Sequence record: OX090893
Reading direction: 5' to 3' (one strand)
Source of the DNA: Escherichia phage vB_Eco_PATM
Length of the DNA stretch: 64,000 nt
Part shown: one piece after another, positions 1 through 64,000 of the stretch
Numbering within the stretch: position 1 is the stretch's first letter
How the letters are laid out: each line of letters opens with the position of its first letter
Program-made: the position numbers and the translations under genes
Notes under the pieces: generated by a model
Told to the model about the DNA's origin: nothing
Seen by the model: the letters and a program-made list of their open reading frames with translations, nothing else
Databases searched by the model: none

Positions 1-445
1 TCTGGAAGATTCTTTCATTCTCCATGATCTGATCGATAACTTCATTTGGATTAGGGATACACTGACGAATAATTTCAGAATATGTCAAAGCGTGTAAAAC
101 TTCCATTTCTGATTGCTTCATCATCATTGCACATGCTTCGTTGTTGCTTAAAAATGGTGCAAACAAAGTGATGATTGATTTAGCAAGTGAATCATTTTCC
201 CATTGGAAAGATAGGTTTTTGATCATAACATCATAGTTGCTTTTAGAACAAGCTACGAAATCTTTTCGTGTCTGATCTAAGTTTACTTCGTTTTCATCCC
301 AATCTTGCTGTTTTTGTAGTTTGTACAGACGATGCATTTCTGGGTATGTTACGTTAATAGAATCAAAAATACCTAACTGTTCTCCCAAAAATACAGGGTA
401 GAAACCTTCTTTGTAAGTGTCGTTGTATAAATTAATTGCTGCCAT
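1..445 (-). CDS. nrdB: Ribonucleotide reductase small (beta) subunit NrdB-like, N-terminal part; gene runs off the window edge
   Basis: Manual minus-strand translation from ATG at 445-443 gives MAAINLYNDTYKEGFYPVFLGEQ... with an E/H/Y-containing stretch (MEVLHALTYSEIIRQ) resembling the iron-ligand region of class I RNR beta; sits next to nrdA. ORF still open at position 1. Confidence 0.6.
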   Translation of the reverse strand, partial: MAAINLYNDTYKEGFYPVFLGEQLGIFDSINVTYPEMHRLYKLQKQQDWDENEVNLDQTRKDFVACSKSNYDVMIKNLSFQWENDSLAKSIITLFAPFLSNNEACAMMMKQSEMEVLHALTYSEIIRQCIPNPNEVIDQIMENERIFQ

Positions 446-809
446 TTAAATCCTCCACAATATCACACATTGCTTTTATTGTATCAATGTGTTCTCTCTC
501 CATACCATTCTCTATGTAAGCCTTCTCTAATGCGTTCCATACACTCTTTGTGAGTAGTACAGTAACTTCTCCCTCATATCTTGCCCTGGTTAAAGCATAC
601 CAGGTAGCTTCGGGATCATTGGAAGCCCATATTTCAACACTGGAAAATTGAAAACCTGCAATATAATGACAACACCAATCGAATGTAAAATCTTTACTAT
701 CTACCAGTGTATAATTGCCCCAACGCCTTTGTGGTGTTGCCCCAGGTAATACAACTAATGTAGGCATATTCCTCCTTAAGAAATGGGGGACAAAGCCCCC
801 TAGCTTCAT
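432..809 (-). CDS. Hypothetical protein (125 aa) between nrdA and nrdB
   Basis: ORF in six-frame track, same strand as the RNR genes; no motif recognised. Confidence 0.4.
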   Translation of the reverse strand: MKLGGFVPHFLRRNMPTLVVLPGATPQRRWGNYTLVDSKDFTFDWCCHYIAGFQFSSVEIWASNDPEATWYALTRARYEGEVTVLLTKSVWNALEKAYIENGMEREHIDTIKAMCDIVEDLNGSN

Positions 810-3070
810 TACATCTTACAAGCCTCACAACCGGATTCTTCATCCTCTTGAGCGAGTGAGGTTGCTGATTTTGTTCGACTATTTAGATAGTACAAAGATT
901 TACCACCAAGTTTTGCAAACTGAAGGATATATTGCATTTCTGATTTAATGGATAAACGACCACCTTCCATCTTAGAATAGTCAATCCACTTGTCACATGA
1001 TGCACCTTGATCTAAGAATTTAGTCAATAGTCCATATGCTTCAGCCATATCTTTATCTGGCGTATCCCAAGCCGATTGGTAAATATCTTTTAGTTTATCG
1101 TAATCTGGCACAATAAACAAGACATTACCTTTTTGGCTTTGTTTATAAACTATAGTATCACGTACAGGATACACAGAGTTAGTCGTATTACTTACAAGAC
1201 TACTAGACTCATTCGGAGCAATAGCTGCTAATACACTATTTCGGATACCACCTTGTGCAATTATATCTTGTCGTAAACCTTCCCAATCCATTTTAAGTTT
1301 AAAATTGCCAATATCGTCTACAGCTTTAGCGTAGGTATCAATAGGCAACCATCCTTCAGGCCATTTGGTTTTATGCATCCATTCTGCATTACCTTTCTCT
1401 TTTGCCAAACGAAGAGAAGCTCTTGCTAACCAGTAATAATGTCTTTCTGCTAATTCGTGAATTAGTTTTTTGCCGTAAGGATCTGAATAAGTAACAAAAT
1501 TACTTGCCAGATAATGTGCCAGGTTTGTAATACCCACACCGATAGACCTACGTGCTTTAGCAGTGATTTCGTTATGTTTAAACGGATACTGCATTGTTTC
1601 AATAACATTATCAATAGTTAGAACGGTATAATATGCAACATCTTCATATTCTTCTGGTGTAACGCGACCAGCTACAATAGAAGACAGGAAGCATAATGCC
1701 AATTCTTGATCTTCTGTATTCTCACCTGTGAAAAGATCAGTCATACTGTGAAATGCTTTCGTAGGTAAGAAAATTTCTTGGCACAAGTTTGACTGATAAA
1801 TAACATCCTTAAACGGAGTATGCTTATTAGCATTATCCGCAAAGAACATATAAATACGTCCTGTCTCTGCTCTTTGTGTAATAATTTCTGCCAGAAGATC
1901 TCGTGCTTTTACAAACTTCTTCTTAATTCGTTTGCGACTAACTTTTTCATATACTTCTTCAAACTCTTCCTCGCTTTTATAAAGCGCCTCATAGAGTTCT
2001 GGTGCTTCGTCATAACTGACTAGCATCCAATCTTTACCTTTTGCTGCACGGCGCAGGAAAGCATTGTTTACTACAATAGAGTAATCAAGTTTATCTACTC
2101 GTTTTTCACTAACAGTAGTTGGGTTTTTCAAACGTACCAGATCTTCAAAATCAGGTTCTAATATTGTAAACGTTACTGTTGCACTTCCACCACGACTTGC
2201 TTGTTTTGATGCTCCAACACTTGTTTCCATCCATTTCAGATATGGTAAAAGACCACCGTGAACGATACGGTTGTTCTTAACACCTTGTCCTGTAGCACGG
2301 GTTTGGAGGTTAACACCAATACCTGCATTATTCAATGTATACTCATGAGCAAGATAGTTAGCAATTGCTAAAGATTCTGCTGTATCGTCTGCTCTAAACA
2401 GACAACAAGAAGCACTACCTTTAATCTTAGTACGCAAAGTTGTTAAATAAGGTGATGGTAAATTAATCTTAAGATCACTTACGTAGGTATATAGACGTTT
2501 AATGTCTTCTACTCTGCGATCTTTTGGTTGGATTTCCATTACCTTCATTGCTACACCAATGAATAAAAATTGTGGTGATTCAAAAACCACATCATTGATC
2601 GCATCTTTCACAAGATACTTATCAACCATCTGGCGCAGTACGGAATAACCATAAGTTAGGTTTTTATCATGATTGATAATTTTACCAATCTCAATAATTT
2701 CTTCTTCTGTATAATCCATTTTCCCCCAATAGCCTTTACTTACAGACATATTGTAGAAATCCAGGAGGGAGGGGATATTGTGATATCCCCCATGAGCCTG
2801 TTTATAGATCATACCAAGAAGTAACCGACCTGCCATATCACTATATGCCTGATCTTTCTTATCAATACATGCTGCTATCATAGCTTTATGTAAATCACGA
2901 GTAGGCACACCGTCGTAACAACGTTTAACAGCTTCGAGTTCAATTTCAGACCAATTTAATTTACCAGCAGCAAACTCTGACCATTTACGAAGTTTTTCTG
3001 GATTAAATTCTTCTTTCTTGCCGTTTGTTTTTGTTACATAACGGATAGATTTGCTTAGATACTGAGTCAC
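809..3070 (-). CDS. nrdA: Ribonucleotide reductase large (alpha) subunit, class Ia
   Basis: 753 aa ORF; SNLCQEI active-site Cys/Glu context, C-terminal CEACKM cysteine pair, length typical of NrdA. Confidence 0.9.
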   Translation of the reverse strand: MTQYLSKSIRYVTKTNGKKEEFNPEKLRKWSEFAAGKLNWSEIELEAVKRCYDGVPTRDLHKAMIAACIDKKDQAYSDMAGRLLLGMIYKQAHGGYHNIPSLLDFYNMSVSKGYWGKMDYTEEEIIEIGKIINHDKNLTYGYSVLRQMVDKYLVKDAINDVVFESPQFLFIGVAMKVMEIQPKDRRVEDIKRLYTYVSDLKINLPSPYLTTLRTKIKGSASCCLFRADDTAESLAIANYLAHEYTLNNAGIGVNLQTRATGQGVKNNRIVHGGLLPYLKWMETSVGASKQASRGGSATVTFTILEPDFEDLVRLKNPTTVSEKRVDKLDYSIVVNNAFLRRAAKGKDWMLVSYDEAPELYEALYKSEEEFEEVYEKVSRKRIKKKFVKARDLLAEIITQRAETGRIYMFFADNANKHTPFKDVIYQSNLCQEIFLPTKAFHSMTDLFTGENTEDQELALCFLSSIVAGRVTPEEYEDVAYYTVLTIDNVIETMQYPFKHNEITAKARRSIGVGITNLAHYLASNFVTYSDPYGKKLIHELAERHYYWLARASLRLAKEKGNAEWMHKTKWPEGWLPIDTYAKAVDDIGNFKLKMDWEGLRQDIIAQGGIRNSVLAAIAPNESSSLVSNTTNSVYPVRDTIVYKQSQKGNVLFIVPDYDKLKDIYQSAWDTPDKDMAEAYGLLTKFLDQGASCDKWIDYSKMEGGRLSIKSEMQYILQFAKLGGKSLYYLNSRTKSATSLAQEDEESGCEACKM

Positions 3071-3081
3071 TTCCTCTCCTA

Positions 3082-3342
3082 TTAATTGTGCATGTTTAGA
3101 ACATCTACATCATAACCGCCACGCATCTCATTATATAAGCCATTTGCGTATAGAAAACCTTCAAAATGATCTATACCTTCAAAACCTTTTGCCTTTGCTT
3201 TGCGGTCTGCTTCTTGTCTTTTTGGGGATAATCTTTTAGATGTATCAAGAATAACTGTTACATTGCAACCTAATGTTTCATCAAAATAGACTTCAATTTC
3301 ACAGCCTTCATATTTATTACTTTCTGTCATTTGGCCTCTCAA
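3082..3342 (-). CDS. Hypothetical protein (86 aa)
   Basis: ORF contiguous with nrdA operon; no motif recognised. Confidence 0.4.
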   Translation of the reverse strand: MRGQMTESNKYEGCEIEVYFDETLGCNVTVILDTSKRLSPKRQEADRKAKAKGFEGIDHFEGFLYANGLYNEMRGGYDVDVLNMHN

Positions 3343-3753
3343 TTAGAATTCAGAATCATCATCTCGTGATGGATCATGTTCATTTCCGAAGTCTTCCATT
3401 TTGATATGAGAGCTACCCCAACCTGTAAAATCTTCTTCTCCAAAGTGCAAAATATCTACACCTTGATAGATTCGCTTATATTTATAGTCTTGTCGAACTG
3501 GGAAAGTATACAATGTAGTATTTGCAAACACCACACGTCGATTGTTGTTACTACGAATATTAACACCACGTTCTACTGTATAATGTCCATCGGTAGACAT
3601 ACCAAGCATTACTAATGCTGCTCGCAATGTAGTGTTATGATACTCGTGAGGAATTTTTCCTCCGTGTTTTTTAGCCATTTCTTTCCAGATCGGTGTAGCC
3701 TTAATGGTAGACATACTTACGGTCGCCCAAATGGTTGTATTAATTAGTGACAT
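3343..3753 (-). CDS. Hypothetical protein (136 aa)
   Basis: ORF with sigma70-like promoter upstream on minus strand (3805-3833). Confidence 0.45.
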   Translation of the reverse strand: MSLINTTIWATVSMSTIKATPIWKEMAKKHGGKIPHEYHNTTLRAALVMLGMSTDGHYTVERGVNIRSNNNRRVVFANTTLYTFPVRQDYKYKRIYQGVDILHFGEEDFTGWGSSHIKMEDFGNEHDPSRDDDSEF

Positions 3754-3804
3754 AAATTCTCCTTCTCTCTTTTAAGGAGAGCATAGCTCTCCTAACGTTA
3801 GCCT

Positions 3805-3833
3805 ATACTACACGAATCTCAATTAAAAGTCAA
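3805..3833 (-). promoter_or_regulatory. Sigma70-like promoter on minus strand (TTGACT-17-TAGTAT)
   Basis: Reverse complement of 3805-3833 reads TTGACT, 17 nt spacer, TAGTAT; followed by a hairpin (GGAGAGC-ATA-GCTCTCC, about 3786-3802) in the leader. Confidence 0.5.
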
Positions 3834-3850
3834 CTATAATTTTAAGTTGA

Positions 3851-4822
3851 TCACCATTTTGTATGGTTAGTCAAAAGTTGACGATGTTGAATCCAACCAC
3901 AGAAGTTTCCACTCCACAAACGATGTTTACGATCCATGTGTGTAATACCTTCTTCCCAAGAAGTAGGGAACGGAGGAATATTAATACCACCTTTCTGTTG
4001 TTTTAATCCTGACAAATCCATTTCTTTCATTGGCGTTGCCTGGTGTTCAAACGGAGATGCATGTACCTTTTGTCCAGACAGCAAACGAGAATAGATATCC
4101 AATGCTTTATCTTTAGTATCATTCAACTTACGATAACTTACCTGAGCGCAACAAGAAGCTGAAATAGCTTTTGCTTCATCTTCTGTCAACATTTTCTCGT
4201 TGGAGAAGGTTTCACCCAAGAAATAACGGATCATACCAGTTTCTGGATCTCGATCACGATTAACGTAAGGTGTATGCCACTCCCCTGGGAAAAGAAGATA
4301 TGGTTCAGAAGATTCATACAGTTTTTTAATTTCTTTAGCAAGAGCCTCAATAGTAGGATCTGCATCAGCATCTACGCGCAACCACAAGAAGTTTTCTAAT
4401 TCTGTAGTGGTTACTACAGTCTTCATACGCTGGAATGGTTCTAGTAGTCGGTTTGCAACCTGTTTATGATAACCAGCAAGGGCAAACTCTTCTGCAAAAC
4501 GTGCAGCACTTAGTGCAGCCAAGTCCCACCATTCTTTTGCAGTGTAACCTGCATCAATCAGGGCATCGTGATCTGTGCCTTTATCTTGCATACCTGGTTG
4601 GTTAGCACCAAAACGATAAGGACGTGCTGGAGATTGCCGTACCATTTCAATCAGAGTTTTAACAGGGATAGCTCGACTTGATGCAGCATTACGAGAAAAC
4701 AAACGATGCGTCATCAATTCAGAGTGAATGATTCGAGGATATTCAAGTTCAAAGGTAACAATATCCTTACCTTCAGATGTTTGAGAGTGTGCAATAATTT
4801 TTGCTGAAATAGAATCTGTCAT
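3851..4822 (-). CDS. thyX: Flavin-dependent thymidylate synthase (ThyX-like)
   Basis: 323 aa; THRLFSRNAASSRA matches the ThyX signature [R]HR-x7-S-x-R with a T for the first R; nucleotide-metabolism neighbourhood. Confidence 0.55.
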   Translation of the reverse strand: MTDSISAKIIAHSQTSEGKDIVTFELEYPRIIHSELMTHRLFSRNAASSRAIPVKTLIEMVRQSPARPYRFGANQPGMQDKGTDHDALIDAGYTAKEWWDLAALSAARFAEEFALAGYHKQVANRLLEPFQRMKTVVTTTELENFLWLRVDADADPTIEALAKEIKKLYESSEPYLLFPGEWHTPYVNRDRDPETGMIRYFLGETFSNEKMLTEDEAKAISASCCAQVSYRKLNDTKDKALDIYSRLLSGQKVHASPFEHQATPMKEMDLSGLKQQKGGINIPPFPTSWEEGITHMDRKHRLWSGNFCGWIQHRQLLTNHTKW

Positions 4823-4831
4823 TATTTCTCC

Positions 4832-5536
4832 TTAAGGTAGTAAAATACTTTCAATTTCTTCCCACTGATTATCTAAACCAGTGATAATTACATTAGGAAG
4901 TTTCTTTAACTCTTCCAAGTATGGATCTTCGTAAATAGTATTGAAATATATTTTCAACGTTTCATCTGGAAACAGGACAAGATTTTCAGCCCTATCATCA
5001 ATAGTTACGTCGCAAGGCAATAAGTATTTTTCTTTTGTTGCGAAAAAACCATTACCAGATGTTCTACTAAAATCCACTTTATCTAAAGACCGTGTTACGT
5101 GTCTATATTTAGAACTAAGGTGTCCACCCTTAGTGTGGCTTGCTATAGATATATTAGCTCCATTTGCAATTATACGATGAACAACATCTGTACTATTAGG
5201 TACTACTCCCATAGTATCATATAGATGTTGGTTATCCCAAAAAGAGTAAGGATCTACACCAAATTGCTTTTTAAAATCAGGGAAATATTTCGTAATATCA
5301 TAATGCACAGTTTTATGTGTATTATCAAATTTGATATTAGATCTACTTACCGCATTTAACCAATTTAACCACTCTATATCCGCAGGAGCTATTACTAAAT
5401 CCCAATCACATACTAGACGCATTATTTCTCCTGTTATAACATTTTCTACACATTGTTTCGTAAATGTCTTCTCCCCCAATAACAATCTGTTCTTTAGAGT
5501 CGATAAGTCTAGCATTGAAAATAGCTTTTCTTCCAC
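4832..5536 (-). CDS. Hypothetical protein; annotated start overlaps tdk, true start probably internal (around 5515 or 5422)
   Basis: 234 aa ORF; 5' 130 nt overlap the thymidine kinase gene, so a downstream Met is more likely. Confidence 0.4.
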   Translation of the reverse strand: MEEKLFSMLDLSTLKNRLLLGEKTFTKQCVENVITGEIMRLVCDWDLVIAPADIEWLNWLNAVSRSNIKFDNTHKTVHYDITKYFPDFKKQFGVDPYSFWDNQHLYDTMGVVPNSTDVVHRIIANGANISIASHTKGGHLSSKYRHVTRSLDKVDFSRTSGNGFFATKEKYLLPCDVTIDDRAENLVLFPDETLKIYFNTIYEDPYLEELKKLPNVIITGLDNQWEEIESILLP

Positions 5537-5969
5537 ATTTACAAATGCTTTTCAATTCTGTAATTGAATCTGCTATGGCTAATAACCGTTCAGAACCTTC
5601 AAACAATTCTGTAGCAAAATCTGTTTTAAGTCCATAGCAGAATACAGGAATATCGTAATTATCTACCACATCTCCAAGAATGTCAACCATATCTTTAGTT
5701 AGGAATTGTGATTCATCTACAAATACTGCATCTACTGGATTTTCTTTAAGCTGTGTATAAATTTCCAGCATATCTTCTTTTGTTTTAACTGGTTTTGCTT
5801 CCTCTTTAATACCTATCCTAGAAGCAATAGCACAACCAGATCTGGTATCTAAAGCTGAAGTTAAAAGAAGAACTTTCATATTTCTTTCTTTATAGTTCCA
5901 AGCTGTTTGTAGAAGATGTGTGCTTTTACCACTGTTCATCGGACTATATCGGAAATAAAGTTTAGCCAT
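5406..5969 (-). CDS. tdk: Thymidine kinase
   Basis: 187 aa; P-loop SPMNSGKST near N-terminus and C-terminal zinc ribbon CKCG...CRKC typical of type II thymidine kinase. Confidence 0.85.
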   Translation of the reverse strand: MAKLYFRYSPMNSGKSTHLLQTAWNYKERNMKVLLLTSALDTRSGCAIASRIGIKEEAKPVKTKEDMLEIYTQLKENPVDAVFVDESQFLTKDMVDILGDVVDNYDIPVFCYGLKTDFATELFEGSERLLAIADSITELKSICKCGRKAIFNARLIDSKEQIVIGGEDIYETMCRKCYNRRNNASSM

Positions 5970-6014
5970 ATTTTCTCCTCTAACGCTCCCGTTTGTGGGA
6001 GCGATAATACTTTA

Positions 6015-6590
6015 TTATTTCTCTTCGTCAAGAAGAATTTTTACTATTTGTTTTCTTCGCTTACTTACTGTACTTTCTGGTGAAATTCCGCGCTTCGTTA
6101 GCCAATTTTTATCCTTTTTAGACTGGCATAAAGCTATCGCTTCCTTCTCCGCTTTTGCTTCCCTGAATGTCATATCGTGCTTGTCAGCATAAGCCAAGAT
6201 AGCGTTACACTGCTTACAAACTACACGCAGGTCGTCTTCTGTTACATACAATAGGCGTAAAACAAAACTTGGGATATCTTCATAACAGGTTAATGTACCT
6301 GCTGCATTAATATGGTCTACTTGAAAGTCTTTCATACCTCCTGTATGTCCACACAATTCACATTTACAATTCCAAACCTGTTTCGGTTTGCCTGTTTTCT
6401 TATCTAAAACTACATTGCCATCTTTATCCAATCTATCGGCTTTAAATCGTACAGATTGGATCTTTTTTATCTTATTCGGGTGTCTCACCCATGCCTTCCT
6501 CAAGCAACCCCTTAAGTATGTATAAAAGGCTGCTTGAGTTTTCCAAGGTGTTCCATCTCCCCAAATAACTTTAGGTTCTTTATTTTCCAA
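6015..6590 (-). CDS. Putative HNH-type zinc-finger nuclease-like protein
   Basis: 191 aa; CELCGH...QVDHINAAG...N...CKQCN pattern resembles an HNH zinc-finger core; weak. Confidence 0.4.
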   Translation of the reverse strand: MENKEPKVIWGDGTPWKTQAAFYTYLRGCLRKAWVRHPNKIKKIQSVRFKADRLDKDGNVVLDKKTGKPKQVWNCKCELCGHTGGMKDFQVDHINAAGTLTCYEDIPSFVLRLLYVTEDDLRVVCKQCNAILAYADKHDMTFREAKAEKEAIALCQSKKDKNWLTKRGISPESTVSKRRKQIVKILLDEEK

Positions 6591-6774
6591 TAGTGCTCAC
6601 CTTTTTAGCTACATAATCTCCAGGTGGAATGTTATACTTAAAGAAAAGCATACGGTCTAAACCCGCCTTACACATGTTTTCTGGGATTGTGATTGTATAT
6701 AGGAGTTTATCTCCACGTTTATTGTATATTTTATATACTTCACCCTCTCCGTATTGTTTACCGTGAGAAGCCAT
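6580..6774 (-). CDS. Hypothetical small protein (64 aa)
   Basis: Small ORF in a minus-strand gene string; no motif. Confidence 0.3.
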   Translation of the reverse strand: MASHGKQYGEGEVYKIYNKRGDKLLYTITIPENMCKAGLDRMLFFKYNIPPGDYVAKKVSTIGK

Positions 6775-7159
6775 CTACACTCTCCTTCAATGTTTCAATA
6801 GCATCTGCTGCTTCAATATACTTACCTTTGTACATTGCTTTTAAAGCCTTACGAACAAGATCATCGTCTGTGTATAAATCAATTAGCTGATTAGCCAACT
6901 CAATTTTTACAGGATTTTTTAAGTTAGGGTAGGCTTCATACAACATATTGTAATATTTATCATGCAATTCTTTTTCAATATGAATAACGTGAATCGCTTT
7001 GTTTAGGTTGATCACACGATCACCTTTGTTTCGACAAGCATACTTAGCTAACTTAGTGAAACAAGGAGTTGCACCAATTAGATATGCAAGTTCCAAAGGT
7101 TGCATACGCATACGTTTGTAGTGATCACCATCAATTTGAATATCCAGTGCTGTAGTCAT
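6758..7159 (-). CDS. Hypothetical protein (133 aa)
   Basis: ORF downstream of the bidirectional terminator at 7175-7198. Confidence 0.4.
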   Translation of the reverse strand: MTTALDIQIDGDHYKRMRMQPLELAYLIGATPCFTKLAKYACRNKGDRVINLNKAIHVIHIEKELHDKYYNMLYEAYPNLKNPVKIELANQLIDLYTDDDLVRKALKAMYKGKYIEAADAIETLKESVDGFSR

Positions 7160-7174
7160 AAATCCTCCAAAAAT

Positions 7175-7198
7175 AAAGGGGCTTTCGCCCCTTTTTTA
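7175..7198. terminator. Rho-independent terminator hairpin with U-runs on both sides (bidirectional)
   Basis: GGGGC-TTTC-GCCCC stem-loop flanked by AAAAA upstream and TTTTTT downstream. Confidence 0.6.
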
Positions 7199-8161
7199 TT
7201 AAATTCCAATAACAGTGTTTACACGCTTCTCTTTGCTACGCAAATTAACACGTCCACGAGACAGGCTATTACATGATGTGCATCTTAGCACTTGGAATGT
7301 ACTAACCGCTGTTGTGTAAACCTTACCAGGAACAACTTCAAGGTGCTCTTTACCGCAACGAGGACAACGAAGTTTTTCATCGTCATAGAATGCAGATACG
7401 TTAGGATGTTGTGGAATCCATGCACGAAGTTTGATGTAAAGATCTCTAAGAGAAACAACATCACCATCATTGTATGTTTGCATACGGAAGAAGGCATGTC
7501 TATCTCCTTCACAACATGCTTTCCACAAAGGAAAACCTTCATTATCAAGTTTAAAGTTTTCTGTATCAAAATACAAACACATTTCTTTAAGCGCATTAGA
7601 AGGTAGTGCAAACTGCTTCTTAGCTGCCTTGAGTGTATCAATTACAACATAATGTGATGGTGGCTCCATACCGTGAAAAGCAAAACGTTGGTTAATATAA
7701 GCCTTATCAAACTTAATACCGTTGTGCGCGATCACAATATCTGCATCGTCAAGCAAGTGCCAGAGATCTTGACATAATTCCCAATCATCTGTATGATCTA
7801 TGTCAAACAAAGGGTAATTGCTAAGGTTCTTACCTTCTACTTCCCCTGTTTCTAAATCAGCAGATGAATAGGAAAGCAAGTAACCTCGACGAATAACTTG
7901 TTCAGGTGCAATAAAGGCTTTGAAACGTGAGAAGCTATACACAATCTCCGGTGCTGTCTCTACGTCAATAATTTTAATTACTGGCCCACCTTTATCTTGC
8001 GGAGCACCACGATGTGGTGAATTTACACGAGCTAAGTAATCATTTACTGTGCTCTTCTTAGTAGAACTTCCCAACACCTCTTGTGCAATCTTACGCGAAG
8101 AATAACCTTGTGCTTTCATAGATACAATCAAGGCTTTCTGTTCGTCTGTTAATTTACTCAA
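7199..8161 (-). CDS. DnaQ-like 3'-5' exonuclease with N-terminal HTH
   Basis: 320 aa; N-terminal HTH-like AQGYSSRKIAQEV; Exo I IIDVETAP, Exo II AHNGIKFD, Exo III-like YNDGD; C-terminal CxxC...CxxC. Confidence 0.5.
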   Translation of the reverse strand: MSKLTDEQKALIVSMKAQGYSSRKIAQEVLGSSTKKSTVNDYLARVNSPHRGAPQDKGGPVIKIIDVETAPEIVYSFSRFKAFIAPEQVIRRGYLLSYSSADLETGEVEGKNLSNYPLFDIDHTDDWELCQDLWHLLDDADIVIAHNGIKFDKAYINQRFAFHGMEPPSHYVVIDTLKAAKKQFALPSNALKEMCLYFDTENFKLDNEGFPLWKACCEGDRHAFFRMQTYNDGDVVSLRDLYIKLRAWIPQHPNVSAFYDDEKLRCPRCGKEHLEVVPGKVYTTAVSTFQVLRCTSCNSLSRGRVNLRSKEKRVNTVIGI

Positions 8162-9192
8162 TGTTCCTCCTGCTCTGAAATATATGCTTGTAGCATACTT
8201 TCAAAAGTTGTTTCATCATTCGCCCAACGTTTCATATATACCAACTGAAAAATTGTCTCTATCCATTCATCAGTTGTCATTTCTACTTCTTCACCATCCC
8301 AAGAAGTAAATTTAACGCCATCTGGGAACCATTCATAATACTGATCTTTAACTGTCTGAAAAAGTTCAGCCTGTGTTTTACATTTGGAAATAAGATTAAA
8401 GCAAGTAATATCTCCAAACTTAACATCGAAATCTTGGTAAGGTCGAATACTATCTGTCTTATCGCCCATTAGCATTTGATAAGCTAACCAGTAACTACCC
8501 CAACCCTTAACTTCTTTTTTCTTACCTTTTTCTACGATCCAGATATCACCGATAGATTCATCAATCAGAATAACACAAGGATTTTTATAAACACCATCCT
8601 CTTTATAAAAGTTAAAGAGTAAACTTGGTGTGTGTAAGCTATCTTTGTCGATAGATGCTACAATATGAGAAAACTTACCAGTTTCCTTGTAGGCTTTATA
8701 CCCTGCATATCCATAGATTTCTAAAGCATCATCTGCCTCAATACCAGTAACAACGTCACCGTTATGTTTTTCAACTAGATAATCTTTAGTATCTGATAAT
8801 TGGATTGGTCTTAAATCTGATCGTTCTGATTTATATTCTTTTGGCATTTTGAAAGAATGCCGGAAGGTTTTTCCTACCCCGATGACACCGCAATACTTTT
8901 GAAGTTTTAGGTGATCCATCATTTGGGTTATTTTTGTCTTTGCAGCTTGAAACGTAAAAGAAATATTATCTGGGACTATTTGAACGTCTTTTATTTCAAA
9001 ATCTTCTCTAGAGAACAACTTCTTACCAGCAGCTTCGCGTTGCGCGTTAAGTGCTCCTAACCATCCTCCAATATTTTTTGAAGATTTACCCCAAAAATCT
9101 GTTCTTGTTTCAAACTCTTTTACATTACCGGAAGCCTTGTGTACAGCGTGGATTTTTCTTTGTTCTAAAGCTGAAGACGCTTGGAACGCCAC
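8158..9192 (-). CDS. 5'-3' exonuclease / flap endonuclease (FEN, RNase H-like)
   Basis: 344 aa; GIEADDALEIYG and ASIDKDSL match the FEN-family EADD and DKD motifs. Confidence 0.55.
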   Translation of the reverse strand: MAFQASSALEQRKIHAVHKASGNVKEFETRTDFWGKSSKNIGGWLGALNAQREAAGKKLFSREDFEIKDVQIVPDNISFTFQAAKTKITQMMDHLKLQKYCGVIGVGKTFRHSFKMPKEYKSERSDLRPIQLSDTKDYLVEKHNGDVVTGIEADDALEIYGYAGYKAYKETGKFSHIVASIDKDSLHTPSLLFNFYKEDGVYKNPCVILIDESIGDIWIVEKGKKKEVKGWGSYWLAYQMLMGDKTDSIRPYQDFDVKFGDITCFNLISKCKTQAELFQTVKDQYYEWFPDGVKFTSWDGEEVEMTTDEWIETIFQLVYMKRWANDETTFESMLQAYISEQEEH

Positions 9193-9284
9193 TTGATCGT
9201 AGTCTATTGCAAGAATTGTGTTCTCGTCAACATATTTGTGCAGGTCTTCCGGTTGGATTAAAATGTAACCGCTAATATTACCTC

Positions 9285-9497
9285 CTATTCATCATCTGAA
9301 CTCTCTGTTGAGAATGTTCGTGTGTAGGGACACTGACGACTTGCAGAAACCTCTATAACCTTGTCGTACATACCATTAGAGTAAAAACAGTATTTTGTAC
9401 TTCCAGAAACTTGTTCTCCAGAATTAATTAAAGTTATTTGACCAGCATAAGAATAAGAACTGATTACTAGAAGTAAACCGACAAGAAGTTTTTTCAT
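9285..9497 (-). CDS. Small secreted protein with N-terminal signal peptide (70 aa)
   Basis: MKKLLVGLLLVISSYSYA hydrophobic signal-like N-terminus; minus-strand promoter just upstream. Confidence 0.45.
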   Translation of the reverse strand: MKKLLVGLLLVISSYSYAGQITLINSGEQVSGSTKYCFYSNGMYDKVIEVSASRQCPYTRTFSTESSDDE

Positions 9498-9538
9498 GGT
9501 GTGTCTCCTTAAAAGCCCACCTAACTAAGTAGGTAGGC

Positions 9539-9568
9539 ATATTAACACATATTAAATTAGTAAGTCAA
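9539..9568 (-). promoter_or_regulatory. Sigma70-like promoter on minus strand (TTGACT-18-TAATAT)
   Basis: Reverse complement reads TTGACT, 18 nt spacer, TAATAT, upstream of the 9285-9497 ORF. Confidence 0.45.
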
Positions 9569-9571
9569 GTA

Positions 9572-10456
9572 TTATTTTTGAATAGTTGACTTAATAAGGT
9601 CTTGCATAATACCACGGATTTCATTAAAGCACAGAAGAACAGATGCTTCAAAAGATCCTTCTTCATCGTTAAAGTATTTAGGGAATTTAATACCACTCAA
9701 CTTAAATTCTTTATCAACAATAAAGTTAACGAAACCGTCATATTCCAGGCCAATGGCAACAACGTGCTTACCATCTTCCATAAGTTCTACTGCACGAGAT
9801 TCATAAAGGGATTCTTTACTCCATACAACCACACCTTCCGAATCTTCAAGTTTAATATAATTACCAAGGGTCAGTCGTTCAGCCTCATGTTCTTCTAAGA
9901 TGGTATCAAAACCTTTAATAATGGCTTCTTCGTGTACACTAAACGGCAGGACTGGGAAAGTACCCAACACCTCACGAAGAAACACAGCAATATCTTCACT
10001 AATTTTCTTAGTACCATTAAGAACGTAGGTAATACTGTTTTCAGTGTCTACAACAACATAGTTATAGAAATCATCTGCCTCTGTTTCTGGGAGCAGAGAA
10101 AACACGATATCAGCCTCAATTGCTTTTTTACTTTCTTTGTCCAAGAAGAATTCTTTAGTAGGGTTTGCAGCAATAAACTCTTGTTCCATCTCTTGAAGTT
10201 TTTCATTAAGAATGCGTTTAACTTTTTTCTTGTTAACTTTCTTAACAGATTGCCCTACTTTAATAACCTCTAAACCAGAGAACACTTTTACATAAGAACC
10301 ATCATCTTCAAAACGAACAAGACCAATGGTATGTGCTTGTTGACCCTGTGCCACAACAAAATCCAGCGGTTTATCTGTTACTGTGTTCAGTGCTGAAATA
10401 GACAGACCATCACCAGAAATCAGGGTTACGCAAGATTTGAAATTTTTAGCAAACAT
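9572..10456 (-). CDS. Hypothetical protein (294 aa)
   Basis: Long acidic ORF in the replication block; no motif. Confidence 0.45.
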   Translation of the reverse strand: MFAKNFKSCVTLISGDGLSISALNTVTDKPLDFVVAQGQQAHTIGLVRFEDDGSYVKVFSGLEVIKVGQSVKKVNKKKVKRILNEKLQEMEQEFIAANPTKEFFLDKESKKAIEADIVFSLLPETEADDFYNYVVVDTENSITYVLNGTKKISEDIAVFLREVLGTFPVLPFSVHEEAIIKGFDTILEEHEAERLTLGNYIKLEDSEGVVVWSKESLYESRAVELMEDGKHVVAIGLEYDGFVNFIVDKEFKLSGIKFPKYFNDEEGSFEASVLLCFNEIRGIMQDLIKSTIQK

Positions 10457-10466
10457 AGTTTTCTCC

Positions 10467-10745
10467 TCAAATAATAACTACAAAATATTTTACACCATCA
10501 TATTCAACAATATGATCAGGATATTTAAATCCTTTATAAGATTTACCAAACAGACTAACAGCCTCATTAGCTTTGTTTTGCGGATTACTCAACCACTGTT
10601 CTTCTGTGTAAAACTTAAACTCTGTTCTCTTACCTTCTTTTTCTAAACCAACAATTTCCTGTGTGATATCTTCAATACCTGCATTCTTCAAGGATTTGAT
10701 TACCTGACGCAAACCGTGTTTAAAGATATCTTCTGCTGTTAACAT
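10467..10745 (-). CDS. Hypothetical protein (92 aa)
   Basis: ORF; no motif. Confidence 0.4.
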   Translation of the reverse strand: MLTAEDIFKHGLRQVIKSLKNAGIEDITQEIVGLEKEGKRTEFKFYTEEQWLSNPQNKANEAVSLFGKSYKGFKYPDHIVEYDGVKYFVVII

Positions 10746-10781
10746 AATACCTCCAATAAGCCCCCGAAGGGGCTTTATTCC

Positions 10782-11504
10782 TTAAGCAATGATTGCTGCG
10801 ATATTAGGTTTAACAAAGGTAGATGGTTTCATAATTTTACCTTTGTCATCAAAGAATACGTACACCTTTTGAACTTCGTTATATACAGCATGTACCCCAG
10901 TATAAGAACCTTCTGCACGATCTTTGCTTCGCATCTCGATAGCATCGCACTCTTTTTCAAGAGCTTCAATAATATCCTTAGTTTCCCAAATAGCCAGGAG
11001 TTGCTTCTTGGTAGGATACTTGGACTCATTGCTATTCAACACTTCACGCATAACCTTCTTCTCGTTATAAACAGAACGCACCAAAGTATCTCGTGCCATA
11101 CGGGTAAGTGTAAGAGACATTAAGGCAAATTGCAAGTCATTTTCTACCATTTTATCAAATTCAATGATAACATCGTAGATGTTTTCTGCCAGAACATCTC
11201 CTGTCGGCATTTCCAGAGCTTTATCAACACCTTCTTTACCAAAGAACATAAACGCCAGGTAGGATGCTACCACAAAAATATCTGCTGCTGCATCAAGTAA
11301 TTCAACGTGATCATTTTCCTGTGCTGCTGCTTGGAACTCTTTAAGTTCTTCTCGTACAAAAGAAAGTTGAGCTTCAAACATCTCTTGAGTAAATTCTGGA
11401 GTTACTCCACCACGTGCCTTAGCATTCCAAGCAACAATTTGATCGGCAGCTTTGATAAAGAAGCTATTGTCCACTTTTACTTGTTTGAAAAAATTCTCGA
11501 TCAT
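10782..11504 (-). CDS. Hypothetical protein (240 aa), possibly all-alpha NTP pyrophosphohydrolase-like
   Basis: Acidic helical stretch ELLDAAADIFVVASY reminiscent of MazG/dUTPase-like EExxE/D sites; speculative. Confidence 0.35.
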   Translation of the reverse strand: MIENFFKQVKVDNSFFIKAADQIVAWNAKARGGVTPEFTQEMFEAQLSFVREELKEFQAAAQENDHVELLDAAADIFVVASYLAFMFFGKEGVDKALEMPTGDVLAENIYDVIIEFDKMVENDLQFALMSLTLTRMARDTLVRSVYNEKKVMREVLNSNESKYPTKKQLLAIWETKDIIEALEKECDAIEMRSKDRAEGSYTGVHAVYNEVQKVYVFFDDKGKIMKPSTFVKPNIAAIIA

Positions 11505-11513
11505 TGTTTCTCC

Positions 11514-11693
11514 TTATTTAAAATATTGTTCTAACAAAACACTAATGCGAACTACCGATTCGCCCATATACGCCCCAGCACAGAGGAAAACAACAAATCT
11601 ACAAAAATTGCAGTACCATTTGTCCACTGGAAACGAGGCTAACATTATAATTGCAATAGCAATTAACATCATAAGAACTGTTACTAATACCAT
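11514..11693 (-). CDS. Small membrane protein (about 59 aa, two hydrophobic segments)
   Basis: Start at 11693 follows RBS AAGAGG on minus strand; VLVTVLMMLIAIAIIMLASF and FVVFLCAGAY hydrophobic stretches. Confidence 0.35.
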   Translation of the reverse strand: MVLVTVLMMLIAIAIIMLASFPVDKWYCNFCRFVVFLCAGAYMGESVVRISVLLEQYFK

Positions 11694-11701
11694 ATTACCT
11701 C

Positions 11702-12865
11702 TTACTCTGCTGGTTCCCAAGTACCTGGAATCATCTTACGTACACGTACCCCAACAGGCTTAGTAGGAATACCTTCGTCTGAAAATTCTTCGTACTCTAT
11801 TTCAACAAATTGACCAATAAGTGTCAAAGCATTTTCTTCTTTACGATAGTTAATGGATTCGTCTGAATCCTTACGCATCAGGAATTCGACTACTTTACCA
11901 TTTTCCATCTCTCCTGTCAATACCCCGTCACCATTTTTATCACGCTTTGCACTTACCACTTTAACTTCAAGCGTCTGACGTGGTTTACGTTTAATAACAT
12001 CATAAGAACGTTTATCAAACTCGTAAACACCTTTTGCATTACGATACACCACACCTTCCGCTTTCTCACGTAGAGCTTTTGCATAGAAAGCATCAAACTG
12101 CTCTTGGTTTTCAATGTACTCTGTATGTACTACACAAATAAGTTCATCTAAACCTTTATCTTCAACAACTTCTTTTAGAGCAGCCAAAACTTGAACCCTC
12201 TTCTCAAATGGTACAGATGCCACAGGAACATCATATACATAGTATTTAAGAAGCGGTGTGTTAGCATTATGCTTTTTCCACGCACTATTAATTTGTTGAA
12301 GGCTAAGGACACCCAAACCAGCAAAAACTTCACCGTCAAGAGGATGACCAACTACTTCTTTAATGAAGGTTGGAATTTCTTCCCAGTGAGGTGGAAGTTT
12401 ATATACCTCCCCAGCTTTAGATAAACATTCACCTTGCATGTTAATCATTGAACGTAGACCATTCAATTTATATTGTGCATAACCTGGGAACAAAACACGG
12501 TCAGCATAATCTTTATAATCCTGACATTTCATGGGTGTGGAAGGAACATGGTTTTCAGCTTCCTCTTTTGTTTTATAATACCCATTCTTAAGTTGCTTTG
12601 TCCATTTGGCAAGAGCTTCTATTTCAGCTTGTTCTTCTGCTGTTGTTTCATTGGAGCGACCAATATTTTTAGGTTCTGCCGTATAAGATTTGCTAGTGAT
12701 CTTTCCACCTAATTGACCATGAGCAACAGTTACAACACTACCTTCGGTATAGACTGACCACTGTTTAATTTTACCTGTAGAAGTTTTACCATATAATGTA
12801 GGATTAGTTTGTTTCATCTTTAACCTCCAGTTGCGAAAGAACCCATTTAGCCATTTCAATTTCAC
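11702..12865 (-). CDS. ATP-dependent polynucleotide ligase (probable DNA ligase); start probably at internal Met near 12817
   Basis: Nucleotidyltransferase motifs: I KLNGLR, IV EGVVYR, V DVIKRK, then a C-terminal OB-like region; about 370 aa. Confidence 0.6.
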   Translation of the reverse strand: MKLKWLNGFFRNWRLKMKQTNPTLYGKTSTGKIKQWSVYTEGSVVTVAHGQLGGKITSKSYTAEPKNIGRSNETTAEEQAEIEALAKWTKQLKNGYYKTKEEAENHVPSTPMKCQDYKDYADRVLFPGYAQYKLNGLRSMINMQGECLSKAGEVYKLPPHWEEIPTFIKEVVGHPLDGEVFAGLGVLSLQQINSAWKKHNANTPLLKYYVYDVPVASVPFEKRVQVLAALKEVVEDKGLDELICVVHTEYIENQEQFDAFYAKALREKAEGVVYRNAKGVYEFDKRSYDVIKRKPRQTLEVKVVSAKRDKNGDGVLTGEMENGKVVEFLMRKDSDESINYRKEENALTLIGQFVEIEYEEFSDEGIPTKPVGVRVRKMIPGTWEPAE

Positions 12866-13007
12866 CGTGTAGTCTGCCTAGTTCATAGGCATCATCAATA
12901 TTACCACCAGTGTAATCATCCACCATAAAGTAAGGATCTTCACTACTGTTAGGCGCGTTTGCAATTCTCGTTAGTTCTTCAATAAATGTCATAGTTAACC
13001 TTACCAA
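12804..13007 (-). CDS. Hypothetical small protein (67 aa)
   Basis: ORF; no motif. Confidence 0.3.
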   Translation of the reverse strand: MVRLTMTFIEELTRIANAPNSSEDPYFMVDDYTGGNIDDAYELGRLHGEIEMAKWVLSQLEVKDETN

Positions 13008-13225
13008 TTATACACAAGAGTTTGAATTTCTTCCATCAAATCTTCAAGATCTGTATCAACATATTCAGAAGATGTTGCCATAAAGTATGTAATCATTGTG
13101 AACCCTTCCGAAGAAAGGGCATCAAGGATATCATTAAACATATCTTCCATTTCAGTATTCTCACCAAATGAGAATAACATTTGTTGGTCTTCGCTTACAC
13201 CTTTAACATAGATAGCTGTACTCAT
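13001..13225 (-). CDS. Hypothetical small acidic protein (74 aa)
   Basis: ORF; no motif. Confidence 0.35.
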   Translation of the reverse strand: MSTAIYVKGVSEDQQMLFSFGENTEMEDMFNDILDALSSEGFTMITYFMATSSEYVDTDLEDLMEEIQTLVYNW

Positions 13226-13228
13226 ATA

Positions 13229-13549
13229 TTAATCCTTAAGACGTTCATTTAAATCTGCAATAACATCACCTAAATCTTCACATTCCAGCGTTAACTCTGA
13301 AACTTGTCCACTCAAATAACAAACTTCTTCATTTAGATCTGAAATAATGTTTTCTAATGAATCTACTTGGTCATCATATGAACGTTTTGTTTCTTCAAGT
13401 TCTTCCGTAAGATCATTAATCAAACGGAGCAAAGATAAGATATAACCGTCTCCTGTCTCGTTCCTCCACTCACTTCCGTAGCGATAAATAATAATTTCAC
13501 CATTATCGACTACTGTAAAATACTTACCTTCACCAGAATAAATTTCCAT
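13229..13549 (-). CDS. Hypothetical coiled-coil protein (106 aa)
   Basis: Heptad-like acidic sequence LINDLTEELEETKRSYDDQVDSLENIISDLNEEV. Confidence 0.4.
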   Translation of the reverse strand: MEIYSGEGKYFTVVDNGEIIIYRYGSEWRNETGDGYILSLLRLINDLTEELEETKRSYDDQVDSLENIISDLNEEVCYLSGQVSELTLECEDLGDVIADLNERLKD

Positions 13550-13558
13550 AAACTCTCC

Positions 13559-13963
13559 TTATTGTAGCTTAAGTGAACTGCGAAGACGTTCCTCTTGCTG
13601 ATCACGAATATGTTGTGGAACCTCATGAATTGAATCGTTACCGTGCCTATTCTCCACAACTAAAGAAATAACTTGATAACCAAACTCTTCGGCAAGAGTT
13701 AAATAAGGTTTAAGTTCTTTTTCTGTAGTAGAGGTATTAGAAACAATAATCTTTTCAACACCATACTGCATATATTTTTGTACTTTGACACGACACCATT
13801 GGTGTGCTTTATGGATATTCTCTTGTTTCCACTCATACACACCATCTTCAGTGTAGTGGTATTGATCTGCCTCACAAATAGGCCAATGATTTTCAGAGAT
13901 AATTTCTGCTACTGTAGATTTACCTGCACCTGAAACACCACGTAAAATGATAAGTTGTTTCAT
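13559..13963 (-). CDS. P-loop nucleotide kinase (polynucleotide 5'-kinase-like)
   Basis: 134 aa; Walker A GVSGAGKST at residues 9-17; small kinase fold like the kinase domain of polynucleotide kinases; directly abuts the ligase-like gene. Confidence 0.55.
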   Translation of the reverse strand: MKQLIILRGVSGAGKSTVAEIISENHWPICEADQYHYTEDGVYEWKQENIHKAHQWCRVKVQKYMQYGVEKIIVSNTSTTEKELKPYLTLAEEFGYQVISLVVENRHGNDSIHEVPQHIRDQQEERLRSSLKLQ

Positions 13964-14896
13964 TTAGCCTCCAAAGAAGTTTTCTATTTCTTTACGTCGC
14001 TCTTGTGGATCTAGAGCAGCCCATTGAACCTTCGTAAAGTTATTTCGAAGCCATTCTAGCAAAGTATAATATTCTTCGTCAACAATTTGTTTAGCATTGT
14101 TTGGGTTGTCCCAAATCATATCCCACTTCTTATTGCCACCACGCATAAGGAACTTCTTAGCAAGATAGTATGGTGACTTAATCTTTAAGAGTAAGTTAAA
14201 CGGATAGTTTGTTTCACGAACAACAAAGCCTTCGTGTCTACAATGTTTAGACATTTCAACAACATCTGAAAATTTAATCATCGGATAAACTTCAGGACGT
14301 TTAAATTTTGTAATAGATGCAATCCCATCAAGAACACCTTCAGGTAACATGAAACTTGTCCCGTCAAGATTTTGAATTCTTGCTCCAATTAAGTATGCGC
14401 CTGGTTCTTCTTCGACAATATGTGGATCAGAAGGATCACAGATTTCAAAAAGGAAAGTTGCTTTTGCACTTTCTGTCCACTTAATGAAATACTCTATGTC
14501 ATCACACTCGGAAACAATACGGTTCTTGGCAATAGTTGCAAAGTCTGATTCTAGGCTCCCTGTTGTTGATACAACAAGTTTCCCTTTGTACACACCTACA
14601 GATGCCATAAAACCGTTTACTTTACGGACAGCATCTACAATTTCGTCTGCTGGAAGATCTGTACCATTTTCAAAACGATTAAAGATTTTAGTAAAAGGCC
14701 AAATAACAACATTGTCTTCTGAGTCAACAACCAACCCACGACAATCTAGAAGTCGTTTGTCAACGTTCCACAAATTATCCCAGAATACATTGTTTTTGTA
14801 TTTAAGCACAGCAAGACCAGCATACTCTCCAGATTTAACTTCTTTTTTATGCACTAAACCTTTTACAATCAGGTCATCACAATTGAACTTAGCCAC
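13964..14896 (-). CDS. RNA-ligase-like nucleotidyltransferase (Rnl/Trl1-type)
   Basis: 310 aa; motif I KVNG, motif IV EGFVVR, motif V LLKIK; KxNG is the Trl1/Rnl1-type variant. Confidence 0.55.
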   Translation of the reverse strand: MAKFNCDDLIVKGLVHKKEVKSGEYAGLAVLKYKNNVFWDNLWNVDKRLLDCRGLVVDSEDNVVIWPFTKIFNRFENGTDLPADEIVDAVRKVNGFMASVGVYKGKLVVSTTGSLESDFATIAKNRIVSECDDIEYFIKWTESAKATFLFEICDPSDPHIVEEEPGAYLIGARIQNLDGTSFMLPEGVLDGIASITKFKRPEVYPMIKFSDVVEMSKHCRHEGFVVRETNYPFNLLLKIKSPYYLAKKFLMRGGNKKWDMIWDNPNNAKQIVDEEYYTLLEWLRNNFTKVQWAALDPQERRKEIENFFGG

Positions 14897-14897
14897 C

Positions 14898-15449
14898 TTA
14901 ATCTCCTTTGATTATCTTATGATGGTCTACAACAACAATATCACGCTTATCCATAATAGAGATGATTTCGTCAAAATGCAAGATTTTCCCGTGTGCATCC
15001 CAACCAACATCCAACATCTTCCCATACAAATGGTCAGGGAATGATCCGTGAGAGTGTCCGTGTAGCATGATTGATCCATGCCCTTGTTTATTCCAGGCAG
15101 CCATAGGGTAATGGCTTAAGACGAAAAACAGCTTCTGATATTTCACTTCGTCATAATAAACCACTTCTCCATACTCTGCAAGCACTTTTCTGTGTTTACT
15201 GTAATCATGGTTTCCAACACAGTAAGTAATATCCCCTTGGAGACGGGAAGCAATCTTACGGGTATCTTCTTCAGTCCCGAAACAGAAGTCCCCAAGATGG
15301 TACATCTTTACTCCTGGTGTTGTGGCACATTTATTCCATGCTTCGATCAGTGCTTCTGTCATATGCTCCATATCTTCCCACGGGCGATATTCAGGAGCAA
15401 ACTCTCGGATACGTTTGTGCATAAAATGCAAATCACTTGTAATAAACAT
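14898..15449 (-). CDS. Calcineurin-like metallophosphoesterase
   Basis: 183 aa; DLHFMH, GDFCFG, GNHD, HGHSH metallophosphatase motifs in canonical order. Confidence 0.7.
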   Translation of the reverse strand: MFITSDLHFMHKRIREFAPEYRPWEDMEHMTEALIEAWNKCATTPGVKMYHLGDFCFGTEEDTRKIASRLQGDITYCVGNHDYSKHRKVLAEYGEVVYYDEVKYQKLFFVLSHYPMAAWNKQGHGSIMLHGHSHGSFPDHLYGKMLDVGWDAHGKILHFDEIISIMDKRDIVVVDHHKIIKGD

Positions 15450-15811
15450 TAGTATAATCCCTCGCTGAATAGTTCACTGTTGTGACCATTTCTTTCGTAG
15501 TTAATTTGTTTGGCGTTATCTGCAATGATATAAGCATCTTTTCGACTCCACCAATTATAATACTGATCAATAAACCCTTGATTATCAGGTAAGCAAAACA
15601 GCTTATCGATCAATCCTGCATCTTTTAAAACATTAAGTTGTGCAGATAGTACAGGATTTGCATGCCTAACACAAGGAATAATTAACTCTTCACCATTGTT
15701 GAGAATATACTTATTCGCAGCGCAGACTATAACACGTTGAGCATAGTGATCCTCACCAATCCAGGTAAGAGGTTGGTAACAAATATCATGTTGATTAGTA
15801 GCGCACATCAA
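15449..15811 (-). CDS. Hypothetical protein (120 aa)
   Basis: ORF adjacent to the phosphoesterase; no motif. Confidence 0.4.
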   Translation of the reverse strand: MMCATNQHDICYQPLTWIGEDHYAQRVIVCAANKYILNNGEELIIPCVRHANPVLSAQLNVLKDAGLIDKLFCLPDNQGFIDQYYNWWSRKDAYIIADNAKQINYERNGHNSELFSEGLY

Positions 15812-15966
15812 TTTTCTCCATACTCTTTTAGTCTATCAGCGAAAAAACTGTAATCAGGAAGTAAAAGATCATTACTCGTATCGCTCCAGTTCTCTTCCTC
15901 TCTATAGATAAAATGCCCTTCATCCTCTTCTTGCTCTGACCAAACTGAATAATGCATAATACCTAC

Positions 15967-16341
15967 TTAATAGTTAACACGTTTAATTTCAACACCATAG
16001 GATGAAATAAAATTTTCCTTAGCTAACATATATTTACCAGCAGCAGAAGGATTTGATGTATGAACATAGATAGTTTTAAGAGCATCCCATTCACCCGCGT
16101 ACAACATACATTCTACATCCAAGAACGCATGATAGCCTTCTTGATCTTCCCCAAGATCATTATCGAAGTGTATTTCTGATATATTGTTGAAATTATCTTC
16201 ATCTGAAACAAAAGATGACCAATCCCCAAAAGATTTTAACCAAATGGCATCCTCATAACCATAATCTTTAGGATCTCTTAAATCGTCTAACCAAAGAATT
16301 TTAGCCACTATCAACCTCCTTCCTGTTTCTCTTCTTTCCAA
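15967..16341 (-). CDS. Hypothetical protein (124 aa)
   Basis: ORF; N-terminal ILWLDDLRDP; no assignable motif. Confidence 0.4.
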   Translation of the reverse strand: MERRETGRRLIVAKILWLDDLRDPKDYGYEDAIWLKSFGDWSSFVSDEDNFNNISEIHFDNDLGEDQEGYHAFLDVECMLYAGEWDALKTIYVHTSNPSAAGKYMLAKENFISSYGVEIKRVNY

Positions 16342-16502
16342 GTTTTACCTTTATCTACCAATTTCTTAGAAACAGCAAATCTTTCCCCATTGATATAAAA
16401 CAAATAAAGAATAAAGGATTTTCCTATAGTTACAGTATCTACTACTTCTACACGCTTCACACCTTGCATGTATTTGGCTTTACCTGAATAAATAAGAAAC
16501 AT
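16311..16502 (-). CDS. Hypothetical small protein (63 aa)
   Basis: ORF in early block. Confidence 0.3.
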   Translation of the reverse strand: MFLIYSGKAKYMQGVKRVEVVDTVTIGKSFILYLFYINGERFAVSKKLVDKGKTWKEEKQEGG

Positions 16503-16780
16503 TACTTATTCCTTTTGTTGTTGATCACATCTAAAGCTGTGTAAGGCTTGTTTGTACCGCTGTATTCAAGAATAATTGGTACATATTCACAGACCAACTC
16601 AAAAGTACCATACACAGAATCTGCAACTGAAATAAGCATTTCAGTGCCTTCGTCGTTCTTAATTAATGAAAATCTTGCCCCTGGTTTATTGAGCACTTCA
16701 TATTTCTTACCTGCTGTCAGCAAACCTGAATACCATTCATTTTGCACAACAGACAAACACTTCAGATATGTTTTTCTCAT
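16502..16780 (-). CDS. Hypothetical protein (92 aa)
   Basis: ORF in early block. Confidence 0.4.
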   Translation of the reverse strand: MRKTYLKCLSVVQNEWYSGLLTAGKKYEVLNKPGARFSLIKNDEGTEMLISVADSVYGTFELVCEYVPIILEYSGTNKPYTALDVINNKRNK

Positions 16781-17118
16781 TTCTTTTTGCTCCTTCTTTT
16801 AGGCTTCTCGTATAAACCTAACACAGCCGATTCTTTTGCACAAATAGGAACTGACTTCATTCCTCGTTTTTTAGCTTCTGGTAGATTCAAAACCCACCAG
16901 CCAAACCAGTACAATTCATCCTCTGTAAAAGGATCTGCCATAGGATCTGCATCACGTTCTTCAAATTTAGCAAGAGCTTCTTCTATCTTTTCTATTGGAG
17001 TATCAAAGACAAAAGCCTCTGTGTCAAATTTTTGTTTCTTAGGAGCGGCTTTTGCCGCCCCATCTTTAGATGCGTGCTTTGTTACGGATCGCTTCTTCGG
17101 TGTTTTCGCCATCAACAA
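16777..17118 (-). CDS. Hypothetical basic protein (113 aa, Lys-rich termini)
   Basis: KKRSVTKHASKDGAAKAAPKKQK N-terminus and KPKRRSKKK C-terminus suggest nucleic-acid binding. Confidence 0.4.
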   Translation of the reverse strand: MLMAKTPKKRSVTKHASKDGAAKAAPKKQKFDTEAFVFDTPIEKIEEALAKFEERDADPMADPFTEDELYWFGWWVLNLPEAKKRGMKSVPICAKESAVLGLYEKPKRRSKKK

Positions 17119-17305
17119 CCTCCATGCGGTGTAAGAAATCTTGCTGGAATCGCCAATACTGTTGACCAGTCCTTACATCTTCGTAGATCACAACAGGATC
17201 AAATACTTTAGCTACACCTGCTGGTTTAGGGAAGCCAACTACACGATATAAACCACCTTTGCTAATACAAGAATATGTTACATCAGTTAAAATTTCTTTT
17301 TTCAT
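17066..17305 (-). CDS. Hypothetical small protein (79 aa)
   Basis: ORF in early block. Confidence 0.35.
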   Translation of the reverse strand: MKKEILTDVTYSCISKGGLYRVVGFPKPAGVAKVFDPVVIYEDVRTGQQYWRFQQDFLHRMEVVDGENTEEAIRNKARI

Positions 17306-17499
17306 TTCTTAATAAACTCCAATACAGGTACGTGATCAGCAGTTAAAGTTACACAATTGTAACTTACCTTTTCAACTTCAGAGAATGCTTCAACCCATAG
17401 CAAGAAATTCTCTTTAGCCTCTTCATAATTCAATGTTGACTTAACAACATGGAACTCACCAAGGATTACTCTATAGATTGTTTGCATAGTTTGATTCAT
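17302..17499 (-). CDS. Hypothetical small protein (65 aa)
   Basis: ORF in early block. Confidence 0.35.
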   Translation of the reverse strand: MNQTMQTIYRVILGEFHVVKSTLNYEEAKENFLLWVEAFSEVEKVSYNCVTLTADHVPVLEFIKK

Positions 17500-17565
17500 T
17501 TATTTTTCCTTTGTTTAAAATGTGTTAAACAATCGCAAATGCTTGTGACGCACTTTGTGATTCCA

Positions 17566-17934
17566 CTAATTAATGTCAGCACTATGATTGTTGAGAGTAT
17601 AGGATACTCCATCGCCCAAGTCAACATGAATCTCAACTCCTAACTGTCTTTCTAATGGTAAACGTTTTGAGAATTGATAATTACAAAGTTTACAGTCTAA
17701 GTCAAGCAACTCATGTTTGCTTAAACCTGCGACGATAACTTTGCTCCCCACTGTCCACTCAATACCTTCAAAGTTATCTCTTCTTTTCAAAATGTCAAGT
17801 AAGAAGATGATTTGTTGCCATTCCGTAGACAAGTCTTCTTCATAGAATGCAGAACAAAAAGTTTTATCATCGTAGAAAGCATACATTATGCCTCCATCTA
17901 TTGTTTCACTTCTAACGTAACGTGTGACCCTCAT
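17566..17934 (-). CDS. Hypothetical protein (122 aa), first gene of the leftward block
   Basis: ORF starting next to the divergent intergenic region. Confidence 0.45.
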   Translation of the reverse strand: MRVTRYVRSETIDGGIMYAFYDDKTFCSAFYEEDLSTEWQQIIFLLDILKRRDNFEGIEWTVGSKVIVAGLSKHELLDLDCKLCNYQFSKRLPLERQLGVEIHVDLGDGVSYTLNNHSADIN

Positions 17935-18065
17935 TATTCCCTCCTGTATGGCTCTGTAACGAGCTAATGGCCTCTAAGATATGCAATCACCTTACCTCAC
18001 AGTAAAACTCGTTACAATCGTTTTTAGGAGGTTCAGGTTGTACTTAAAAATAATCTAAAAAGGTG

Positions 18066-18094
18066 TTGACAAACGCAAAAAAGTATGCTACCCT
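18066..18094 (+). promoter_or_regulatory. Sigma70-like promoter (TTGACA-17-TACCCT, weak -10)
   Basis: TTGACA at 18066-18071 within the AT-rich divergent region. Confidence 0.35.
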
Positions 18095-18276
18095 AACCCC
18101 CGAAAAACGCCGAGCGCAGCGAGGTGGGTGTTATCTAATCTTGTGATACATGATCTAACAGACAACTGAGTAGTCTACACATAGCACTATGTTATGTCTC
18201 TAATACTAACATACATACTCTATACTAACAATAGATTCTTTATTAATTTTATTATTAATTAAATAATAAATATCTA

Positions 18277-18305
18277 TTGACTTTAGATTTATCTGTATGT
18301 AGAGT
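18277..18305 (+). promoter_or_regulatory. Sigma70-like promoter (TTGACT-17-TAGAGT)
   Basis: Hexamers with 17 nt spacer about 40 nt upstream of the 18345 start; RBS AAGGAG precedes the ATG. Confidence 0.55.
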
Positions 18306-18344
18306 AGAGAACATAAAGTCCTAACTCAACTAAGGAGATAAACA

Positions 18345-19238
18345 ATGAAAGTTAGTATTCTACATGGTGTTGGCTGTTATGTTACTGATGTAGACGTTAA
18401 AGTCTTTACATTCTCTGGTGGAGAACAACATGTTCAACTAGACACGAATCTATCAGGTTTCAATCATGCTACAGACAGAATCTTACTCTCTTTAGAAGTA
18501 AGATCTGCTAAAGACTTGATGACTTTGGTTATGACTAAGAATGCATTGGACAATATGCTATATCATAAACCATATTGTGTTGATTTGCTCATGTTGTATG
18601 TGCCATATGCACGACAAGACAGAGTGTGTGAACCTGGGGAAGCATTCGGAGTTAAAGCATTTGCTTCTATAATTAATTCATTAAATTTCTCACGTGTTAT
18701 CGTTGCTGATCCACATAGTGATGTTACTCCAGCAGTGTTTGACAGACTCTGTGTAATACCTCAAGAAGAGATTGCTTACGAAACTTTAAAGTGGAAGTTA
18801 CGTATGGAGAATTTTGCTCTTGTTAGTCCTGATGGTGGTGCTCTTAAGAAAATATTTAAATTATCTAAGAAAATGTCTTTAGATGTGTTCTGTGCAGAGA
18901 AGGTTAGAGATACTGCAACAGGTGCTATTGTTCGTACAGACATTTCTGTACAGGATTTCAATAAGCGTAACCTGATGATCGTAGATGATATCTGTGATGG
19001 TGGTAGAACTTTTATTGAGTTGGCTAAAGTGCTACGTGCTCGTAACGCAGGTAAGATTGAGTTATATGTTACACACGGTATCTTTTCTAAAGGTCTTAAA
19101 GAGTTAAGTGAGCACTTTGACTGCATTCATTCTCTTAATGTGTGGGAAGATAACATCCAAGAAGATTCCGGTGTTCTTGTTAAGAATCAGTCAGATTTGC
19201 AACAACAAATTGTATCTCCATACGTGTGGAATTTTTAA
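18345..19238 (+). CDS. Ribose-phosphate pyrophosphokinase (PRPP synthetase)-like enzyme; candidate ADP-ribose pyrophosphate synthetase of an NAD+ reconstitution pathway
   Basis: 297 aa; PRPP-binding loop LMIVDDICDGGRT; directly followed by a NAMPT-like gene. Confidence 0.65.
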   Translation: MKVSILHGVGCYVTDVDVKVFTFSGGEQHVQLDTNLSGFNHATDRILLSLEVRSAKDLMTLVMTKNALDNMLYHKPYCVDLLMLYVPYARQDRVCEPGEAFGVKAFASIINSLNFSRVIVADPHSDVTPAVFDRLCVIPQEEIAYETLKWKLRMENFALVSPDGGALKKIFKLSKKMSLDVFCAEKVRDTATGAIVRTDISVQDFNKRNLMIVDDICDGGRTFIELAKVLRARNAGKIELYVTHGIFSKGLKELSEHFDCIHSLNVWEDNIQEDSGVLVKNQSDLQQQIVSPYVWNF

Positions 19239-19248
19239 ATAATAAGTG

Positions 19249-19277
19249 TTGACAATAGGGAGTATGCTTAGTAAGAT
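19249..19277 (+). promoter_or_regulatory. Sigma70-like promoter (TTGACA-17-TAAGAT)
   Basis: Consensus -35 with 17 nt spacer upstream of the NAMPT-like gene. Confidence 0.5.
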
Positions 19278-19309
19278 ACTCCCACACTAACAAACAAGGA
19301 GACATAACT

Positions 19310-21043
19310 ATGAATATTTTTGCACCTTTTGCTACTGATTGGTATAAACCTGGTCACAAGCAGATGTACAACCAAAATACAAAACTCATTTTCTCTAATT
19401 TAACTCCTCGTAATGATAAAAACTTTGCACACTATGCAGATCGTGAAGCACGTGGTGTGATTGTTTTAGGTATTCGTCGAGCAGTCACTGATGCTCTTGT
19501 AACTATGTGGGACAGCTTCTTTAAAATGTCTCGTAGTGCAGCAGTAAATAAATTTTATCGTATGTCTAAAAATGCATTAGGTGCTTCTGCTCCTTCTGCT
19601 GAATGTTGGGGAGAATTGCACGATTTAGGTTATCTTCCGCTAGAAGTTCGATCTCTGCCAGAAGGTGTTTTGTGTCCTATTGGTGTTCCTGTGTTTACTG
19701 TGCATAATACTTTAGAAAAATTCTTTTGGTTAACTAACTATGTGGAAACACTCTTGTCAGATGAAACTTGGAAGACAATGACTAATGCCACAGCAGCTTT
19801 TCAGTATAAGCGTATCGCTATGGCGTATGCGATGGCAACGTGTGATAACATTGATCACGTTAATTTCCAGTGTCATGACTTTAGCCTACGTGGTTTAAGC
19901 AATATCGAAGATGGTTATAAGAGTGGTATCGCTCATTTGGCATCTTTCACAGGTACAGATAATATTCTGGCTATTGAAACTGTGCATGATTACTATGGTA
20001 TTGATTATGATCAGTTTGTTGCAGGTTCTATTCCGGCAACAGAACATTCAGTAGCAACGACTAACATTGGAGCTATTGTTGAAGATCTAAAGGAACATTT
20101 TCCACGTCTTAAAGCTGATGTAGATTGGCTTCGTTATGTAGCAGAAAAAGAGTTTCTTCGTCGTTATATTGAAGAAATTGTTCCAGAAGGTTTTTGTTCA
20201 TATGTAGCAGATTCTTATGATTACTGGACTGTATTGACTAACATTCTGGTAGAGTTGAAAGATTCCATCATGTCACGAAATGGTCGTCTTGTTATTCGTC
20301 CAGATTCAGGAGATCCGGTTAAAGTTGTTGCAGGATACAATGTTGAATCTTTTGATAACTATGAAGATCTTTTAAATAATGGTATTGCTACAGCCACTGA
20401 AGTAGTACATTTGGCTGATGTTAATAAGTATTACAATGTTCTTCAGGATTGCAGTGTTGCTGATTGTATTGATGAAACTTATGAGATTCCTTATTGTGAA
20501 GCAGTAGGTTCTATTCAAATCCTTTGGGAAGTGTTTGGTGGTACTATCAACCGAAAAGGCTACAAGGTTCTTGATCAGCACATCGGTATGATTTATGGTG
20601 ATTCTATTACTGTTGAACGAGAACACGAGATCTTACGCCGACTGAAGAAGAAAGGTTTTGCAGCTTCCAATATTGTATTTGGTGTTGGTAGTTATACTTA
20701 TCAGTTCAATACACGAGATACTTTTGGTTTTGCTGTTAAAGCAACAGGTAGTATCATCGGTGAACACGAAATTTTGGTAAGTAAAGAGCCTAAAACTGAT
20801 CCTGGTAAACGCTCTGCAAAAGGTTTTATTAAGGTTGTTAAGGATACAAATGGTAAACTTTCTCTTGTGGATAATCTTTCTTTTAAAGATATCCAAGATG
20901 AAGACAATGAGTTAAAAGTTATCTTCAGGGATGGTACGGTTATTACACCACAAGTAGAAGGACGTGATGAAACATTTACTGATATCCGCAACCGTGTTGA
21001 TGTAGAGGTTCTTCGTACTATGGGAACCATCCAGGTTGACTAA
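19310..21043 (+). CDS. nadV: Nicotinamide phosphoribosyltransferase (NAMPT/NadV)-like enzyme; candidate nicotinamide ADP-ribose transferase
   Basis: 577 aa; length and gene pairing with the PRPP-synthetase-like gene fit phage NadV-family enzymes; no single diagnostic motif verified by eye. Confidence 0.6.
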   Translation: MNIFAPFATDWYKPGHKQMYNQNTKLIFSNLTPRNDKNFAHYADREARGVIVLGIRRAVTDALVTMWDSFFKMSRSAAVNKFYRMSKNALGASAPSAECWGELHDLGYLPLEVRSLPEGVLCPIGVPVFTVHNTLEKFFWLTNYVETLLSDETWKTMTNATAAFQYKRIAMAYAMATCDNIDHVNFQCHDFSLRGLSNIEDGYKSGIAHLASFTGTDNILAIETVHDYYGIDYDQFVAGSIPATEHSVATTNIGAIVEDLKEHFPRLKADVDWLRYVAEKEFLRRYIEEIVPEGFCSYVADSYDYWTVLTNILVELKDSIMSRNGRLVIRPDSGDPVKVVAGYNVESFDNYEDLLNNGIATATEVVHLADVNKYYNVLQDCSVADCIDETYEIPYCEAVGSIQILWEVFGGTINRKGYKVLDQHIGMIYGDSITVEREHEILRRLKKKGFAASNIVFGVGSYTYQFNTRDTFGFAVKATGSIIGEHEILVSKEPKTDPGKRSAKGFIKVVKDTNGKLSLVDNLSFKDIQDEDNELKVIFRDGTVITPQVEGRDETFTDIRNRVDVEVLRTMGTIQVD

Positions 21044-21114
21044 ATAAAAACTTCGTGATAAGATTAAGGTAAGGAGAGCCTGCAACTGCCCTGGATGGGC
21101 TTCACGAAGGATTT

Positions 21115-21336
21115 ATGAAACAACATAATTTTTATTTTCGTTGCCGAGCCTGTAACAGACACTTGACTAATCATTCCCGTAGAGACAGGAATGGTAATAT
21201 TCAAGAGTCGGATCTATGCTCGATTTGTACAAGTTTGGCATTCGACGACAGTCCCGAAAGGGTTTATCAACATCAAAGTGTAACTGATCTTCTTCTAAAT
21301 TACACAGCACCAGAGGAGGAATTAGATTTCACATAA
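21115..21336 (+). CDS. Small zinc-ribbon protein (73 aa)
   Basis: CRACNRH ... CSIC pairs; RBS GAAGGA upstream. Confidence 0.4.
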   Translation: MKQHNFYFRCRACNRHLTNHSRRDRNGNIQESDLCSICTSLAFDDSPERVYQHQSVTDLLLNYTAPEEELDFT

Positions 21337-21349
21337 TTAAGGAAACAGT

Positions 21350-21460
21350 ATGTCTACAGAAATTATTTTTGGCTTATCTGTTTTTATTGCTATTGTATCT
21401 TTTGTATGCGGTTATACACTAGGTTACAGATCAAGAAAAAATATTGTAAAAACTAGTTGA
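21350..21460 (+). CDS. Small hydrophobic single-TM peptide (36 aa), not in ORF track
   Basis: Manual translation MSTEIIFGLSVFIAIVSFVCGYTLGYRSRKNIVKTS with RBS AAGGAA 6 nt upstream. Confidence 0.3.
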   Translation: MSTEIIFGLSVFIAIVSFVCGYTLGYRSRKNIVKTS

Positions 21461-21486
21461 CAACATAGCTAGTTATTTGCTAAGAT
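21457..21486 (+). promoter_or_regulatory. Sigma70-like promoter (TTGACA-18-TAAGAT)
   Basis: Hexamers upstream of the 21516 ORF. Confidence 0.45.
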
Positions 21487-21515
21487 AAGCACAAGTTAAA
21501 CAAAAGGAGAAAACT

Positions 21516-21782
21516 ATGACAGAAAATACTTATGGTAAAGAATTGATTGAGAAGCACGTATTGATTGATAATAAAGGTGGAGCAATCTTTCTTTTTGATC
21601 CTGAATCAGTTCTTACTGAAAACGAAAATGGTAGCGTTAGCCTTAAAACAGAAAGTTTGGTAATTGACTTCCTTGCTCTTCTGGATGAAATGGGGCTTCC
21701 TCACGAAGAAGAAGCAGCTATTGCTTTGATTACAGTTCTTCTGGAGAAACGCGAAGCTGGTGAAATGACCCAGTATGCTTAA
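21516..21782 (+). CDS. Hypothetical protein (88 aa)
   Basis: ORF with RBS AAGGAG; ends immediately before the first tRNA. Confidence 0.45.
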   Translation: MTENTYGKELIEKHVLIDNKGGAIFLFDPESVLTENENGSVSLKTESLVIDFLALLDEMGLPHEEEAAIALITVLLEKREAGEMTQYA

Positions 21783-21789
21783 TATTCAA

Positions 21790-21865
21790 GGTTCCATAGC
21801 TCACTGACGAGAGCGCACACCTCATAAGTGTCGAGGGCAGGGATTGTAACCCTGGGGAACCACCA
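21790..21865 (+). tRNA. tRNA, anticodon CAT (Met/Ile2-type), atypical T-loop
   Basis: Hand-folded cloverleaf: acceptor GGTTCCA/GGGAACC, D-stem GCTC/GAGC, anticodon loop CTCATAA, encoded CCA; T-loop ATTGTAA is non-canonical. Confidence 0.55.
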
Positions 21866-21896
21866 TTTAAAAGGAGGTGCTATGCATCTCCTATAT

Positions 21897-21982
21897 GCAA
21901 GTGTGGTGGAATTGGTGATACACATTGTGCTTAAAACGCAACGCTTAAATGCTTGAGGGTTCGAATCCCTCCACTTGCACCA
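21897..21982 (+). tRNA. tRNA-Leu (anticodon TAA)
   Basis: Acceptor GCAAGTG/CACTTGC, anticodon loop CTTAAAA, long variable arm, T-arm GAGGGTTCGAATCCCTC, encoded ACCA. Confidence 0.75.
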
Positions 21983-21984
21983 AC

Positions 21985-22090
21985 GCCTAGTAGGGTATTT
22001 GGTAATTCCGAGGCCATCAAAGCCTGAAAAATATGTTAGACCACTTTGTCTAACTAAATACGAAATATGGTTCGATTCCATAACTAGGCT
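21985..22090 (+). tRNA. Atypical tRNA-like element (106 nt; perfect acceptor and T-arm but about 30 nt extra internal sequence)
   Basis: Acceptor GCCTAGT/ACTAGGC and T-arm TATGG-TTCGATT-CCATA are canonical, but the interior has a 7-bp hairpin GTTAGAC-N6-GTCTAAC and no clean anticodon arm; no encoded CCA. Confidence 0.35.
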
Positions 22091-22124
22091 TCAATTTAAA
22101 TAATAATTTTTTAGTAAAAATATC

Positions 22125-22153
22125 TTGACATTTACTTAGTTTTTTGTTATAGT
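22125..22153 (+). promoter_or_regulatory. Sigma70-like promoter (TTGACA-17-TATAGT)
   Basis: Near-consensus hexamers 11 nt upstream of the next tRNA-like gene. Confidence 0.55.
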
Positions 22154-22164
22154 TACTGTGAAAA

Positions 22165-22246
22165 CGGGGTGTATCTCACCTGACTTCTAATCAGGCGTTA
22201 ACCGAGTAATTGGAGTATGCAGGTTCGAATCCTGTCACCCCGACCA
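22165..22246 (+). tRNA. Atypical tRNA-like gene, anticodon loop CTTCTAA (TCT, Arg-like); D-arm not foldable by eye
   Basis: Acceptor CGGGGTG/CACCCCG, perfect anticodon arm CCTGA-CTTCTAA-TCAGG, T-arm GCAGG-TTCGAAT-CCTGT, encoded CCA; only 7 nt between acceptor and anticodon stem, 23 nt variable region. Confidence 0.4.
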
Positions 22247-22310
22247 AAAAAGTTTTAAAAACTACTTGACAAGCAAGATAGTTTTATGTTAGATTTAAAG
22301 TATGATAACG

Positions 22311-22400
22311 GGAAGGTAGGGCGCAGCGGTGCGCAACCAGGTTTGAACCCTGGCCCATTGTAGCGATACGGTGATGGTTCGACTCCATTATCTTCCTCCA
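22311..22400 (+). tRNA. tRNA-Ser (anticodon TGA)
   Basis: Acceptor GGAAGGT/ATCTTCC, anticodon arm CCAGG-TTTGAAC-CCTGG, long variable arm, encoded CCA. Confidence 0.75.
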
Positions 22401-22418
22401 AATTCGCTTAGGAGCTTT

Positions 22419-22571
22419 ATGAATTATAAAACTATTGGACAGGTTGTTACCGGAGTTAAGATTGTAAATAATAAAGTTGTTTATGAGTATTCTAATCTTC
22501 AACAATCTGAAGATGGTAAGAATATTCGTATGGTAAAATCAGAACAAAAAGATTCCGGTTGTTTTGAATAA
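22419..22571 (+). CDS. Small hypothetical protein (50 aa) between tRNA genes
   Basis: ATG at 22419 preceded by RBS AGGAG; the longer ORF-track version starts inside the tRNA. Confidence 0.3.
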   Translation: MNYKTIGQVVTGVKIVNNKVVYEYSNLQQSEDGKNIRMVKSEQKDSGCFE

Positions 22572-22579
22572 TTAAGAAC

Positions 22580-22665
22580 GGTAGATTGGTGAAATGGTAG
22601 CCACAACAGTTTGCTAAACTGTCGTCGGAAACGGCGTGTAGGTTCAAGTCCTACATCTACCGCCA
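22580..22665 (+). tRNA. tRNA-Ser (anticodon GCT)
   Basis: Acceptor GGTAGAT/ATCTACC, anticodon arm ACAGT-TTGCTAA-ACTGT, long variable arm, T-arm GTAGG-TTCAAGT-CCTAC, encoded CCA. Confidence 0.75.
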
Positions 22666-22715
22666 AGTTATCTTTAATGTAGCTTGTTGCTCTTAGTTGC
22701 TTGGTGTAACTTTTT

Positions 22716-22790
22716 GGAAGGATGGCTGCAACCATCTTACTTTAATAGAGTAAACTTTCGGCAGATGGCCCCCACCATCTTACCGATACC
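22716..22790 (+). repeat. Two related hairpins sharing CCATCTTAC (GGATGG-CTGCAA-CCATCTTAC and AGATGG-CCCCCA-CCATCTTAC)
   Basis: Seen directly in the inter-tRNA spacer; function unknown. Confidence 0.4.
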
Positions 22791-22835
22791 TCATAGTTAG
22801 TGGTGCGAACACTGGCTATTTTAAAGATAATTTAT

Positions 22836-22911
22836 ACATCGTTAGCTTAGTTGGTAGAGCAAGGGGCTTTTAACTCCAAGGTCGAAGGTTCGAATCCTTC
22901 ACGATGTACCA
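22836..22911 (+). tRNA. tRNA-Lys (anticodon TTT)
   Basis: Acceptor ACATCGT/ACGATGT, D-loop AGTTGGTA, anticodon loop CTTTTAA, T-arm GAAGG-TTCGAAT-CCTTC, encoded CCA. Confidence 0.7.
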
Positions 22912-22916
22912 AACAC

Positions 22917-23003
22917 GTAGGTATCGCATAGCGGCAATTGCTGGAGACTGTAAATCTCCTGCCCTTCGGGGCTTCGTTGGTTCGAGTCCAACTACCTGCA
23001 CCA
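22917..23003 (+). tRNA. tRNA-Tyr (anticodon GTA)
   Basis: Acceptor GTAGGTA/TACCTGC, anticodon arm GGAGA-CTGTAAA-TCTCC, long variable arm, encoded CCA. Confidence 0.7.
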
Positions 23004-23010
23004 AATTAAA

Positions 23011-23095
23011 GATGGATTGGCCTAGTGGTTGGGCGACGGACTGTTAATCCGTGAACGAAAGTTCTAGCAAGGTTCAAATCCTTGATCCATCGCCA
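23011..23095 (+). tRNA. tRNA with anticodon GTT (Asn) and an unusually long hairpin variable arm
   Basis: Acceptor GATGGAT/ATCCATC, anticodon arm ACGGA-CTGTTAA-TCCGT, variable hairpin GAAC-GAAA-GTTC, T-arm CAAGG-TTCAAAT-CCTTG, encoded CCA. Confidence 0.5.
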
Positions 23096-23099
23096 AATA

Positions 23100-23167
23100 G
23101 TGCTTGTAGAGTTAATAGAAACCTCTAGAATTTTCTAGAATTGTAGGTATCAAATCCTACCAAGCAA
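23100..23167 (+). pseudogene. Degenerate tRNA-like element (anticodon arm replaced by the palindrome TCTAGAATTTTCTAGA)
   Basis: Acceptor-like TGCTTG/CAAGCA, D-stem AGAG/CTCT and a T-arm-like GTAGG-TATCAAAT-CCTAC, but the central hairpin has a 4-nt loop and no anticodon loop; no CCA. Confidence 0.3.
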
Positions 23168-23174
23168 ATATTTT

Positions 23175-23249
23175 GCTCCTATCGTATAACGGCTATTACG
23201 GTTGCCTTGTAAGCAACTTATCAGGGTTCGAGTCCTTGTGGGAGCACCA
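23175..23249 (+). tRNA. tRNA-Thr (anticodon TGT)
   Basis: Acceptor GCTCCTA/TGGGAGC, anticodon arm GTTGC-CTTGTAA-GCAAC, T-arm CAGGG-TTCGAGT-CCTTG, encoded CCA. Confidence 0.7.
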
Positions 23250-23270
23250 ATTTAACTCTAAAGGAGTGTA

Positions 23271-23595
23271 TGTGACAGAAAAAGAGTTAGAGAAATATTT
23301 TAATATCAATGTTTTCGATGGTTTTGATGATATTGAAGATGTTGAAAGATATTATGAAGTAGAGTTAGATAAGGATAACATTGTAATTCTTTCTGCCACT
23401 TATGATTGTGCATATTATGAAGGTGAATCTCACGTTTATTTTTATGATATGAAAACATCTTTGTTTTATGAAGTACACGCATATCATTGTTCTTGTTATG
23501 GTTTAGAAGGTCAGTGGGAACCTGAAGAAATAGGTGATTTGGACTTTACTATTGCATATCTAAACAGACGTGGTGCATCTACTATTTTAAAATAA
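23271..23595 (+). CDS. Hypothetical protein (about 108 aa) inside the tRNA island; probable GTG start
   Basis: RBS AAGGAG then GTG at 23271; the longer ORF-track version starts inside tRNA-Thr. Confidence 0.4.
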
Positions 23596-23609
23596 ATATC
23601 AAAAGCCTC

Positions 23610-23639
23610 TTGACAAAGGGGCTAATAATATGTTAGAGT
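23610..23639 (+). promoter_or_regulatory. Sigma70-like promoter (TTGACA-18-TAGAGT)
   Basis: Hexamers upstream of tRNA-Gly. Confidence 0.45.
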
Positions 23640-23650
23640 AATATTGTTAA

Positions 23651-23725
23651 GCGGGTATAGTGTTAATGGTAGCATATGAGGTTTCCACCCTCCAGGTGCA
23701 GGTTCAAGTCCTGTTACTCGCTCCA
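23651..23725 (+). tRNA. tRNA-Gly (anticodon TCC)
   Basis: Acceptor GCGGGTA/TACTCGC, anticodon loop TTTCCAC, T-arm GCAGG-TTCAAGT-CCTGT, encoded CCA. Confidence 0.7.
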
Positions 23726-23824
23726 AGATTATTTAAATGGAATCGCTAGAGAAAATTTCTCTTTTCGCTCATGGTTTTCTCCTTCAAACTCTAGCGGTTC
23801 TTTTTAAGTGATTTTTAGTTTTAT

Positions 23825-23899
23825 TGGAGATTAGCCTAGTGGGAAGGCAACGGCCTTTGAAGTCGTGATGACTAGGTTCGATTCCTAGATCTCCAGCCA
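23825..23899 (+). tRNA. tRNA-Gln (anticodon TTG)
   Basis: Acceptor TGGAGAT/ATCTCCA, anticodon arm ACGGC-CTTTGAA-GTCGT, T-arm CTAGG-TTCGATT-CCTAG, encoded CCA. Confidence 0.7.
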
Positions 23900-23941
23900 A
23901 TTAATTGCATAGCATGAGTATTTCTCATTGGTTAAAAGGAG

Positions 23942-24307
23942 ATGCAAGTGAATTGTGAACATTGTGGTAGTGAGTTTACTTTGATAAAAGGTCATGGTGG
24001 ACAAAACAGATCATACTGTTACACTTGTATTCCAGAAGGTTTAGATAAACAAGTACGCACAAGATTACATCAAGAGCTTAGAAGAGAGCGATCTCATAAG
24101 ATGAAACTTGATTTAGGTTGCAAAGTGTGTGGTTATGCTAAATGTGCAGTAGCACTAGAATGGCATCACCCAGAGGACGATAAGAAACACGATCCATCAA
24201 ATGCAATCAAAAGATCTTGGTCTGCTTACTTAGAAGAGACTGAAAAGTGTATCTTACTGTGTGCCAATTGTCATAGAGAAGTACATGCTGGTCTTATACA
24301 GGTTTAA
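23942..24307 (+). CDS. HNH homing-endonuclease-like protein embedded in the tRNA cluster
   Basis: 121 aa; N-terminal CEHCG zinc finger; HNH core LEWHHPEDDKKHDPSNAIKR ... LLCANCHREVH; RBS AAAGGAG upstream; stop abuts tRNA-Pro. Confidence 0.75.
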   Translation: MQVNCEHCGSEFTLIKGHGGQNRSYCYTCIPEGLDKQVRTRLHQELRRERSHKMKLDLGCKVCGYAKCAVALEWHHPEDDKKHDPSNAIKRSWSAYLEETEKCILLCANCHREVHAGLIQV

Positions 24308-24308
24308 T

Positions 24309-24384
24309 CAGTGCGTAGCGCAGTTGGTAGCGTGGGAGCCTTGGACGCTTCAGGTCGCAGGTTCGAGTCCTGCCGCACTGACCA
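24309..24384 (+). tRNA. tRNA-Pro (anticodon TGG)
   Basis: Acceptor CAGTGCG/CGCACTG, D-arm GCGC-AGTTGGTA-GCGT, anticodon arm GGAGC-CTTGGAC-GCTTC, T-arm GCAGG-TTCGAGT-CCTGC, encoded CCA. Confidence 0.75.
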
Positions 24385-24389
24385 AATTT

Positions 24390-24464
24390 GCAGAGATAGC
24401 TGAGACGGATTAGTGCTACCCTGAAAAGGTAGAAAGGATGGATCGTTACCATCTCTCTGCACCA
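24390..24464 (+). tRNA. tRNA-Phe (anticodon GAA), atypical T-loop
   Basis: Acceptor GCAGAGA/TCTCTGC, anticodon arm CTACC-CTGAAAA-GGTAG, T-arm GATGG-ATCGTTA-CCATC, encoded CCA. Confidence 0.6.
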
Positions 24465-24541
24465 AATAACACCATCCAAGGAGTAGACTTGGTTAACTGT
24501 CAATAGCACATTGAGGCTTCTTACAGTGGTGTACTTATTAT

Positions 24542-24626
24542 GGCTAAGTGGTGGAATGGTATACACGATACGCTTAGAACGTATTGCCCCAGGGGATTGT
24601 GAGTTCGAGTCTCACCTTAGCTACCA
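24542..24626 (+). tRNA. tRNA-Leu (anticodon TAG)
   Basis: Acceptor GGCTAAG/CTTAGCT, anticodon arm ATACG-CTTAGAA-CGTAT, variable hairpin CCCC-A-GGGG, T-arm GTGAG-TTCGAGT-CTCAC, encoded CCA. Confidence 0.75.
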
Positions 24627-24714
24627 TATCTAAGAGATATCATAGGGTTTGCAACGGATATCCACCGTCCTATTAAGGATACCACGCCAAGACGGGTTGT
24701 AAAGGGTTAGCCAT

Positions 24715-24790
24715 TGATAGTGTGAAGCTGGCGTTTCGAGTGCTTTCATAAGGCATTGCGAGAAGAGTTCGATTCTCTTACTATCAACCA
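24715..24790 (+). tRNA. tRNA with anticodon CAT (Met/Ile2-type)
   Basis: Acceptor TGATAGT/ACTATCA, anticodon arm GTGCT-TTCATAA-GGCAT with wobble pairs, T-arm AAGAG-TTCGATT-CTCTT, encoded CCA. Confidence 0.55.
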
Positions 24791-24805
24791 AATTATTACA
24801 GATTG

Positions 24806-24884
24806 TGCGGGATAGAGGAGTCTGGTCGTCCTCGCCAGTTTCATATGCTGGAGATCATCGGTTCGAATCCGATTCCCGCCTCCA
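24806..24884 (+). tRNA. tRNA with anticodon CAT and unpaired 1:72 position (initiator-like)
   Basis: Acceptor TGCGGGA/TCCCGCC with mismatch at the first pair, D-arm GAGG/CCTC, anticodon arm CCAGT-TTCATAT-GCTGG, T-arm ATCGG-TTCGAAT-CCGAT, encoded CCA. Confidence 0.5.
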
Positions 24885-24942
24885 ATAAATACCTCCCTTC
24901 TGGTGTAATGATTAAGTTACATTGACACTTCAAGGAACTCAT

Positions 24943-25025
24943 AGCCGGGTAGATTTAAAAGAGTATGGTACTCAATATGGCTCCAAACCATAGATCAGGG
25001 GGTTCGATTCCTCACCTTGCTGCCA
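24943..25025 (+). tRNA. tRNA-Trp-like (anticodon CCA), irregular acceptor/D region
   Basis: Clear anticodon arm TATGG-CTCCAAA-CCATA and T-arm GGGGG-TTCGATT-CCTCA with encoded CCA; 5' acceptor only pairs 6 of 7 and D-region is long; start coordinate approximate. Confidence 0.4.
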
Positions 25026-25030
25026 ATTAT

Positions 25031-25106
25031 TGTGGTATCGTACAGATGGTTAGTACACTCGACCGATAATCGAGAAACAACGGTTCGACTCCGTTTACCA
25101 CGACCA
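25031..25106 (+). tRNA. tRNA-Ile (anticodon GAT)
   Basis: Acceptor TGTGGTA/TACCACG, anticodon arm CTCGA-CCGATAA-TCGAG, T-arm AACGG-TTCGACT-CCGTT, encoded CCA. Confidence 0.6.
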
Positions 25107-25217
25107 AACTCCGTGCCAGCGGTGTCTTCGAAGAACAAGCCTAGTTCCTTCTGAGATGGAGGGGTGCGACTCCTTAACGCACAACATACTACTACTAAAT
25201 ACTTATCAGGAGATATC

Positions 25218-34782: not shown

Positions 34783-35270
34783 TGAAATGTGAGATCAAAC
34801 GTGGCGATGATATGTCGTTAGATGAATATTTTAGTAAAATGCTGGCTCTGGATAATATAGAAATAGATGCTGGTTTTCTTACTGCTGTTCGCCATCCAGA
34901 ATCAGATCTCACTATCCCTGCAATTGCTGCCATACAACAGTTTGGTAATGAAACAAACAATACTCCTGCACGTCCGTTTTTAACGGATGGTGCAGTCCAC
35001 GCCAGCAAAGAAATACCTAAACATTTTGATGAAGTGTTTAGAGATTATTTACTTCGTGGAAGGGGTTTAGCTGCCTTTGAACCTATTGCAAAAGTTTCAC
35101 GAGAATCTATTGCTAAAGCGATTGCTCTGCAACGTTATAGACCACTATCTCCTGTGACTATTAAAATCCGTAGAGATAAAGGTAACTACTCTTCTCATAT
35201 TCTTATTGATACTGGACACTTAATTAACAGTATTGAATCAGAAATCAAGAAGGGTCGTTCTAAAAAATAA
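34782..35270 (+). CDS. Hypothetical structural protein (162 aa)
   Basis: Translationally coupled ORF (start overlaps previous stop). Confidence 0.45.
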   Translation: MKCEIKRGDDMSLDEYFSKMLALDNIEIDAGFLTAVRHPESDLTIPAIAAIQQFGNETNNTPARPFLTDGAVHASKEIPKHFDEVFRDYLLRGRGLAAFEPIAKVSRESIAKAIALQRYRPLSPVTIKIRRDKGNYSSHILIDTGHLINSIESEIKKGRSKK

Positions 35271-35271
35271 C

Positions 35272-35300
35272 TTGCAATAAGTCTGTTTTTGATGTATACT
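35272..35300 (+). promoter_or_regulatory. Sigma70-like promoter (TTGCAA-17-TATACT)
   Basis: Hexamers upstream of the 35315 ORF. Confidence 0.4.
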
Positions 35301-35314
35301 AAAAAGGAGATACA

Positions 35315-35731
35315 ATGCTATTAGACCAATTTACTCTCCTTGATCTTACAACGTATCAGGGTCGTAAAAGAACCTATGTTCAAGATCCTGATTCGCCAAT
35401 TTCCAATATGGGTAATACAGTAGCATACGAAGACTTTACAATAGAGGCTGCAAGTTTGCAACCAATATCAGGTAGAACACTTCAAGCACTGCCAGAAGGA
35501 TACAGATCTAAGGCACAATATAGCTTCTGGACAAAAACAGAAATCAGAGGCATTCAGCAAGGATCAGATCAATTATCTGACCAAATACTAATAGATGGAC
35601 AATGGTTTTCCATTTATTCTTTGAAAGATTGGACAAGAACATCTTTCTTAATACACACACATTGTGTTGCTATTCTAGATGACCAGAATAACACCTATTC
35701 TTATTCTGAGGAGGGTGGTAATTTTGGCTAA
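35315..35731 (+). CDS. Hypothetical structural protein (138 aa)
   Basis: ORF with RBS AAAGGAG. Confidence 0.45.
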   Translation: MLLDQFTLLDLTTYQGRKRTYVQDPDSPISNMGNTVAYEDFTIEAASLQPISGRTLQALPEGYRSKAQYSFWTKTEIRGIQQGSDQLSDQILIDGQWFSIYSLKDWTRTSFLIHTHCVAILDDQNNTYSYSEEGGNFG

Positions 35732-36380
35732 TATCTATGAACAAATTGAATTGTATGAAAATACGATATTATTAAATATCGCTAAGTTCTTACAAAGACT
35801 CGTGGGGCTTCCGGTTTATGTTATGGATAAGCCATTTGTTAAACCAACAACCCCATATCTGACATTACGTATTGTATCATCTGATGATTCAGGTGGTTGG
35901 TCACAAAAATATTCTTTTAGTGAAGATGCGTTTTCATATCTAATGGACAATAAGTATGAAATAGAACTTATGGCTTTTAGAGGAAGACCAATGACACTTT
36001 TAAGTTATGTTCTTGCGGCACTTCGTGGTGCAGATGAATTAAAATACCAGTATCTTTATTCCAAAGGTATTAGCTTCTTGTCTGCAACAAATGTTGCACA
36101 GGCTAACACTGTTCTGGATGGAGATAAAACTGAACAAAGAGCGAGAATATTTCTTACATTCAATACTACGATGGTTATTGAGGATTTAGTAACTACCGAA
36201 ATTGAAGCAATTAATATGAACATTCATTCGTTCAGAGATGATTACGATGATCCTACTCCAATAGATCTTCCTTTGGATAAGATTTACATTGTTGCTCACA
36301 GAAGTAAAACCTATTACTTTACGACGACTGATGATGGATCATTAATTAAGTATATCCCAACGGATAATTCATTGGAATAA
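35679..36380 (+). CDS. Hypothetical structural protein; start uncertain (ATG 35679 overlaps previous gene; in-frame GTG 35715 / TTG 35724 follow an RBS)
   Basis: 233 aa ORF; RBS GAGGAGG at 35707-35713. Confidence 0.4.
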   Translation: MTRITPILILRRVVILANIYEQIELYENTILLNIAKFLQRLVGLPVYVMDKPFVKPTTPYLTLRIVSSDDSGGWSQKYSFSEDAFSYLMDNKYEIELMAFRGRPMTLLSYVLAALRGADELKYQYLYSKGISFLSATNVAQANTVLDGDKTEQRARIFLTFNTTMVIEDLVTTEIEAINMNIHSFRDDYDDPTPIDLPLDKIYIVAHRSKTYYFTTTDDGSLIKYIPTDNSLE

Positions 36381-36400
36381 AGTTTCTAACAGGAGCATAA

Positions 36401-37807
36401 ATGGCAACTTTTCGTGATAAGGTAGTTTCCGTAACCCTTACCTACGGTGCTACTTCAATTAGTGAAACACAGTTTGATATCCCTCTAATTCTTACAGGGC
36501 ATAACGTTACTGGCAATCTTGTAGATTATTTCACTTCTTCAGACGCACTTCTGCAAGCAGGTTTTGGCACTGCCGATCCAGCTTATAAAATGGCAAAACT
36601 ACTATTTGACGGTCTGTTCGCACCAGAACAAGTTATCGTCGGTAAGCGTGATGTTTCTAAAACAACTCTAACTCCAGTAGTTGAAGATAGTGCAACTTAC
36701 GTTATCACTATTAAAGCAAATTCAAAAAGCAAGGACTTCAAGTTTGTTGCCGATGATACTGCAACTGCTCAAGAGATTGTTGTTGGTTTAACAGAAATGA
36801 TCAACGCAGACATGGTGTATAAAGAATTCTTCACTGTGTCAAACGATGGTAGTGTTATCACTGTAACCCCAGTTGCAGGTAAATACGCTACTATGGATAG
36901 TTCAGGATTCACAACTAAAGTAGAATATGCAAATGATATCTTAGAAGATATTGCTAAAATTGCAGATTATGAAAACAGTTGGTTCTGGTTACTATCTGAT
37001 TCTCACGCAGAACAAGATATTATCGATCTAGCAGGTTATGTAGAAGAGCACGATAAAGTGTATTTCTTCTCTACCTCGCAACCAGGTGTTCTAACTAAAC
37101 AAGAAGATAACATTCTAGAACGCTTAGGTGATATGGGCTACAATAACACTTGTATGGCATTGTGGATGACTAACGCTGATACAGTGTTCCCAGAAGCTGC
37201 TGTAGTTGGTTCTATCTGCTCTGCAACACCAGGTACTACTACCCTGCATGGTAAAACCCTTGTTGGTATCGAGATTGAAAAACTTGGTCAGACAGCAGAA
37301 AACTTTATCGTTCAACAGAATGGTAATATTTACCGTAAAGAACACGGTGTTCTGTTCTACCGTGATGGTTTCATGGTTAGTGGTTTCTATGTTGACTATG
37401 TGGTACACGCTCTGTGGTTCAAAGCTCGCGTAGAAGAATCTCTGTTCGCTCTATTTAAACAGCAATCTATGCTTGGTAGTGGTGTTAGAGCAACTTCTGC
37501 TGGTCTTGCTTTGATTCGTCAGGCTGTTACTGCAAACCCAATCCAAGTAGGTATTAACAATGGTTCTATTGCCAATGAGGTAGTAACTTCAGAGGAAACA
37601 GGACTTCTGGTAAGCCTTAAACCTACTATCTATATCCCATCTCGTGCAGATATGACTGATGCTCAAATCAATGCACGTTTGGTTGATGGTATGGTTATTG
37701 AATACGTATATGCTGGATTCTTCCACTATGTTAAAGTGCAGGTAAACGTTCTGACGAACCGCACTGCAAATAGCCAGAATTCCAATAGCTCTACTGTATC
37801 TTCATAA
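36401..37807 (+). CDS. Tail sheath protein
   Basis: 468 aa ORF directly upstream of a 159 aa tube-sized ORF; size and order typical of contractile-tail sheath. Confidence 0.6.
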   Translation: MATFRDKVVSVTLTYGATSISETQFDIPLILTGHNVTGNLVDYFTSSDALLQAGFGTADPAYKMAKLLFDGLFAPEQVIVGKRDVSKTTLTPVVEDSATYVITIKANSKSKDFKFVADDTATAQEIVVGLTEMINADMVYKEFFTVSNDGSVITVTPVAGKYATMDSSGFTTKVEYANDILEDIAKIADYENSWFWLLSDSHAEQDIIDLAGYVEEHDKVYFFSTSQPGVLTKQEDNILERLGDMGYNNTCMALWMTNADTVFPEAAVVGSICSATPGTTTLHGKTLVGIEIEKLGQTAENFIVQQNGNIYRKEHGVLFYRDGFMVSGFYVDYVVHALWFKARVEESLFALFKQQSMLGSGVRATSAGLALIRQAVTANPIQVGINNGSIANEVVTSEETGLLVSLKPTIYIPSRADMTDAQINARLVDGMVIEYVYAGFFHYVKVQVNVLTNRTANSQNSNSSTVSS

Positions 37808-37814
37808 TTAAAAG

Positions 37815-37838
37815 CAGCGGGGGAAACCCCGCTTATAT
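37815..37838 (+). terminator. Hairpin, possible weak terminator
   Basis: GCGGGG-GAAA-CCCCGC stem-loop followed by TTATAT. Confidence 0.35.
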
Positions 37839-37865
37839 GAAAAGTAGTATAAAAGGAGATCCACT

Positions 37866-38345
37866 TTGGATAAAATGCTTACTGGCGTAATGGCCTATGA
37901 TCCTTCTCAAGTAATCCTGTCTTTGGGTGGTTGGGAACCTTGGGGTTTCGCCGCAGATACCAAAATTGTTATTAACAAAACTAACGATATCATCAACCCA
38001 TATTCAGGTACTGATGGTGACGTTTCCTTGGCGCTTAGTCGTAACCGTTTAGGTACGCTAACAATGTCACTGCAACGTACTTCCCCAGCAAACGAAGTTC
38101 TTGCTGCTTATGCACAAACGATGTATTCTACTCGTCAAGTAGCATTTAGCGTATATCTGGAAGACCCTCGCGGATATTATATCAGCACAATTGGTTGGAT
38201 TCAAAGCCAACCGGACGATACTATTGGTGAAACTATTCAAGAAAACCAATGGGTAATTGGTCTTAAAGATGCAAGCCTACTTCGTTCTACTGTAGGTGTT
38301 GGTGTTAACGCACTTAACTCTATTAGTGCTCTAACTATTCAGTAA
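37866..38345 (+). CDS. Tail tube protein
   Basis: 159 aa ORF following the sheath gene; terminator downstream. Confidence 0.55.
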   Translation: MDKMLTGVMAYDPSQVILSLGGWEPWGFAADTKIVINKTNDIINPYSGTDGDVSLALSRNRLGTLTMSLQRTSPANEVLAAYAQTMYSTRQVAFSVYLEDPRGYYISTIGWIQSQPDDTIGETIQENQWVIGLKDASLLRSTVGVGVNALNSISALTIQ

Positions 38346-38348
38346 TAA

Positions 38349-38375
38349 AAAGGGCAGAAATGCCCTTTATTTTTA
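38349..38375 (+). terminator. Rho-independent terminator
   Basis: AGGGCA-GAAA-TGCCCT hairpin followed by TTATTTTT. Confidence 0.6.
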
Positions 38376-38388
38376 AAGAGAGGAAATA

Positions 38389-38871
38389 ATGGAACAACAA
38401 AAAGATAATACTATTGCAAAATTTGCTCGTCCAGAAGTAATGGTTGAAATTGATCTGGATGAAGGACGCAGTGTAAAATTTAGAGTTCTCAAGTGGAGTC
38501 CAACTAAAGTTTTTGAAAGGATTCCAGAACTAGGTAGTGTACTGGCTGTTCCTATGACAATGTATAATACTGCTCTTATGTCAGCAGACGAAGATCTAGA
38601 AGCTCGTATTGCTATGGCGCTGATCCAGTTATTCAGTGGTCTGGAAGAAAAAAACTTAGCCGCATTCTTACGTAAAATTTTAGATGAAGTTTACACAGAA
38701 GCAGGACACAGTGTTTCCGATAATTTTGATGAATTGTTTTTTGCTCACCCAGAATTAGTTGTTGACTTAGCTGCAAAAGTTCTTGAGGTGAACTATGCCC
38801 CTTTTTTCAAACGAGGTTTCGGAAAACTGTTGACCCAATTTCAAGGAATAGAGACTCTAGCGAAGAGTTAA
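38389..38871 (+). CDS. Tail assembly chaperone (G-like), upstream frame
   Basis: 160 aa acidic ORF just upstream of the tape measure gene; contains a slippery heptamer near its 3' end. Confidence 0.5.
   Translation: MEQQKDNTIAKFARPEVMVEIDLDEGRSVKFRVLKWSPTKVFERIPELGSVLAVPMTMYNTALMSADEDLEARIAMALIQLFSGLEEKNLAAFLRKILDEVYTEAGHSVSDNFDELFFAHPELVVDLAAKVLEVNYAPFFKRGFGKLLTQFQGIETLAKS
38802..38808 (+). other. Candidate -1 programmed ribosomal frameshift site (T TTT TTC)
   Basis: Heptamer is in X-XXY-YYZ register of the 38389 ORF; the -1 frame is open from 38787 to 39146. Confidence 0.5.
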
Positions 38872-38918
38872 GTCCGGCAATTAAATCAGCAATTGAAATT
38901 GCCTCACAAACCCTTAGC

Positions 38919-39146
38919 TTGACATGGTATGAAGTAATTCTTTGTAAGGTAATTAAGAATACCTCCGAAACCTTGTCCTCGTTAGATAATTATGGTGTAG
39001 ATTATCTACTTAAAATTTATGAATATTTAACATTTGAAGACTATGTACAAGATCTTCACGTTAAAGATGCGGATATTAAACGTGGTCAACAGAGAACAAT
39101 AAGAGAACTGGATACGGCTATGAAAAAATTAATTCCAGATTCATAA
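38919..39146 (+). CDS. Downstream -1 frame ORF, probable C-terminal extension of a frameshifted chaperone (GT-like)
   Basis: 75 aa ORF from the track; its frame is the -1 frame of the upstream chaperone and overlaps that gene's last 85 nt without a stop. Confidence 0.4.
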   Translation: MTWYEVILCKVIKNTSETLSSLDNYGVDYLLKIYEYLTFEDYVQDLHVKDADIKRGQQRTIRELDTAMKKLIPDS

Positions 39147-39165
39147 GTAATACGGAGGATTACCC

Positions 39166-41145
39166 TTGTTAGAAATTAACACTTCCAAGATTAAGAATAC
39201 AGTAACGTTTACTGTAGATAAAGACAGTTTAAAAAATACTAAAGACGCAATTAAAAACCTTAAAACTTTTACAGAATCTATTGAACCATCTTTAAATATG
39301 ACTAAAATGCGTCGTCAGTTTAAAAGTATGGAAGAGTATGCTAAAAGAATAAGGCAGCAAATGTCAGGTCTTGGCGGCGGTAATCCTCCACCAATCCCAC
39401 CAACCGGAGGTTCAAGTGGTGGTGGAAAAGGAGGAAGTGGCAGAGGTGGTTCTGGATCTTCTGGAGGACGTAAAACACCAGAGGAAAGAGCCGCAGAAGC
39501 CGCCGCTAAACGTGCAGCACTTGCTAATATGAAGCAAGACGATTTTAGTTTTAAAGCTATGCCTTTTACAAAAGCAGACAGCAGAATTCTAGAAAAATCT
39601 AAAAAGATTGTAGAAGAAACTGTTGAACTTTATCGTAAAGGCGTGATTACTAGCCAACAAATGAACAATACTTTGGCTAGACAGTTAGAAGAACTACGCA
39701 GATCTCATAAAGAGAAGAATGCACAACTTCTTGATGAAGAGAGAGCTAGACGTAGAATTGCCCGTCTGCAAGAAGCAGAAGATAAAAGAAGACAGCGTGT
39801 TCGAGAAAGAGAAAGAAAGGAGTTCGAACGTCAGCAAAGGCGAGAAAAAGAAGCAAGACAGCGAGATAGACAACGTAAGCTATCTGGTGTAGGTAATGCT
39901 GCTATTGCTCTTAACCCTGCTATGTTTGGTGCTGCTCTTTTAGGTGCTGGTTTATATCAAGGTATAAGTAAAATAGCTGAAAGCATCACAACTGCGGCAG
40001 AACGTATTAATATGGTTAGTAAAGGTGGTCAGAACGTACAGGTAAACCCTAATGCAATTTTAACAATGCGTACTTGGGGTGAGATGAACGGTGTAGACTC
40101 TGCCAGCATTATTAAAGCCATTGACAATATTAAAGACGTTCGTGAACGTTTAGGTAATACTGTACTCCACTCTGAATTTGACGAAAAATCAGGTAAATGG
40201 AAAGGTGGAGATAGTGGTATTAATGAAATCATGAACCAATTTGGTTGGTCGAAAGAAGATGTTGCTAAATTCCAGAACAGACCTTTAGACTTTGTTCAAG
40301 CACTTGTTAATGAAGGTCAAAAAAGAGGAATGAACTCTGCGCAAATTGGTCGTTTGATGGAAAACCTTGGTGATGACTTAATGCACTACCAACGTATGTT
40401 TTTGGATAACGGTAAAGAGTACATGAAAGTCTTGGATATGTTAAAAAATTCAGGAGCCACTCTTAACGATGAAAACATCAAAGCAGCACAAGATTTTGTT
40501 AAGCTAAGAGCACAAATTAGTGCAGCAGGAGAAGGTTTTACCAATAACTTACTTATAGGATTTATGGATGGTTTAAAATCTGCACCAGATTTTGCAGAGA
40601 ATATGAAAACTTTCCAAGAAGCTGCTCGTGGTCTTGGTGAAATGTCTGGTAGTATTGTAAGTAGCCTTGCAAAAATTGCGAAATATTTCCTTGATTTTTC
40701 AAATAAGGTTGGGCCAAAAAACAATACTAAAGAAGCTGTAAGAGATTATTATAATGGTACGCAGTATGGGTACGATGCACAGGTTGGTGGTAATCCTTGG
40801 GCTTATTGGCCTATTGGAAGAGATCAATATAAACCTGAAAATCAACCTTTAGGTGACTTTGATAGTAGTTTCTTAACTAGTGCCTTAAACCCAAGTGCTT
40901 CTAGTATCGGTTACAATAGACCTGATTTAACAGCATCTATGCTAACACCACGCCAAGGTGTTCCAGTACCGTTAAGTGTAGAGAATACGGTTGTTATCCC
41001 AGACAACGCATTCCAGATTAATGTTATTCCAGATGGCTATGGTTTTAGTAATTACCTAGATGCGACAATGAATACCAGTTTTAGTAACTTCTCACAAGGT
41101 TTAACTCTTCAGTTAAGCAGTGGACAATCTTCTACTGGTGGTTAA
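39166..41145 (+). CDS. Tail tape measure protein (TTG start)
   Basis: 659 aa; Gly-rich low-complexity region, Arg/Glu-rich helical repeats, long helical body; follows the chaperone pair. Confidence 0.65.
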   Translation: MLEINTSKIKNTVTFTVDKDSLKNTKDAIKNLKTFTESIEPSLNMTKMRRQFKSMEEYAKRIRQQMSGLGGGNPPPIPPTGGSSGGGKGGSGRGGSGSSGGRKTPEERAAEAAAKRAALANMKQDDFSFKAMPFTKADSRILEKSKKIVEETVELYRKGVITSQQMNNTLARQLEELRRSHKEKNAQLLDEERARRRIARLQEAEDKRRQRVRERERKEFERQQRREKEARQRDRQRKLSGVGNAAIALNPAMFGAALLGAGLYQGISKIAESITTAAERINMVSKGGQNVQVNPNAILTMRTWGEMNGVDSASIIKAIDNIKDVRERLGNTVLHSEFDEKSGKWKGGDSGINEIMNQFGWSKEDVAKFQNRPLDFVQALVNEGQKRGMNSAQIGRLMENLGDDLMHYQRMFLDNGKEYMKVLDMLKNSGATLNDENIKAAQDFVKLRAQISAAGEGFTNNLLIGFMDGLKSAPDFAENMKTFQEAARGLGEMSGSIVSSLAKIAKYFLDFSNKVGPKNNTKEAVRDYYNGTQYGYDAQVGGNPWAYWPIGRDQYKPENQPLGDFDSSFLTSALNPSASSIGYNRPDLTASMLTPRQGVPVPLSVENTVVIPDNAFQINVIPDGYGFSNYLDATMNTSFSNFSQGLTLQLSSGQSSTGG

Positions 41146-41150
41146 TGCAT

Positions 41151-41180
41151 AAAGCCTCGCTTCGGCGGGGCTTTTTATTT
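41151..41180 (+). terminator. Rho-independent terminator
   Basis: AGCCTCGC-TTCG-GCGGGGCT hairpin followed by TTTTTATTT. Confidence 0.65.
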
Positions 41181-41183
41181 GTC

Positions 41184-41213
41184 TTGACAAAGAGTTGTTT
41201 TTCGTGATAAAAT
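41184..41213 (+). promoter_or_regulatory. Sigma70-like promoter (TTGACA-18-TAAAAT)
   Basis: Hexamers immediately after the terminator. Confidence 0.5.
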
Positions 41214-41260
41214 GAGTGATAAGGGAGAATGTTTCTTATCACATTAAGAGGTAAAATTAT

Positions 41261-41971
41261 ATGGCAGCAAACACTCCAGAACAACACGTTCAAGCGGTTT
41301 ATAAAGCGGAACAAGATATAAATTCTACAAAAAACACAAATAACTCTGCCTCTACTGTGAAAGGGGAGAATGGTTTTTGTATTTTAGCAAGTGTTTACAA
41401 TAGTGCAAGTGATCAATATATTCAAAACTACCAAGCTATAGTTTTTGATGCTGTTCCAAATATCGGTGTAAAACGTCAAGCAGATGTTACTAGCTATCCT
41501 GTAGAAAATGGTGCTAATGTATCGGATCACGTTCAAGTTAAGAATAATACTTTCTCTTTATCAGGAATGATTACAGAGACACCTGTAAGATTAATGCGAG
41601 ATATGCTATATAGTGCTGGTGTTAACGGTACTCGTATCAGTCAAGCAATTACTTACTTAGATAAAATATTTGATGAAAGACAGCCTATTATTTTAATAAC
41701 AGAACATAAGGTGTATGAGAATGTTATTTTGAAAGGCATATCATATGAATATCAAACAGAATATGCAATGCAATTTGACTTGGAATTTGAACAAGTAAGA
41801 TTAGTTTCTTACGGGGAAACAAATGCTATTGCACTTAAGACAAAACCAAATAAGAATACAGGTGTTAAAAACAAGAAAGGTACTAGTCCAGATGCTGATT
41901 TGGATGCAAGAACAGGGAAAGCAACTGGTACAGAACATCTTAGTGATCACAGTGCAGATGGTAAAAAATAA
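41261..41971 (+). CDS. Hypothetical tail/baseplate protein (236 aa)
   Basis: ORF after tape measure with RBS AAGAGG. Confidence 0.45.
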   Translation: MAANTPEQHVQAVYKAEQDINSTKNTNNSASTVKGENGFCILASVYNSASDQYIQNYQAIVFDAVPNIGVKRQADVTSYPVENGANVSDHVQVKNNTFSLSGMITETPVRLMRDMLYSAGVNGTRISQAITYLDKIFDERQPIILITEHKVYENVILKGISYEYQTEYAMQFDLEFEQVRLVSYGETNAIALKTKPNKNTGVKNKKGTSPDADLDARTGKATGTEHLSDHSADGKK

Positions 41972-41982
41972 GGAGAAAATTT

Positions 41983-42402
41983 TTGGCTATTTCATCTTAT
42001 TCAAAGATCAGTAGAAGCACATCTAATAGTGGCTACAATGCAGTATTTATTGATCGAAATTTAGGTTATTATTCTTGGTACTTACCTACAGAACAGTACC
42101 CAGACCAAACATATACAGTAACTCTCGATGGAGTAGATTATGATATACGTTTGAGATGGAATACAAGAGATCAAGCGTGGCAAATGCAATTAGGATTATC
42201 AGGAGACAACCCTAGTGTAACTTTTAAAGTAACCAATGGTTTAGATCTTCTAGAACCATATAAGTATATAGAATCTGTGCCGGATGGTCAACTCTATTTG
42301 GTAGATACTGTTAAAATAAACGGTAGACCTAATTACTATGACACAGGTGTAGATAAAAGATTTGCTTTGGTTTATATCGACTCTCTTCCATATCAAGCAT
42401 GA
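41983..42402 (+). CDS. Hypothetical tail/baseplate protein (139 aa)
   Basis: ORF with RBS AAGGAG. Confidence 0.45.
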   Translation: MAISSYSKISRSTSNSGYNAVFIDRNLGYYSWYLPTEQYPDQTYTVTLDGVDYDIRLRWNTRDQAWQMQLGLSGDNPSVTFKVTNGLDLLEPYKYIESVPDGQLYLVDTVKINGRPNYYDTGVDKRFALVYIDSLPYQA

Positions 42403-42418
42403 TAAAAGGAGTTTTTAA

Positions 42419-43429
42419 ATGGCAGAAGAAAGAAATTACACAAAAGCTCCTGCACCCAATCTAAACAGAGCATACAAACTGTTAATAGGTACAGCTACTA
42501 ATACTAAAGAAAAAAGGACAAAAAATTCCTCTTTCAAATCTACAGTAGACTTAGATACTAAACTAGGGGATGCTAAAAAATCAACCCCTAATTTGTATGT
42601 TATTACGGAGCACCAAATATCTTTCACAATAAGAAAAGATAATAATAAAGATCCTAATCAAGCCGAGATAACTATTTATAACCTAAGTGATGATACTGTT
42701 AATTATATTAACAAAGGTATTCGTAACAACTTGGCTGTTGCTTTGGCAGTAGGTTATGAAGGTCAAGAGTTAATTATGATCTTTAAGGGAACGGTGCAAT
42801 GGGTGAGTGATACTTTTAACAATACAGACAGACGTACAGTGTTACATTGTCTGGATGGTGGTATTAACATCTCCGAAGCAAGGACAAGCCGAAGTTATCC
42901 GAAAGGTACAAAAGTAAGTAAGGTTGTTAAAGACTTAGTTAAAGATTTAGGTACTACAGAAGGTAATATTCACGTAGACACAGAGAAAACTTTATCATCT
43001 GCAACAGCTATGTGTGGTAACACATCACATTACTTAGAAAGTATCTGTAAAGGTATTGATCATAATGTGTCAATACAAGACGGATCTGTTTACGTAACAC
43101 CAAGATCACAAATGTCTAGTGCAAGATGTGCATATATTAGTGCAGAAACAGGTTTAATTGGTAGTCCAGAACCTTTCCACAATGATATTAAACCGACACA
43201 AAAAGTAACCAAATCTTCTAAGAAAGCTAAAAAGCCTACAGATGGTGTTAAGTTCAGATGTGAAATGAACGGTGCTATCTTACCAGAAAAAACTGTTTGG
43301 CTCAAGAGCCATAACTACGATGGTGGTTTTAAGGTGGTGTCTGTTGTTCATACAGGCGATAGGGAAGGTAAAGACTGGACAACTGAAGTAGAGTCTGTAT
43401 CTGTATCTGCAATTATTAAGAAGGGCTAG
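42419..43429 (+). CDS. Hypothetical baseplate protein (336 aa)
   Basis: ORF with RBS AAAGGAG; position upstream of the spike-like gene. Confidence 0.45.
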   Translation: MAEERNYTKAPAPNLNRAYKLLIGTATNTKEKRTKNSSFKSTVDLDTKLGDAKKSTPNLYVITEHQISFTIRKDNNKDPNQAEITIYNLSDDTVNYINKGIRNNLAVALAVGYEGQELIMIFKGTVQWVSDTFNNTDRRTVLHCLDGGINISEARTSRSYPKGTKVSKVVKDLVKDLGTTEGNIHVDTEKTLSSATAMCGNTSHYLESICKGIDHNVSIQDGSVYVTPRSQMSSARCAYISAETGLIGSPEPFHNDIKPTQKVTKSSKKAKKPTDGVKFRCEMNGAILPEKTVWLKSHNYDGGFKVVSVVHTGDREGKDWTTEVESVSVSAIIKKG

Positions 43430-43431
43430 AA

Positions 43432-44169
43432 ATGGATGCTTTAAATTTTGTAACAGCAATCCGTGGATTAATCAACGAACAAGTTGCGGAAGTACATACA
43501 TCTTTACCTGTAAGGGTAATTGGTGTAGATTATGGATCTAAGACAGTAACTTTAGAATCTATCGTAAAAAATACCAGATCTACTGAAGATGAAATAGATT
43601 ACCCAACATTCCACGATGTTCCTTTTATGGTAAATGGTGGTGGTACAGGTAGAATTTCATTTCCAATTAAAGCAGGAGATATTGGTGTTGTTGTCTTTTC
43701 GGAAAGAGATCCGTCGAATGCTTTCCAGACAGATGGAGATACAGCCAGCAGTGGAACATTAATTCAACCTTGTGGTTTGTATCCAGCTTGTTTTATTCCT
43801 AAGATAGCAACAGCTACAGATTCTTCTGAAGAAGTAGATTCTGAAAAAGTTGTTATCTCAAATAATAAGCAAACTTACGCTTCGTTTGATCCTAACGGTA
43901 ATATATCTGTGTACAACACACAAGGTATGAAAATAGATATGACACCAAACAGTATCGTTCTTACTGATGCAGGAGGAGGAAAACTTACACTGCAAGGTGG
44001 GACTATGACATATAAAGGTGGTACTGTAAATTTAAACGGTTTAACAATCACACCTGACGGTCGTATGAAAGATAGTGGTGGCATTGGTTTACACACACAT
44101 ACACACCCTGTGCGCGGTGTTGAAACTGGTGGTAGCACTGTTACTTCCGACAAACCAAATGGAGGTTAA
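43432..44169 (+). CDS. Baseplate central spike protein (gpV/gp5-like)
   Basis: 245 aa; Gly-rich C-terminus ending GGIGLHTHTHPVRGVETGGST with an HxHxH metal-binding-like apex. Confidence 0.5.
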   Translation: MDALNFVTAIRGLINEQVAEVHTSLPVRVIGVDYGSKTVTLESIVKNTRSTEDEIDYPTFHDVPFMVNGGGTGRISFPIKAGDIGVVVFSERDPSNAFQTDGDTASSGTLIQPCGLYPACFIPKIATATDSSEEVDSEKVVISNNKQTYASFDPNGNISVYNTQGMKIDMTPNSIVLTDAGGGKLTLQGGTMTYKGGTVNLNGLTITPDGRMKDSGGIGLHTHTHPVRGVETGGSTVTSDKPNGG

Positions 44170-44172
44170 CAG

Positions 44173-44808
44173 ATGGGAATACCATTTGATTTAAAACTTG
44201 ATGGTTCTAACGATTTAGTAATGGTGGATGGTGATTTAACACTAACCACAACTAAAAGTGAAATTGCAGCACAGACGCTTGGAATAACACTTAGAACTTT
44301 CCGTGGAGAATGGTTCCTCAATTCTAATTTTGGGGTTCCATATCTGCAAGAGATTATTGGTGTTGCCAAGAAGAAAGAGATTGTTGATCGCATTTTCTTA
44401 TCAACTATCGCAAGTAATGTTTATATAGATAATATTAATTCCTACACATCCTCTTATGATAGAGATGATAGGTATTACTCAATGAACGTTACTGTTACAG
44501 TTGGTGAACAAGTTGTTAGTGCTCTATTCAGTACACAGCCGTCTGAAGAATATATCTATCCAGAAGCTGGTGACGATAATGCAGCAATCACTTGTGAAGC
44601 ATTTGAAATTGTTGAATCTGCAAATAGACTCTATCGCTTTATTAACATTGTTGGTCTTCCTAGAGATACTTATTCTACTTGGTGGAATGAGTGGTCTAAC
44701 GAGGCATTGATTGAAAAATACCTTGTTAACGAAGCCAATAAAGGTCTTGCAACCAATTACAACTATGCTATAACAGCAACAATGGGAGCTACAAATAATA
44801 ATGGCTGA
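44173..44808 (+). CDS. Hypothetical baseplate protein (211 aa)
   Basis: Translationally coupled ORF in the baseplate cluster. Confidence 0.4.
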   Translation: MGIPFDLKLDGSNDLVMVDGDLTLTTTKSEIAAQTLGITLRTFRGEWFLNSNFGVPYLQEIIGVAKKKEIVDRIFLSTIASNVYIDNINSYTSSYDRDDRYYSMNVTVTVGEQVVSALFSTQPSEEYIYPEAGDDNAAITCEAFEIVESANRLYRFINIVGLPRDTYSTWWNEWSNEALIEKYLVNEANKGLATNYNYAITATMGATNNNG

Positions 44809-45274
44809 TTTAACTACAATCAAGGTGTCTGATCTACCTGTAACAACATCTGTTTCAGACACAGATTATTTTGTAACAGATCAATCAGGCATCACTAAGA
44901 AAACATCATTACGTGTTCTTCTTGCGGGTGCTGGTGTTACACGAAATCGTCTTTCTGCAAGGGGTACTGTCACAAATACCCTAGCTTTAGATATTAGCAC
45001 GGCAGAGTATTTCTCTGCCACTTTATCTAGTCCAACTTGCAGTATTTCATTTAGTAATGTTCCAGTTACAACTAACATTGTTCAAAACTTTACACTATCC
45101 CTACGTCAAGGCAGTGGAGCAAATAAAGTAACGTGGCCTCAATCTGTTAAATGGAGTTTTGGTCGCGCTCCTGTTTTGAGTTATAAACAGGGAGCTACAG
45201 ATATTTTTGAATTTGTTAGTTATGATAATGGAGCTACCTGGATAGGTAGTTTAGTGATGGCAGGAGTGATTTAA
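44801..45274 (+). CDS. Hypothetical baseplate/tail protein (157 aa)
   Basis: ORF overlapping the previous stop. Confidence 0.4.
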   Translation: MADLTTIKVSDLPVTTSVSDTDYFVTDQSGITKKTSLRVLLAGAGVTRNRLSARGTVTNTLALDISTAEYFSATLSSPTCSISFSNVPVTTNIVQNFTLSLRQGSGANKVTWPQSVKWSFGRAPVLSYKQGATDIFEFVSYDNGATWIGSLVMAGVI

Positions 45275-48150
45275 TGTCAAGAATTAAGCACAGAATTGAC
45301 AATGTTTTTCAACTGATCGATGGACATATTCAGTTCTTAGATCGTAATACAGGTTTAACTGTAGATCCTACAGTGCAACACTATGTATTAAACCCACAAA
45401 ACGTTCTAGCTAATAACAGACACTTTATAAACTGGACTGCTCAAGAAGGGCAACCAAACGGGGATGCTACAACAGAAGGTCAATCCGTGCTTATTCTTGG
45501 TTGCGCTTATGCATACCTAGCTTCCGGCGATACAAAGTATTTAGACTCTGCTAAAAAATATTGGCAAGCCTATATAGATTACTTCTTTGGTGGTCAACCT
45601 ATCCCAGATCCGCCAGCAAAATATCGCCCTAACTGGATTATTAACGGTAAAGAACCACGTCTTGCACACTATCCTCTTACAGATGATGGCTACCCTACAC
45701 ACGGAGGTTTTAAGGGTAGCTTAATGACGTGGACTAACGGTAGAACAGTTATTCCTCATGGTGCTCCTCATTGGGGAGAATACCTTGACAAAGCATGGTT
45801 TGCTTTTAATGGTAATCTAGGATGGAACTCTGTAAACGCTACAGTATATGCTGTTAATGCAGATGGTACAACAGATTGGTCTAAGAAGGGAGATCAATGG
45901 GATGTTGATTGGATCATTGATCGTCTAGGACGTAAAGTTGACTGGGATGGAAATGTCTTAGAAGAAGGTTTTCCAACATCTCAATACGGAACAGTTCAAC
46001 TAAAAAATACTTCTGTAAATGGTACATATAAATTTAACTACGCGACTTGTAACCCTGTTGAACACGGTGGTTATTTAATGGAGCGTAACACTATGTGGCA
46101 TAACAGACCAGTTAACGTTCCGGTAGAAATGGGCTTTCAGGATAATGCGTCAGATGCCGAAACTTGGTGGTGTGATGCTAATTACCTGATGTACCAAATT
46201 ACAGGGGAAAGAAAATATTGGCTATGCTGGCAGTCTTCACTGTTAGTGTGTCAAGATTATTCAAACATTGATATGTTTGATAAATTCTTCCGTAAGTCTA
46301 CATATGCAACTATTCCGTTTACAGATGGCATCTCTTACGATTATTCGTATCCATCTACAGCAATACCTAAATATTCAAGAGATACTTTAGGTTATATTGT
46401 TATTAGACAAGATGTTGCTGCTCAAACAACATTAGAACAGCAATCCATTTGGTTTAAAGTTGATCAGAAATCTAAGTTACGAGTTCAGTTCCAAGGTGTA
46501 GATGATGCAGGACATGGTATTCTTTTCCGTCCAGAATTGGAGCTAAGTAAGACCAAAGATGAAAATAACACAGTAACTTACCGTTGTGGCTTACCATTAG
46601 GTACAGCTAATATGACAAGCATGGATATTCCATTATCCAGCTTTATGAGAAGTACCCCTCCAAATGGTGGAACATATATTATCGCAGATCCGCGAATTAT
46701 TGTTGACTGGGGTGACAATACTGTGGTACAATTTAAGTATGTAACAGGTATTGCTGGAACTAATGATGACCAGATTGTTACTGCATCAATGGATACGGAT
46801 GGTGGTGTCACTGTTGGTTTTTGGTTAACTCCTACATCAAAAGCTAATGTTAAGTCTATTACATATAGAACATATGAGGATGACTTTAACATGACTATCA
46901 CGGATGCTCAAGGTTGGAGATGGTGGGCTATGCTGCCTAAAACGCAAGGAGCATGGAGTACGAAGACTTTATCAGCTTCTGATTTTCAGTTAAGTGCTTA
47001 CCAGCCTAATCATCCAGATACAGATCCTAAACCTTCAGCAATAAATCTTACTGCGGTAGATCAGGTAAATTTAGTTCTGGATACGGCTCCTGTCAATGGT
47101 TTAACAGGAACAATAGATTTCTATTGTATTAACGATGTACCTGAAAGATATTCGTCATCTTCTGGTGATGATTATACAATGTACTTCCGTATTACTGTAC
47201 AGGCTTCAAGTCCTCATACTGCTAAGTTAGGTGATTGTACTATTATTGACTATAAGTTAAATAGTCTTAATTACACACCAGGAATAATTCCATTCTCTAA
47301 TATCAGTGACCCAAACACTGCATTATACGATGGATGGCGTGGTATTCCATACCCAGGATACCAGTATCCTTCCTTATACTGTTTCGCAGGTAGGGATATT
47401 GATTGGACACGTTTAAACAACAGTATTGATTTCTTGTATGATGCTCAAATGTGGTTTTATAACACGTTTGATCCTGTGATGCCTGGGCCTATGGCACAAG
47501 CATATGTGTGGGATCGTTGGGATGCAAGAAAATACGGTGAACCTAATACGTTTACAATGAAACACTGGAATGAAAAAGCGTGGGATGGTTATGAAGCTCG
47601 TGCATTCTACTGTGCTTGTCATGCTGTATACGAACTTGTACAAAGAGGAGAAACACCTCCTGAAAAACTAGTAACTGTTTGTAAAAATTGGATCAACTAC
47701 CTTAAATGGTTCCAAGACAATAATGATGGAAGAACACCAACTATCTTTAACCCAGATGGTACAGTTCTTGCGCCTATAGATGACTTTACTAGTCATATGT
47801 CTGCACTGTTTATGGCGGGTTGTTCAATCATGGGCTTGGCAGGTTATGATTCACAAATTCCAAACATTGGTATTGTAGCAGACAGATGTTTTGATCTGAT
47901 TCAGCAAAACTATATTGTGCTCTCCCCTAACCATCCAATGAATGGTTGCTGGAGTGTTGCACCGCGTCCAGATTCAGATAACGGAATGTTCTTTGGTTTC
48001 CATGCTGGAGAACTATTACGTGGTTTTGGTTTATATGCTTTATATCGTAAACTAAATCCTCAAAACGCCTTACCAATTTTGGACAATAGTAACATACCGA
48101 CACTAACTGTTCTAACTATGAATGATATTAGTGTTGATGTAACCAAATAA
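45274..48150 (+). CDS. Large structural protein (958 aa), probable baseplate or fibre component
   Basis: Very long Trp/Tyr-rich ORF in the baseplate cluster; no enzymatic motif recognised. Confidence 0.45.
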   Translation: MSRIKHRIDNVFQLIDGHIQFLDRNTGLTVDPTVQHYVLNPQNVLANNRHFINWTAQEGQPNGDATTEGQSVLILGCAYAYLASGDTKYLDSAKKYWQAYIDYFFGGQPIPDPPAKYRPNWIINGKEPRLAHYPLTDDGYPTHGGFKGSLMTWTNGRTVIPHGAPHWGEYLDKAWFAFNGNLGWNSVNATVYAVNADGTTDWSKKGDQWDVDWIIDRLGRKVDWDGNVLEEGFPTSQYGTVQLKNTSVNGTYKFNYATCNPVEHGGYLMERNTMWHNRPVNVPVEMGFQDNASDAETWWCDANYLMYQITGERKYWLCWQSSLLVCQDYSNIDMFDKFFRKSTYATIPFTDGISYDYSYPSTAIPKYSRDTLGYIVIRQDVAAQTTLEQQSIWFKVDQKSKLRVQFQGVDDAGHGILFRPELELSKTKDENNTVTYRCGLPLGTANMTSMDIPLSSFMRSTPPNGGTYIIADPRIIVDWGDNTVVQFKYVTGIAGTNDDQIVTASMDTDGGVTVGFWLTPTSKANVKSITYRTYEDDFNMTITDAQGWRWWAMLPKTQGAWSTKTLSASDFQLSAYQPNHPDTDPKPSAINLTAVDQVNLVLDTAPVNGLTGTIDFYCINDVPERYSSSSGDDYTMYFRITVQASSPHTAKLGDCTIIDYKLNSLNYTPGIIPFSNISDPNTALYDGWRGIPYPGYQYPSLYCFAGRDIDWTRLNNSIDFLYDAQMWFYNTFDPVMPGPMAQAYVWDRWDARKYGEPNTFTMKHWNEKAWDGYEARAFYCACHAVYELVQRGETPPEKLVTVCKNWINYLKWFQDNNDGRTPTIFNPDGTVLAPIDDFTSHMSALFMAGCSIMGLAGYDSQIPNIGIVADRCFDLIQQNYIVLSPNHPMNGCWSVAPRPDSDNGMFFGFHAGELLRGFGLYALYRKLNPQNALPILDNSNIPTLTVLTMNDISVDVTK

Positions 48151-48158
48151 GGAAAATA

Positions 48159-50234
48159 ATGAAACAGGCTATTTTTACTGTAACTCGAAATACGAGAGTA
48201 AATGCCAGTTCATTCAGCTATAAGACCGTCGATGGAACGGCGGTCGCTGGTAGAGATTATGTAGCTAAACAGGGAACAGTAACGTTCCCTTCTGATGCAG
48301 ATTCTGCTACTGTAGTGGTTGATGTATATGAACGTCCGGCAAACTCTTTAGATCTTTATTTTACTCTTGAGATTACTAGCATAAGTCAAAATAACATGAT
48401 GATCAACGAAGAAATTCGTTGTGTTATTACGACTGATCAATCGAATACAACCCCGCTAACTTGGCCTGTTGTGAAGTCTAGAATGTTTGATCCTAAGTTT
48501 TGGACAATAGATTCTCAAGCAACAGAAAGTTGTTCTATTATCTCTAATGGTGATTCTTTCACAGCAAGAATGGTTAATAGGACAGTGGCTGGTCTTGCTG
48601 GGATTATTTGGTCAACTTACGATAAATATGATCACAAAGGATTAGGCTACCAAGAACATTCTGACTTAAGTAAAGAGAAACTTTGGTTTAAAATGGAACT
48701 TAGTCAAGGTGTTCCTGGATTAAAAGAAGAAAAATTAATACCATCCTTAACAGTGACACTGAAGGATGAAACAGTTCATTATGTATCTCTAAACTTTTAT
48801 GCAGAAGAAGTTTCAGAAGATGGTAAGACAGCAACAATCAAACTAGATTTCTCAAATTTAAAATCTGGGCCAGAAAATGATATTGTTGTTGACACTACAC
48901 AGATAGATAATATGTTCTTCTCCTTGATCTCCACAAGGTATCAAGAAATTGAAGATATTATTCCTGTAGACAATGTGGATCTTTCCTTTAAGTTTACCAT
49001 ACTGGAGCCTGATACTGGTTACAGTATGATGAATATGGGTAATTTAAATGTTCCAGCACACACCATAAGAATGTGTACATCTTATGATGATATGTATAAC
49101 CTGACCCCAGAGCGAGTTATTTCTAACACCTACAGATTAGGTTATAGGGATATGATTAACCATTATAATGGTATGTCACACTATTATCAGTTTAGTTGGG
49201 ATGCTGGTTCTAATAAATGGGTTTTGAATAGAACAGAATATTTAAACCCAGCAACAGAAGCATGGTTTGATAATTTCCACGCTAATGCAAAAGCTATGGG
49301 CTACACAGTAATGAACTCCTTAAGTTTTGAACTTATGAGTACAGTGTGTCCTGTAGAATGGGTTCAACATACTTGGAATGATGATCTGGCTGCTACAGGT
49401 TATGAGCCACCAAGTTATGTTTTATCTCCTTCAATTGATGAAGGGATGAATTATTTACAAGGTGTAATAAATAAGATAGCTTCTATATCCGCTGCCAATG
49501 ATCTTCCTGTTATTATTCAGGTTGGTGAACCGTGGTGGTGGTATAACACAGCTACCAATCTACCGTGTATTTATGATTATACAACCAAAGTTGCATTTAA
49601 TAATGAAACTGGATTATATGCACAAGATGTTGGTACAGTTAAGAATTATAAAACTGGTACACCATATGATGAATATTATGCATTCCTATCTAAAACATTA
49701 GGACTGCGTGTTGCTAAATTTGCAACAGATACTAGATTAGCATATCCTGGGGCTAAAGTTACATTATTACCATTTGTGCCATCCATTTTAGGTAACGGTA
49801 TGATGGAGTTTGTTAACTTCCCTAAAGATTATTATATCCCAGAAAACTTTGACTTTTATTGTTCAGAATGTTATGACTGGTTGTTGGAAGGTCAGATGGA
49901 AAGATCTTTCGACGCTATTAAAATACCTAATGAGCAACTAGGTTTTAGTTATGATAAGATACATTATCTTGCAGGGTTTGTTCCAGATGCAACTCTAGCA
50001 CCATTATATGGCTTTGATCCTGAATCAGACTACAGAACATATTTGTGGAAAATGATTATAGGTAATATTGTATTGAATGACCAGAAGTTTGTTGGTTTGT
50101 ATCAATACATATGGGCTTATCCACAAATTATGGCAGATTCATTAACTGTTCTTAATTCAAAATCCCAAGTTTTTTATATGGGTAACGTACCTCTGAATGT
50201 CTTTTTACAAGATACAGTATATGTTTCTTCTTAA
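48159..50234 (+). CDS. Large structural protein (691 aa)
   Basis: Long ORF with RBS AAGGAAA. Confidence 0.45.
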   Translation: MKQAIFTVTRNTRVNASSFSYKTVDGTAVAGRDYVAKQGTVTFPSDADSATVVVDVYERPANSLDLYFTLEITSISQNNMMINEEIRCVITTDQSNTTPLTWPVVKSRMFDPKFWTIDSQATESCSIISNGDSFTARMVNRTVAGLAGIIWSTYDKYDHKGLGYQEHSDLSKEKLWFKMELSQGVPGLKEEKLIPSLTVTLKDETVHYVSLNFYAEEVSEDGKTATIKLDFSNLKSGPENDIVVDTTQIDNMFFSLISTRYQEIEDIIPVDNVDLSFKFTILEPDTGYSMMNMGNLNVPAHTIRMCTSYDDMYNLTPERVISNTYRLGYRDMINHYNGMSHYYQFSWDAGSNKWVLNRTEYLNPATEAWFDNFHANAKAMGYTVMNSLSFELMSTVCPVEWVQHTWNDDLAATGYEPPSYVLSPSIDEGMNYLQGVINKIASISAANDLPVIIQVGEPWWWYNTATNLPCIYDYTTKVAFNNETGLYAQDVGTVKNYKTGTPYDEYYAFLSKTLGLRVAKFATDTRLAYPGAKVTLLPFVPSILGNGMMEFVNFPKDYYIPENFDFYCSECYDWLLEGQMERSFDAIKIPNEQLGFSYDKIHYLAGFVPDATLAPLYGFDPESDYRTYLWKMIIGNIVLNDQKFVGLYQYIWAYPQIMADSLTVLNSKSQVFYMGNVPLNVFLQDTVYVSS

Positions 50235-50245
50235 GGATCTCTAGT

Positions 50246-50491
50246 ATGAGAAAATTTTTAATAGGTATGTTTTGTACATATCCTGATAATAAAGTCAGTT
50301 CTACTAAAGTTTGGAATGCTATTGGTATGATTGTTATGTCCAGTATGTTTATTTATTTGGGAATTGATAAAGAAATTCCTGAATGGATGGGCTGGGCTTT
50401 TGTTTTTATGATCACACCATCCAGACTAATGAAGAATTTAATAGATTTACGTTGGGGCAGATCACCTGCCCCTGATAAGGAGGATAACTAA
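50246..50491 (+). CDS. Small two-TM membrane protein (81 aa), holin-like topology
   Basis: Hydrophobic segments VWNAIGMIVMSSMFIYLGI and WMGWAFVFMITPSRLM with charged C-terminus; sits inside the baseplate cluster. Confidence 0.4.
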   Translation: MRKFLIGMFCTYPDNKVSSTKVWNAIGMIVMSSMFIYLGIDKEIPEWMGWAFVFMITPSRLMKNLIDLRWGRSPAPDKEDN

Positions 50492-51978
50492 TGGCAGATT
50501 ATGGTTTAACAGATGCTGGTTTTGTCATTCCAACGTTTGATGATATTCTAAATAATTATATGACAGCATTGAAAAACACTTTCGGTGCAGATACAGCTAC
50601 ATCTGAAGATACTGTCTTTGGTCAACTGTTTCGTATTATTGCATATACAGATTACACCCTTTGGGAAGGTATGCAAGGTGTTTACAATACCCAAACCTTA
50701 GATGGTGCAGAAGGTATTTACCTTGATGAAATTTTCTCTAAAAGGGGTTTTTATCGTAAAGCTGCTTCTGCTGGTAGTGGTTATGCTTATGTTAAATCTA
50801 ACAATAAGGCAGCTTGGACTTATGAGCTAAGTACAGATGTTTATTTTAACGCCGATAACGATTTGACATATTATGTCAGTGCACCAACAATGTTGAATGC
50901 TAAGATTGGAGCATATACCATTTCTAAAGCAAACGCAACAGCTTCTGGTGAAACTTCTATTACTTTCTACATTCAAAGTGCTATTGATGGTGGTCTTAAC
51001 AGTAAAACACTAAGTCCTAGCAATACAAACTTTATTTTAGATCTTACGAATTTCATTAAAGCTAACGTATCAACAACAGATCGTGCTTTAGTATGGAATG
51101 ATGCTAGTAATGTTTACATGGGTTATAATCCAGAAGATAATGTTAACCCAATAGGTCTAGTAACACCAGTGAAATTTTATGCATCTATTGCAATTGGTAC
51201 AAAATGGAGTGAAATTCCAGTTACGTGTTCAGACGTTGGTTATAATCCAGTAGGTACAGAAAGTATTACAGGTATTTCTTCAACGTTTACAGGCTTTTTA
51301 GATACAGGTAACTTCTATCCATTCTCTCCAGGCACAGATGTTGAAACAGATGCAGAATTCCGTTCTCGTTTCAATGATAATATGGATGAAGCTAATGCTG
51401 CTACTCGTGCTGCTATTGTTAAAGCTCTGCTACTGACAGATGGTGTGACAAAGGTTAAGATTTATGATAACCCTACATTACATGATCAGGAACATGCTCC
51501 AGCTATGACATTCCAGACTATTGTGTATGGTGGTACAGCAGAAGAAGTTGCACAGGTTATTTATAATACTAAGCCTATTAACACCTTAACCTATGGTACA
51601 ACAGCAATTACTATCGTAACAGAAGATGGCGGTCAAGAAGTAATTCGTTTTTCTCCTGGTGACAATGCTGAATATTCACTTAAACTAGTATATCAAACTG
51701 GCAATGGTAGTGTGTTAAGTACAACAGAAAGAGAAAATATTGTTTCTGCTCTTTCAAATCTACAGGCTTATTTTGAGCTAGGGTCAACAGTAACTAACGA
51801 TCAGATAAAAGGTGTAATTTATTCTGCACTTGCGTTCGGACGCTTGACTTCTCTCCGTGTTTATGTTAAACTTAATACTGAGGATGACAGTAAATATAAT
51901 GAGGGAGATATCACTCCAGCGTACAATGTTGTACCATCCTTTGACCTTGATAATATTTCCTACGAGTACGGAGTCTAA
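50491..51978 (+). CDS. Baseplate wedge protein (J-like), 495 aa
   Basis: Size and position (before an I-like gene and the fibre genes); no motif verified. Confidence 0.4.
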   Translation: MADYGLTDAGFVIPTFDDILNNYMTALKNTFGADTATSEDTVFGQLFRIIAYTDYTLWEGMQGVYNTQTLDGAEGIYLDEIFSKRGFYRKAASAGSGYAYVKSNNKAAWTYELSTDVYFNADNDLTYYVSAPTMLNAKIGAYTISKANATASGETSITFYIQSAIDGGLNSKTLSPSNTNFILDLTNFIKANVSTTDRALVWNDASNVYMGYNPEDNVNPIGLVTPVKFYASIAIGTKWSEIPVTCSDVGYNPVGTESITGISSTFTGFLDTGNFYPFSPGTDVETDAEFRSRFNDNMDEANAATRAAIVKALLLTDGVTKVKIYDNPTLHDQEHAPAMTFQTIVYGGTAEEVAQVIYNTKPINTLTYGTTAITIVTEDGGQEVIRFSPGDNAEYSLKLVYQTGNGSVLSTTERENIVSALSNLQAYFELGSTVTNDQIKGVIYSALAFGRLTSLRVYVKLNTEDDSKYNEGDITPAYNVVPSFDLDNISYEYGV

Positions 51979-51980
51979 AA

Positions 51981-52610
51981 ATGGCAGTGAGTGTTGACCA
52001 TGTGACAACGTGGGATAGTATCAATGAAGATGTTAAAGACCTACTGATTGAAGATTTTAAATCTTCTCCGAACATTGTCAAACTACTCTATATCATTTCT
52101 AGCGAAAAACAAAAGATAGATCAGGCAATGATCTATCTTGCCAAACACCGCTTAATCTCTACTGCAACTGGTAAGTATTTAGATCTTATTGGTGAAGAAA
52201 TGGGGATGGAAAGAAATGGTGCTACAGATGAAGAGTATCGTACAATATTAAAAATCAGGGCTTATCGTGTTGCGTCTTCTGGTACGCGAGATGATATCAT
52301 TGATATGTTCGCTCGTTTTACAGGAACAGAAAAAGAAACGATCAATACATACGTTGGATTAAATAAAACATTCGACGTATTCTTTTATAATTTGTGTCTA
52401 CAATCCGATCAGGCAGTAGCACAGTTACTTAACGTTTTCCCGATCCTAAGTAGTTATCGCTTAGGTGCGAAAGCGGGTTCAGCCTTTGGTTTCACTTCCT
52501 ATTATGCCACTAAGCCACCTCATGGTATAGGTGGTTTAGGTTCTCTTTACACAGAGGCTGAAGGAGATGATACAGGGCGAATGACTATGCTGATAGCTCA
52601 AATAGAATAA
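51981..52610 (+). CDS. Baseplate/tail protein (I-like), 209 aa
   Basis: ORF between the J-like gene and the fibre gene. Confidence 0.4.
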   Translation: MAVSVDHVTTWDSINEDVKDLLIEDFKSSPNIVKLLYIISSEKQKIDQAMIYLAKHRLISTATGKYLDLIGEEMGMERNGATDEEYRTILKIRAYRVASSGTRDDIIDMFARFTGTEKETINTYVGLNKTFDVFFYNLCLQSDQAVAQLLNVFPILSSYRLGAKAGSAFGFTSYYATKPPHGIGGLGSLYTEAEGDDTGRMTMLIAQIE

Positions 52611-52623
52611 GGAGTTACCCTTA

Positions 52624-53604
52624 ATGGCAAAGCCACAATACTACCCTGACTGGGCGACACAAACAGTAACCCTCCCAGGAACGGGAAACACAAACAAGAT
52701 TAGACCAAAAGAAACCATCCGTAATGTTGGTATGGACTTTGGTCAGATTATGACTTGTGAAGAAATGAACTGGATCTTAAACAATATTGGGTCTTGGATT
52801 CGCTATATGCAAGATGAATTCTTCCCAACATTGCCTACTACATATCTTCCTATAGTCGGTACTAAAATTACAATGGCAGGTGATGCTACAGGTGAAGTTA
52901 CATGGAATGGTAATGCTGCTGTAACATTATCTATTCAAGTCGTAGATAACAGTCATAATCACTTATCATCTAACATTACAGACGCAACATCAAACCAAGT
53001 TGTAGGTAATGTCCTTGTTAAGCGTGATAATGGTGGTGCTATCTATGCAGGTGATATTTACACTTGTGGTACAAGTGCTACAGATCCTGCAACATTATTT
53101 TTTAGAAACTATAACGGACAAACAGTAGGCAATATGTCTTCTGAACCAGGTGCAGGTGGTCAACTCTATATTTATAGAATAAATCCATCTACTGGAGGAA
53201 CATCTTGTGGAATCCGTTTGTATGATGCAGGTTATGTTTTAATAGACAACCCTCGTTCTAATTCTGGTCAAGATACTGGTAATGGTAATGCTCTTGTAAG
53301 ATTAGATTATCTTAACTCAAGATTAAACTCATTGCAAAGCACACTGCAAAATAATATTAACAACGTTAATAGCAACTTGCAAGGCCAAATTAATAACATT
53401 AACAACAGAGTTTCTTCGGTTGTGTCTTCTATCCGTCTAGGTACACGTATTAGAGCGGGTGTATCTGAATCTCCTTTCTATGCTGGTCATGTGATCACAG
53501 GCTGGGGTTTTGGTGATAAGAAAGAACTTCGTGGTGCTTGGTATTGGTCTGCTCCGCTACAATATTACATTAATGGTAGTTGGATAACAGTAACCAACGT
53601 TTAG
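52624..53604 (+). CDS. Tail fibre protein (326 aa) with Asn-rich heptad region
   Basis: LNSRLNSLQSTLQNNINNVNSNLQGQINNINNRV coiled-coil/Asn repeat; followed by a fibre-assembly chaperone gene. Confidence 0.5.
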   Translation: MAKPQYYPDWATQTVTLPGTGNTNKIRPKETIRNVGMDFGQIMTCEEMNWILNNIGSWIRYMQDEFFPTLPTTYLPIVGTKITMAGDATGEVTWNGNAAVTLSIQVVDNSHNHLSSNITDATSNQVVGNVLVKRDNGGAIYAGDIYTCGTSATDPATLFFRNYNGQTVGNMSSEPGAGGQLYIYRINPSTGGTSCGIRLYDAGYVLIDNPRSNSGQDTGNGNALVRLDYLNSRLNSLQSTLQNNINNVNSNLQGQINNINNRVSSVVSSIRLGTRIRAGVSESPFYAGHVITGWGFGDKKELRGAWYWSAPLQYYINGSWITVTNV

Positions 53605-53616
53605 TAAGGAGAACAT

Positions 53617-54168
53617 ATGAAAAAAGATGTTATTTACACTGGCTTTGAACTATATCAACCAGAATTGACAGAAGAAAATATCATCTATCTTTCAATAGGT
53701 GCTGGTTTTCTTAAAGATAAAGATGGTAATGATTGGTACGAACTTCAGAAATATTTATCCAAAAATTACCCTGATGCCTATTTCTTAACTCTAGATCACA
53801 ACAATGTAGTTGTTGCAGCTACGAAAGATGTTTCTACATATTTTCCCGCTGGTCTTACTGTTCTTGTAACATACAATGTGCCAGATAAAATAGAAGAAGA
53901 AAGCAATCTAGGATCGTGGAAATATGACAATGGTAAGTTTATTTCTTATAATGGGTTTGCAATAGAAGATGCTAACCTTAAAATGGAAAAAGAATTAACT
54001 TGGGCCACAAATCAAATATCTGCAATTCAAGATTTAGAGGAATTACAAGGTTTATCTGAAGAACAAAAAGATTGGTTAGGAAAAGTTAAACTCTATCGTG
54101 CAACATTAATTCAAATTAACGTTGAAGATGCACCTAATATAACTTGGCCTACAAGACCTAAGAAATAG
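53617..54168 (+). CDS. Tail fibre assembly chaperone (Tfa-like)
   Basis: 183 aa; C-terminal LYRATLIQINVEDAPNITWPTRP matches the Tfa-family W-x-YR ... WP-x-x-P ending. Confidence 0.6.
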   Translation: MKKDVIYTGFELYQPELTEENIIYLSIGAGFLKDKDGNDWYELQKYLSKNYPDAYFLTLDHNNVVVAATKDVSTYFPAGLTVLVTYNVPDKIEEESNLGSWKYDNGKFISYNGFAIEDANLKMEKELTWATNQISAIQDLEELQGLSEEQKDWLGKVKLYRATLIQINVEDAPNITWPTRPKK

Positions 54169-54177
54169 GGGTAATGT

Positions 54178-54519
54178 ATGGAGCTAACAGAAGTATGGGA
54201 TATCGCTAAAGAGGCGATTATCCCTCTTATTGGCGTAATCTGGGTGGTCTTCAAACAGAAGATAGATGATATGGCAAGTGATTTGGACAAAATGGAAGAC
54301 AAGTACCGCGAACTAGAAAAGAAGTTGGTGTTTGTTGAATCCACTTATGCTACCAAAGCAGAACTTGCTCAAATGCTTAACCAGATCAACTCTACATTAA
54401 TGGCAAATAATACTGCCTTAGAACAGAAGATTGAAAAAATAATGGATTTAAAAAATGCTCCTGTTCAATTAATGCTAGAGGAGATTACGAAGCGCACACA
54501 AAGTAAGGACAAAAATTAA
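54178..54519 (+). CDS. Membrane-anchored coiled-coil protein (113 aa)
   Basis: N-terminal hydrophobic segment AIIPLIGVIWVVF then charged helical sequence. Confidence 0.4.
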   Translation: MELTEVWDIAKEAIIPLIGVIWVVFKQKIDDMASDLDKMEDKYRELEKKLVFVESTYATKAELAQMLNQINSTLMANNTALEQKIEKIMDLKNAPVQLMLEEITKRTQSKDKN

Positions 54520-56933
54520 TGGCGAATTTTCCAACATATCCTGCTACGACACTAGAACAAGGTGTTGATCTGGTTATATTCTCGTCTAACCAGATGCATG
54601 ATGTTATTAATGGGGATGCTACAGCAACTGTAGAAACCGAAACAGGTTTAATACCTACACTGCGTAAAGCACTTGTTGATAACTTCTTCTTTAAGAGTCC
54701 TGTTGCTTGGTCAGCAGGATCAACTGAAACTGTATTTAACCAGTTACGTTATTTTGAAAACGGTATCTTGAGTGGGTACTATTATGCTCCATCTGCCACT
54801 ACTGCGAACCCTGTACCTATGCAGGGTACACCTGTAGGAGACAGTAACTGGACTCTGTACGCTCTTAAAACTGAACAGTTAGCTTCAGATGTGTATCCTT
54901 GGTATTTTAAAGGTGCTACAGGATATGAAACAGAAATCAGTCCTCCTTATATCTTTGATAATGCTATTGTCACCATTAACGGTGTAATTCAGATTCAGGG
55001 TGAAGCATTTACTATCAAAGATAGTAAAATTATTCTGGCAGAACCATTAGGTTTAGATCCGTCTACTGGTCTACCTAACAAATTGTTTGCTTTTATTGGT
55101 AAAACAACAGCCTCTACTTCTTACGTAGAGAAAAACCTTTTGTCATCTACCACTGGTGCAGCAATGGTTGGTCTTCCATCTGGAGGCAACCTGTTACAAG
55201 CTCAATACTTTGTAACGCCTGAGCAGTTTGGTGCAATTGGTGATGGAGTTACCGATGATACTCAAGCAATTTTAAAAACCATTACTTTCGCTAACACGAA
55301 TAACATTCAAGTACGTGCAGATAAGAATTATAGATTCACAAGCTCAATTGCTATGTCTGGTATTCGTTGGTATGGTGGTACATTCACTGGTAACGGTGGA
55401 ACAATGATTTCTACTGTATCCTGCTGGATTGAAAACGTTCGCTTTGAAAAATGTTATGTTAAGATGTTAGGTGGGGATTGCCGATTCTATCGTAATATCT
55501 TCTCCAACGCAACATCTACAGCAGCATTCTTAATGCAAGCAATGACAAGTGAAGGTACGTTGGACTTCAGTTACAACGAAATGTATGGTTGTAAATATGC
55601 GATCCTGCAACAAGGTACTGGAGAAGTAATGACCTATGGGCGTTACTCTAACAACTATATTCACGATATCAAAGGTGATGCTATTGAACTTAACGTAGTT
55701 CAAAAGCACTACACTGAAGGTTTGATTATCGAGAATAACCACATTGCTAACGTAGATGCTTCTGGACAAGGTGCAAACTGGGGTATTGGTATTGGTGTAG
55801 CAGGTAGTGGCCCATATGGTGTTGATGTTCCTGATTCACAATATGTACGTAATTTCAGTATCATTGGGAATAGGGTTTACAATTGCCGCCAATGTTTACA
55901 CGTTGAAATGGGTAAAAACTTCACAATACGTGATAATGAAGTTTATCCTAACACAGCAGTTTCAACAGGTACAGGTTTAACTACTTGTGGTGTTGCATTA
56001 TACGGATGCCAAGACTTTGAAGTTGATGGTTTAACTGGTTATCTGCTTAATGATCCGTCTGTTTCAACACGCATGGTCTTTATTGACTGGGGTGTTAACA
56101 GTGGAAGATATGCGGGGCCACCAATTAACTTTACAATTAAGAATTTGGATATTCCAGAATCTTCAATTGAGATTGCAACGGCTGGATCAGATGCCTGGGA
56201 AAACTCTACAATTGTTAGTAATATCAATTGTAATGTTTTTAAATGGCGTGGACTACCATCTAGCTCTACCTTTAATAACATTCGTTGCCGTAGTATTGAC
56301 TTTATTGGTCAACATGGAAGCGGAGAAGGAAGTGGTGGCGGTTTCTATACTCGCAGCCAATTCACGTATATGAAGTGGGTAGGATGTACAGCACTTAGCG
56401 GAGATGAAACAACAGTTTCTTTTGCTAAAATCTACACTGATCGTTGCGATCAGGTTGGAAATAACTTTGGTGTTCCAACTGCTGTTGATGGTACAGGTCA
56501 TCGTGGGCCAGTTTTAACTACTATTTCTGAACAATATTTTACAGCTTATGATGAATTCCCAGGTGGGCGTGAATTCCCTACTGGAACAGTTATTCATTGT
56601 GCAAGCGGTAAAAAACATGTTGTTACAGTAGGTGGTGCTTTCTTTAGTAATAACGAGAAAATAAAAGCAACTGTTACAGGTCAAACCTATCTACAGTCTA
56701 ATGCTTTAAACTGGGCTAGTAATGGCTACGCTAAAGCAGCAGGTACTAAGATTGTTATTCCAGGTGCAGGTGCAAATGGCGGCGATCTTGTGACAACTAT
56801 AGCACGTGCTACATATGTGACAAATAGTTTGTACACAATAGATATTGCAGATCCAATTGTAACACCTACAGCAGAGAATACACAAATTAAAGCTCTGAAT
56901 CCTGTTACTTTTGTTACTGTCAATAATGCTTAA
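54519..56933 (+). CDS. Tailspike-like protein with right-handed beta-helix (probable depolymerase) domain
   Basis: 804 aa; repetitive Gly/Asn/Val-rich segments (NNHIANVDASGQGANWGIGIGVAGSG ... IIGNRVYNC ...) typical of parallel beta-helix folds. Confidence 0.55.
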   Translation: MANFPTYPATTLEQGVDLVIFSSNQMHDVINGDATATVETETGLIPTLRKALVDNFFFKSPVAWSAGSTETVFNQLRYFENGILSGYYYAPSATTANPVPMQGTPVGDSNWTLYALKTEQLASDVYPWYFKGATGYETEISPPYIFDNAIVTINGVIQIQGEAFTIKDSKIILAEPLGLDPSTGLPNKLFAFIGKTTASTSYVEKNLLSSTTGAAMVGLPSGGNLLQAQYFVTPEQFGAIGDGVTDDTQAILKTITFANTNNIQVRADKNYRFTSSIAMSGIRWYGGTFTGNGGTMISTVSCWIENVRFEKCYVKMLGGDCRFYRNIFSNATSTAAFLMQAMTSEGTLDFSYNEMYGCKYAILQQGTGEVMTYGRYSNNYIHDIKGDAIELNVVQKHYTEGLIIENNHIANVDASGQGANWGIGIGVAGSGPYGVDVPDSQYVRNFSIIGNRVYNCRQCLHVEMGKNFTIRDNEVYPNTAVSTGTGLTTCGVALYGCQDFEVDGLTGYLLNDPSVSTRMVFIDWGVNSGRYAGPPINFTIKNLDIPESSIEIATAGSDAWENSTIVSNINCNVFKWRGLPSSSTFNNIRCRSIDFIGQHGSGEGSGGGFYTRSQFTYMKWVGCTALSGDETTVSFAKIYTDRCDQVGNNFGVPTAVDGTGHRGPVLTTISEQYFTAYDEFPGGREFPTGTVIHCASGKKHVVTVGGAFFSNNEKIKATVTGQTYLQSNALNWASNGYAKAAGTKIVIPGAGANGGDLVTTIARATYVTNSLYTIDIADPIVTPTAENTQIKALNPVTFVTVNNA

Positions 56934-56935
56934 TT

Positions 56936-56960
56936 AAAAAGGGGCGAAAGCCCCTTTATA
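56936..56960 (+). terminator. Rho-independent terminator
   Basis: GGGGC-GAAA-GCCCC hairpin followed by TTTAT. Confidence 0.5.
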
Positions 56961-56974
56961 AAAGGAGTAGTAAA

Positions 56975-58936
56975 GTGATTTTAACACGTCCAAATAGTGC
57001 CATTGCAGACATGGTAGAGTCTCGCTATAGAAAGCGTAGAAGTTTTGCAAGTGGTTTTACCTTAAGAGATGCTCGTGAAGCATTGCTCTTTGAAGCTGAC
57101 GGTAACTACTATCAGTGGAAAGGTTCTCTACCTAAAGTTGTACCTGCTAACTCTACTCCTACATCTACTGGAGGGATTTCAGATACAGCTTGGAAAAATG
57201 TGGGTAATGCAGATGACATTGCTCAAATAGAATCAGAATTAGATGCTATTGAAGCTGAAATTGAAGATCTTAGAGAATCCATCCCAGAAGCTGGTAAATC
57301 AGCTTACCAGATTGCCGTAGACAATGGTTTCCAAGGTACTGAGACACAGTGGTTGGCTTCTTTAAAAGGTGATCCAGGTGCTCCATTAAAGCTACTAGGG
57401 ACGCTATCTAATACCAACCAATTACCTACAACTGGAAACAATGCAGGGGATGCATGGATTGTAGGCGAGAATATGTATGCTTGGGATGGTACTGCTTGGA
57501 GAAAAGTAAACTCACAGGGGCCAGAAGGTAAATCTGCTTATGAAGTATGGCTTGCAGCAGGAAATGAAGGTACAGAACTAGATTATCTTGCTTCAATTAA
57601 AGGTGATAAAGGGGAGCCTGGCCCAGAGGGGCCACAAGGTGTGCCAGGTAACAATGCTAATGGTTTTGATTACCAAGGTGCAGCCAATTCCGTTTCAGAT
57701 CTTCCTTCTGCATCTCCTGGAAACACATCTCAAGCATGGAGTGTTGGTACATATCTATACGTGTCAAACGGTGTAGAATGGATCAATATGGGTGCTATAG
57801 TGGGGCCAAAAGGAGATAAAGGCGACAAAGGAGATAAGGGTAACACTGGTGATTCCGCTTATCAAGTCTGGTTAAACGCTGGTAACGTTGGTACTATTGA
57901 CGAATATATTGCCTCTCTGAAAGGAGAAAAAGGTGATAAGGGAGACAAGGGTGATCAAGGTGAACAGGGTATACAAGGCTTAACGGGGCCAACTGGTGCA
58001 GGGTTGACCATTATTGATATTCTGACTAGCACTTCTGAACTACCGCAAAGTGGAGAAGATGGTGATGGTTATCTGATCAATAATGAACTTTGGGTTTGGT
58101 TGCAAGGAGCCACACAGTGGACAAATGTTGGTCGTTTAGCTGGTACTCCAATCACTGCAAAAGGACACGTTGCATCTGCAAGTGCACTTCCTCCTACAGC
58201 CAATTACGGTGATGCTTATCTGACGGAAGATACAGGTCATCTTTACATTTACACCTATGATGAACAAACTCAAACTGCTGAATATGTAGATATGGGTAGT
58301 TTGAAAGGTGATAAGGGTGAGAAAGGTGACGCTGGTACTAACGGTACAGATGGTGCAACTTGGATTGTTAAAACAACAGATCCAATCTCTAGTGATGGTA
58401 AACAAGGGGATTATGCCTTTAATATCTCCACTGGCGAGGTGTTCTTAAAAACATCTGCAACTGTCTGGACTTCTCAAGGTACACTACCTAGCATTACAGA
58501 TGCACCTAGTGATGGTAAAATTTATGCTCGTAAAGATGGAGCATGGGAAGAACTCACTAGTTCTGTAGATGGTCAAGATATAGTTCCAACAAAAGTAACA
58601 ACTAATTTTATAGAGGTTACAGCATATACCAACGATTCTGTTACAGGGGACTGGACACCTCCAGGAACACATAACATGAATGTGTTGAATCTTACTGGTA
58701 ACTCTACTATAAAAGCATGGCCTGGTGTCGAAGATAGTACAAAACCTAAACCATTCTCTGCGATAGTTTATCTTATCCAAGATGCCACTGGAGGTCGTAC
58801 TGTTACTTTAGATCCATCTTATAAAGTAATTGGTTCTAGTGATATTAATACAGATCCTAACGGAGTAACAATACTACAACTAACATATTGTGGTGTTGGC
58901 AATTACGTGGATGCTATTGTTGCTAAACGCACATAA
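56975..58936 (+). CDS. Tail fibre protein with collagen-like G-X-Y repeats (GTG start)
   Basis: 653 aa; GPKGDKGDKGDKGNTGDSAY and KGEKGDKGDKGDQGEQGIQGLTGPTGAG collagen-like runs, each followed by SAYQ-W-GN-GT-Y-AS-KG repeat units. Confidence 0.6.
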   Translation: MILTRPNSAIADMVESRYRKRRSFASGFTLRDAREALLFEADGNYYQWKGSLPKVVPANSTPTSTGGISDTAWKNVGNADDIAQIESELDAIEAEIEDLRESIPEAGKSAYQIAVDNGFQGTETQWLASLKGDPGAPLKLLGTLSNTNQLPTTGNNAGDAWIVGENMYAWDGTAWRKVNSQGPEGKSAYEVWLAAGNEGTELDYLASIKGDKGEPGPEGPQGVPGNNANGFDYQGAANSVSDLPSASPGNTSQAWSVGTYLYVSNGVEWINMGAIVGPKGDKGDKGDKGNTGDSAYQVWLNAGNVGTIDEYIASLKGEKGDKGDKGDQGEQGIQGLTGPTGAGLTIIDILTSTSELPQSGEDGDGYLINNELWVWLQGATQWTNVGRLAGTPITAKGHVASASALPPTANYGDAYLTEDTGHLYIYTYDEQTQTAEYVDMGSLKGDKGEKGDAGTNGTDGATWIVKTTDPISSDGKQGDYAFNISTGEVFLKTSATVWTSQGTLPSITDAPSDGKIYARKDGAWEELTSSVDGQDIVPTKVTTNFIEVTAYTNDSVTGDWTPPGTHNMNVLNLTGNSTIKAWPGVEDSTKPKPFSAIVYLIQDATGGRTVTLDPSYKVIGSSDINTDPNGVTILQLTYCGVGNYVDAIVAKRT

Positions 58937-58938
58937 TC

Positions 58939-58965
58939 AAAGCCCCTTCGGGGGCTTATTATTTA
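58939..58965 (+). terminator. Rho-independent terminator
   Basis: AGCCCC-TTCG-GGGGCT hairpin followed by TATTATTT. Confidence 0.55.
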
Positions 58966-58975
58966 AGGAGATTAA

Positions 58976-61795
58976 ATGTATCCTATTCCTTTATTTATGT
59001 CAACAACATCAGCTTCAGTAGTAACAGCTACATCTATAACCACTTCCTCTATTGGTATTGCAATAGTTGGTAGTAAAAAGCAACTGACATACACAGTTTC
59101 ACCGGAAGATGGTGCGTTATTTGATATAGCTTTTTCATCTTCAGATAATACCAAAATGGTTATAGATAATAGTGGTATGATGGAGTTTGTTGCTGAAGGT
59201 GGTTTTGATGCAATAATGACAGCTAAAAATAATTTAGGTGCTGTCTTAACTGATCAATCTGGTGGTTATGCTTCAGAATTAAGTGTGTACACTGAAAGTC
59301 TATCTGCTATGGATGTAGGCACTACTCAACAGTTGGTTGCTACAATCAGTCCAGAAGGTGCTAAAGACCTTCCAGATATGGTAATTACGTATACCACAAC
59401 AGATCCAGAAGTAGCTACTGTAAGCCCTACAGGATTAATAACTGCTCTTAAAGATGGTAATTGCCGTATAGGTTGTACTGCAACGTATCAAGGAACAGTT
59501 GTGGCCTCTGATAGTTCTTATTTAGGTGTTAATGCTATTCCTGTTATTTCTAATGTAACAGCCGTGGCAAACAGCTATGGAGACGTTCGTGTTGCTTGGG
59601 ATGTAGCTGATCCGCTAGATGGTGATACTTATACTGTAGAAGTATTAGATTTAAGTAATAACAGTGTTCAGTGGACTACAACAACCACGAATACTCATGC
59701 TTACTTTGATATCTCTGACTCTATTCCTCTTTATGGGTTTGCTCCAACATACCTTAAAATTAGCGTTAAGAGCACCAAAGCAGCACCTGTTATCTTTAAT
59801 AACTCAATAGCTACAGATGATTCGTTCATTAAAGAAGTTATTGTCTTTGCTGGACAAGATAACGTAAATGCGCACTTTACAGAATTGTCTGGTGCAAATA
59901 AAGCAGCAATGAGTAGCACAACAGCCCGTAATGCATATGCTACGCAACGTGGTTTAGCAAATGCTGAAGTTCTTCCGTTAAATACAGCTTCTGGATCATC
60001 AGCAGCAGATAAATATGCTGACGATAAAGCAGGAACAGGTACACCAGACAACTACTGGTATGATCTGGATAACACAGCAGATGGGCCATGCTTAACTAAC
60101 TTTATCACTAAAGTCACACCTTATGCAAGTAAGGTTAAAGCAATTATTTGGGGACAAGGTGAAAATGATGCTGTATCCGCATCTTCAACTGTTGCAGGTA
60201 GATACAGTAACACTACACGTTACCATGATGCTACGATAGCTATCTTTGATAAGATGCGTACAATAGTTCCTGCTTCTCAAGCAAAAATTGTTTGGCAGAT
60301 CCTAGGACGTTCTTATTTATATGGTGTAGAAGTTAATGGTGTGGATTGGCAGAAATACAGAAATGTACAAAGAACCATCTCTACAGCACGTGATGATGTT
60401 ATCATTGGTTCTTGGGTAGATGGTGCTGAACGTTACAGTGGCTATGTTTATGAAGAAGGTATTGATGGTCGTATCCATTATATTTCTTCTGTATACCAAA
60501 CAGCAGCTACAAAACTTGCTAAATCAGCAGCAGACGGTACAGACCTAACATCAACGTCACCTGTTTGGGTCGATATGGCTGTTCCAACTGGAGCAACAGC
60601 TACTTCCCAATCTAATCAAGATACAATTTTAGCATGGGATGCTCAAGGTTATAGTAAACACTACTTCCGTAATATTAACGTCTTAACAGCATCTGTATTA
60701 ACTGAACAAACACTTAATACGAACAGCTATACGTTTACCTATGCAGATCAAGTAGCACAATATGGTTTTGCAGCAGGAACTACTATATTTGATGTTGCAT
60801 ATTATGACGAAGCAAATGATGTGTTATCTCCTTTAGTACGTTTTAATGTTAACGTTACAGCAGGAACCGAAGAAGATAAACCTGTCGTGATGGACTATGA
60901 TTTGACGCAAGAAACTCTTCCATCAGATGTTAAGGTTAATGGTGGGAACTCTTTTGCTCGTACTTCTGGAGATACACTTGTAGCCACTAATACCTTGGTT
61001 GCTCCGTTGGAGTATGTTGGTACTACCCCTGTAGGCAGACGTGTAACAGCTAACACAGCTTCACAAATTTTTGTCAACAACGCCTTAACAAGTGCAAGTC
61101 CGTGGGTAAAGACCAACTTAACTGTTACAGCTTCATCTGATAACTCTCCGGCTGGAACTACTGCCAATGTATTCAAATTAACTCCGACTACAACATCTGG
61201 TAGTCATATTTTAACTGCAACATATACTAACGCGTATAACATATATGCCGGACGTAACTGGTCTGCCTCTGTTTTCTTGAAAGCGAACGGGATTACTAAG
61301 GCCAAACTAAGATTAAAAGCAGGAACTGAAGTTAATGAGGGTACTTTTGATTTAGCAGCAGGTACATTCGCAGGAAGTGAAGCTAATATTATATCTATGG
61401 GTAACGGTTGGTATCGTGCTATTCTGCATAAAACAGGGATAGCCAAACAGTCCTCCATAAGTTTTGAAATAATTGCCTTGGATGCGACTGGTGCGGAGAT
61501 TTTCGCTGGGGATGGTACTAGTAACCTTGCAGTTTGGTTGCCACAGCTTGAAGGTGCTCCTACAGGAGAAACATCAAAAGCCGGAGCGCCTTATGTCTGC
61601 ACATACCCTGGAAGTTTAGGAGGAGTATCCTTCACTATACCAAGGAACGGACATACTGGTGTGGATGTTTACTATTCCAACGGGGACGTTGTTCGTGACG
61701 TATTCTCTGGTACGGCATCTACTTGGACAATAAACTACTCCAGCTTGTACGATTGGGGATCAGTCTTTATTACAGGTTTGAAATATTACGACTAA
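58976..61795 (+). CDS. Tail fibre/receptor-binding protein with Ig-like (Big_2-type) domains and a putative SASA-type carbohydrate esterase domain
   Basis: 939 aa; Big_2-like VATVSPTGLITALKDGNCRIGCTA; esterase-like VIVFAGQDNVNAHF (GQSN-like) and IIWGQGENDA (QGE-x-D-like). Confidence 0.5.
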   Translation: MYPIPLFMSTTSASVVTATSITTSSIGIAIVGSKKQLTYTVSPEDGALFDIAFSSSDNTKMVIDNSGMMEFVAEGGFDAIMTAKNNLGAVLTDQSGGYASELSVYTESLSAMDVGTTQQLVATISPEGAKDLPDMVITYTTTDPEVATVSPTGLITALKDGNCRIGCTATYQGTVVASDSSYLGVNAIPVISNVTAVANSYGDVRVAWDVADPLDGDTYTVEVLDLSNNSVQWTTTTTNTHAYFDISDSIPLYGFAPTYLKISVKSTKAAPVIFNNSIATDDSFIKEVIVFAGQDNVNAHFTELSGANKAAMSSTTARNAYATQRGLANAEVLPLNTASGSSAADKYADDKAGTGTPDNYWYDLDNTADGPCLTNFITKVTPYASKVKAIIWGQGENDAVSASSTVAGRYSNTTRYHDATIAIFDKMRTIVPASQAKIVWQILGRSYLYGVEVNGVDWQKYRNVQRTISTARDDVIIGSWVDGAERYSGYVYEEGIDGRIHYISSVYQTAATKLAKSAADGTDLTSTSPVWVDMAVPTGATATSQSNQDTILAWDAQGYSKHYFRNINVLTASVLTEQTLNTNSYTFTYADQVAQYGFAAGTTIFDVAYYDEANDVLSPLVRFNVNVTAGTEEDKPVVMDYDLTQETLPSDVKVNGGNSFARTSGDTLVATNTLVAPLEYVGTTPVGRRVTANTASQIFVNNALTSASPWVKTNLTVTASSDNSPAGTTANVFKLTPTTTSGSHILTATYTNAYNIYAGRNWSASVFLKANGITKAKLRLKAGTEVNEGTFDLAAGTFAGSEANIISMGNGWYRAILHKTGIAKQSSISFEIIALDATGAEIFAGDGTSNLAVWLPQLEGAPTGETSKAGAPYVCTYPGSLGGVSFTIPRNGHTGVDVYYSNGDVVRDVFSGTASTWTINYSSLYDWGSVFITGLKYYD

Positions 61796-61797
61796 TA

Positions 61798-61828
61798 AAA
61801 AAGGAGCCATTAGGCTCCTTTTCTTTTA
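61798..61828. terminator. Bidirectional terminator hairpin between convergent genes
   Basis: AGGAGCC-ATTA-GGCTCCT stem-loop with A-run upstream and TTTCTTTT downstream. Confidence 0.6.
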
Positions 61829-61830
61829 TC

Positions 61831-62262
61831 TTAATCAGTGAAAATTACGCTTACATCTTCTTTAGAGAAGAGTTTATGATCTTCACCTTTTGTCTCAAGA
61901 GTTTCATACAGGTTAAGAAGTTCTGAAACATCTTTCTCTACTAGTTTCTTCAATGTTGCAATTTTCTGTTTGCGATTCTTAATACGTTCAGCTACAACCT
62001 TACGTTGGTATCCGGCAGTACGATAACCGGAGAAAGTTACACCAGTAAGACTTGCAGTTACAGGATCGTAGTGACGTTCAATCTGAAATTTATTAAAAGG
62101 TACAGCGTCATCACGAATAATCTTACCGCCATTACTTACTTGACGAAGACCAGTAACTTGTTCCAGTCGTGCCATAGAAATCTTTGGAGACAGACCAGAG
62201 TCCAAGTTCATACCGTTGTTAATCAGTGCCTTCAGGGTGATTTTGCTGTTCAGTGTACTCAT
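61831..62262 (-). CDS. Hypothetical protein (143 aa)
   Basis: ORF overlapping the methyltransferase 3' end by 44 nt. Confidence 0.45.
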   Translation of the reverse strand: MSTLNSKITLKALINNGMNLDSGLSPKISMARLEQVTGLRQVSNGGKIIRDDAVPFNKFQIERHYDPVTASLTGVTFSGYRTAGYQRKVVAERIKNRKQKIATLKKLVEKDVSELLNLYETLETKGEDHKLFSKEDVSVIFTD

Positions 62263-62950
62263 TTAGTCGTTCCTCCGCTTGATTAAAAATATTTACATCG
62301 GCTTCACAGCCTAAGTATTCTCTACCTGTTAAAAGTGCCGCAACTTGTGTTGTTGCACTTCCAGAGAAGAAGTCTAAGACTACATCTCCTTCGTTGGTAT
62401 GTATATTAATAAGGTCACAAAACAAAGTCAAGTGTTTTTGTGTTGGATGAAAACGATCTGCTCCTTGATAGATAGGATACTCAAACACACCCTTATGGTA
62501 GGAAGCATTGAAGGTTGGCTTCGAACCTTTAACACAAACAATAGCCATCTCTTTAGCATTACTAAGGTAGTTAACACCACTGTTGATGGGTACAGGGTTT
62601 GTTTTAATCCATTCAATAGTACGGAACATACGAAAACCAAGCGGTTCCAGGATTTCACGTAGCTCCTGGATCTTCCAGATATCATACCAAACTATGCAAG
62701 TACCACCTTTTCTAAGCACCCTGTAGGCTTCTTTGAATACTTCTTTAAAGTAAGGAATATCTACAACATCCCAATCACCGAAGTTGTAAGATACACGGAA
62801 TCTATCCGTATCTTTTCCAGTAGGCTCTCCAGACTGAAAATTTGTATCACGAGAAATAGCATATGGTGGGTCAGTAAGAATCAAATCTACACTATTGCTT
62901 TCGAGGGTTTGCAAGTAGTTTAATGCGGTGTTGTTTACAAATTCGCTCAT
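62219..62950 (-). CDS. DNA methyltransferase (DPPY class, N6-adenine or N4-cytosine)
   Basis: 243 aa; LILTDPPYA (motif IV) early and FFSGSATT (motif I) late, i.e. beta-class order. Confidence 0.75.
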   Translation of the reverse strand: MSEFVNNTALNYLQTLESNSVDLILTDPPYAISRDTNFQSGEPTGKDTDRFRVSYNFGDWDVVDIPYFKEVFKEAYRVLRKGGTCIVWYDIWKIQELREILEPLGFRMFRTIEWIKTNPVPINSGVNYLSNAKEMAIVCVKGSKPTFNASYHKGVFEYPIYQGADRFHPTQKHLTLFCDLINIHTNEGDVVLDFFSGSATTQVAALLTGREYLGCEADVNIFNQAEERLNEYTEQQNHPEGTD

Positions 62951-62965
62951 TATATCTCCTTCAAA

Positions 62966-62992
62966 GAAAAGGAGCCGTTAGGCTCCTTATAT
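62966..62992 (-). terminator. Terminator hairpin for the 63011-63958 gene
   Basis: AGGAGCC-GTTA-GGCTCCT stem-loop; minus-strand reading is followed by TTTCTTTG; nearly identical to the hairpin at 61802-61819. Confidence 0.5.
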
Positions 62993-63010
62993 TCACACAA
63001 TATTTAACTA

Positions 63011-63958
63011 TTAGAAACAGTGCAGGAAGTTTCGACCATACTGCAAACCAATAGGAGCAAATGGGATATCATCATCGAAATCTTGAACAACAGGTTCTGG
63101 TTCTTTCGGTGTTGGCTCTTTCTTCTCTACTTTTTTAGTTTCTTTCTTAACTTCTTGTACTGGGGTAGACATTCCACGGATAGCAGCAGCTACCTTATCA
63201 GACAAAGCAAGAACTTCACGAGCAGCTTCAATAATCTCTTCTGCCGTTACAGTTTTACCTGTATGATCACGACAAGCGTTAAGAATTGCGTGTCCAACTG
63301 AAGCACCAAGATCATAGTCAGTCACATCAACGCCACGATCTTTAGCAATTTCTGCTTTCAGAGTAACAGTTGCAGATTGTACCACACCAGCCAAGTCGAA
63401 AGCATCACCTTTCACACCAGCACGTAGAAGCTCCAGAGCGCCGTTTACAGCGTGTCCTGTTTCAATCCCTACGGTATCACGTTTTTTGTAGTTAGGCTTG
63501 CTACCGTCATTATTAGATGGCTTATTTCCACCTTTTGAAGAAGATTGTGCTTGCTGAACACCTTCTGTTGAAAGAATAGTGATTTTACCTTTAGAGGAAT
63601 TGTAGTATGTTTTGCCATTCCATTCAGAAGGTTTAACATCCATAGTTAGTTCTACACCTTTTTCGATAGTAACCCACTTATCACCATCTTTAACTTGCAG
63701 GTTTTCATGTTCTGGGTGCAGTTTAACTTCACCTAGGCTAACCCAAACACCTTTATCATCAGCACCAGCACCTTTCTCTTTAATAAGCAGAGATGCTTTG
63801 TGAGTTGATTCAATTTTCTTATCTGGCTGACCTGCAACCTTAATATAAGAGACTTTCATTTCATCAAACTTATCTAGTTTGACATATTCGACAATACCTT
63901 CAGCCCAGAATGCTTCTTTTTTAGTACGGCGGTCGATTTCAGAATTAATTACTGGCAT
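63011..63958 (-). CDS. Protein with SSB-type C-terminal acidic tail (DFDDDIPF); putative single-stranded DNA-binding protein
   Basis: 315 aa; Gly/Ser-rich linker then DFDDDIPF followed by 15 more residues; N-terminal domain not obviously like E. coli SSB. Confidence 0.45.
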   Translation of the reverse strand: MPVINSEIDRRTKKEAFWAEGIVEYVKLDKFDEMKVSYIKVAGQPDKKIESTHKASLLIKEKGAGADDKGVWVSLGEVKLHPEHENLQVKDGDKWVTIEKGVELTMDVKPSEWNGKTYYNSSKGKITILSTEGVQQAQSSSKGGNKPSNNDGSKPNYKKRDTVGIETGHAVNGALELLRAGVKGDAFDLAGVVQSATVTLKAEIAKDRGVDVTDYDLGASVGHAILNACRDHTGKTVTAEEIIEAAREVLALSDKVAAAIRGMSTPVQEVKKETKKVEKKEPTPKEPEPVVQDFDDDIPFAPIGLQYGRNFLHCF

Positions 63959-64000
63959 AAATTCTCCTCTATAATTACATTACTTTAACACAAAACTCTC

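Follow-up and report, generated by a model that had tools for sequence, protein, structure and literature searches.

NAD+ reconstitution in phages has been studied in several systems, and those of Bas63, SPbetaL1, FADO, ICP1 and DyoEdafos encode proteins with 31 to 45% identity to the two proteins described here. Enzymology involving ADPR-pyrophosphate (ADPR-PP) and NAD+ has been demonstrated for the SPbetaL1, ICP1 and DyoEdafos homologues, and rescue from NAD+-depleting defence has been demonstrated through deletions in Bas63 and FADO and knock-ins in SBSphiJ. In the SPbetaL1 enzymes, K162A kills the activity of Adps, and both R306G and R306A leave Namat without activity. In addition, substitution of K185 in ICP1 Adps is reported to cause loss of activity (PMC13586617). 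A separate pathway, NARP3, combines a PnuC-like transporter with a NadR-like bifunctional enzyme (PMC13464706).

The phi92-like locus and its expression signals

The window (the whole 64-kb stretch of DNA analysed, from Escherichia phage vB_Eco_PATM) contains two adjacent plus-strand genes, separated by 71 bp, whose ORFs have exactly the coordinates and strand given in a sequence-only reading of this DNA (Table 1). We estimate a probability of about 0.9 that the pair is a plain two-gene NAD+ reconstitution pathway 1 (NARP1) module of a phi92-like coliphage. The source phage is a Justusliebigvirus with 99.4% identity to phage outra over the region and 98 to 99% identity there to about 54 other phi92-like phages. 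Its Adps is 100% identical to phi92 gp107, and its Namat, the orthologue of gp108, differs from that protein at 10 of 577 positions and from the Bas61 counterpart at 2; both proteins are 98 to 100% conserved in about 55 sequenced relatives. The pair is no discovery, having already been catalogued as Adps/Namat for the phi92 lineage in the paper that defined NARP1. There, Osterman et al., who defined pairing as Adps and Namat within ten genes, listed the Prs-family proteins of phi92, outra and EmilieFrey with the entry "Namat within 10 genes: Yes" (Supp Table 1) and the NadV-family proteins of the same phages as "Adps-associated", as opposed to "Nmnat-associated" (Supp Table 2; 10.1101/2024.02.11.579819). 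The supposition that older annotations would call these genes Prs and NadV agrees with both the GenBank and RefSeq records.

Table 1. Features of the adps-namat region, with window coordinates.
Feature	Coordinates	Strand	Basis and remarks
Promoter-like site TTGACT-17-TAGAGT	18277..18305	+	Consensus scan 9/12; about 40 nt upstream of Adps start; alone indistinguishable from chance
Shine-Dalgarno AAGGAG of adps	18332..18337	+	Sequence reading; same RBS in phi92 RefSeq
adps, predicted ADP-ribose pyrophosphokinase (PRPP-synthetase-like), 297 aa	18345..19238	+	ORF call and family matches
Lys186 codon, predicted catalytic lysine	18900..18902	+	Alignment; equals SPbetaL1 K162, ICP1 K185, E. coli Prs K194
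DDICDGGRT, ribose-binding Asp pair and PP loop, residues 214-222	18984..19010	+	Maps to ICP1 D212, D213, I214, C215-S220
Promoter-like site TTGACA-17-TAAGAT	19249..19277	+	Consensus scan 10/12; inside adps-namat gap
Shine-Dalgarno AAGGAG of namat	19296..19301	+	Sequence reading; same RBS in phi92 RefSeq
namat, predicted nicotinamide ADP-ribose transferase (NAMPT-like), 577 aa	19310..21043	+	ORF call and family matches
Selectivity-clamp loop (SCL) region PRNDKNFAHYADREARG, residues 33-49	19406..19456	+	Aligned to SPbetaL1 R40, Bas63 K-W
His246 codon, catalytic histidine of NAMPT-type core	20045..20047	+	Invariant alignment column; role per PMC12774641
Lineage-variable insertion 1, residues 250-284	20057..20161	+	Length comparison
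Arg330 codon	20297..20299	+	Alignment mapping; equals SPbetaL1 Namat R306, human NAMPT R311
Lineage-variable insertion 2, residues 341-401	20330..20512	+	Length comparison
Selectivity-clamp helix (SCH) signature GSYTYQFNTRD, residues 460-470	20687..20719	+	Fits published Namat consensus

In both genes the AAGGAG element lies 7 to 8 nt upstream of the ATG. The proposal that each gene has its own sigma70-like promoter could be verified in part. Consensus matches precede each gene. Counting all promoter-like sites across the region gave no excess over shuffled sequence (17 versus 14.5), but TTGACW-N16-18-TAAGAT is found three times in the window where 0.13 would be expected, on each occasion on the plus strand and immediately before an ORF start; the site in the adps-namat gap is one of the three. 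The adps and namat genes may be transcribed separately and not as a strict operon. The pair heads an early, separately promoted gene block, which adjoins a tRNA array.

Relationship of both proteins to characterised Adps and Namat

The second protein had been described as NAMPT-sized, and it does belong to the NAMPT family (phrog_448, E 1.6e-187; NF006629, E 1.7e-138; Pfam NAPRTase, E 3.9e-38), with H246 and R330 both present. Among solved structures, its closest relatives are 9W5X and 9W5W (E 4e-118, 399 bits), both of SPbetaL1 Namat (PMC12774641); human NAMPT gives 167 bits (E about 5e-48), and identity to Bas63 Namat is 40%. The published consensus of the Namat clamp helix is GSX-Phi1-X-Phi2-X-Phi3-TRD (PMC12774641), and the adenine-stacking positions of the helix found here are aromatic (Y462 and F466), with T, Q and N as Phi1, Phi2 and Phi3. 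Among 20 NAD+-contact residues, 16 are identical to those of SPbetaL1 Namat and the other 4 are conservative, namely R40 to K, A362 to S and F392 to Y (as in Bas63) and Y396 to F, which is still aromatic.

Comparison across viruses placed the protein with the Namats. A profile of 80 viral Namats scored it at 697 bits, versus 220 to 312 bits for six Nampts that lack an Adps, and a neighbour-joining analysis recovered the Nampt/Namat split in 100 of 100 bootstraps with the window protein on the Namat side. Furthermore, Adps was adjacent on the same strand in all 80 of the nearest IMG/VR Namat loci, and SCH position 3 was Y or F in 79 of them. The aromatic clamp residues were absent from all eight Adps-less phage Nampts, which carry GGLLQ..RD at the helix instead.

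For the first protein, the reading as a PRPP-synthetase-fold enzyme with a DDICDGGRT motif held, with family matches far above chance (phrog_619, E 5.9e-91; TIGR01251, E 2.3e-34; Pfam Pribosyltran and Pribosyl_synth). It is 40.5% identical to ICP1 Adps over 252 residues, 35% to Bas63 Adps and 25% to E. coli Prs, and an Adps profile gave scores of 285 bits for this protein and 140 bits for E. coli Prs. The Lys186 column is invariant in the alignment (84 of 84 Adps). Residues of ICP1 Adps that are kept comprise F18, R87, H121, D161, K185, R187, I194 and V195 as well as D212, D213, I214, C215, D216, G217 and F221; in window numbering, kept residues include R90, H124, D163, K186, D214, D215 and C217-D218-G219. 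The D, D, I, C, D and G positions of DDICDGGRT are identical to ICP1 Adps, in which the roles of the Asp pair and PP loop residues have been described (PMC13586617). The following G220-R221-T222 is the family majority, with A218-A219-S220 in ICP1, and ICP1 F92 and F223 correspond to C95 and E225 at positions that vary family-wide.

Alignment to characterised Adps and Namat versus Prs- and NadV-type proteins, the check proposed in the sequence-only reading, put both proteins on the Adps/Namat side. The suggested match to NARP1 is supported by adjacency on one strand, the SCH motif, the Namat contact residues and catalytic core, the Adps lysine together with acceptor- and donor-site residues, the Namat-side placement, the Adps-type profile fit and the lack of an Nmnat partner in the window. 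Gene structure, family membership, conservation of activity-defining residues and pairing are direct observations on this DNA.

Neighbouring genes and other reconstitution pathways

No homologue of a NadM-type Nmnat was detected at E <= 1 within the window, and Pfam scans of the ORFs on either side (seven upstream, plus two of 73 aa and 88 aa downstream) gave no match to a Macro or RyR domain. The pair is read as plain NARP1 because it has no Nmnat, Macro-domain or RyR-domain companion gene.

Three other arrangements were considered and do not fit: NARP3, since the proteins belong to the PRPP-synthetase and NAPRTase families; NARP2 (Nampt plus Nmnat), since the aromatic clamp is present and the window has no NadM homologue; and NARP1-AP or RyDEP-extended NARP1, since the flanking ORFs have neither domain match.

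Proposed mechanism

The substrates, products and anti-defence phenotype of the pair are predicted by homology, and the earlier caution that sequence cannot by itself prove substrates applies here as well. A host NADase effector of the SIR2, TIR or SEFIR type would split NAD+ into ADP-ribose and nicotinamide. Adps would attach the beta-gamma pyrophosphate of ATP to the terminal ribose of ADP-ribose at its 1'' hydroxyl, giving ADPR-PP and AMP. Namat, using NAMPT-type chemistry, would let nicotinamide replace the pyrophosphate and so produce NAD+ directly, without an NMN intermediate. An adenine-stacking clamp, comprising Y462 and F466 of the helix and, from the partner protomer, the K37-N38-F39 loop, would favour ADPR-PP over PRPP. 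As an outcome, the phage would evade NAD+-depleting abortive-infection systems. Since no Macro-domain phosphatase (Adpp) is attached to the pair, aRES-type cleavage to ADPR-1''-phosphate is predicted not to be countered.

Alternative readings

The clamp loop is where the window Namat departs from the published pattern. It is long and Namat-like (the Nampt loop, SRGGKF, is short), with Lys37 as its third residue, the non-aromatic Asn38 as its fourth and then Phe39, a residue that close relatives also have. According to the published SCL rule, the stacking residue is the third if that is Arg, and the fourth if the third is Lys or Tyr (PMC12774641); Asn38 deviates from this rule, which with Lys at position 3 expects residue 4 to stack on adenine. 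Two insertions also vary by lineage. Insertion 1 is 35 residues long in the window protein, 27 in Bas63, 12 in SPbetaL1 and 13 in Nampts, and insertion 2 is 61 residues long, compared with 92, 15 and 3, respectively. About 45 of the 80 viral Namats have at least 40 residues at insertion 2, which the Namat structure paper does not discuss (PMC12774641). Because of the clamp loop, the two insertions (which the only crystallised Namat lacks), the unique C-terminal tail of Adps and the possibly independent transcription, phi92-lineage NARP1 might be functionally unlike the characterised enzymes, with an altered donor range or regulation, which we consider very unlikely. One form that such altered function could take is cooperation with nearby cyclic-phosphate/phosphoesterase RNA-repair genes in salvaging ADPR-cyclic-phosphate or ADPR-1''-phosphate.

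An RNA-repair-like module lies 2 kb from the pair and encodes a kinase, an Rnl1-type ligase, a phosphoesterase and a cREC_REC protein. Its homologues occur within 6 kb of NARP1 in 8 to 11 of 80 viral loci. These observations, together with the position in an early block beside a tRNA array and the presence of NARP1 homologues on bacterial chromosomes, would fit housekeeping as the main selective role of NARP1 chemistry, in which ADP-ribose from phage or host ADP-ribosylation or RNA repair is recycled and NAD+ is kept high for replication, not to oppose NADases. However, co-occurrence with RNA-repair genes is confined to related myovirus groups and is accounted for by shared synteny, and no ADP-ribosyltransferase was found beside the pair in the flanking ORFs. 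In Bas63, moreover, ADPR-PP is seen only with the defence system and the deletion phenotype is defence-specific. A main role of this kind is very improbable.

Alternatively, the genes could encode classical salvage, with a true PRPP synthetase converting ribose-5-phosphate to PRPP, a true Nampt combining this PRPP with nicotinamide to form NMN, and host NadR/PncC finishing NAD+. The GenBank and RefSeq annotation, which makes the genes an auxiliary metabolic pair, agrees with this, as do the score of the second protein above the NF006629 cut-off and that of the first just above the TIGR01251 subfamily cut-off (118.7 versus 113 bits). That TIGR01251 score is Adps-like (Bas63, 138.5; SPbetaL1, 106) and about 300 bits under E. 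coli Prs (422.7). In contrast, the first protein falls below every Prs equivalog cut-off and that of PRK01259 (NF002320, 99.6 versus 297 bits; NF002095, 97.8 versus 296; the rest lower), whereas E. coli Prs reaches 532.6 bits on NF002320; for an Adps/Prs tree with diverse bacterial Prs, published work was used. In the PRPS C-terminal alpha11-alpha12 region, which serves filament formation and regulation, residues R301, R302, N305 and E307 have no equivalents in the first protein and there is no alignable helix pair; the protein instead has its own C-terminal tail of about 30 residues. The aromatic adenine clamp of the second protein is absent in true Nampts, and its clustering with Namats likewise argues against salvage. 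Furthermore, SPbetaL1 Adps gave no product in the canonical Prs assay, and the ability of Bas63 to overcome defence persisted when the host was a pncC nadR mutant. Classical salvage as the role of the pair is therefore very improbable, although some contribution to salvage is possible because characterised Namat homologues keep PRPP-dependent NMN synthesis in vitro. Finally, an inactive remnant, with one or both genes catalytically dead and kept by linkage, is hinted at solely by the clamp-loop deviations and lineage-specific insertions and is extremely improbable given the intact ORFs, strong ribosome-binding sites, retention of every catalytic and most ligand-contact residues, and conservation across the sequenced relatives.

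Implications

With a plain NARP1 module as the preferred reading, the consequences are practical and not conceptual, and understanding of the pathway is unchanged. The phi92-like (Justusliebigvirus) phages are therapy candidates against encapsulated E. coli, and the module would predict resistance to SIR2-HerA/Nezha, type I Thoeris, DSR1/2, SEFIR and similar common NAD+-depleting defences. The same phages are expected to be still vulnerable to aRES, because the module comes without the Adpp phosphatase. In addition, the "Prs/NadV" labels in about 55 public genomes of the group are better read as Adps/Namat.

Comparison with known systems

Among more distant relatives, E. coli Prs (class I) has in common with the window Adps the fold family, the ARQDR, DPH and K-x-R motifs and the DD...G.T loop; unlike E. 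coli Prs, the window protein has the Adps-specific conserved residues P87, S125, A166, G193, F223 and L240. NARP2 of the Vibrio phage KVP40 type, consisting of a Nampt and a bifunctional Nmnat, has the NAMPT superfamily and catalytic core in common with the window Namat, and the KVP40-like ValKK3 Nampt is 33% identical to it. NARP2 Nampts differ in having GGLLQQLDRD without the aromatic clamp, the short clamp loop, no adjacent Adps and an Nmnat partner. The same two core enzymes are found in NARP1-AP (Adps-Adpp-Namat, Vibrio phage Gary) and in the RyDEP-linked NARP1 of mycobacteriophage DyoEdafos. In the window, unlike in those systems, the Macro-domain phosphatase and RyR-domain glycosidase are absent between and beside the genes, and therefore neither ADPR-1''-phosphate nor cyclic ADPR signals are predicted to fall within the substrate range here.

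For ICP1 (a Vibrio phage), apo, substrate and product structures of Adps are available (PMC13586617). The window Adps is like this enzyme in its acceptor site (R87, H121, D161, D212 and D213), catalytic K185, F221 lid and most of the PP loop, and it also keeps F18, an aromatic contact from the neighbouring protomer. Its C-terminus is 17 residues longer than that of ICP1 Adps, and its C-terminal tail is absent in both ICP1 and SPbetaL1. Equivalents of R306 of Namat and K162 of Adps from SPbetaL1, a Bacillus phage, are present in the window. The SPbetaL1 Namat, in contrast, has 491 aa, lacks the 35- and 61-residue insertions and has a short clamp loop in which Arg40 stacks directly. The PP loop of SPbetaL1 Adps reads DDLSSFGGT versus DDICDGGRT, and the SPbetaL1 genes overlap, whereas those of the window are spaced.

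The NARP1 of Bas63 (JohannRWettstein; genes 79-80; 10.1101/2024.02.11.579819) comes from a Felixounavirus and is backed by in vivo deletion and metabolite evidence, whereas the window pair, from a Justusliebigvirus, is known from sequence. The two differ at clamp-loop position 4 (Trp in Bas63, Asn38 here) and in the intergenic gap, which is 45 bp in Bas63 versus 71 bp with a promoter-like site in the window. They have in common the host species, the order of adps followed by namat and the strand arrangement. In addition, both have the DDICDGGRT loop, the same type of clamp-helix motif (GSYTYQYMTRD in Bas63 versus GSYTYQFNTRD), Lys at clamp-loop position 3 and the two Namat insertions that are missing from SPbetaL1.

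The adps/namat pair and its relatives

Two adjacent plus-strand genes had been proposed from the sequence alone, and ORFs with exactly those boundaries and that orientation were found, each with an AAGGAG ribosome-binding site ahead of it (see table). The pair directly follows a 410-bp intergenic region in which both the coding strand and the GC skew change from minus to plus. The adps product, of the PRPP-synthetase family, matched phrog_619 (E 5.9e-91), TIGR01251 (E 2.3e-34), and the Pfam families Pribosyltran and Pribosyl_synth, and the motif DDICDGGRT, quoted in the sequence-only reading, occupies its residues 214-222. The namat product, of the NAMPT family, matched phrog_448 (E 1.6e-187) and NF006629 (E 1.7e-138).

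The 3.4-kb region carrying the pair shares 99.4% identity with Escherichia phage outra and 98-99% with about 54 further phi92-like phages (Justusliebigvirus, Stephanstirmvirinae). The adps product is identical to phi92 gp107. Of the 577 positions of the namat product, 10 differ in phi92 gp108 and 2 in the protein of BASEL phage Bas61 (EmilieFrey). As had been predicted, public records carry the older names ribose-phosphate pyrophosphokinase and nicotinamide or nicotinate phosphoribosyltransferase (NadV). The phi92 RefSeq record also places a "hypothetical tRNA" of 151 nt within the coding sequence of gp108 (3402-3552; window approximately 19900-20050); neither ARAGORN nor Rfam supported it in the window, and it is probably an annotation artefact.

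Features of the adps/namat region and its surroundings (window coordinates)
Feature	Position	Strand	Basis or remark
240-aa ORF, PRA-PH / MazG-like nucleotide pyrophosphohydrolase domain	10782-11504	-	
AAA_33 kinase	13559-13963	-	
T4 Rnl1-type RNA ligase	13964-14896	-	
Metallophos_2 phosphoesterase	14898-15449	-	
cREC_REC "cyclic-phosphate processing receiver" protein	15967-16341	-	
Sigma-70 consensus-like site TTGACT-17-TAGAGT before adps	18277-18305	+	consensus scan
adps (PRPP-synthetase family), 297 aa	18345-19238	+	ORF
Sigma-70 consensus-like site TTGACA-17-TAAGAT before namat	19249-19277	+	consensus scan; TTGACW-N16-18-TAAGAT, just ahead of ORF start
namat (NAMPT/NAPRTase family), 577 aa	19310-21043	+	ORF
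TTGACW-N16-18-TAAGAT site	21036-21064	+	just ahead of ORF start
TTGACW-N16-18-TAAGAT site	21457-21486	+	just ahead of ORF start
Cluster of 16 tRNA genes, downstream of the pair	21790-25106		
121-aa ORF, HNH-like motif EWHH...N...CANCHREVH	23942-24307	+	in 409-bp insertion

The first enzyme resembles Adps rather than Prs

The alignment that the sequence-only reading had proposed, to characterised Adps/Namat versus canonical Prs/NadV, sided with Adps/Namat in both scores and residues. The window Adps shares 35% identity with Bas63 Adps, 31% with SPbetaL1 Adps, and 40.5% with ICP1 Adps, compared with 25% for E. coli Prs, the canonical PRPP synthetase. E. coli Prs served as the canonical reference in reciprocal profile scoring. 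With TIGR01251, the window protein scored 118.7 bits, Bas63 Adps 138.5, SPbetaL1 Adps 106, and E. coli Prs 422.7; with a profile of 80 Namat-adjacent Adps proteins, the respective scores were 285, 319, 221, and 140 bits. The window protein also fell below every Prs equivalog cut-off (e.g., 99.6 versus 297 bits).

Residues binding ADP-ribose and ATP have been named from 2026 structures of ICP1 Adps (PMC13586617). Conserved in the window protein are F18' (an aromatic contact from the neighbouring protomer), R87, H121, D161, D212, and D213, as well as I194, V195, I214, C215, D216, G217, and F221; the catalytic K185 of ICP1 corresponds to K186 of the window Adps and K162 of SPbetaL1, and R187 is likewise conserved. 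ICP1 F92 and F223 are replaced by C95 and E225, both at positions that vary across the family, whereas ICP1 A218-A219-S220 reads G-R-T, the family majority. In the alignment, the window protein has no equivalents of the PRPS filament/allosteric residues R301, R302, N305, and E307. The lack of the PRPS C-terminal module nevertheless holds only in part, since the window protein has its own unaligned C-terminal tail of approximately 30 residues.

The second enzyme carries the Namat clamp-helix motif

Crystal structures of SPbetaL1 Namat (9W5X and 9W5W) defined an adenine "selectivity clamp" made up of a helix whose consensus, GSX-Phi-X-Phi-X-Phi-TRD, has aromatic residues in its third and seventh places, and a variable loop (PMC12774641). 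These two entries were the best solved relatives of the window Namat (E 4e-118, 399 bits), PDB entry 9KE8/9KEO was the third best, and human NAMPT scored approximately 5e-48 and 167 bits. The window protein has the clamp-helix motif as GSYTYQFNTRD (residues 460-470), in which Y462 and F466 take the stacking positions, whereas in KVP40-like and T4-like Nampts (Adps-less NAMPT relatives) the clamp positions are Gly, Gly, and either Gln or Glu. Sixteen of the 20 NAD+-contact residues of SPbetaL1 Namat are identical in the window protein. Among the four substitutions, R40 to K37, A362 to S432, and F392 to Y462 agree with Bas63, and Y396 to F466 is still aromatic. The catalytic His246 and Arg330 (SPbetaL1 R306) are both kept.

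The clamp loop, PRNDKNFAHYADREARG (residues 33-49; window 19406-19456), departs from the published rule that the fourth loop residue, which follows Lys, be aromatic or stacking (PMC12774641), as Asn38 stands at this place; Phe39 is common to the window Namat and its closest relatives (K-x-F pattern). Compared with crystallised SPbetaL1 Namat, the window protein also has two insertions, at residues 250-284 (20057-20161) and 341-401 (20330-20512), which go unmentioned in the Namat structure paper (PMC12774641). Insertions of differing length occur at both places in Bas63 and in about half of viral Namats, and Nampts have none at either.

Pairing with Adps was assessed in 80 viral-contig loci, chosen as those with the NAMPT-family genes closest to the window Namat (38-54% identity). 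A same-strand Adps homologue was present in all 80 (73 upstream, 7 downstream), and Tyr or Phe occupied clamp-helix position 3 in 79. Scanning viral contigs with a single KVP40-like Nampt returned just two near-identical loci; the Nampt contrast set was taken from five annotated phage records. Eight Adps-less phage Nampts were compared (KVP40-like, Slopekvirus, Biquartavirus, Menderavirus, and an unclassified Straboviridae phage). All eight have GGLLQ..RD or GGLHQ..RD in place of the aromatic clamp helix, two lie no more than 6 kb from a gene annotated as NadM adenylyltransferase, and no Adps was found in their flanks. A neighbour-joining tree split them from 83 Namats, the window protein included, in 100 of 100 bootstraps, and with a profile of the 80 Namats the window protein scored 697 bits versus 220-312 bits for six Adps-less Nampts.

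Promoters and leader

The suggestion that each gene has its own sigma70-like promoter could be checked only in part: a consensus-like site precedes each gene, but the region as a whole contained 17 promoter-like sites against a shuffled expectation of 14.5, a total no higher than chance. The 64-kb window contains three copies of the pattern TTGACW-N16-18-TAAGAT, where 0.13 would be expected, each shortly before an ORF start, which suggests that small genes each have a promoter of a common early type. Because this pattern is enriched, yet the overall count is at the shuffled level, separate predicted promoters for adps and namat are plausible but unproven. An Rfam scan of 17500-22000 (E <= 1) detected no NAD+, PRPP, or other riboswitch, nor any other Rfam family, upstream of the pair, its sole credible match being a downstream tRNA. 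The long adps leader contains a further TTGACA-containing stretch, TTGACAAACGCAAAAAAGTATGCT (window 18064-18130), which has AGTATGCT in common with the 19249 site and is followed by a GC-rich hairpin scored by the scan as a minus-strand terminator (18121-18108).

Neighbouring genes

An RNA-repair-like gene set lies approximately 2 kb from the pair on the minus strand (13559-16341). Of the 80 viral loci, 8-11 have homologues of the ligase, kinase, and phosphoesterase no more than 6 kb from NARP1, and these loci all belong to related myovirus groups. A link between this module and NARP1 was set aside because co-occurrence is confined to those groups, which makes shared synteny the likely source of the proximity. 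The MazG-like ORF is a further nucleotide-metabolism gene of the same early region, with no evident NARP1 link. Within the tRNA array, tRNA-Gln and tRNA-Pro are separated by a 409-bp insertion (23900-24308), whereas they lie 7 bp apart in Bas61/EmilieFrey. The 121-aa ORF within it, for which Pfam gave a weak zinc-ribbon match alone, is probably a homing endonuclease that invaded the array.

Comparison with known NARP systems

The definition of NARP1 comes from Osterman et al. (preprint 10.1101/2024.02.11.579819), who worked in vivo on Bas63 and biochemically on the SPbetaL1 homologues. Intact genes, family and clade membership, conserved functional residues, and pairing fit the NARP1-type reading at the sequence level. 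By homology, Adps would place the beta-gamma phosphates of ATP onto the terminal ribose of ADP-ribose, nicotinamide would then replace the pyrophosphate via Namat to give NAD+ directly, and the aromatic clamp of Namat would favour this adenine-bearing substrate over PRPP. A NARP2-type pathway, in which Nampt is accompanied by Nmnat, is argued against because no NadM-type Nmnat was detectable within the 64-kb window, and NARP3, a PnuC/NadR pair, was dismissed.

NARP1 also has extended forms, NARP1-AP with a Macro-domain phosphatase and RyDEP with a RyR-domain glycosidase; neither domain was found in Pfam scans of the nine nearest flanking ORFs. Judged from gene content, adps/namat is a plain two-gene NARP1. 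Since aRES leaves a 1''-phosphate on ADP-ribose, such a plain module is predicted not to overcome it.

DefenseFinder detects NARP1, and the literature searched contained no main-text link between NARP1 and phi92-like phages. The NARP1 pair of this lineage is already known, since the supplementary tables of Osterman et al. (10.1101/2024.02.11.579819) explicitly include the phi92, outra, and EmilieFrey proteins, flagging those of the Prs family as "Namat within 10 genes: Yes" and those of the NadV family as "Adps-associated". The clamp-loop Asn, the two Namat insertions, the Adps tail, and the possible internal promoter do not change this classification.

What the first reader, a model, noticed from the sequence alone, without database searches (positions are those of the whole stretch)
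21985..23167. Three structurally aberrant tRNA-like elements within the tRNA island
Element 21985-22090 has a perfect 7-bp acceptor stem and canonical T-arm but is 106 nt long, with an internal 7-bp hairpin and no recognisable anticodon arm. Element 22165-22246 has perfect acceptor, anticodon (TCT) and T arms plus encoded CCA, but only 7 nt where the D-arm should be and a 23 nt variable region. Element 23100-23167 keeps acceptor, D- and T-like arms, but its anticodon arm is replaced by the perfect palindrome TCTAGAATTTTCTAGA. They could be decoys, processing signals, intron-containing tRNAs or decaying genes.
Basis: seen in the sequence. Interest (0 to 1): 0.6.

Follow-up and report, generated by a model that had tools for sequence, protein, structure and literature searches.

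The report
Phage tRNA-Arg with rewired D-arm
The three odd tRNA-like elements are real and conserved, and one is an overlooked arginine tRNA, shared by very different phages, in which half of the D-arm has moved to the other side of the anticodon arm.

Summary
Default ARAGORN misses all three. Rfam's tRNA model finds only E2, and only by deleting the D-arm.

- **E2 (22165-22246)** belongs to a family of at least 60 distinct sequences, almost all from phages. A new 3-bp helix (22175-77 with 22204-06) covaries without exception. It rebuilds a D-stem from a 3' strand in the normal place and a 5' strand plus D-loop (UAAUUGGAG) moved to after the anticodon arm.
  - Every anticodon in the family reads arginine.
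  - C35, U/G36, an invariant A after the GG (A20-like) and mostly A/G73 are retained.
  - E2 fills the Arg(UCU) slot that is empty in these phage tRNA sets, while AGA makes up 28.5% of the phage's Arg codons.
- **E1 (21985-22090)** is a second conserved family. It has a real D-arm, a 4-bp stem with loop CAUCAAA, and a roughly 40-nt variable region.
- **E3 (23100-23168)** is a tRNA-shaped RNA without an anticodon. It occurs only in Stephanstirmvirinae, and the copy here is a degraded form.
- A fourth aberrant element, Trp-like, lies at 24943-25025.

Expression and charging were not tested.

The parts
21985..22090 (+). E1, a class-II-like tRNA-shaped RNA. Layout: acceptor 21985-91 with 22083-89; A8 G9; D-arm 21994-22009 (GGTA, TTTGGTAA, TTCC); G 22010; 4-bp stem AGGC/GCCT with loop CATCAAA at 22011-25; variable region 22026-65 including the 7-bp hairpin 22035-54; T-arm 22066-82; discriminator T 22090. 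TCA follows where CCA would be.
   Evidence: Coordinates. Nine family members are 98.8% paired, with 9 of 19 pairs showing compensatory change. Homologs occur in Salmonella phage UTK0002 and in IMG/VR contigs. Phage Paula lacks it through a clean 127-nt deletion.
22125..22153 (+). Sigma-70-type promoter-like site (TTGACA, 17 nt, TATAGT, with TG). Its -10 hexamer ends 12 nt upstream of E2.
   Evidence: 11 of 12 consensus matches, the best site in 21400-25400. It is a consensus match only.
22165..22246 (+). E2, a non-canonical tRNA-Arg(UCU). Layout: acceptor 22165-71 with 22236-42; U8 A9 at 22172-73; anticodon arm 22179-95 with anticodon TCT at 22186-88; T-arm 22219-35; discriminator A 22243; CCA 22244-46.
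   Evidence: Rfam tRNA 40 bits. Family model R1 86.4 bits. Family alignment A1 and pair counts.
22174..22178 (+). E2 segment T-CTC-A, taken as the equivalent of canonical positions 22-26: the 3' strand of the D-stem plus position 26, lying directly 5' of the anticodon stem.
   Evidence: Pairs 22175-77 with 22204-06 are 100% paired in 60 sequences. The middle pair is UA 39, GC 13, AU 7, CG 1; the next is CG 52, GC 5, UA 3. 22178 with 22203 is A.C 37, C.A 10, standard pair 12, other 1.
22196..22203 (+). E2 conserved linker CGTTAACC. The first 7 nt form a bulge with consensus C-R-U-U/C-A-A-N; the last base faces 22178.
   Evidence: Column composition. Its role in the fold is inferred.
22204..22218 (+). 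E2 transposed half of the D-arm. GAG-T corresponds to positions 10-13, AATTGGAGTA to the D-loop (A14 to G18 G19 A20 to A21), and T to position 48.
   Evidence: Helix covariation. GGAGUAU is invariant even in 49 members found with a pattern that covers only the 5' half. It shares GUAAU(U)GGA with the D-arm of the canonical phage tRNA-Arg of phAPEC8. The rival hairpin 22202-05 with 22210-13 is only 71.7% paired, with a double-sided change in just one of 240 cells.
23100..23168 (+). E3, a tRNA-shaped RNA with no anticodon. Layout: acceptor 23100-06 with 23161-67 (G1.A72 mismatch); weak D-like stem GAG/CTC; hairpin on the palindrome 23124-39 with a 4-nt loop; T-stem 23143-47 with 23156-60 around the 8-nt loop TATCAAAT.
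   Evidence: The form in W22, phAPEC8 and REC has a perfect acceptor, GG in the D-loop and a longer hairpin. Compensatory changes occur at two acceptor pairs, one T-stem pair and one hairpin pair.
24943..25025 (+). A fourth aberrant tRNA-like gene, outside the finding. Trp(CCA)-like, with an 11-nt connector and a 5-bp stem with a UGG triloop instead of a D-arm, discriminator G73 and an encoded CCA.
   Evidence: ARAGORN finds it only at a lowered threshold. Homologs with covarying stems occur in phages FKP3, Tr1 and LPML1. Coordinates.

Best explanation
The island encodes, besides 16 standard tRNAs, several conserved tRNA-shaped RNAs that standard annotation misses.

**E2 is the key one.** I read it as a working tRNA-Arg(UCU) whose core is wired differently.
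- After U8-A9 the chain enters directly into what is normally the 3' strand of the D-stem, then position 26 and the anticodon arm.
- After the anticodon arm comes a conserved 7-nt bulge, CGUUAAN.
- The 5' strand of the D-stem and the D-loop (UAAUUGGAGUA) follow, and lead into the T-arm.
- All helices of the L-shape, the G18-G19 elbow contact and the arginine identity elements can therefore be kept, while segment 10-21 sits on the other side of the anticodon arm.
- It would be transcribed from its own promoter, cut by RNase P, charged by the host ArgRS, and used to read AGA. AGA is common in the phage and rare in the host.

What is shown: the secondary structure, the family, its restriction to phages and the arginine-only anticodons. 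What is inferred: the three-dimensional equivalence, charging and decoding.

**E1** is a member of a second family of tRNA-shaped RNAs, with a long variable region and a shortened anticodon stem. The loop here (CAUCAAA, with A at position 33) makes efficient decoding doubtful.

**E3** is a tRNA mimic without an anticodon, specific to this phage subfamily. It cannot decode, and its role is unknown.
For: **E2 structure**
- Sixty distinct sequences are 94.6% paired, and 19 of 21 pairs carry compensatory change. No shuffle of 500 reaches this, and sliding the partners drops pairing to 33-46%.
- The new helix never has an unpaired cell and shows four pair types.
- The rival variable-arm hairpin predicted by energy minimisation fails.

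**E2 arginine identity**
- Anticodons are TCT 56, CCT 2, TCG 1 and ACG 1. All have C35 and U or G at 36.
- An A directly after the GG is invariant, and the discriminator is A or G in 56 of 60.
- This matches the bacterial Arg identity set of A20, C35, U/G36 and A/G73 (PMC9976931).

**E2 fills a slot**
- Among 85 family loci, a separate canonical Arg(tct) occurs in only 2, while Arg(acg) is common. Clusters of 23-26 tRNAs lack Arg(tct).
- The window itself has no other Arg tRNA.

**Demand for AGA**
- AGA is 28.5% of Arg codons in the window's ORFs, against 5.1% in E. coli O157:H7 (PMC3606486).

**Phage restriction**
- Most of the 98 IMG/VR pattern hits are family members (85 family-bearing loci in all). 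Only 4 of 89 hits in 185,579 cellular genomes are, and all 4 lie on metagenome-assembled contigs.
- 253 phage records carry it, across Stephanstirmvirinae, Ounavirinae (including Felix O1), Vequintavirinae, jumbo phages and Streptomyces phages.

**Expression signals**
- A strong promoter-like site lies just upstream.
- CCA is encoded in 37 of 60 members.

**E1 and E3**
- for E1; for E3.
Against: - There is no expression, processing or aminoacylation data.
- The three-dimensional equivalence rests on topology and on invariant bases that cannot covary.
- Most family members were collected with a pattern that fixes TGGAGTATG, which inflates the apparent invariance there. The scan with a pattern covering only the 5' half relieves this only for the CUC/GAG subclass. 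One divergent member (L067:13348-13426) has GGAUAG instead.
- A 3-bp helix is weak thermodynamically, and the energy model does not predict it.
- Two loci carry both E2 and a canonical Arg(UCU).
- Nothing explains why the rewired form is preferred to a normal tRNA.
- For E1 and E3 no function is demonstrated. E1 is absent from about half of close relatives. The window's E3 has lost the GG of its D-loop and its first acceptor pair.
Confidence: 0.7

Rival explanations
1. E2 is a replacement tRNA selected for resistance. Its rewired core lets it escape a host nuclease or toxin that recognises the D-arm, variable loop or overall core of the host's tRNA-Arg, so translation of AGA survives defence activation. 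It still decodes, but the reason for the odd architecture is immune evasion rather than codon supply.
For: - Phage tRNAs are known to rescue infection from tRNA-cleaving defences such as PARIS, retron effectors and Septu, which cuts the variable loop of tRNA-Tyr (PMC11464382, PMC11555353, PMC13096335, PMC10264068).
- The family is phage-restricted and spreads across unrelated phage groups.
- Homing-type HNH endonuclease genes are often adjacent.
- The strict conservation of an unusual core needs some explanation.
Against: - My searches found no defence that targets tRNA-Arg(UCU).
- The anticodon loop, the usual nuclease target, is identical to the host-type CUUCUAA in 49 of 60 members.
- The family spans hosts as different as E. 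coli and Streptomyces, which would require a very general threat.
Confidence: 0.2
2. The elements are non-decoding tRNA mimics, acting as decoys, sponges or processing signals. They would bind or occupy tRNA-recognising host factors such as RNase P, CCA-adding enzyme, tRNA-modifying toxins or nucleases, or they would guide cleavage of the polycistronic tRNA transcript.
For: - E3 has no anticodon loop at all, yet keeps acceptor and T stems through compensatory changes.
- E1 has A33, a 4-bp stem and no intact CCA here.
- Both sit within a few nt of true tRNAs.
- Further unannotated tRNA-like elements accompany E1 homologs in other phages.
Against: - For E2 this does not explain why anticodons vary only among Arg anticodons with C35 and U/G36, nor why A20-like and A/G73 are kept.
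- Adjacent tRNAs need no spacer element for RNase P processing.
- Relatives lacking E1 keep the same neighbours.
Confidence: 0.3
3. The elements are decaying tRNA genes with no function, kept only because the island is young or recombines as a block.
For: - The window's E3 is a degraded version of the W22/phAPEC8 form: an 8-nt deletion, GG lost from the D-loop and a G1.A72 mismatch.
- E1 has lost its CCA (TCA here, CCC in VEcB) and is deleted in Paula.
- The fourth element folds no better than shuffled sequence (z = 0.24).
Against: - E2 is excluded. It is conserved with compensatory change across at least 60 sequences from unrelated phages.
- E1 is conserved between a myovirus and an N4-like podovirus, with 9 compensated pairs.
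- Even E3's hairpin outer stem changed C-G to U-A together.
Confidence: 0.1

Closest known systems
Canonical bacterial and phage tRNA-Arg(UCU), for example E. coli argU and the phAPEC8 or T5-like phage tRNA-Arg
   Same: - Same 7-bp acceptor, 5-bp anticodon stem, loop CUUCUAA, 5-bp T-stem with UUCGA loop, A/G73 and CCA.
- D-loop-like GUAAU(U)GGA sequence with an A after GG.
- The T-arm and 3' acceptor are 93.5% identical to T5-like phage tRNA-Arg.
   Different: - Segment 10-21 (D-stem 5' strand plus D-loop) lies after the anticodon arm instead of before position 22.
- There is no ordinary variable loop; a conserved 7-nt bulge takes its place.
- Default ARAGORN misses it in the window, and its rare calls elsewhere are over-long (91-98 nt). 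Published tRNA lists for this genus have no Arg (PMC12210895).
D-armless mitochondrial tRNAs (for example mt-tRNA-Ser(AGY)) and the engineered 'mini HisT'
   Same: On a linear reading E2 has only 7 nt where the D-arm should be. E. coli's translation machinery can accept a tRNA without a D-arm (PMC11551756).
   Different: E2 is not armless. It keeps a covarying D-stem and a D-loop with GG, so an L-shape with a normal elbow is expected rather than the Y-shape of truly armless tRNAs. It also occurs in phages of bacteria, where the 2024 paper states that all known tRNAs are canonical.
Class II tRNAs (Ser, Leu, Tyr, Sec) and other natural non-canonical tRNAs such as allo-tRNAs and tRNAs with 4-bp anticodon stems
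   Same: - E1 has a long extra arm with a hairpin, and its relatives score 36-39 bits on Rfam's tRNA-Sec model.
- It has a 4-bp anticodon stem, a feature recently described in bacterial tRNAs (PMC13092985).
   Different: - E1's variable region is about 40 nt, far longer than in class II tRNAs.
- Its discriminator is U, and positions 8 and 14 are swapped to A8 and U14.
- The loop has A33.
- Acceptor and T stems are 7 and 5 bp, and the D-arm is a 4-bp stem with an 8-nt loop, which is not the tRNA-Sec form.
- Family anticodons are UCA, UUU and UAU, none of them class II amino acids.
Stable non-tRNA RNAs of the phage T4 tRNA cluster (species 1 and 2, rnaC and rnaD). This comparison is from my own knowledge and was not tested here.
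   Same: Small RNAs encoded among phage tRNA genes, with tRNA-like ends and no known function. This is similar in context to E1 and E3.
Candidate structured RNA 'DNAVirus_2961' of Fremin et al. 2023 (PMC10690425)
   Same: It is a covarying RNA motif from IMG/VR that only sometimes overlaps ARAGORN tRNA-Arg calls. The E2 family behaves the same way: ARAGORN of 85 loci as over-long Arg(tct).
   Different: Identity could not be checked, because neither the figure nor the supplement is held. That paper gives no architecture, no arginine-identity analysis and no rewiring model.

Membership tests
tRNA (Rfam RF00005) | Score at or above the curated gathering threshold of 29 bits | tested here: met
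   E2 scores 40 bits, E = 5.7e-5 over the 64-kb window. E1 and E3 give no hit even at E <= 10, so for them the feature is not met.
tRNA (canonical cloverleaf) | A contiguous D-arm (stem 10-13 with 22-25 enclosing the D-loop) between position 9 and the anticodon arm | tested here: not met
   E2 has 7 nt there. The Rfam alignment deletes 15 D-arm positions. The D-stem partner strand lies 3' of the anticodon arm. E1 does meet this feature.
tRNA (canonical cloverleaf) | 7-bp acceptor, 5-bp anticodon stem with a 7-nt loop and U33, and 5-bp T-stem with a 7-nt T-loop, all supported by covariation | tested here: met
   E2 family: acceptor 99.3%, anticodon stem 95.3% and T-stem 99.0% paired; U33 is invariant. 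E1 fails on the anticodon stem (4 bp) and has A33. E3 fails on the anticodon arm and has an 8-nt T-loop.
Bacterial tRNA-Arg identity set (A20, C35, U/G36, A/G73; PMC9976931) | C35 and U/G36 in the anticodon | tested here: met
   60 of 60 family members. Anticodons are TCT, CCT, TCG and ACG only.
Bacterial tRNA-Arg identity set (A20, C35, U/G36, A/G73; PMC9976931) | A20 in the D-loop, next to G18 G19 | tested here: inconclusive
   An invariant A follows the invariant GG (window 22214). That it occupies the A20 pocket of ArgRS is inferred from the proposed mapping, not shown.
Bacterial tRNA-Arg identity set (A20, C35, U/G36, A/G73; PMC9976931) | Discriminator A or G | tested here: met
   A 28, G 28, T 3, C 1. 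The window has A at 22243.
Functional tRNA | Stable expression, 5' and 3' processing, aminoacylation and use on the ribosome | not testable with these tools
   Only indirect support is available: a promoter-like site, an encoded CCA, the vacant Arg(UCU) slot and codon usage.
tRNA-Sec (Rfam RF01852), considered for E1 | Gathering score of 47 bits; 8-bp acceptor with 5-bp T-stem; 6-bp D-stem with a 4-nt loop; G73; loop CUUCAAA | tested here: not met
   The window's E1 gives no hit at E <= 10. Its relatives score 36-39 bits, below threshold and similar to an ordinary tRNA-Ser. E1 has a 7-bp acceptor, a 4-bp D-stem with an 8-nt loop, U73 and A33.
Intron-containing tRNA, considered for E1 | A cloverleaf restored after removal of an intron from the anticodon loop | tested here: not met
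   ARAGORN's tRNA-Asn model with an 18-nt intron has a mismatched anticodon stem. The stem it discards (22011-14 with 22022-25) covaries in relatives.
D-armless tRNA, considered for E2 | No D-stem or D-loop equivalent anywhere in the molecule | tested here: not met
   A covarying helix plus a UAAUUGGAG segment is present.

The most novel reading that the evidence does not exclude
The E2 family shows that the tRNA L-shape can be built in nature with a different strand topology: the D-arm is assembled in trans within the chain, and segment 10-21 sits after the anticodon arm. This fold would be fully active with the normal bacterial ArgRS, EF-Tu and ribosome. Phages would have spread it horizontally because the rewired core escapes host factors that recognise canonical tRNA cores. 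E1, E3 and the Trp-like element would be further members of a hidden layer of non-canonical phage tRNAs and tRNA mimics.
Probability: 0.35. Interest if true: 0.9.

Novelty: new variant of a known kind. Interest (0 to 1): 0.8.

Why it matters
[quoted passage not shown] A natural, widespread tRNA-Arg with a transposed half of the D-arm would contradict this inside bacterial cells. It would also be a ready-made test of which parts of the tRNA core the synthetase, EF-Tu and the ribosome actually need.
- **Annotation.** Published tRNA lists for these phages miss an arginine tRNA. The element is present in Felix O1 and in 253 phage records, and in 60 sampled records only a handful label it, as 'tRNA-OTHER' or 'tRNA-Leu'. 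Studies of codon usage against tRNA content in these phages therefore start from incomplete tRNA sets.
- **Possible uses and leads.** The scaffold may be useful for designing orthogonal tRNAs. If the rewiring is an escape from tRNA-targeting immunity, it points to a defence mechanism that has not yet been described.

Tried and rejected
- **Energy-minimum fold of E2.** It predicts a variable-arm hairpin CCGA/UUGG. I rejected it because it is 71.7% paired, has a double-sided change in only one of 240 cells, and has 31 of 60 cells unpaired at one position.
- **ARAGORN intron model for E1**. Rejected, see the membership test.
- **tRNA-Sec or opal suppressor for E1.** TGA is a normal stop in 6 of 59 ORFs, followed by another stop within 2-20 codons, so there is no sign of read-through extensions. 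The Sec-specific features are absent.
- **A loose pattern scan** (GTATC..TTCTA..TTAA) returned almost only chance matches in AT-rich coding DNA. One scan was wasted.
- **A partner protein for E2.** I clustered ORFs within 3 kb of E2 in 54 distinct loci. No family is shared by more than 7 loci; several are HNH endonucleases.
- **More E3 diversity.** A pattern scan of IMG/VR found only the two known forms, so covariation evidence for E3 stays thin.
- **Whether rV5's annotated tRNA-Arg is of the E2 type.** A megablast with the Vequintavirinae copy found only itself, so this is unresolved.
- **Literature.** Nine full-text searches found no description of this architecture. The review of non-canonical tRNAs (PMC7609411) does not mention phages. 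The library is limited to open-access papers, so prior description cannot be excluded.
- **Fremin et al. 2023.** Their supplement was not available, so I could not compare motif DNAVirus_2961.
Full report
**Context.** The window matches phi92/VEcB-like coliphages (Justusliebigvirus, Stephanstirmvirinae) at 97-98% over the tRNA island. ARAGORN finds 16 tRNAs between 21790 and 25106, none for arginine and none at the three elements. The same 16 are listed in the literature for this genus from tRNAscan-SE plus ARAGORN (PMC12210895).

**Checking the observation.** All three elements are present as described.
- Rfam's tRNA model reaches its threshold only for E2, at 40 bits. Its alignment replaces 15 D-arm positions with 4 nt and inserts 20 nt in the variable region.
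- E1 and E3 give no Rfam hit even at E <= 10.
- ARAGORN reaches E1 only through an 18-nt 'intron' with a mismatched stem, and E3 only with mitochondrial models.
- The aberrations are therefore not hand-folding errors. One correction is needed: E1 does have a D-arm and a stem-loop in the anticodon position.

**E2: the family.**
- blastn finds E2 at 80% coverage or more in about 250 phage records from unrelated groups: Justusliebigvirus, Felix O1-like Ounavirinae, Vequintavirinae, jumbo phages such as 121Q, T5-like Klebsiella phages and Streptomyces phages.
- A pattern from the 3' half (TGGAGTATGNNGGTTCGA) found 98 stretches in IMG/VR, most of them family members.
- The same pattern over 185,579 bacterial and archaeal genomes gave 89 matches, of which only 4 are family members, all on metagenome-assembled contigs. 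The family is essentially confined to phages.
- A pattern restricted to the 5' half found 50 matches, 49 of them family members, and all 49 keep GGAGUAUG.
- In 60 sampled GenBank records, none annotates the element as tRNA-Arg. Two call it 'tRNA-OTHER' and phage 121Q calls it 'tRNA-Leu'.

**E2: the structure.**
- Sixty distinct sequences align almost without gaps, one column per window base (alignment A1).
- Acceptor, anticodon and T stems covary strongly. The 7-nt connector, the anticodon loop and the 23-nt 'variable region' are almost invariant, apart from three positions on each side that change together.
- The connector CUC (22175-77) pairs with GAG (22204-06). The middle pair is U-A 39, G-C 13, A-U 7, C-G 1. 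The next is C-G 52, G-C 5, U-A 3. No cell is unpaired.
- For the whole structure, 94.6% of cells are paired and 19 of 21 pairs have compensatory changes. No shuffle of 500 reaches this, and sliding the partners drops pairing to 33-46%.
- The neighbouring position (22178 with 22203) is A.C in 37, C.A in 10, a standard pair in 12 and other in 1. It has the highest mutual information among unpaired columns.
- The hairpin that energy minimisation predicts inside the variable region is only 71.7% paired, with a double-sided change in just one cell, and it competes for the same bases. I reject it.
- A covariance model built on this structure separates family members (57-92 bits; 68-92 for full-length copies) from ordinary tRNAs (42 bits or less). 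In the window it finds only E2, at 86.4 bits.

**E2: interpretation of the fold (inferred).**
- The strand 3' of the new helix reads GAG-U-AAUUGGAGUA-U. The canonical tRNA-Arg(UCU) of the related phage phAPEC8 has the D-arm GUGU-AAUGGAUA-GCAC.
- The E2 segment therefore looks like D-stem 5' strand plus D-loop (positions 10-21, with G18 G19 and an A at position 20), followed by one base and the T-stem.
- The connector U-CUC-A looks like positions 22-26, directly in front of the anticodon stem as in any tRNA.
- On this reading the order 8-9 / 10-21 / 22-26 / anticodon arm / variable loop has become 8-9 / 22-26 / anticodon arm / CGUUAAN bulge / 10-21.
- The D-stem still stacks on the anticodon stem, with 22178.22203 in the place of the 26.44 pair. 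The GG can still reach the T-loop, and U8 and A9 are kept.
- This cannot be tested by covariation because the relevant bases are invariant. It needs probing or a solved structure.

**E2: function.**
- The anticodons are TCT 56, CCT 2, TCG 1 and ACG 1. All read arginine and all have C35 and U/G36.
- The A after GG is invariant, and the discriminator is A or G in 56 of 60.
- These are the bacterial arginine identity elements (PMC9976931).
- In 85 family loci ARAGORN often finds a canonical Arg(acg), but a separate canonical Arg(tct) in only two. Clusters of 23-26 tRNAs lack Arg(tct).
- AGA is 28.5% of Arg codons in the window's long ORFs, against 5.1% in E. coli O157:H7 (PMC3606486).
- The best promoter-like site of the region (TTGACA, 17 nt, TATAGT) ends 12 nt upstream.
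- CCA is encoded in 37 of 60 members.
- No protein gene is consistently adjacent, so host enzymes would have to serve it.
- My conclusion is that E2 is the phage's tRNA-Arg(UCU). Why the rewired form is kept is open. Possibilities are escape from a host factor that recognises canonical tRNA cores, or a frozen accident spread by horizontal transfer, given that HNH endonuclease genes are frequent neighbours.

**E1.**
- blastn finds it in 30 Justusliebigvirus records and, at 72% identity, in the N4-like Salmonella phage UTK0002.
- Pattern scans add members from IMG/VR.
- Nine aligned members are 98.8% paired, and 9 of 19 pairs have compensatory changes in the acceptor, D, anticodon-position and T stems.
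- Shared features:
  - A8 with a U at the start of the D-loop, that is, positions 8 and 14 swapped;
  - D-loop UUUGGYAA;
  - a G on each side of a 4-bp stem with a 7-nt loop;
  - 'AAAA', then a hairpin of variable sequence, then GAAUACAUAG;
  - a canonical T-loop, and discriminator U or A.
- The loop is CAUCAAA in the window's subgroup, which on paper is anticodon UCA but with A33. In others it is UUUUUAA or UUUAUAA, with a normal U33.
- TGA behaves as an ordinary stop in the window.
- Relatives score 36-39 bits on tRNA-Sec, below threshold and no better than a tRNA-Ser. The Sec-specific features are absent.
- The window's copy has TCA instead of CCA, and phage Paula lacks E1 through a clean 127-nt deletion.
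- E1 is thus a real, conserved but dispensable RNA of a second non-canonical family. Whether this subgroup decodes is doubtful.

**E3.**
- The window form occurs only in Justusliebigvirus, at 99-100% identity.
- The same Asn-Thr spacer in phage W22 and in Phapecoctavirus (phAPEC8, REC) holds a fuller form. It has a perfect 7-bp acceptor, GG in the D-loop and a 21-nt irregular hairpin with a tetraloop in place of the anticodon arm. Its T-loop, UAUCGAAU, is likewise 8 nt.
- Between the two forms, two acceptor pairs, one T-stem pair and one hairpin pair changed on both sides.
- The window form has an 8-nt deletion that leaves the perfect palindrome, has lost the GG and has G1.A72.
- Neither form has an anticodon loop, so E3 cannot decode. 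It is either a tRNA mimic of unknown role or a relic that is decaying in this lineage.

**Beyond the finding.**
- A fourth unannotated element (24943-25025) is Trp(CCA)-like, with an 11-nt connector and a 5-bp stem with a UGG triloop instead of a D-arm. It has covarying homologs in other Stephanstirmvirinae and in an Ounavirinae phage.
- Sub-threshold Rfam hits mark further such elements beside E1 homologs.
- Phage tRNA islands appear to hold a layer of conserved non-canonical tRNA-like genes.

**What is known.**
- I found no description of the E2 architecture in nine full-text searches.
- A 2020 review of non-canonical tRNAs does not mention phages.
- A 2024 paper states that all known bacterial tRNAs are canonical.
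- A 2023 catalogue of viral structured RNAs lists a motif that sometimes overlaps ARAGORN tRNA-Arg calls and may be the same family. I could not check this.
- The library covers open-access papers only.

**Verdict.** E2 is a new architectural variant of tRNA with strong comparative support and untested biochemistry.

Noticed in passing
window 24943-25025 (+): Fourth unannotated aberrant tRNA-like gene. It is Trp(CCA)-like, with discriminator G73 and an encoded CCA, but has an 11-nt connector and a 5-bp stem with a UGG triloop instead of a D-arm, plus a C4.U69 mismatch. Homologs with covarying stems occur in phages FKP3, Tr1 and LPML1, and none is annotated.
   Followed up: partly
window 22666-22835: The spacer between tRNA-Ser(GCU) and tRNA-Lys holds two similar hairpins (GGAAGGATGG...CCATCTTAC and GGCAGATGG...CCATCTTACC). 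It is about 40 nt longer than in Paula and VEcB, which suggests a local duplication.
   Followed up: no
window 21990-22116, compared with L002 (phage Paula): Paula lacks E1 through a clean 127-nt deletion that keeps the first 5 nt of E1 and the E2 promoter. E1 is present in only about 30 of about 55 close relatives.
   Followed up: yes
L067:13348-13426: A divergent E2-type Arg(UCU) with UAAUUGGAUAGAACAU before the T-arm, scoring 37.6 bits on model R1. It sits in the same contig as a CCU-type family member, so the family is broader than the search patterns captured.
   Followed up: partly
L318:1410-1491; L371:701-772, 1922-2009 and 2599-2681: Further unannotated tRNA-like elements, seen as sub-threshold tRNA-Sec hits of 29-33 bits, lie next to E1 homologs in other phage tRNA islands.
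   Followed up: no
window 23942-24307 (+); L003:446-844; L004:501-860: HNH endonuclease genes sit inside tRNA islands: between tRNA-Gln and tRNA-Pro in the window, and next to or overlapping the E2 homolog in Felix O1-like and Vequintavirinae phages. This is compatible with spread of tRNA segments by homing.
   Followed up: partly
window 22266-22295 and 23610-23639 (+): Additional strong promoter-like sites (TTGACA, 18 nt, TAGATT or TAGAGT) lie directly upstream of tRNA-Ser(UGA) and tRNA-Gly. The island seems to be transcribed in several short units.
   Followed up: no
L014:6792-6871: A tRNA-like element with normal acceptor, D and T arms and the TGGAGTATG motif, but no obvious anticodon arm. 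It scores 41 bits on model R1.
   Followed up: no

Follow-up and report, generated by a model that had tools for sequence, protein, structure and literature searches.

A probable free-standing HNH homing endonuclease gene at the 5' edge of tRNA-Pro(UGG) in the tRNA array of a phi92-like coliphage

Why a small HNH gene should be located within a phage tRNA array, its stop codon a single nucleotide from the next tRNA, is the question raised by the locus analyzed here. The window, a stretch of 64,000 nt from Escherichia phage vB_Eco_PATM (record OX090893), belongs to Justusliebigvirus, the phi92-like E. coli myoviruses within Stephanstirmvirinae. The sequence comparisons described below suggest, with a probability of roughly 0.7, that the ORF encodes a homing endonuclease and is a free-standing gene of this type (HEG), carried as an optional cassette of approximately 402 nt at the 5' edge of tRNA-Pro(UGG). 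The coordinates of the features are collected in Table 1.

Table 1. Features at and around the insert, in positions of the window.
Feature	Position	Strand	Basis and remarks
tRNA array, 16 genes	21790-25106	+	ARAGORN
Sigma-70-like promoter, TTGACA-18-TAGAGT with TG (extended -10)	23610-23639	+	consensus scan, 10/12; pattern match only
tRNA-Gln(UUG), encoded CCA, left boundary of insert	23825-23899	+	ARAGORN; Rfam RF00005, 61.4 bits
Leader of insert, 48 nt	23900-23947	+	Shine-Dalgarno AGGAG at 23937-23941
HNH ORF	23942-24307	+	ORF list; 121 aa counted from ATG
HNH endonuclease gene, most likely extent	23948-24307	+	119 aa from GTG; alternative ATG 23942 gives 121 aa
Single T between stop codon and tRNA-Pro	24308	+	position -1 of RNase P site
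tRNA-Pro(UGG), right boundary of insert	24309-24384	+	ARAGORN, Rfam
First terminator-like hairpin 3' of insert	25498-25522	+	pattern match only

Two candidate start codons are present in the ORF. The sequence AGGAG abuts ATG 23942 with a spacing of 0 and is located 6 nt ahead of GTG 23948. The GTG-aligned position, with the sequence M-x-C, is the start of most homologues in an alignment of 35 full-length relatives (alignment A2), and GTG is also the start annotated by RefSeq in phage VEcB. Judging from the spacing, the homologue starts and the RefSeq annotation, the start is most likely GTG 23948 rather than ATG 23942, giving a predicted product of 119 aa. The preliminary description of a 121-aa HNH gene with its own ribosome binding site inside the tRNA array can therefore be retained for the ORF, its HNH identity, its location and the presence of AGGAG, but the length is probably that of the shorter product, and the binding site fits the GTG and not the ATG. 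The distance of 1 nt between stop codon and tRNA-Pro was described correctly: TAA at 24305-24307 is followed by T24308 and then by the first base of the tRNA. Because 172 homologues were found in the protein database (E ≤ 1e-5) and 59 cluster representatives in metagenomes (E ≤ 1e-30; 10,364 at E ≤ 1e-10), the ORF is judged by homology not to be a chance ORF. No HNH paralogue was found elsewhere in the window. Regarding the leader, a hairpin occluding the ribosome binding site was considered, in which the minimum free energy structure pairs GUAUUUCU with AGGAGAUG, but the fold is no better than that of shuffled sequences (z = -0.12) and gives the hairpin no support. An origin of the leader as a relic of the 5' half of tRNA-Pro was also rejected, local alignments with tRNA-Pro, tRNA-Gln, and the leaders of relatives scoring no higher than those of shuffled sequences (p = 0.17-0.88).

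Members of the HNH superfamily are marked by a catalytic His and a metal-binding His/Asn on a beta-beta-alpha element, with two flanking CxxC pairs of zinc ligands. In the protein studied here, alignment A2 displays an N-terminal zinc ribbon (CxxC-x17-CxxC, residues 3-27) with a GGxNR motif, followed by a C-terminal HNH core consisting of C58xxC61, H73-H74, C105xxC108-H109, and H113. The motif conserved in the homologues is CxxC...EWHH...CxNCHRExH. Residues C58, C61, H73, H74, C105, C108, and H109 are invariant across the 35 sequences, N107 and H113 are kept in at least 90% of them, and every invariant catalytic residue and zinc ligand is present in the full-length ORF of the window. The strongest profile match is PHROG 2255, annotated 'HNH endonuclease' (E = 7.5e-22), together with PHROGs 3106 (E = 2.7e-16) and 35854 (E = 4.9e-14). 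Pfam PF01844 scored 12.4 bits against a cut-off of 21.4 (E = 0.18), which is below the gathering threshold, and the match covers only the final CxxCH..H stretch; a precomputed PF01844 match is present in two homologues. In the AF2 model (pLDDT 92), strands at 70-73 and 102-105 are followed by a helix at 106-113, that is, a strand-strand-helix arrangement at the C-terminus. The best fold matches of the model were HNH nucleases, at scores that are not statistically significant in the structure search, and the sole match in a PDB sequence search was the HNH motif of McrA. By profile and conserved residues, the protein is thus predicted to be a member of the HNH (His-Me finger) nuclease superfamily.

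The gene had initially been regarded as a free-standing mobile HNH, and a comparison of the tRNA cluster across related phages had been proposed. For this comparison, a 201-nt probe spanning the empty Gln-Pro junction was used, and 55 phage records were matched. The 198 records of a first megablast overstate the denominator, most of them being T5-like or other phages that share only the 78-nt tRNA-Pro. The junction is empty in 50 of the 55 records, consisting of tRNA-Gln-CCA, a 7-nt spacer (AGATTTA), and tRNA-Pro, whereas the insert is present in five (ALITA, ZYD, OZ035773, and two VEcB records). At the filled site, 409 nt separate the two tRNAs, the boundaries are clean, and the cassette is composed of the leader with its Shine-Dalgarno sequence, the ORF, TAA, and T. 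The gene is thus not a constant feature of this site among the relatives. Furthermore, the best match to the 24-kb backbone, outra (99.1% identity), is without the HNH gene, whereas VEcB, which contains it, is only 98.1% identical to the window over 24 kb, so that presence of the gene is incongruent with backbone relatedness. The presence/absence polymorphism of near-identical genomes at this locus, the incongruent distribution, and the equivalent tRNA sites found in unrelated phage families, as described below, are all properties of a HEG and agree with the mobility first proposed. Two observations count against it. The GC and GC3 values of the gene equal those of the genome, and the gene has therefore not recently arrived from a compositionally different source. 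No clean co-conversion tract was found around the insert in an alignment of six genomes, in which the flank markers are mosaic.

The tRNA content of the array is itself highly mosaic among near-identical phages. A 164-nt segment (24623-24786) that includes most of the tRNA-Met at 24715-24790 is absent from ALITA and VEcB, and array content therefore differs among genomes that are 98-99% identical. In phi92, PD06, muut, and others, an insert of approximately 330 nt is located between tRNA-Gly and tRNA-Gln (L003 1627-2057), at the position of 23726-23824 in the window, which is without it. That insert carries a 42-aa ORF annotated 'lysis inhibition; accessory protein' (Phi92_gp113).

The size of the protein and the neighborhood of the array also bring to mind a domesticated accessory HNH that aids the terminase in DNA packaging, of the HK97 gp74 type, rather than a selfish mobile gene. 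Packaging HNHs are likewise small, at approximately 120 aa. Terminase genes are located 0.3-3 kb downstream both in the window (TerL, 26907-28991) and in several relatives (terS in L005, TerL in L012, L014, and L016, GpA in L020), and a packaging HNH has been invoked in Justusliebigvirus papers (PMC12210895). However, 50 of the 55 records, that of phi92 among them, do without the gene at this site, and packaging therefore cannot require it. Between it and TerL lie 2.6 kb with five tRNAs and four ORFs, so that neither the universal conservation nor the terminase adjacency of the gp74-like class is found here. That the terminase is nearby follows from where the tRNA array is located, and relatives inserted within tRNA genes display the behavior of a mobile element. 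A role in packaging thus appears extremely improbable. The TerL ORF contains an insertion of its own, approximately 159 aa long, within Walker A (aa 43-201; 27033-27509), reading YGGAAG / CVSAETEYLTRDGW ... HIFVTGN / SGKS. The ends of this insertion look intein-like, with Cys1, a TxxH-like block, and a C-terminal Asn followed by Ser; Pfam Terminase_6N begins only at TerL aa 201, and the insertion matches a PhoH-like PHROG (E = 2.3e-13). The same 694-aa TerL is present in all Justusliebigviruses checked. An intein is not supported, searches of Pfam and PDB having given no intein match.

Relatives of the HNH gene were analyzed at approximately 100 loci, obtained by tblastn against phages, from the protein database, by exact-protein look-ups of contigs, and by an IMG/VR scan. 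Full-length relatives with 44-80% identity are almost always located inside tRNA arrays, on the tRNA strand. Their hosts are Klebsiella Mydovirus (Vequintavirinae), an N4-like Klebsiella phage (Schitoviridae), 50-kb Vibrio phages, an Erwinia phage, a Bacillus anthracis phage, T5-like Salmonella phages (Demerecviridae), and many metagenomic contigs. At 14 of 22 non-redundant loci with at least 44% identity, the gene is associated with tRNA-Pro(UGG). Nine of the 14 abut the 5' end of this tRNA, with gaps of +1 (four loci), 0 (one), -10 (three), and +45 (one, with a remnant between); two others are directly 3' of it, two are inside it, and the last has a Pro-like 3' fragment behind it. A sub-branch of the clade abuts tRNA-Ala(UGC). 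The TAA+T junction ahead of tRNA-Pro is found again in relatives of the Mydovirus lineage (L004, L013, and L015). Within the wider family (32-62% identity), a same-strand tRNA starts between -37 and +22 nt from the stop codon at 21 of 80 IMG/VR loci. A recurrent arrangement is that the ORF continues through the tRNA's 5' acceptor strand and has its stop codon at tRNA positions 8-10, in most cases the TAG of U8-A9-G10 (L008, L009, L016, L026, L053, L087, L089, and L104). In such cases, RNase P cleavage would strip the stop codon from the mRNA.

Several further observations concern these junctions. In Proteus phage Mydo (L114 1-207), a different annotated HNH of 145 aa ends 1 nt before tRNA-Asp, the same succession of stop codon, one nucleotide, and tRNA as in the window. 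L012, a metagenomic relative of 151 kb, has an 80%-identical HNH in the same slot between Gln and Pro, and a 45-nt 'minihelix' (3361-3405) lies between the HNH stop codon and the intact tRNA-Pro. It is composed of the acceptor stem, T arm, and CCA of tRNA-Pro, the D and anticodon arms being missing, and may represent a break-repair footprint or a processing signal. Over 78 nt, the tRNA-Pro(UGG) of the window is approximately 97% identical to that of many T5-like siphoviruses and some Klebsiella phages; the tRNA-Pro of T5 itself differs from it. Such identity between the myovirus of the window and these phages suggests that tRNA genes have been exchanged between phage families. In literature searches, neither the 119-aa clade nor any insertion of an HNH gene into tRNA-Pro was found described.

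The most direct view of insertion is provided by pairs of filled and empty sites. In Vibrio phage WD615 (L005 1108-1545), an HNH of 60% identity splits tRNA-Pro into a 5' part of 46 nt and a 3' part of 28 nt, and the sister phage BA6 (L111 609-685) has an intact 77-nt tRNA-Pro at the same place. The variable loop GGGTC has lost GTC, positions 46-48, in whose stead the 364-nt insert stands. Similarly, a 376-nt insert in Klebsiella phage KpCHEMY26 (L006 2447-2878; 56% identity) replaces positions 42-45 of a tRNA-Pro, the intact form of which is present in its sister MY01 (L112 597-673), and no other tRNA-Pro was found in the KpCHEMY26 array. In both inserts the Shine-Dalgarno sequence is placed at the position of the variable loop. 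These split tRNAs were established by direct comparison with the sister phages that are without the HNH, an in-silico splicing grid combined with ARAGORN being too noisy, with chimeric calls that drew in the adjacent intact tRNA. The ORF fills nearly the whole of each insert, and there is therefore no room for a ribozyme. The two tRNA-Pro genes are probably disrupted genes rather than introns, inactivated and not spliced. For the window, an intron-encoded HEG was rejected: the ORF is intergenic, and an Rfam search of 21500-25600 at E ≤ 0.01 returned tRNAs only and no other RNA family. Insertion beside an intact tRNA-Pro is found in Mydovirus VLCpiM5a and two metagenomic relatives, where Shine-Dalgarno sequence, ORF, TAA, and T are located between a conserved spacer and tRNA-Pro; in AV124, a Mydovirus without the HNH, the same spacer abuts the tRNA. 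Three further lineages have filled and empty pairs at tRNA-Pro.

The cleavage target, which the preliminary description had left open, can be narrowed by these comparisons. Given the 14 of 22 loci at tRNA-Pro(UGG) and the variable-loop insertions opposite intact sister tRNAs, the nuclease probably targets the tRNA-Pro gene or its 5' boundary. Since the insert destroys the Gln-Pro spacer, a recognition site spanning the spacer would confer self-immunity. Within Justusliebigvirus, allele counts and the six-genome alignment demonstrate that tRNA-Pro is polymorphic at 24340, 24346, and 24352, corresponding to tRNA positions 32, 38, and 44. All five records with the HNH have the allele C32/C38/A44. 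Approximately 24 of the 50 empty records have T32/T38/G44, and the rest share the allele of the HNH-containing records. The T/T/G allele gives the variable loop GGGTC, that of the invaded tRNAs as they are seen in BA6 and MY01. As a hint to the target, the allele bias of the HNH-containing records is suggestive only, p being approximately 0.04 on the assumption of independent records, which these are not. Because tRNA-Pro is identical in the HNH-containing genomes and in about half of those without the gene, a target wholly inside tRNA-Pro would need additional determinants.

The sharing of this allele by many genomes without the HNH would be expected after loss of the gene and, together with the rarity of the gene in the genus, could imply that the ORF is an inactive relic: a once-mobile HNH, now non-cleaving, that is drifting to loss late in the homing cycle. 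The HNH allele of VEcB, with four non-synonymous changes and one synonymous change, is also in keeping with this, and the non-synonymous changes could reflect decay in the VEcB lineage. On the other hand, the ZYD allele is identical to that of the window, and ALITA differs by three synonymous changes only. The ORF of the window has retained its full length and, as noted above, its catalytic and zinc residues, and the Shine-Dalgarno sequence and start context are preserved. We consider a relic very unlikely.

Regarding expression, the promoter-like sequence is located just ahead of tRNA-Gly; a promoter scan gave no match within the 48-nt leader, and a pattern scan found no terminator-like hairpin between the HNH gene and 25498. 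A transcript carrying tRNA-Gly, tRNA-Gln, HNH, tRNA-Pro, and further tRNAs likely starts at this promoter-like sequence, and the hairpin is the probable end of the transcription unit. The simplest reading of the HNH ORF is that it belongs to a polycistronic tRNA precursor. With the gene inside the tRNA unit, a promoter-like sequence before tRNA-Gly and no terminator-like site until 25498, its expression is probably coupled to the processing of the tRNAs, and the link suggested in the preliminary description is plausible. RNase P presumably cuts between T24308 and C24309, so that the mRNA would end 1 nt past the stop codon. The gene would be transcribed solely within the tRNA precursor, maturation of the 3' end of tRNA-Gln would set the 5' end of the mRNA, and RNase P cleavage at tRNA-Pro would free it. 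Release from the precursor probably limits the expression of the HNH to a low level, a view already put forward for segB of T4 and the hegs of T5. In the array as a whole, an Rfam tRNA-like match at 22165-22243 (40 bits) has no ARAGORN call, and the tRNA-Met genes called by ARAGORN at 21790-21865 and 24715-24790 are missing from the Rfam hits at E ≤ 0.01.

For the free-standing HEG, the following course of events is proposed. During mixed infection, the enzyme would cut or nick genomes without the HNH, either within the tRNA-Pro gene or beside it, the candidate cut sites being the Gln-Pro spacer with the 5' end of tRNA-Pro, or the anticodon/variable-loop region. Repair by recombination from the HNH-containing genome would then copy the cassette, with the flanking conserved tRNA genes serving as homology arms. 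The HEG might additionally be kept for a benefit to the phage, its breaks driving exchange of tRNA genes or segmental amplification, as with SegB of T4/T6, and so evading host defenses that target tRNAs. SegB homologues are significantly co-localized with tRNAs and drive tRNA amplification (PMC13096335). The HNH family is likewise embedded in tRNA arrays, the array of these phages is mosaic, and the remnant in L012 is a partial duplicate of tRNA-Pro. Against this, ARAGORN found no amplified or duplicated tRNA in the window, and a frequency of 5 in 55 records does not suggest a strong advantage; moreover, nothing in this analysis tells such a benefit apart from purely selfish spread. Retention for phage benefit is accordingly considered rather unlikely.

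A broader reading of the clade, to which we give slightly less than even odds, is that the 119-aa zinc-ribbon-HNH proteins form a homing lineage specialized on tRNA-Pro(UGG), for which conserved phage tRNA genes would be the sites recognized and, at the same time, homology arms that travel with it, jumping between unrelated phage families and driving turnover of the tRNA repertoire. The phages concerned may be those of Stephanstirmvirinae and Vequintavirinae and N4-like, T5-like, Vibrio, and Bacillus phages. The cassette may be placed at tRNA position -1, with its stop codon at or inside the RNase P site, or may split the tRNA at the variable loop.

Taken alone, the insert is a routine selfish phage nuclease gene, and it accounts for one indel among therapeutic-candidate coliphages that are 98-99% identical. 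The family is of wider interest, consisting of compact, uncharacterized 119-aa HNH enzymes whose insertion sites point to a defined target, tRNA-Pro(UGG). Natural pairs of filled and empty alleles exist in at least three phage lineages, and this target is therefore directly testable. The family also provides an HNH counterpart to the recently described association of SegB with tRNAs, and suggests a route by which recombination comes to be concentrated in tRNA arrays, as hot spots, and by which tRNA genes come to be shared between unrelated phages. Three points are worth following: the specificity for tRNA-Pro shown by the clade, its insertions into the variable loop, and the location of the stop codon at the RNase P site or inside it.

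Among known systems, the HNH packaging proteins of the HK97 gp74 type resemble the present protein in size and HNH core and are often near terminase genes. Genes of this type (Kala et al. 2014, cited in PMC12210895) are conserved at the cos end, where they are required beside terS/terL, whereas the HNH of the window is inside a tRNA array and optional. The HNH HEGs of the T4 MobE and I-HmuI type share with it the HNH chemistry, a sporadic distribution, and a site next to or within a conserved target gene. Enzymes of this type spread by break repair, are approximately 170-230 aa long with extended DNA-binding modules, and have protein-coding targets (nrd, DNA polymerase). They are free-standing or intron-borne; the Rfam search indicates no intron at the locus studied here. 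Closer parallels are found in T5, where F-TflI along with F-TflII and F-TflIV (hegA, hegC, and hegD) are also free-standing members of the HNH superfamily located inside a tRNA array on the tRNA strand. Their 3' ends abut or overlap the next tRNA, by 14 nt for hegC and 23 nt for hegD in the T5 annotation, an overlap like that noted above for loci of the wider HNH family, and their expression has been proposed to be limited by tRNA processing (PMC2330249). According to the annotation, however, the T5 proteins are 193-227 aa long with NUMOD-type modules, in contrast to 119 aa with a CxxC..CxxC zinc ribbon. Membership of the F-Tfl family was rejected, the similarity being at the level of motifs only (best tblastn E of 0.12 in the T5 tRNA region; hhalign probabilities, 28% and 16%), and no member of the 119-aa clade was found in T5 itself.

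T4 SegB is likewise a free-standing HEG in a tRNA cluster, and the close relatives T2L, RB1, and RB3 are without it (PMC2330249). Part of the site that it recognizes is a motif conserved in tRNAs, the T-psi-C stem-loop, and it spreads along with neighboring tRNA genes; maturation of tRNA-Arg cuts segB directly after the last sense codon, ahead of the stop codon (PMC2330249). SegB is associated with tRNAs across many phages with no preference of tRNA isotype, and its homologues can amplify tRNA genes to evade defenses (PMC13096335), a benefit that by analogy is possible for the HNH of the window. SegB differs in having a GIY-YIG fold, in its larger size, and in being experimentally characterized. 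Unlike SegB, the clade studied here is biased to tRNA-Pro(UGG), with a sub-branch at tRNA-Ala(UGC). By analogy, the element of the window would work as the HEGs of the T4 and T5 tRNA regions do; its kind is already known, and the bias of the 119-aa clade towards tRNA-Pro is the notable part.

What the first reader, a model, noticed from the sequence alone, without database searches (positions are those of the whole stretch)
38787..38871. Candidate -1 programmed frameshift (T TTT TTC) joining the two tail assembly chaperone ORFs
The slippery heptamer at 38802-38808 is in the correct X-XXY-YYZ register of the upstream chaperone gene. The -1 frame stays open from 38787 through the next ORF to 39146, so a shift would give a G-GT-type fusion, as usual just before a tape measure gene. 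The site lies about 66 nt before the upstream stop.
Basis: partly seen in the sequence, partly recalled or inferred. Interest (0 to 1): 0.45.

Follow-up and report, generated by a model that had tools for sequence, protein, structure and literature searches.

The report
Tail chaperone -1 frameshift site
This phi92-like E. coli phage almost certainly makes a long form of its tail assembly chaperone by letting a few ribosomes slip back one base on CCCTTTTTTC. This is the well-known lambda G/GT trick, not annotated in any of the related public genome records I opened.

Summary
T_TTT_TTC (38802-38808) lies in X_XXY_YYZ register in the tail assembly chaperone gene (38389-38871, Pfam Phage_TAC_15). 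A second in-register heptamer, C_CCT_TTT (38799-38805), overlaps it. The -1 frame is open from 38787 to 39146 and ends 20 nt before the tape measure gene.

The heptamer alone is common: 82 in-register ones in the window. What is unique is its 112-codon open -1 frame, against a median of 5.

All 59 related loci examined keep an in-register heptamer at this position, down to 22% chaperone identity. All keep an open -1 frame of 92+ (cut by a contig end) to 128 codons. Across 34 unique genes, third-codon bases are saturated elsewhere but invariant at the three slip-site codons.

The stretch 38871-38918 evolves as -1 frame coding sequence, yet no start codon precedes it. No conserved start exists anywhere in the downstream ORF.

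No conserved downstream RNA structure was found. An SD-like GAGG 10-13 nt upstream may stimulate slipping.

Verdict: a programmed -1 ribosomal frameshift of the G/GT type. It is a new member of a known kind, unannotated in every public record I opened. There is no protein-level proof.

The parts
38389..38871 (+). Tail assembly chaperone gene, short form (160 aa; phi92 gp132 homologue). This is the 0 frame.
   Evidence: Pfam PF21822 Phage_TAC_15 at 80.8 bits (cut-off 22), E = 1.6e-22. phrog_3840 tail assembly chaperone, E = 4.4e-54. It lies between the tube gene 37866-38345 and the tape measure gene.
38785..38790 (+). SD-like GAGGTG, a candidate upstream stimulator. GAGG ends 10 nt before C_CCT_TTT and 13 nt before T_TTT_TTC.
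   Evidence: A GAGG or GGAG core sits at this position in 22 of 30 unique contexts. Glu133 is GAG in 27 of 34 unique genes, including every proline-type (CCT TTT TTC) context, although structural genes of this window use GAA for 82% of Glu codons. It is lost in phiTE-like and some other lineages, and it also encodes a conserved Glu-Val. The result is inconclusive.
38799..38805 (+). Slippery heptamer 1, C_CCT_TTT, in X_XXY_YYZ register.
   Evidence: It is the only heptamer present in L046 and L051 (CCT TTT ACC / ATC). CCCUUUU gave 0.21% frameshifting without a stimulator in E. coli and up to 11.7% with the IS3 pseudoknot (PMC4066793 supplement).
38802..38808 (+). Slippery heptamer 2, T_TTT_TTC, in register.
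   Evidence: It is present in 44 of 46 IMG/VR loci and in all Vequintavirinae checked, as TGT TTT TTC. The third bases of codons 138, 139 and 140 are invariant in 34 unique genes. UUUUUUC gave 0.12% without a stimulator and 7.6% with the IS3 pseudoknot.
38808..38871 (+). Dual-coding overlap. It holds the last 21 codons of the short form plus its stop (0 frame) and the first 21 codons of the extension (-1 frame: QTRFRKTVDPISRNRDSSEEL).
   Evidence: Variability at -1 frame third positions falls to 0.32 here, against 0.61-0.67 outside the overlap. GGT TTC / (C/A)GG TTT is invariant or nearly so, and the RF(R/V) motif is conserved in the -1 frame. AlphaFold2 predicts this part of the extension as a disordered linker.
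38872..38918 (+). Stretch treated as intergenic in public annotations. It is in fact -1 frame coding sequence and encodes the first predicted helix of the C-terminal domain.
   Evidence: Pairwise differences at codon positions 1, 2 and 3 are 0.40, 0.33 and 0.67 for window codons 38871-38918, the same pattern as the called ORF at 0.41, 0.29 and 0.61. There is no ATG, GTG or TTG in this frame from 38787 to 38918. Predicted helix 23-36 of the extension maps here.
38919..39146 (+). phi92 gp133-like small ORF. It is the rest of the -1 frame C-terminal domain of the long form; TAA at 39144-39146.
   Evidence: phrog_16039, E = 3.2e-45. The only ATG is 9 codons from its end; the first TTG (38919) has no SD. 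Gene callers start the homologues at six or more different alignment columns. All 17 database homologues are 64-84 aa.
39166..41145 (+). Tape measure protein gene, the expected client of the chaperone. Its own SD, GGAGGA, lies at 39154-39159.
   Evidence: phrog_16051 tail length tape measure protein, E = 0, full length; sequence read.

Best explanation
This is a programmed -1 ribosomal frameshift of the lambda G/GT (P2 E/E+E') type. Most ribosomes translating the chaperone gene stop at 38871 and make the 160-aa short form. A minority slip back one nucleotide on C CCU UUU UUC, where tRNA-Pro/tRNA-Phe or tRNA-Phe/tRNA-Phe re-pair in the -1 frame. They then read on to 39146 and make a 252-aa long form: residues 1-140 of the chaperone, a roughly 20-residue linker, and a helical C-terminal domain.

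Shown here: the signal, its register, its conservation, and coding constraint in the -1 frame with no start codon.

Inferred from the lambda and P2 systems: both forms coat the tape measure protein through the shared N-terminal part. The extra domain of the rare long form recruits the tube protein, so a fixed short:long ratio is set by slip frequency.

The slip frequency is unknown. No conserved downstream structure exists. The tandem heptamers and an SD-like GAGG 10-13 nt upstream are the only candidate enhancers.
For: 1. Register and open frame.

2. Gene context is sheath, tube, chaperone, small ORF, tape measure protein. The chaperone passes the Pfam Phage_TAC_15 cut-off.

3. All 59 related loci keep an in-register heptamer at the homologous codons and a -1 frame open for 92+ (cut by a contig end) to 128 codons, ending just before the tape measure gene in the annotated loci. 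They span Stephanstirmvirinae, Vequintavirinae and unclassified contigs. The heptamer is T_TTT_TTC in most, C_CCT_TTT alone in L046 and L051, and A_AAT_TTT in Vibrio phage S4-7.

4. In 34 unique genes and 142 codon columns, mean third-position diversity is 0.61. Only 5 columns are invariant at the third base: Trp36, codon 138 (CCT or TGT, so the amino acid differs but the T is kept), Phe139 (TTT in 34/34), codon 140 (xxC in 34/34) and Gly143 in the overlap. Other invariant Phe columns use TTT and TTC at about 40:60.

5. The stretch 38871-38918 shows a coding substitution pattern in the -1 frame, with no start codon upstream of it. The first in-frame start in relatives scatters from codon 28 to codon 83 of the extension, mostly without an SD.

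6. Only this site among 82 in-register heptamers in the window has a long -1 run.

7. Both heptamers belong to the best E. coli class, H_HH.U_UU.Y (PMC4066793).

8. A second T6 run at 38737-38742 is out of register and not conserved, which serves as an internal control.
Against: There is no protein or RNA evidence; everything is comparative.

In an E. coli reporter without stimulators these heptamers shift only 0.12% (UUUUUUC) and 0.21% (CCCUUUU). That is far below the roughly 1:30 ratio of lambda.

I found no significant or conserved downstream structure: z-scores were -0.29 and +0.85, and the RNAalifold consensus had 0-5 weak pairs.

The SD-like element is absent in 8 of 30 contexts and is confounded with a conserved Glu-Val.

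The sequences compared are phylogenetically related, so the invariance counts are not independent trials.

One of the two IMG/VR search patterns required the residues FF. That does not bias codon choice, but it does bias towards keeping the dipeptide.
Confidence: 0.88

Rival explanations
1. Transcriptional slippage. RNA polymerase adds one extra U in the T6 run (38802-38807), giving mRNAs that encode the same long form (...PFFQTR...) by standard translation.
For: A U6 to U7 insertion gives exactly the same protein as a -1 ribosomal shift (sequence). UUUUUUU and AAAAAAA are under-represented in E. coli genes in all frames, possibly because of such slippage (PMC4066793). All 32 unique genes that have the TTT TTC pair stop at T6 and never reach T7.
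Against: What is conserved is the reading-frame register, which is irrelevant to RNA polymerase. L046 and L051 have only a T4 run (CCC TTTT A) and Vibrio phage S4-7 has AAATTTT, yet they keep an in-register heptamer and the open -1 frame. From my own knowledge, known bacterial transcriptional slippage needs runs of about 8-9 or more. The window has 27 T6+ runs and 37 A6+ runs, including an unconserved one 65 nt upstream in the same gene.
Confidence: 0.05
2. There is no recoding. The small ORF is an independent gene (phi92 gp133) initiated at TTG 38919 or TTG 38973, as in public annotations, and the heptamer is incidental.
For: Public records annotate it this way: phi92 gp133 starts at the equivalent of 38919 and RefSeq PD06 at 38973. 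All 17 database homologues are called as 64-84 aa proteins.
Against: The only ATG is 9 codons from the end of the ORF and no SD precedes either TTG. Neither TTG position is conserved; it is Phe or Arg in relatives. In some relatives the first in-frame start is at codon 58-83 of an extension of 103-126 codons. The stretch upstream of every candidate start evolves as coding sequence and carries a predicted helix. Independent initiation also does not explain the invariant synonymous sites at the heptamer.
Confidence: 0.04
3. The long -1 frame and heptamer are remnants of a recently split gene, or of a sequencing error, and have no function.
For: None found. It was considered because a single-base indel in a T-run is a common sequencing error.
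Against: The same two-frame arrangement is present in 59 independently sequenced loci, including lineages with only 22-35% protein identity. The 0-frame tail after the site is itself conserved (KRGFGKLL / TKDGFA.L).
Confidence: 0.01

Closest known systems
Phage lambda gpG / gpGT -1 frameshift (Levin et al. 1993; Xu, Hendrix and Duda 2004, 2013, 2014; reviewed in PMC5009743)
   Same: Two overlapping ORFs lie between the major tail or tube gene and the tape measure gene. [quoted passage not shown] The -1 extension has no start of its own. No elaborate stimulatory structure is known. By analogy, neither product is expected in virions.
   Different: The heptamer is G_GGA_AAG in lambda and the tandem C_CCT_TTT / T_TTT_TTC here. 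Lambda has a non-contractile tail and this phage a contractile one. No sequence similarity between the proteins was detected: the chaperone matches a different Pfam family (Phage_TAC_15), and the extension has no Pfam or PDB match. The efficiency here is unknown; lambda is about 1:30.
Phage P2 gpE / gpE+E' (contractile-tail example; Christie et al. 2002, recalled from my own knowledge; P2 efficiency is 2-3 fold above lambda per PMC5009743)
   Same: It is a myovirus with a T-rich heptamer (T_TTT_TTG in P2, from memory) near the end of the chaperone gene, upstream of the tape measure gene.
   Different: The last base differs (G versus C). P2 has a single heptamer. The protein families are unrelated as far as tested. 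This comparison was not tested with tools here.
Proposed -1 frameshift with an invariant GTTTTT motif in the chaperone genes of Vandenendeviridae (Pakpunavirus) and Andersonviridae (PMC12846349, Dec 2025)
   Same: The logic and evidence type match: the -1 frame is open in every genome, the T-run is conserved near the 3' end, and the downstream piece is mis-annotated as a hypothetical protein. The Vequintavirinae relatives examined here have TGT TTT TTC, which contains GTTTTT. That paper regards Vequintavirinae and Stephanstirmvirinae as related clades.
   Different: In the passages I read, that paper reports the frameshift analysis only for Vandenendeviridae and Andersonviridae. In phi92-like phages the preceding codon is CCT rather than xGT, which creates a second overlapping heptamer.
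T4-like phage tail assembly chaperones (Vladimirov, Gautam and Davidson 2022, as summarised in PMC10885494)
   Same: A large lytic myovirus needs a short and a long chaperone form.
   Different: Some T4-like phages are reported to carry separate short and fused long genes instead of frameshifting. Here a single locus holds two frames and a slip site.
IS911 and dnaX -1 frameshift signals with an upstream SD-like stimulator
   Same: An SD-like GAGG lies 10-13 nt upstream of the slip site, within the spacing I recall as stimulatory for -1 shifts. The IS911 stimulators raise CCCUUUU from 0.21% to 3.0% and UUUUUUC from 0.12% to 0.89%.
   Different: There is no downstream hairpin partner here. The SD-like element is not universal among relatives and is confounded with coding.

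Membership tests
G/GT-type tail assembly chaperone -1 programmed frameshift (Xu, Hendrix and Duda 2004) | Two ORFs in different frames lie directly between the major tail or tube gene and the tape measure gene. | tested here: met
   Tube 37866-38345, chaperone 38389-38871, -1 ORF to 39146, tape measure gene 39166-41145.
G/GT-type tail assembly chaperone -1 programmed frameshift (Xu, Hendrix and Duda 2004) | [quoted passage not shown] | tested here: met
   C_CCT_TTT at 38799-38805 and T_TTT_TTC at 38802-38808. The -1 frame is open from 38787, and the site is 22 codons before the stop.
G/GT-type tail assembly chaperone -1 programmed frameshift (Xu, Hendrix and Duda 2004) | The arrangement and slip site are conserved among relatives despite sequence divergence. 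| tested here: met
   59 of 59 loci. Third bases of the slip codons are invariant against a mean diversity of 0.61.
G/GT-type tail assembly chaperone -1 programmed frameshift (Xu, Hendrix and Duda 2004) | The downstream ORF has no translation start of its own and is coding upstream of any start. | tested here: met
   No start codon from 38787 to 38918. There is no conserved start or SD in relatives. The stretch 38871-38918 shows a coding substitution pattern.
G/GT-type tail assembly chaperone -1 programmed frameshift (Xu, Hendrix and Duda 2004) | A fusion protein is made at a low fixed ratio, and both forms are needed for tail assembly. | not testable with these tools
   This needs mass spectrometry, western blotting or genetics. 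The diagnostic tryptic peptides are VLEVNYAPFFQTR (long form) and VLEVNYAPFFK (short form).
Pfam PF21822 Phage_TAC_15 (tail assembly chaperone) | The whole-protein score exceeds the curated gathering cut-off. | tested here: met
   80.8 bits against a cut-off of 22, residues 29-144 against profile positions 3-123 of 127. phrog_3840, E = 4.4e-54.
Stimulated -1 frameshift signal (slippery site plus downstream hairpin or pseudoknot) | A stable, conserved RNA structure begins 5-9 nt downstream of the heptamer. | tested here: not met
   Minimum free energy z-scores of -0.29 and +0.85. RNAalifold on 13+13 relatives gave 5 weak distal pairs in one set and 0 pairs in the other. No Rfam family reached its threshold.
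Stimulated -1 frameshift signal (dnaX / IS911-type upstream SD) | An SD-like sequence about 10-14 nt upstream of the heptamer, conserved beyond coding needs. | tested here: inconclusive
   GAGGTG at 38785-38790. GAG is used at Glu133 although the genome uses GAA for 82% of Glu codons. The element is absent in 8 of 30 contexts.
Programmed transcriptional slippage | A long homopolymer run (about 8-9 nt or more in bacteria, from my own knowledge) is conserved irrespective of reading-frame register. | tested here: not met
   The run is T6 and never T7. L046 and L051 have T4 and S4-7 has A3T4, yet all keep heptamer register.

The most novel reading that the evidence does not exclude
The signal may be a stimulator-poor, tandem double slip site. 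Two overlapping heptamers (C_CCU_UUU and U_UUU_UUC) would give ribosomes two consecutive chances to shift. An upstream SD-like GAGG, selected against the genome's strong GAA preference, would replace the usual downstream structure. If so, this large clade of lytic myoviruses would set its chaperone ratio by a signal architecture not described for tail chaperone genes. The lineage-specific loss of one heptamer (L046 and L051 keep only C_CCU_UUU; Vequintavirinae keep only U_UUU_UUC) would show which half is sufficient.
Probability: 0.25. Interest if true: 0.45.

Novelty: new member of a known kind. Interest (0 to 1): 0.3.

Why it matters
The main value is correct annotation. phi92-like, phAPEC8-like and rV5-like phages are widely isolated as therapy candidates. 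The long chaperone form was not annotated in any of the 17 public records I opened. The -1 piece is either called as a 64-84 aa hypothetical protein with arbitrary starts or omitted.

Recognising the frameshift gives these genomes a complete tail-assembly gene set. It also extends the conserved G/GT rule to another large group of contractile-tail phages.

The conserved tandem heptamer without a downstream structure is a clean natural test case for how low-level frameshifting is tuned in E. coli.

Tried and rejected
- **Downstream stimulatory structure.** Single-sequence folds of 38809-38900 and 38780-38880 were no better than shuffles. RNAalifold on 13 Stephanstirmvirinae-like and 13 Vequintavirinae-like sequences gave essentially no consensus structure. 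A small hairpin directly after the site (AAAC-GAG-GTTT here, CGAAA-GACGG-TTTCG in Seunavirus) is too close to the site. It is broken in rV5 and phiTE, and is explained by dual coding of Gly-Phe / Arg-Phe-Arg.
- **Rfam scan of 38300-39300.** Only sub-threshold chance matches appeared.
- **Natural in-frame fusions or annotated long forms.** All 17 homologues of the extension are 64-84 aa.
- **PDB sequence searches.** Neither the chaperone nor the extension gave anything significant.
- **Structure of the extension.** The AlphaFold2 model has pLDDT 72, with a disordered first ~20 residues followed by helices. Foldseek against viral models matched only the phAPEC8 orthologue, so the C-terminal domain got no functional assignment.
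- **Other frameshift candidates in the window.** Heptamers at 16963 and 17026 with long -1 runs lie in a spurious antisense ORF.
- **Literature.** I found no paper in the searchable library linking phi92, phAPEC8 or Stephanstirmvirinae with this frameshift.

Full report
**What the window is.** The region 36400-41200 is 99% identical to many phi92-like E. coli phages (Justusliebigvirus, Stephanstirmvirinae, about 147 kb). The local gene order is:

- sheath, 36401-37807
- tube, 37866-38345
- a 160-aa ORF, 38389-38871
- a small ORF ending at 39146
- a 659-aa tape measure protein, 39166-41145

The 160-aa protein is a tail assembly chaperone. It scores 80.8 bits on Pfam Phage_TAC_15 against a cut-off of 22, and matches phrog_3840 at E = 4.4e-54.

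**Checking the observation.** The chaperone codons read ...AAC TAT GCC CCT TTT TTC AAA CGA.... T_TTT_TTC at 38802-38808 is therefore in X_XXY_YYZ register. The -1 frame has TGA at 38784-38786 and is then open to TAA at 39144-39146.

Both give the same product, ...VNYAPFF-QTRFRKTVDP....

**Is it more than chance?** The heptamer alone is not. I counted 82 in-register XXXYYYZ heptamers in 65 gene-like ORFs of the window. Their -1 frames run a median of 5 codons, and only this site exceeds 100. A -1 run of at least 112 codons starts at 0.4% of codons.

**Comparative evidence.**

- *GenBank relatives.* I fetched the locus from 13 phages: KP13-26, phAPEC8, 05F01, KP13-16, phiWec181, phi92, rV5, Av-05, SalP219, FENT2, phiTE, 4MG and pEa_SNUABM_55, plus Vibrio phage S4-7. 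I also fetched 46 IMG/VR contigs.
- *Every locus keeps the arrangement.* Each has an in-register heptamer at the homologous codons and a -1 frame open for 92+ (cut by a contig end) to 128 codons. In the annotated loci it ends just before the tape measure gene.
- *Heptamer variants.* Stephanstirmvirinae-like sequences have CCT TTT TTC, giving both heptamers. Vequintavirinae have TGT TTT TTC, giving only T_TTT_TTC. L046 and L051 have CCT TTT ACC/ATC, giving only C_CCT_TTT. S4-7 has A_AAT_TTT.
- *Synonymous sites.* In 34 unique chaperone genes, third-codon-position diversity averages 0.61 over 142 columns. It is zero at only five columns. These are Trp36, codon 138, Phe139, codon 140 and Gly143.
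  - At codon 138 the T is kept although the residue is Pro or Cys.
  - Phe139 is TTT in 34 of 34.
  - Codon 140 is xxC in 34 of 34.
  - Gly143 lies inside the overlap.
  - The other invariant Phe columns use TTT and TTC at about 40:60.
- *Internal control.* A second T6 run 65 nt upstream (38737-38742) is out of register and not conserved.

**The downstream ORF is not an independent gene.**

- In the window the -1 frame has no ATG, GTG or TTG between 38787 and 38918. The first TTG (38919) has no SD.
- In relatives the first in-frame start scatters between codons 28 and 83 of the extension, mostly without an SD.
- Gene callers start the homologues at six or more different alignment columns. Some records omit the ORF altogether.
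- The unannotated stretch 38871-38918 evolves like coding sequence in the -1 frame. Pairwise differences at positions 1, 2 and 3 are 0.40, 0.33 and 0.67, against 0.41, 0.29 and 0.61 in the called ORF.
- In the overlap, -1 frame third positions are constrained (0.32), as expected for dual coding.
- An AlphaFold2 model of the extension (pLDDT 72) has a disordered first ~20 residues. Helices then start at residue 23, which is upstream of any candidate start.

**Mechanism.** The best explanation is a -1 ribosomal frameshift giving a 252-aa long form alongside the 160-aa short form. The roles follow the lambda G/GT model. Both forms bind the tape measure protein, and the extra domain of the long form recruits the tube protein (PMC5009743). 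That functional part is inference by analogy.

Both heptamers belong to the most shift-prone E. coli class, H_HH.U_UU.Y (PMC4066793). In that study's reporter they gave only 0.12% (UUUUUUC) and 0.21% (CCCUUUU) without stimulators. With the IS911 stimulators they gave 0.9% and 3.0%, and with the IS3 pseudoknot 7.6% and 11.7%.

I found no conserved downstream structure. The only candidate enhancer is an SD-like GAGGTG at 38785-38790, with GAGG ending 10-13 nt upstream of the two heptamers. Its Glu codon is GAG in every proline-type (CCT TTT TTC) context and in 27 of 34 unique genes. This window's structural genes use GAA for 82% of Glu codons. The element is nonetheless missing in 8 of 30 contexts and overlaps a conserved Glu-Val. 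Its role is open, and so is the actual efficiency.

**Rival explanations.**

- *Transcriptional slippage* on the T6 run would give the same protein. Against it, the conserved feature is reading-frame register. Lineages with only T4 or A3T4 keep the arrangement, and the run is short.
- *Independent initiation* of gp133 is contradicted by the start-codon and coding-constraint results.
- *Sequencing error or a decaying gene* is excluded by 59 independent loci.

**Comparison with what is known.** This is the conserved tail assembly chaperone frameshift of Xu, Hendrix and Duda (2004). It is also known in contractile-tail phages such as P2. A December 2025 paper proposes the same for Vandenendeviridae and Andersonviridae, with an invariant GTTTTT motif. 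In the passages I read, it names Stephanstirmvirinae and Vequintavirinae only as related clades, without a frameshift analysis for them (PMC12846349).

None of the 17 public records I opened annotates a frameshift here. None of the 17 database homologues of the extension is a long form. I found no paper linking phi92 or phAPEC8 with it.

It is therefore a new, well-supported member of a known kind. The minor variations are a tandem heptamer and the absence of a downstream structure.

**Verdict.** The site is ordinary for a specialist. Its uses are re-annotation and a simple model for low-level frameshifting.

Noticed in passing
window 38649-38655: A further in-register heptamer, A_AAA_AAC, lies inside the chaperone gene. 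Its -1 frame stops after 6 codons, so a slip there would only truncate the protein. It is kept in phi92-like phages, is AAAAAAT in KP13-26, and is absent in phAPEC8.
   Followed up: partly
window 38737-38742: A second T6 run in the same gene (TTG TTT TTT GCT) is not in X_XXY_YYZ register, leads to the -1 frame stop at 38784, and is not conserved in relatives. It is a useful internal control for the conserved run at 38802-38807.
   Followed up: yes
window 38349-38368 and 41151-41174; promoter-like site 41184-41213: Terminator-like hairpins with T tracts lie between the tube and chaperone genes and just after the tape measure gene. A strong sigma-70-like site (11 of 12 matches, with TG) follows the second hairpin. 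The first hairpin would lower chaperone and tape measure expression relative to sheath and tube. phAPEC8 has an annotated putative terminator at the same place.
   Followed up: partly
GenBank MG065639, MG065645, MG065656, MG065689 and others: Records named 'Campylobacter phage' with host C. jejuni are 99.4% identical to this E. coli phi92-like tail region. Others match phAPEC8-like and rV5-like phages. The host labels look wrong, or the stocks were contaminated.
   Followed up: no
L046 1833-1839, L051 1833-1839, L017 (Vibrio phage S4-7) 1203-1209: These are lineage-specific slip-site variants. Two IMG/VR contigs keep only C_CCT_TTT because the second Phe is replaced by Thr or Ile. S4-7 uses A_AAT_TTT. 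All keep the long open -1 frame.
   Followed up: partly
window 16742-17134 (+): Two in-register heptamers (16963, 17026) with -1 runs of 80 and 59 codons appeared in my window-wide scan. The ORF is a low-complexity antisense artefact, and the real genes there are on the minus strand. It is not a frameshift candidate.
   Followed up: yes
window 38346-38471 (-): A sub-threshold Rfam match to SraG sRNA (36.3 bits against a gathering score of 50, E = 2.6e-4) overlaps the terminator-like hairpin and the start of the chaperone gene. It is probably a chance or hairpin-driven match.
   Followed up: no
window 38919 / 38973 and homologues P0001-P0017: Public gene calls for the gp133-like ORF begin at six or more different alignment columns and use TTG or ATG inconsistently. 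Several records omit the ORF and leave a gap of about 290 nt before the tape measure gene.
   Followed up: yes
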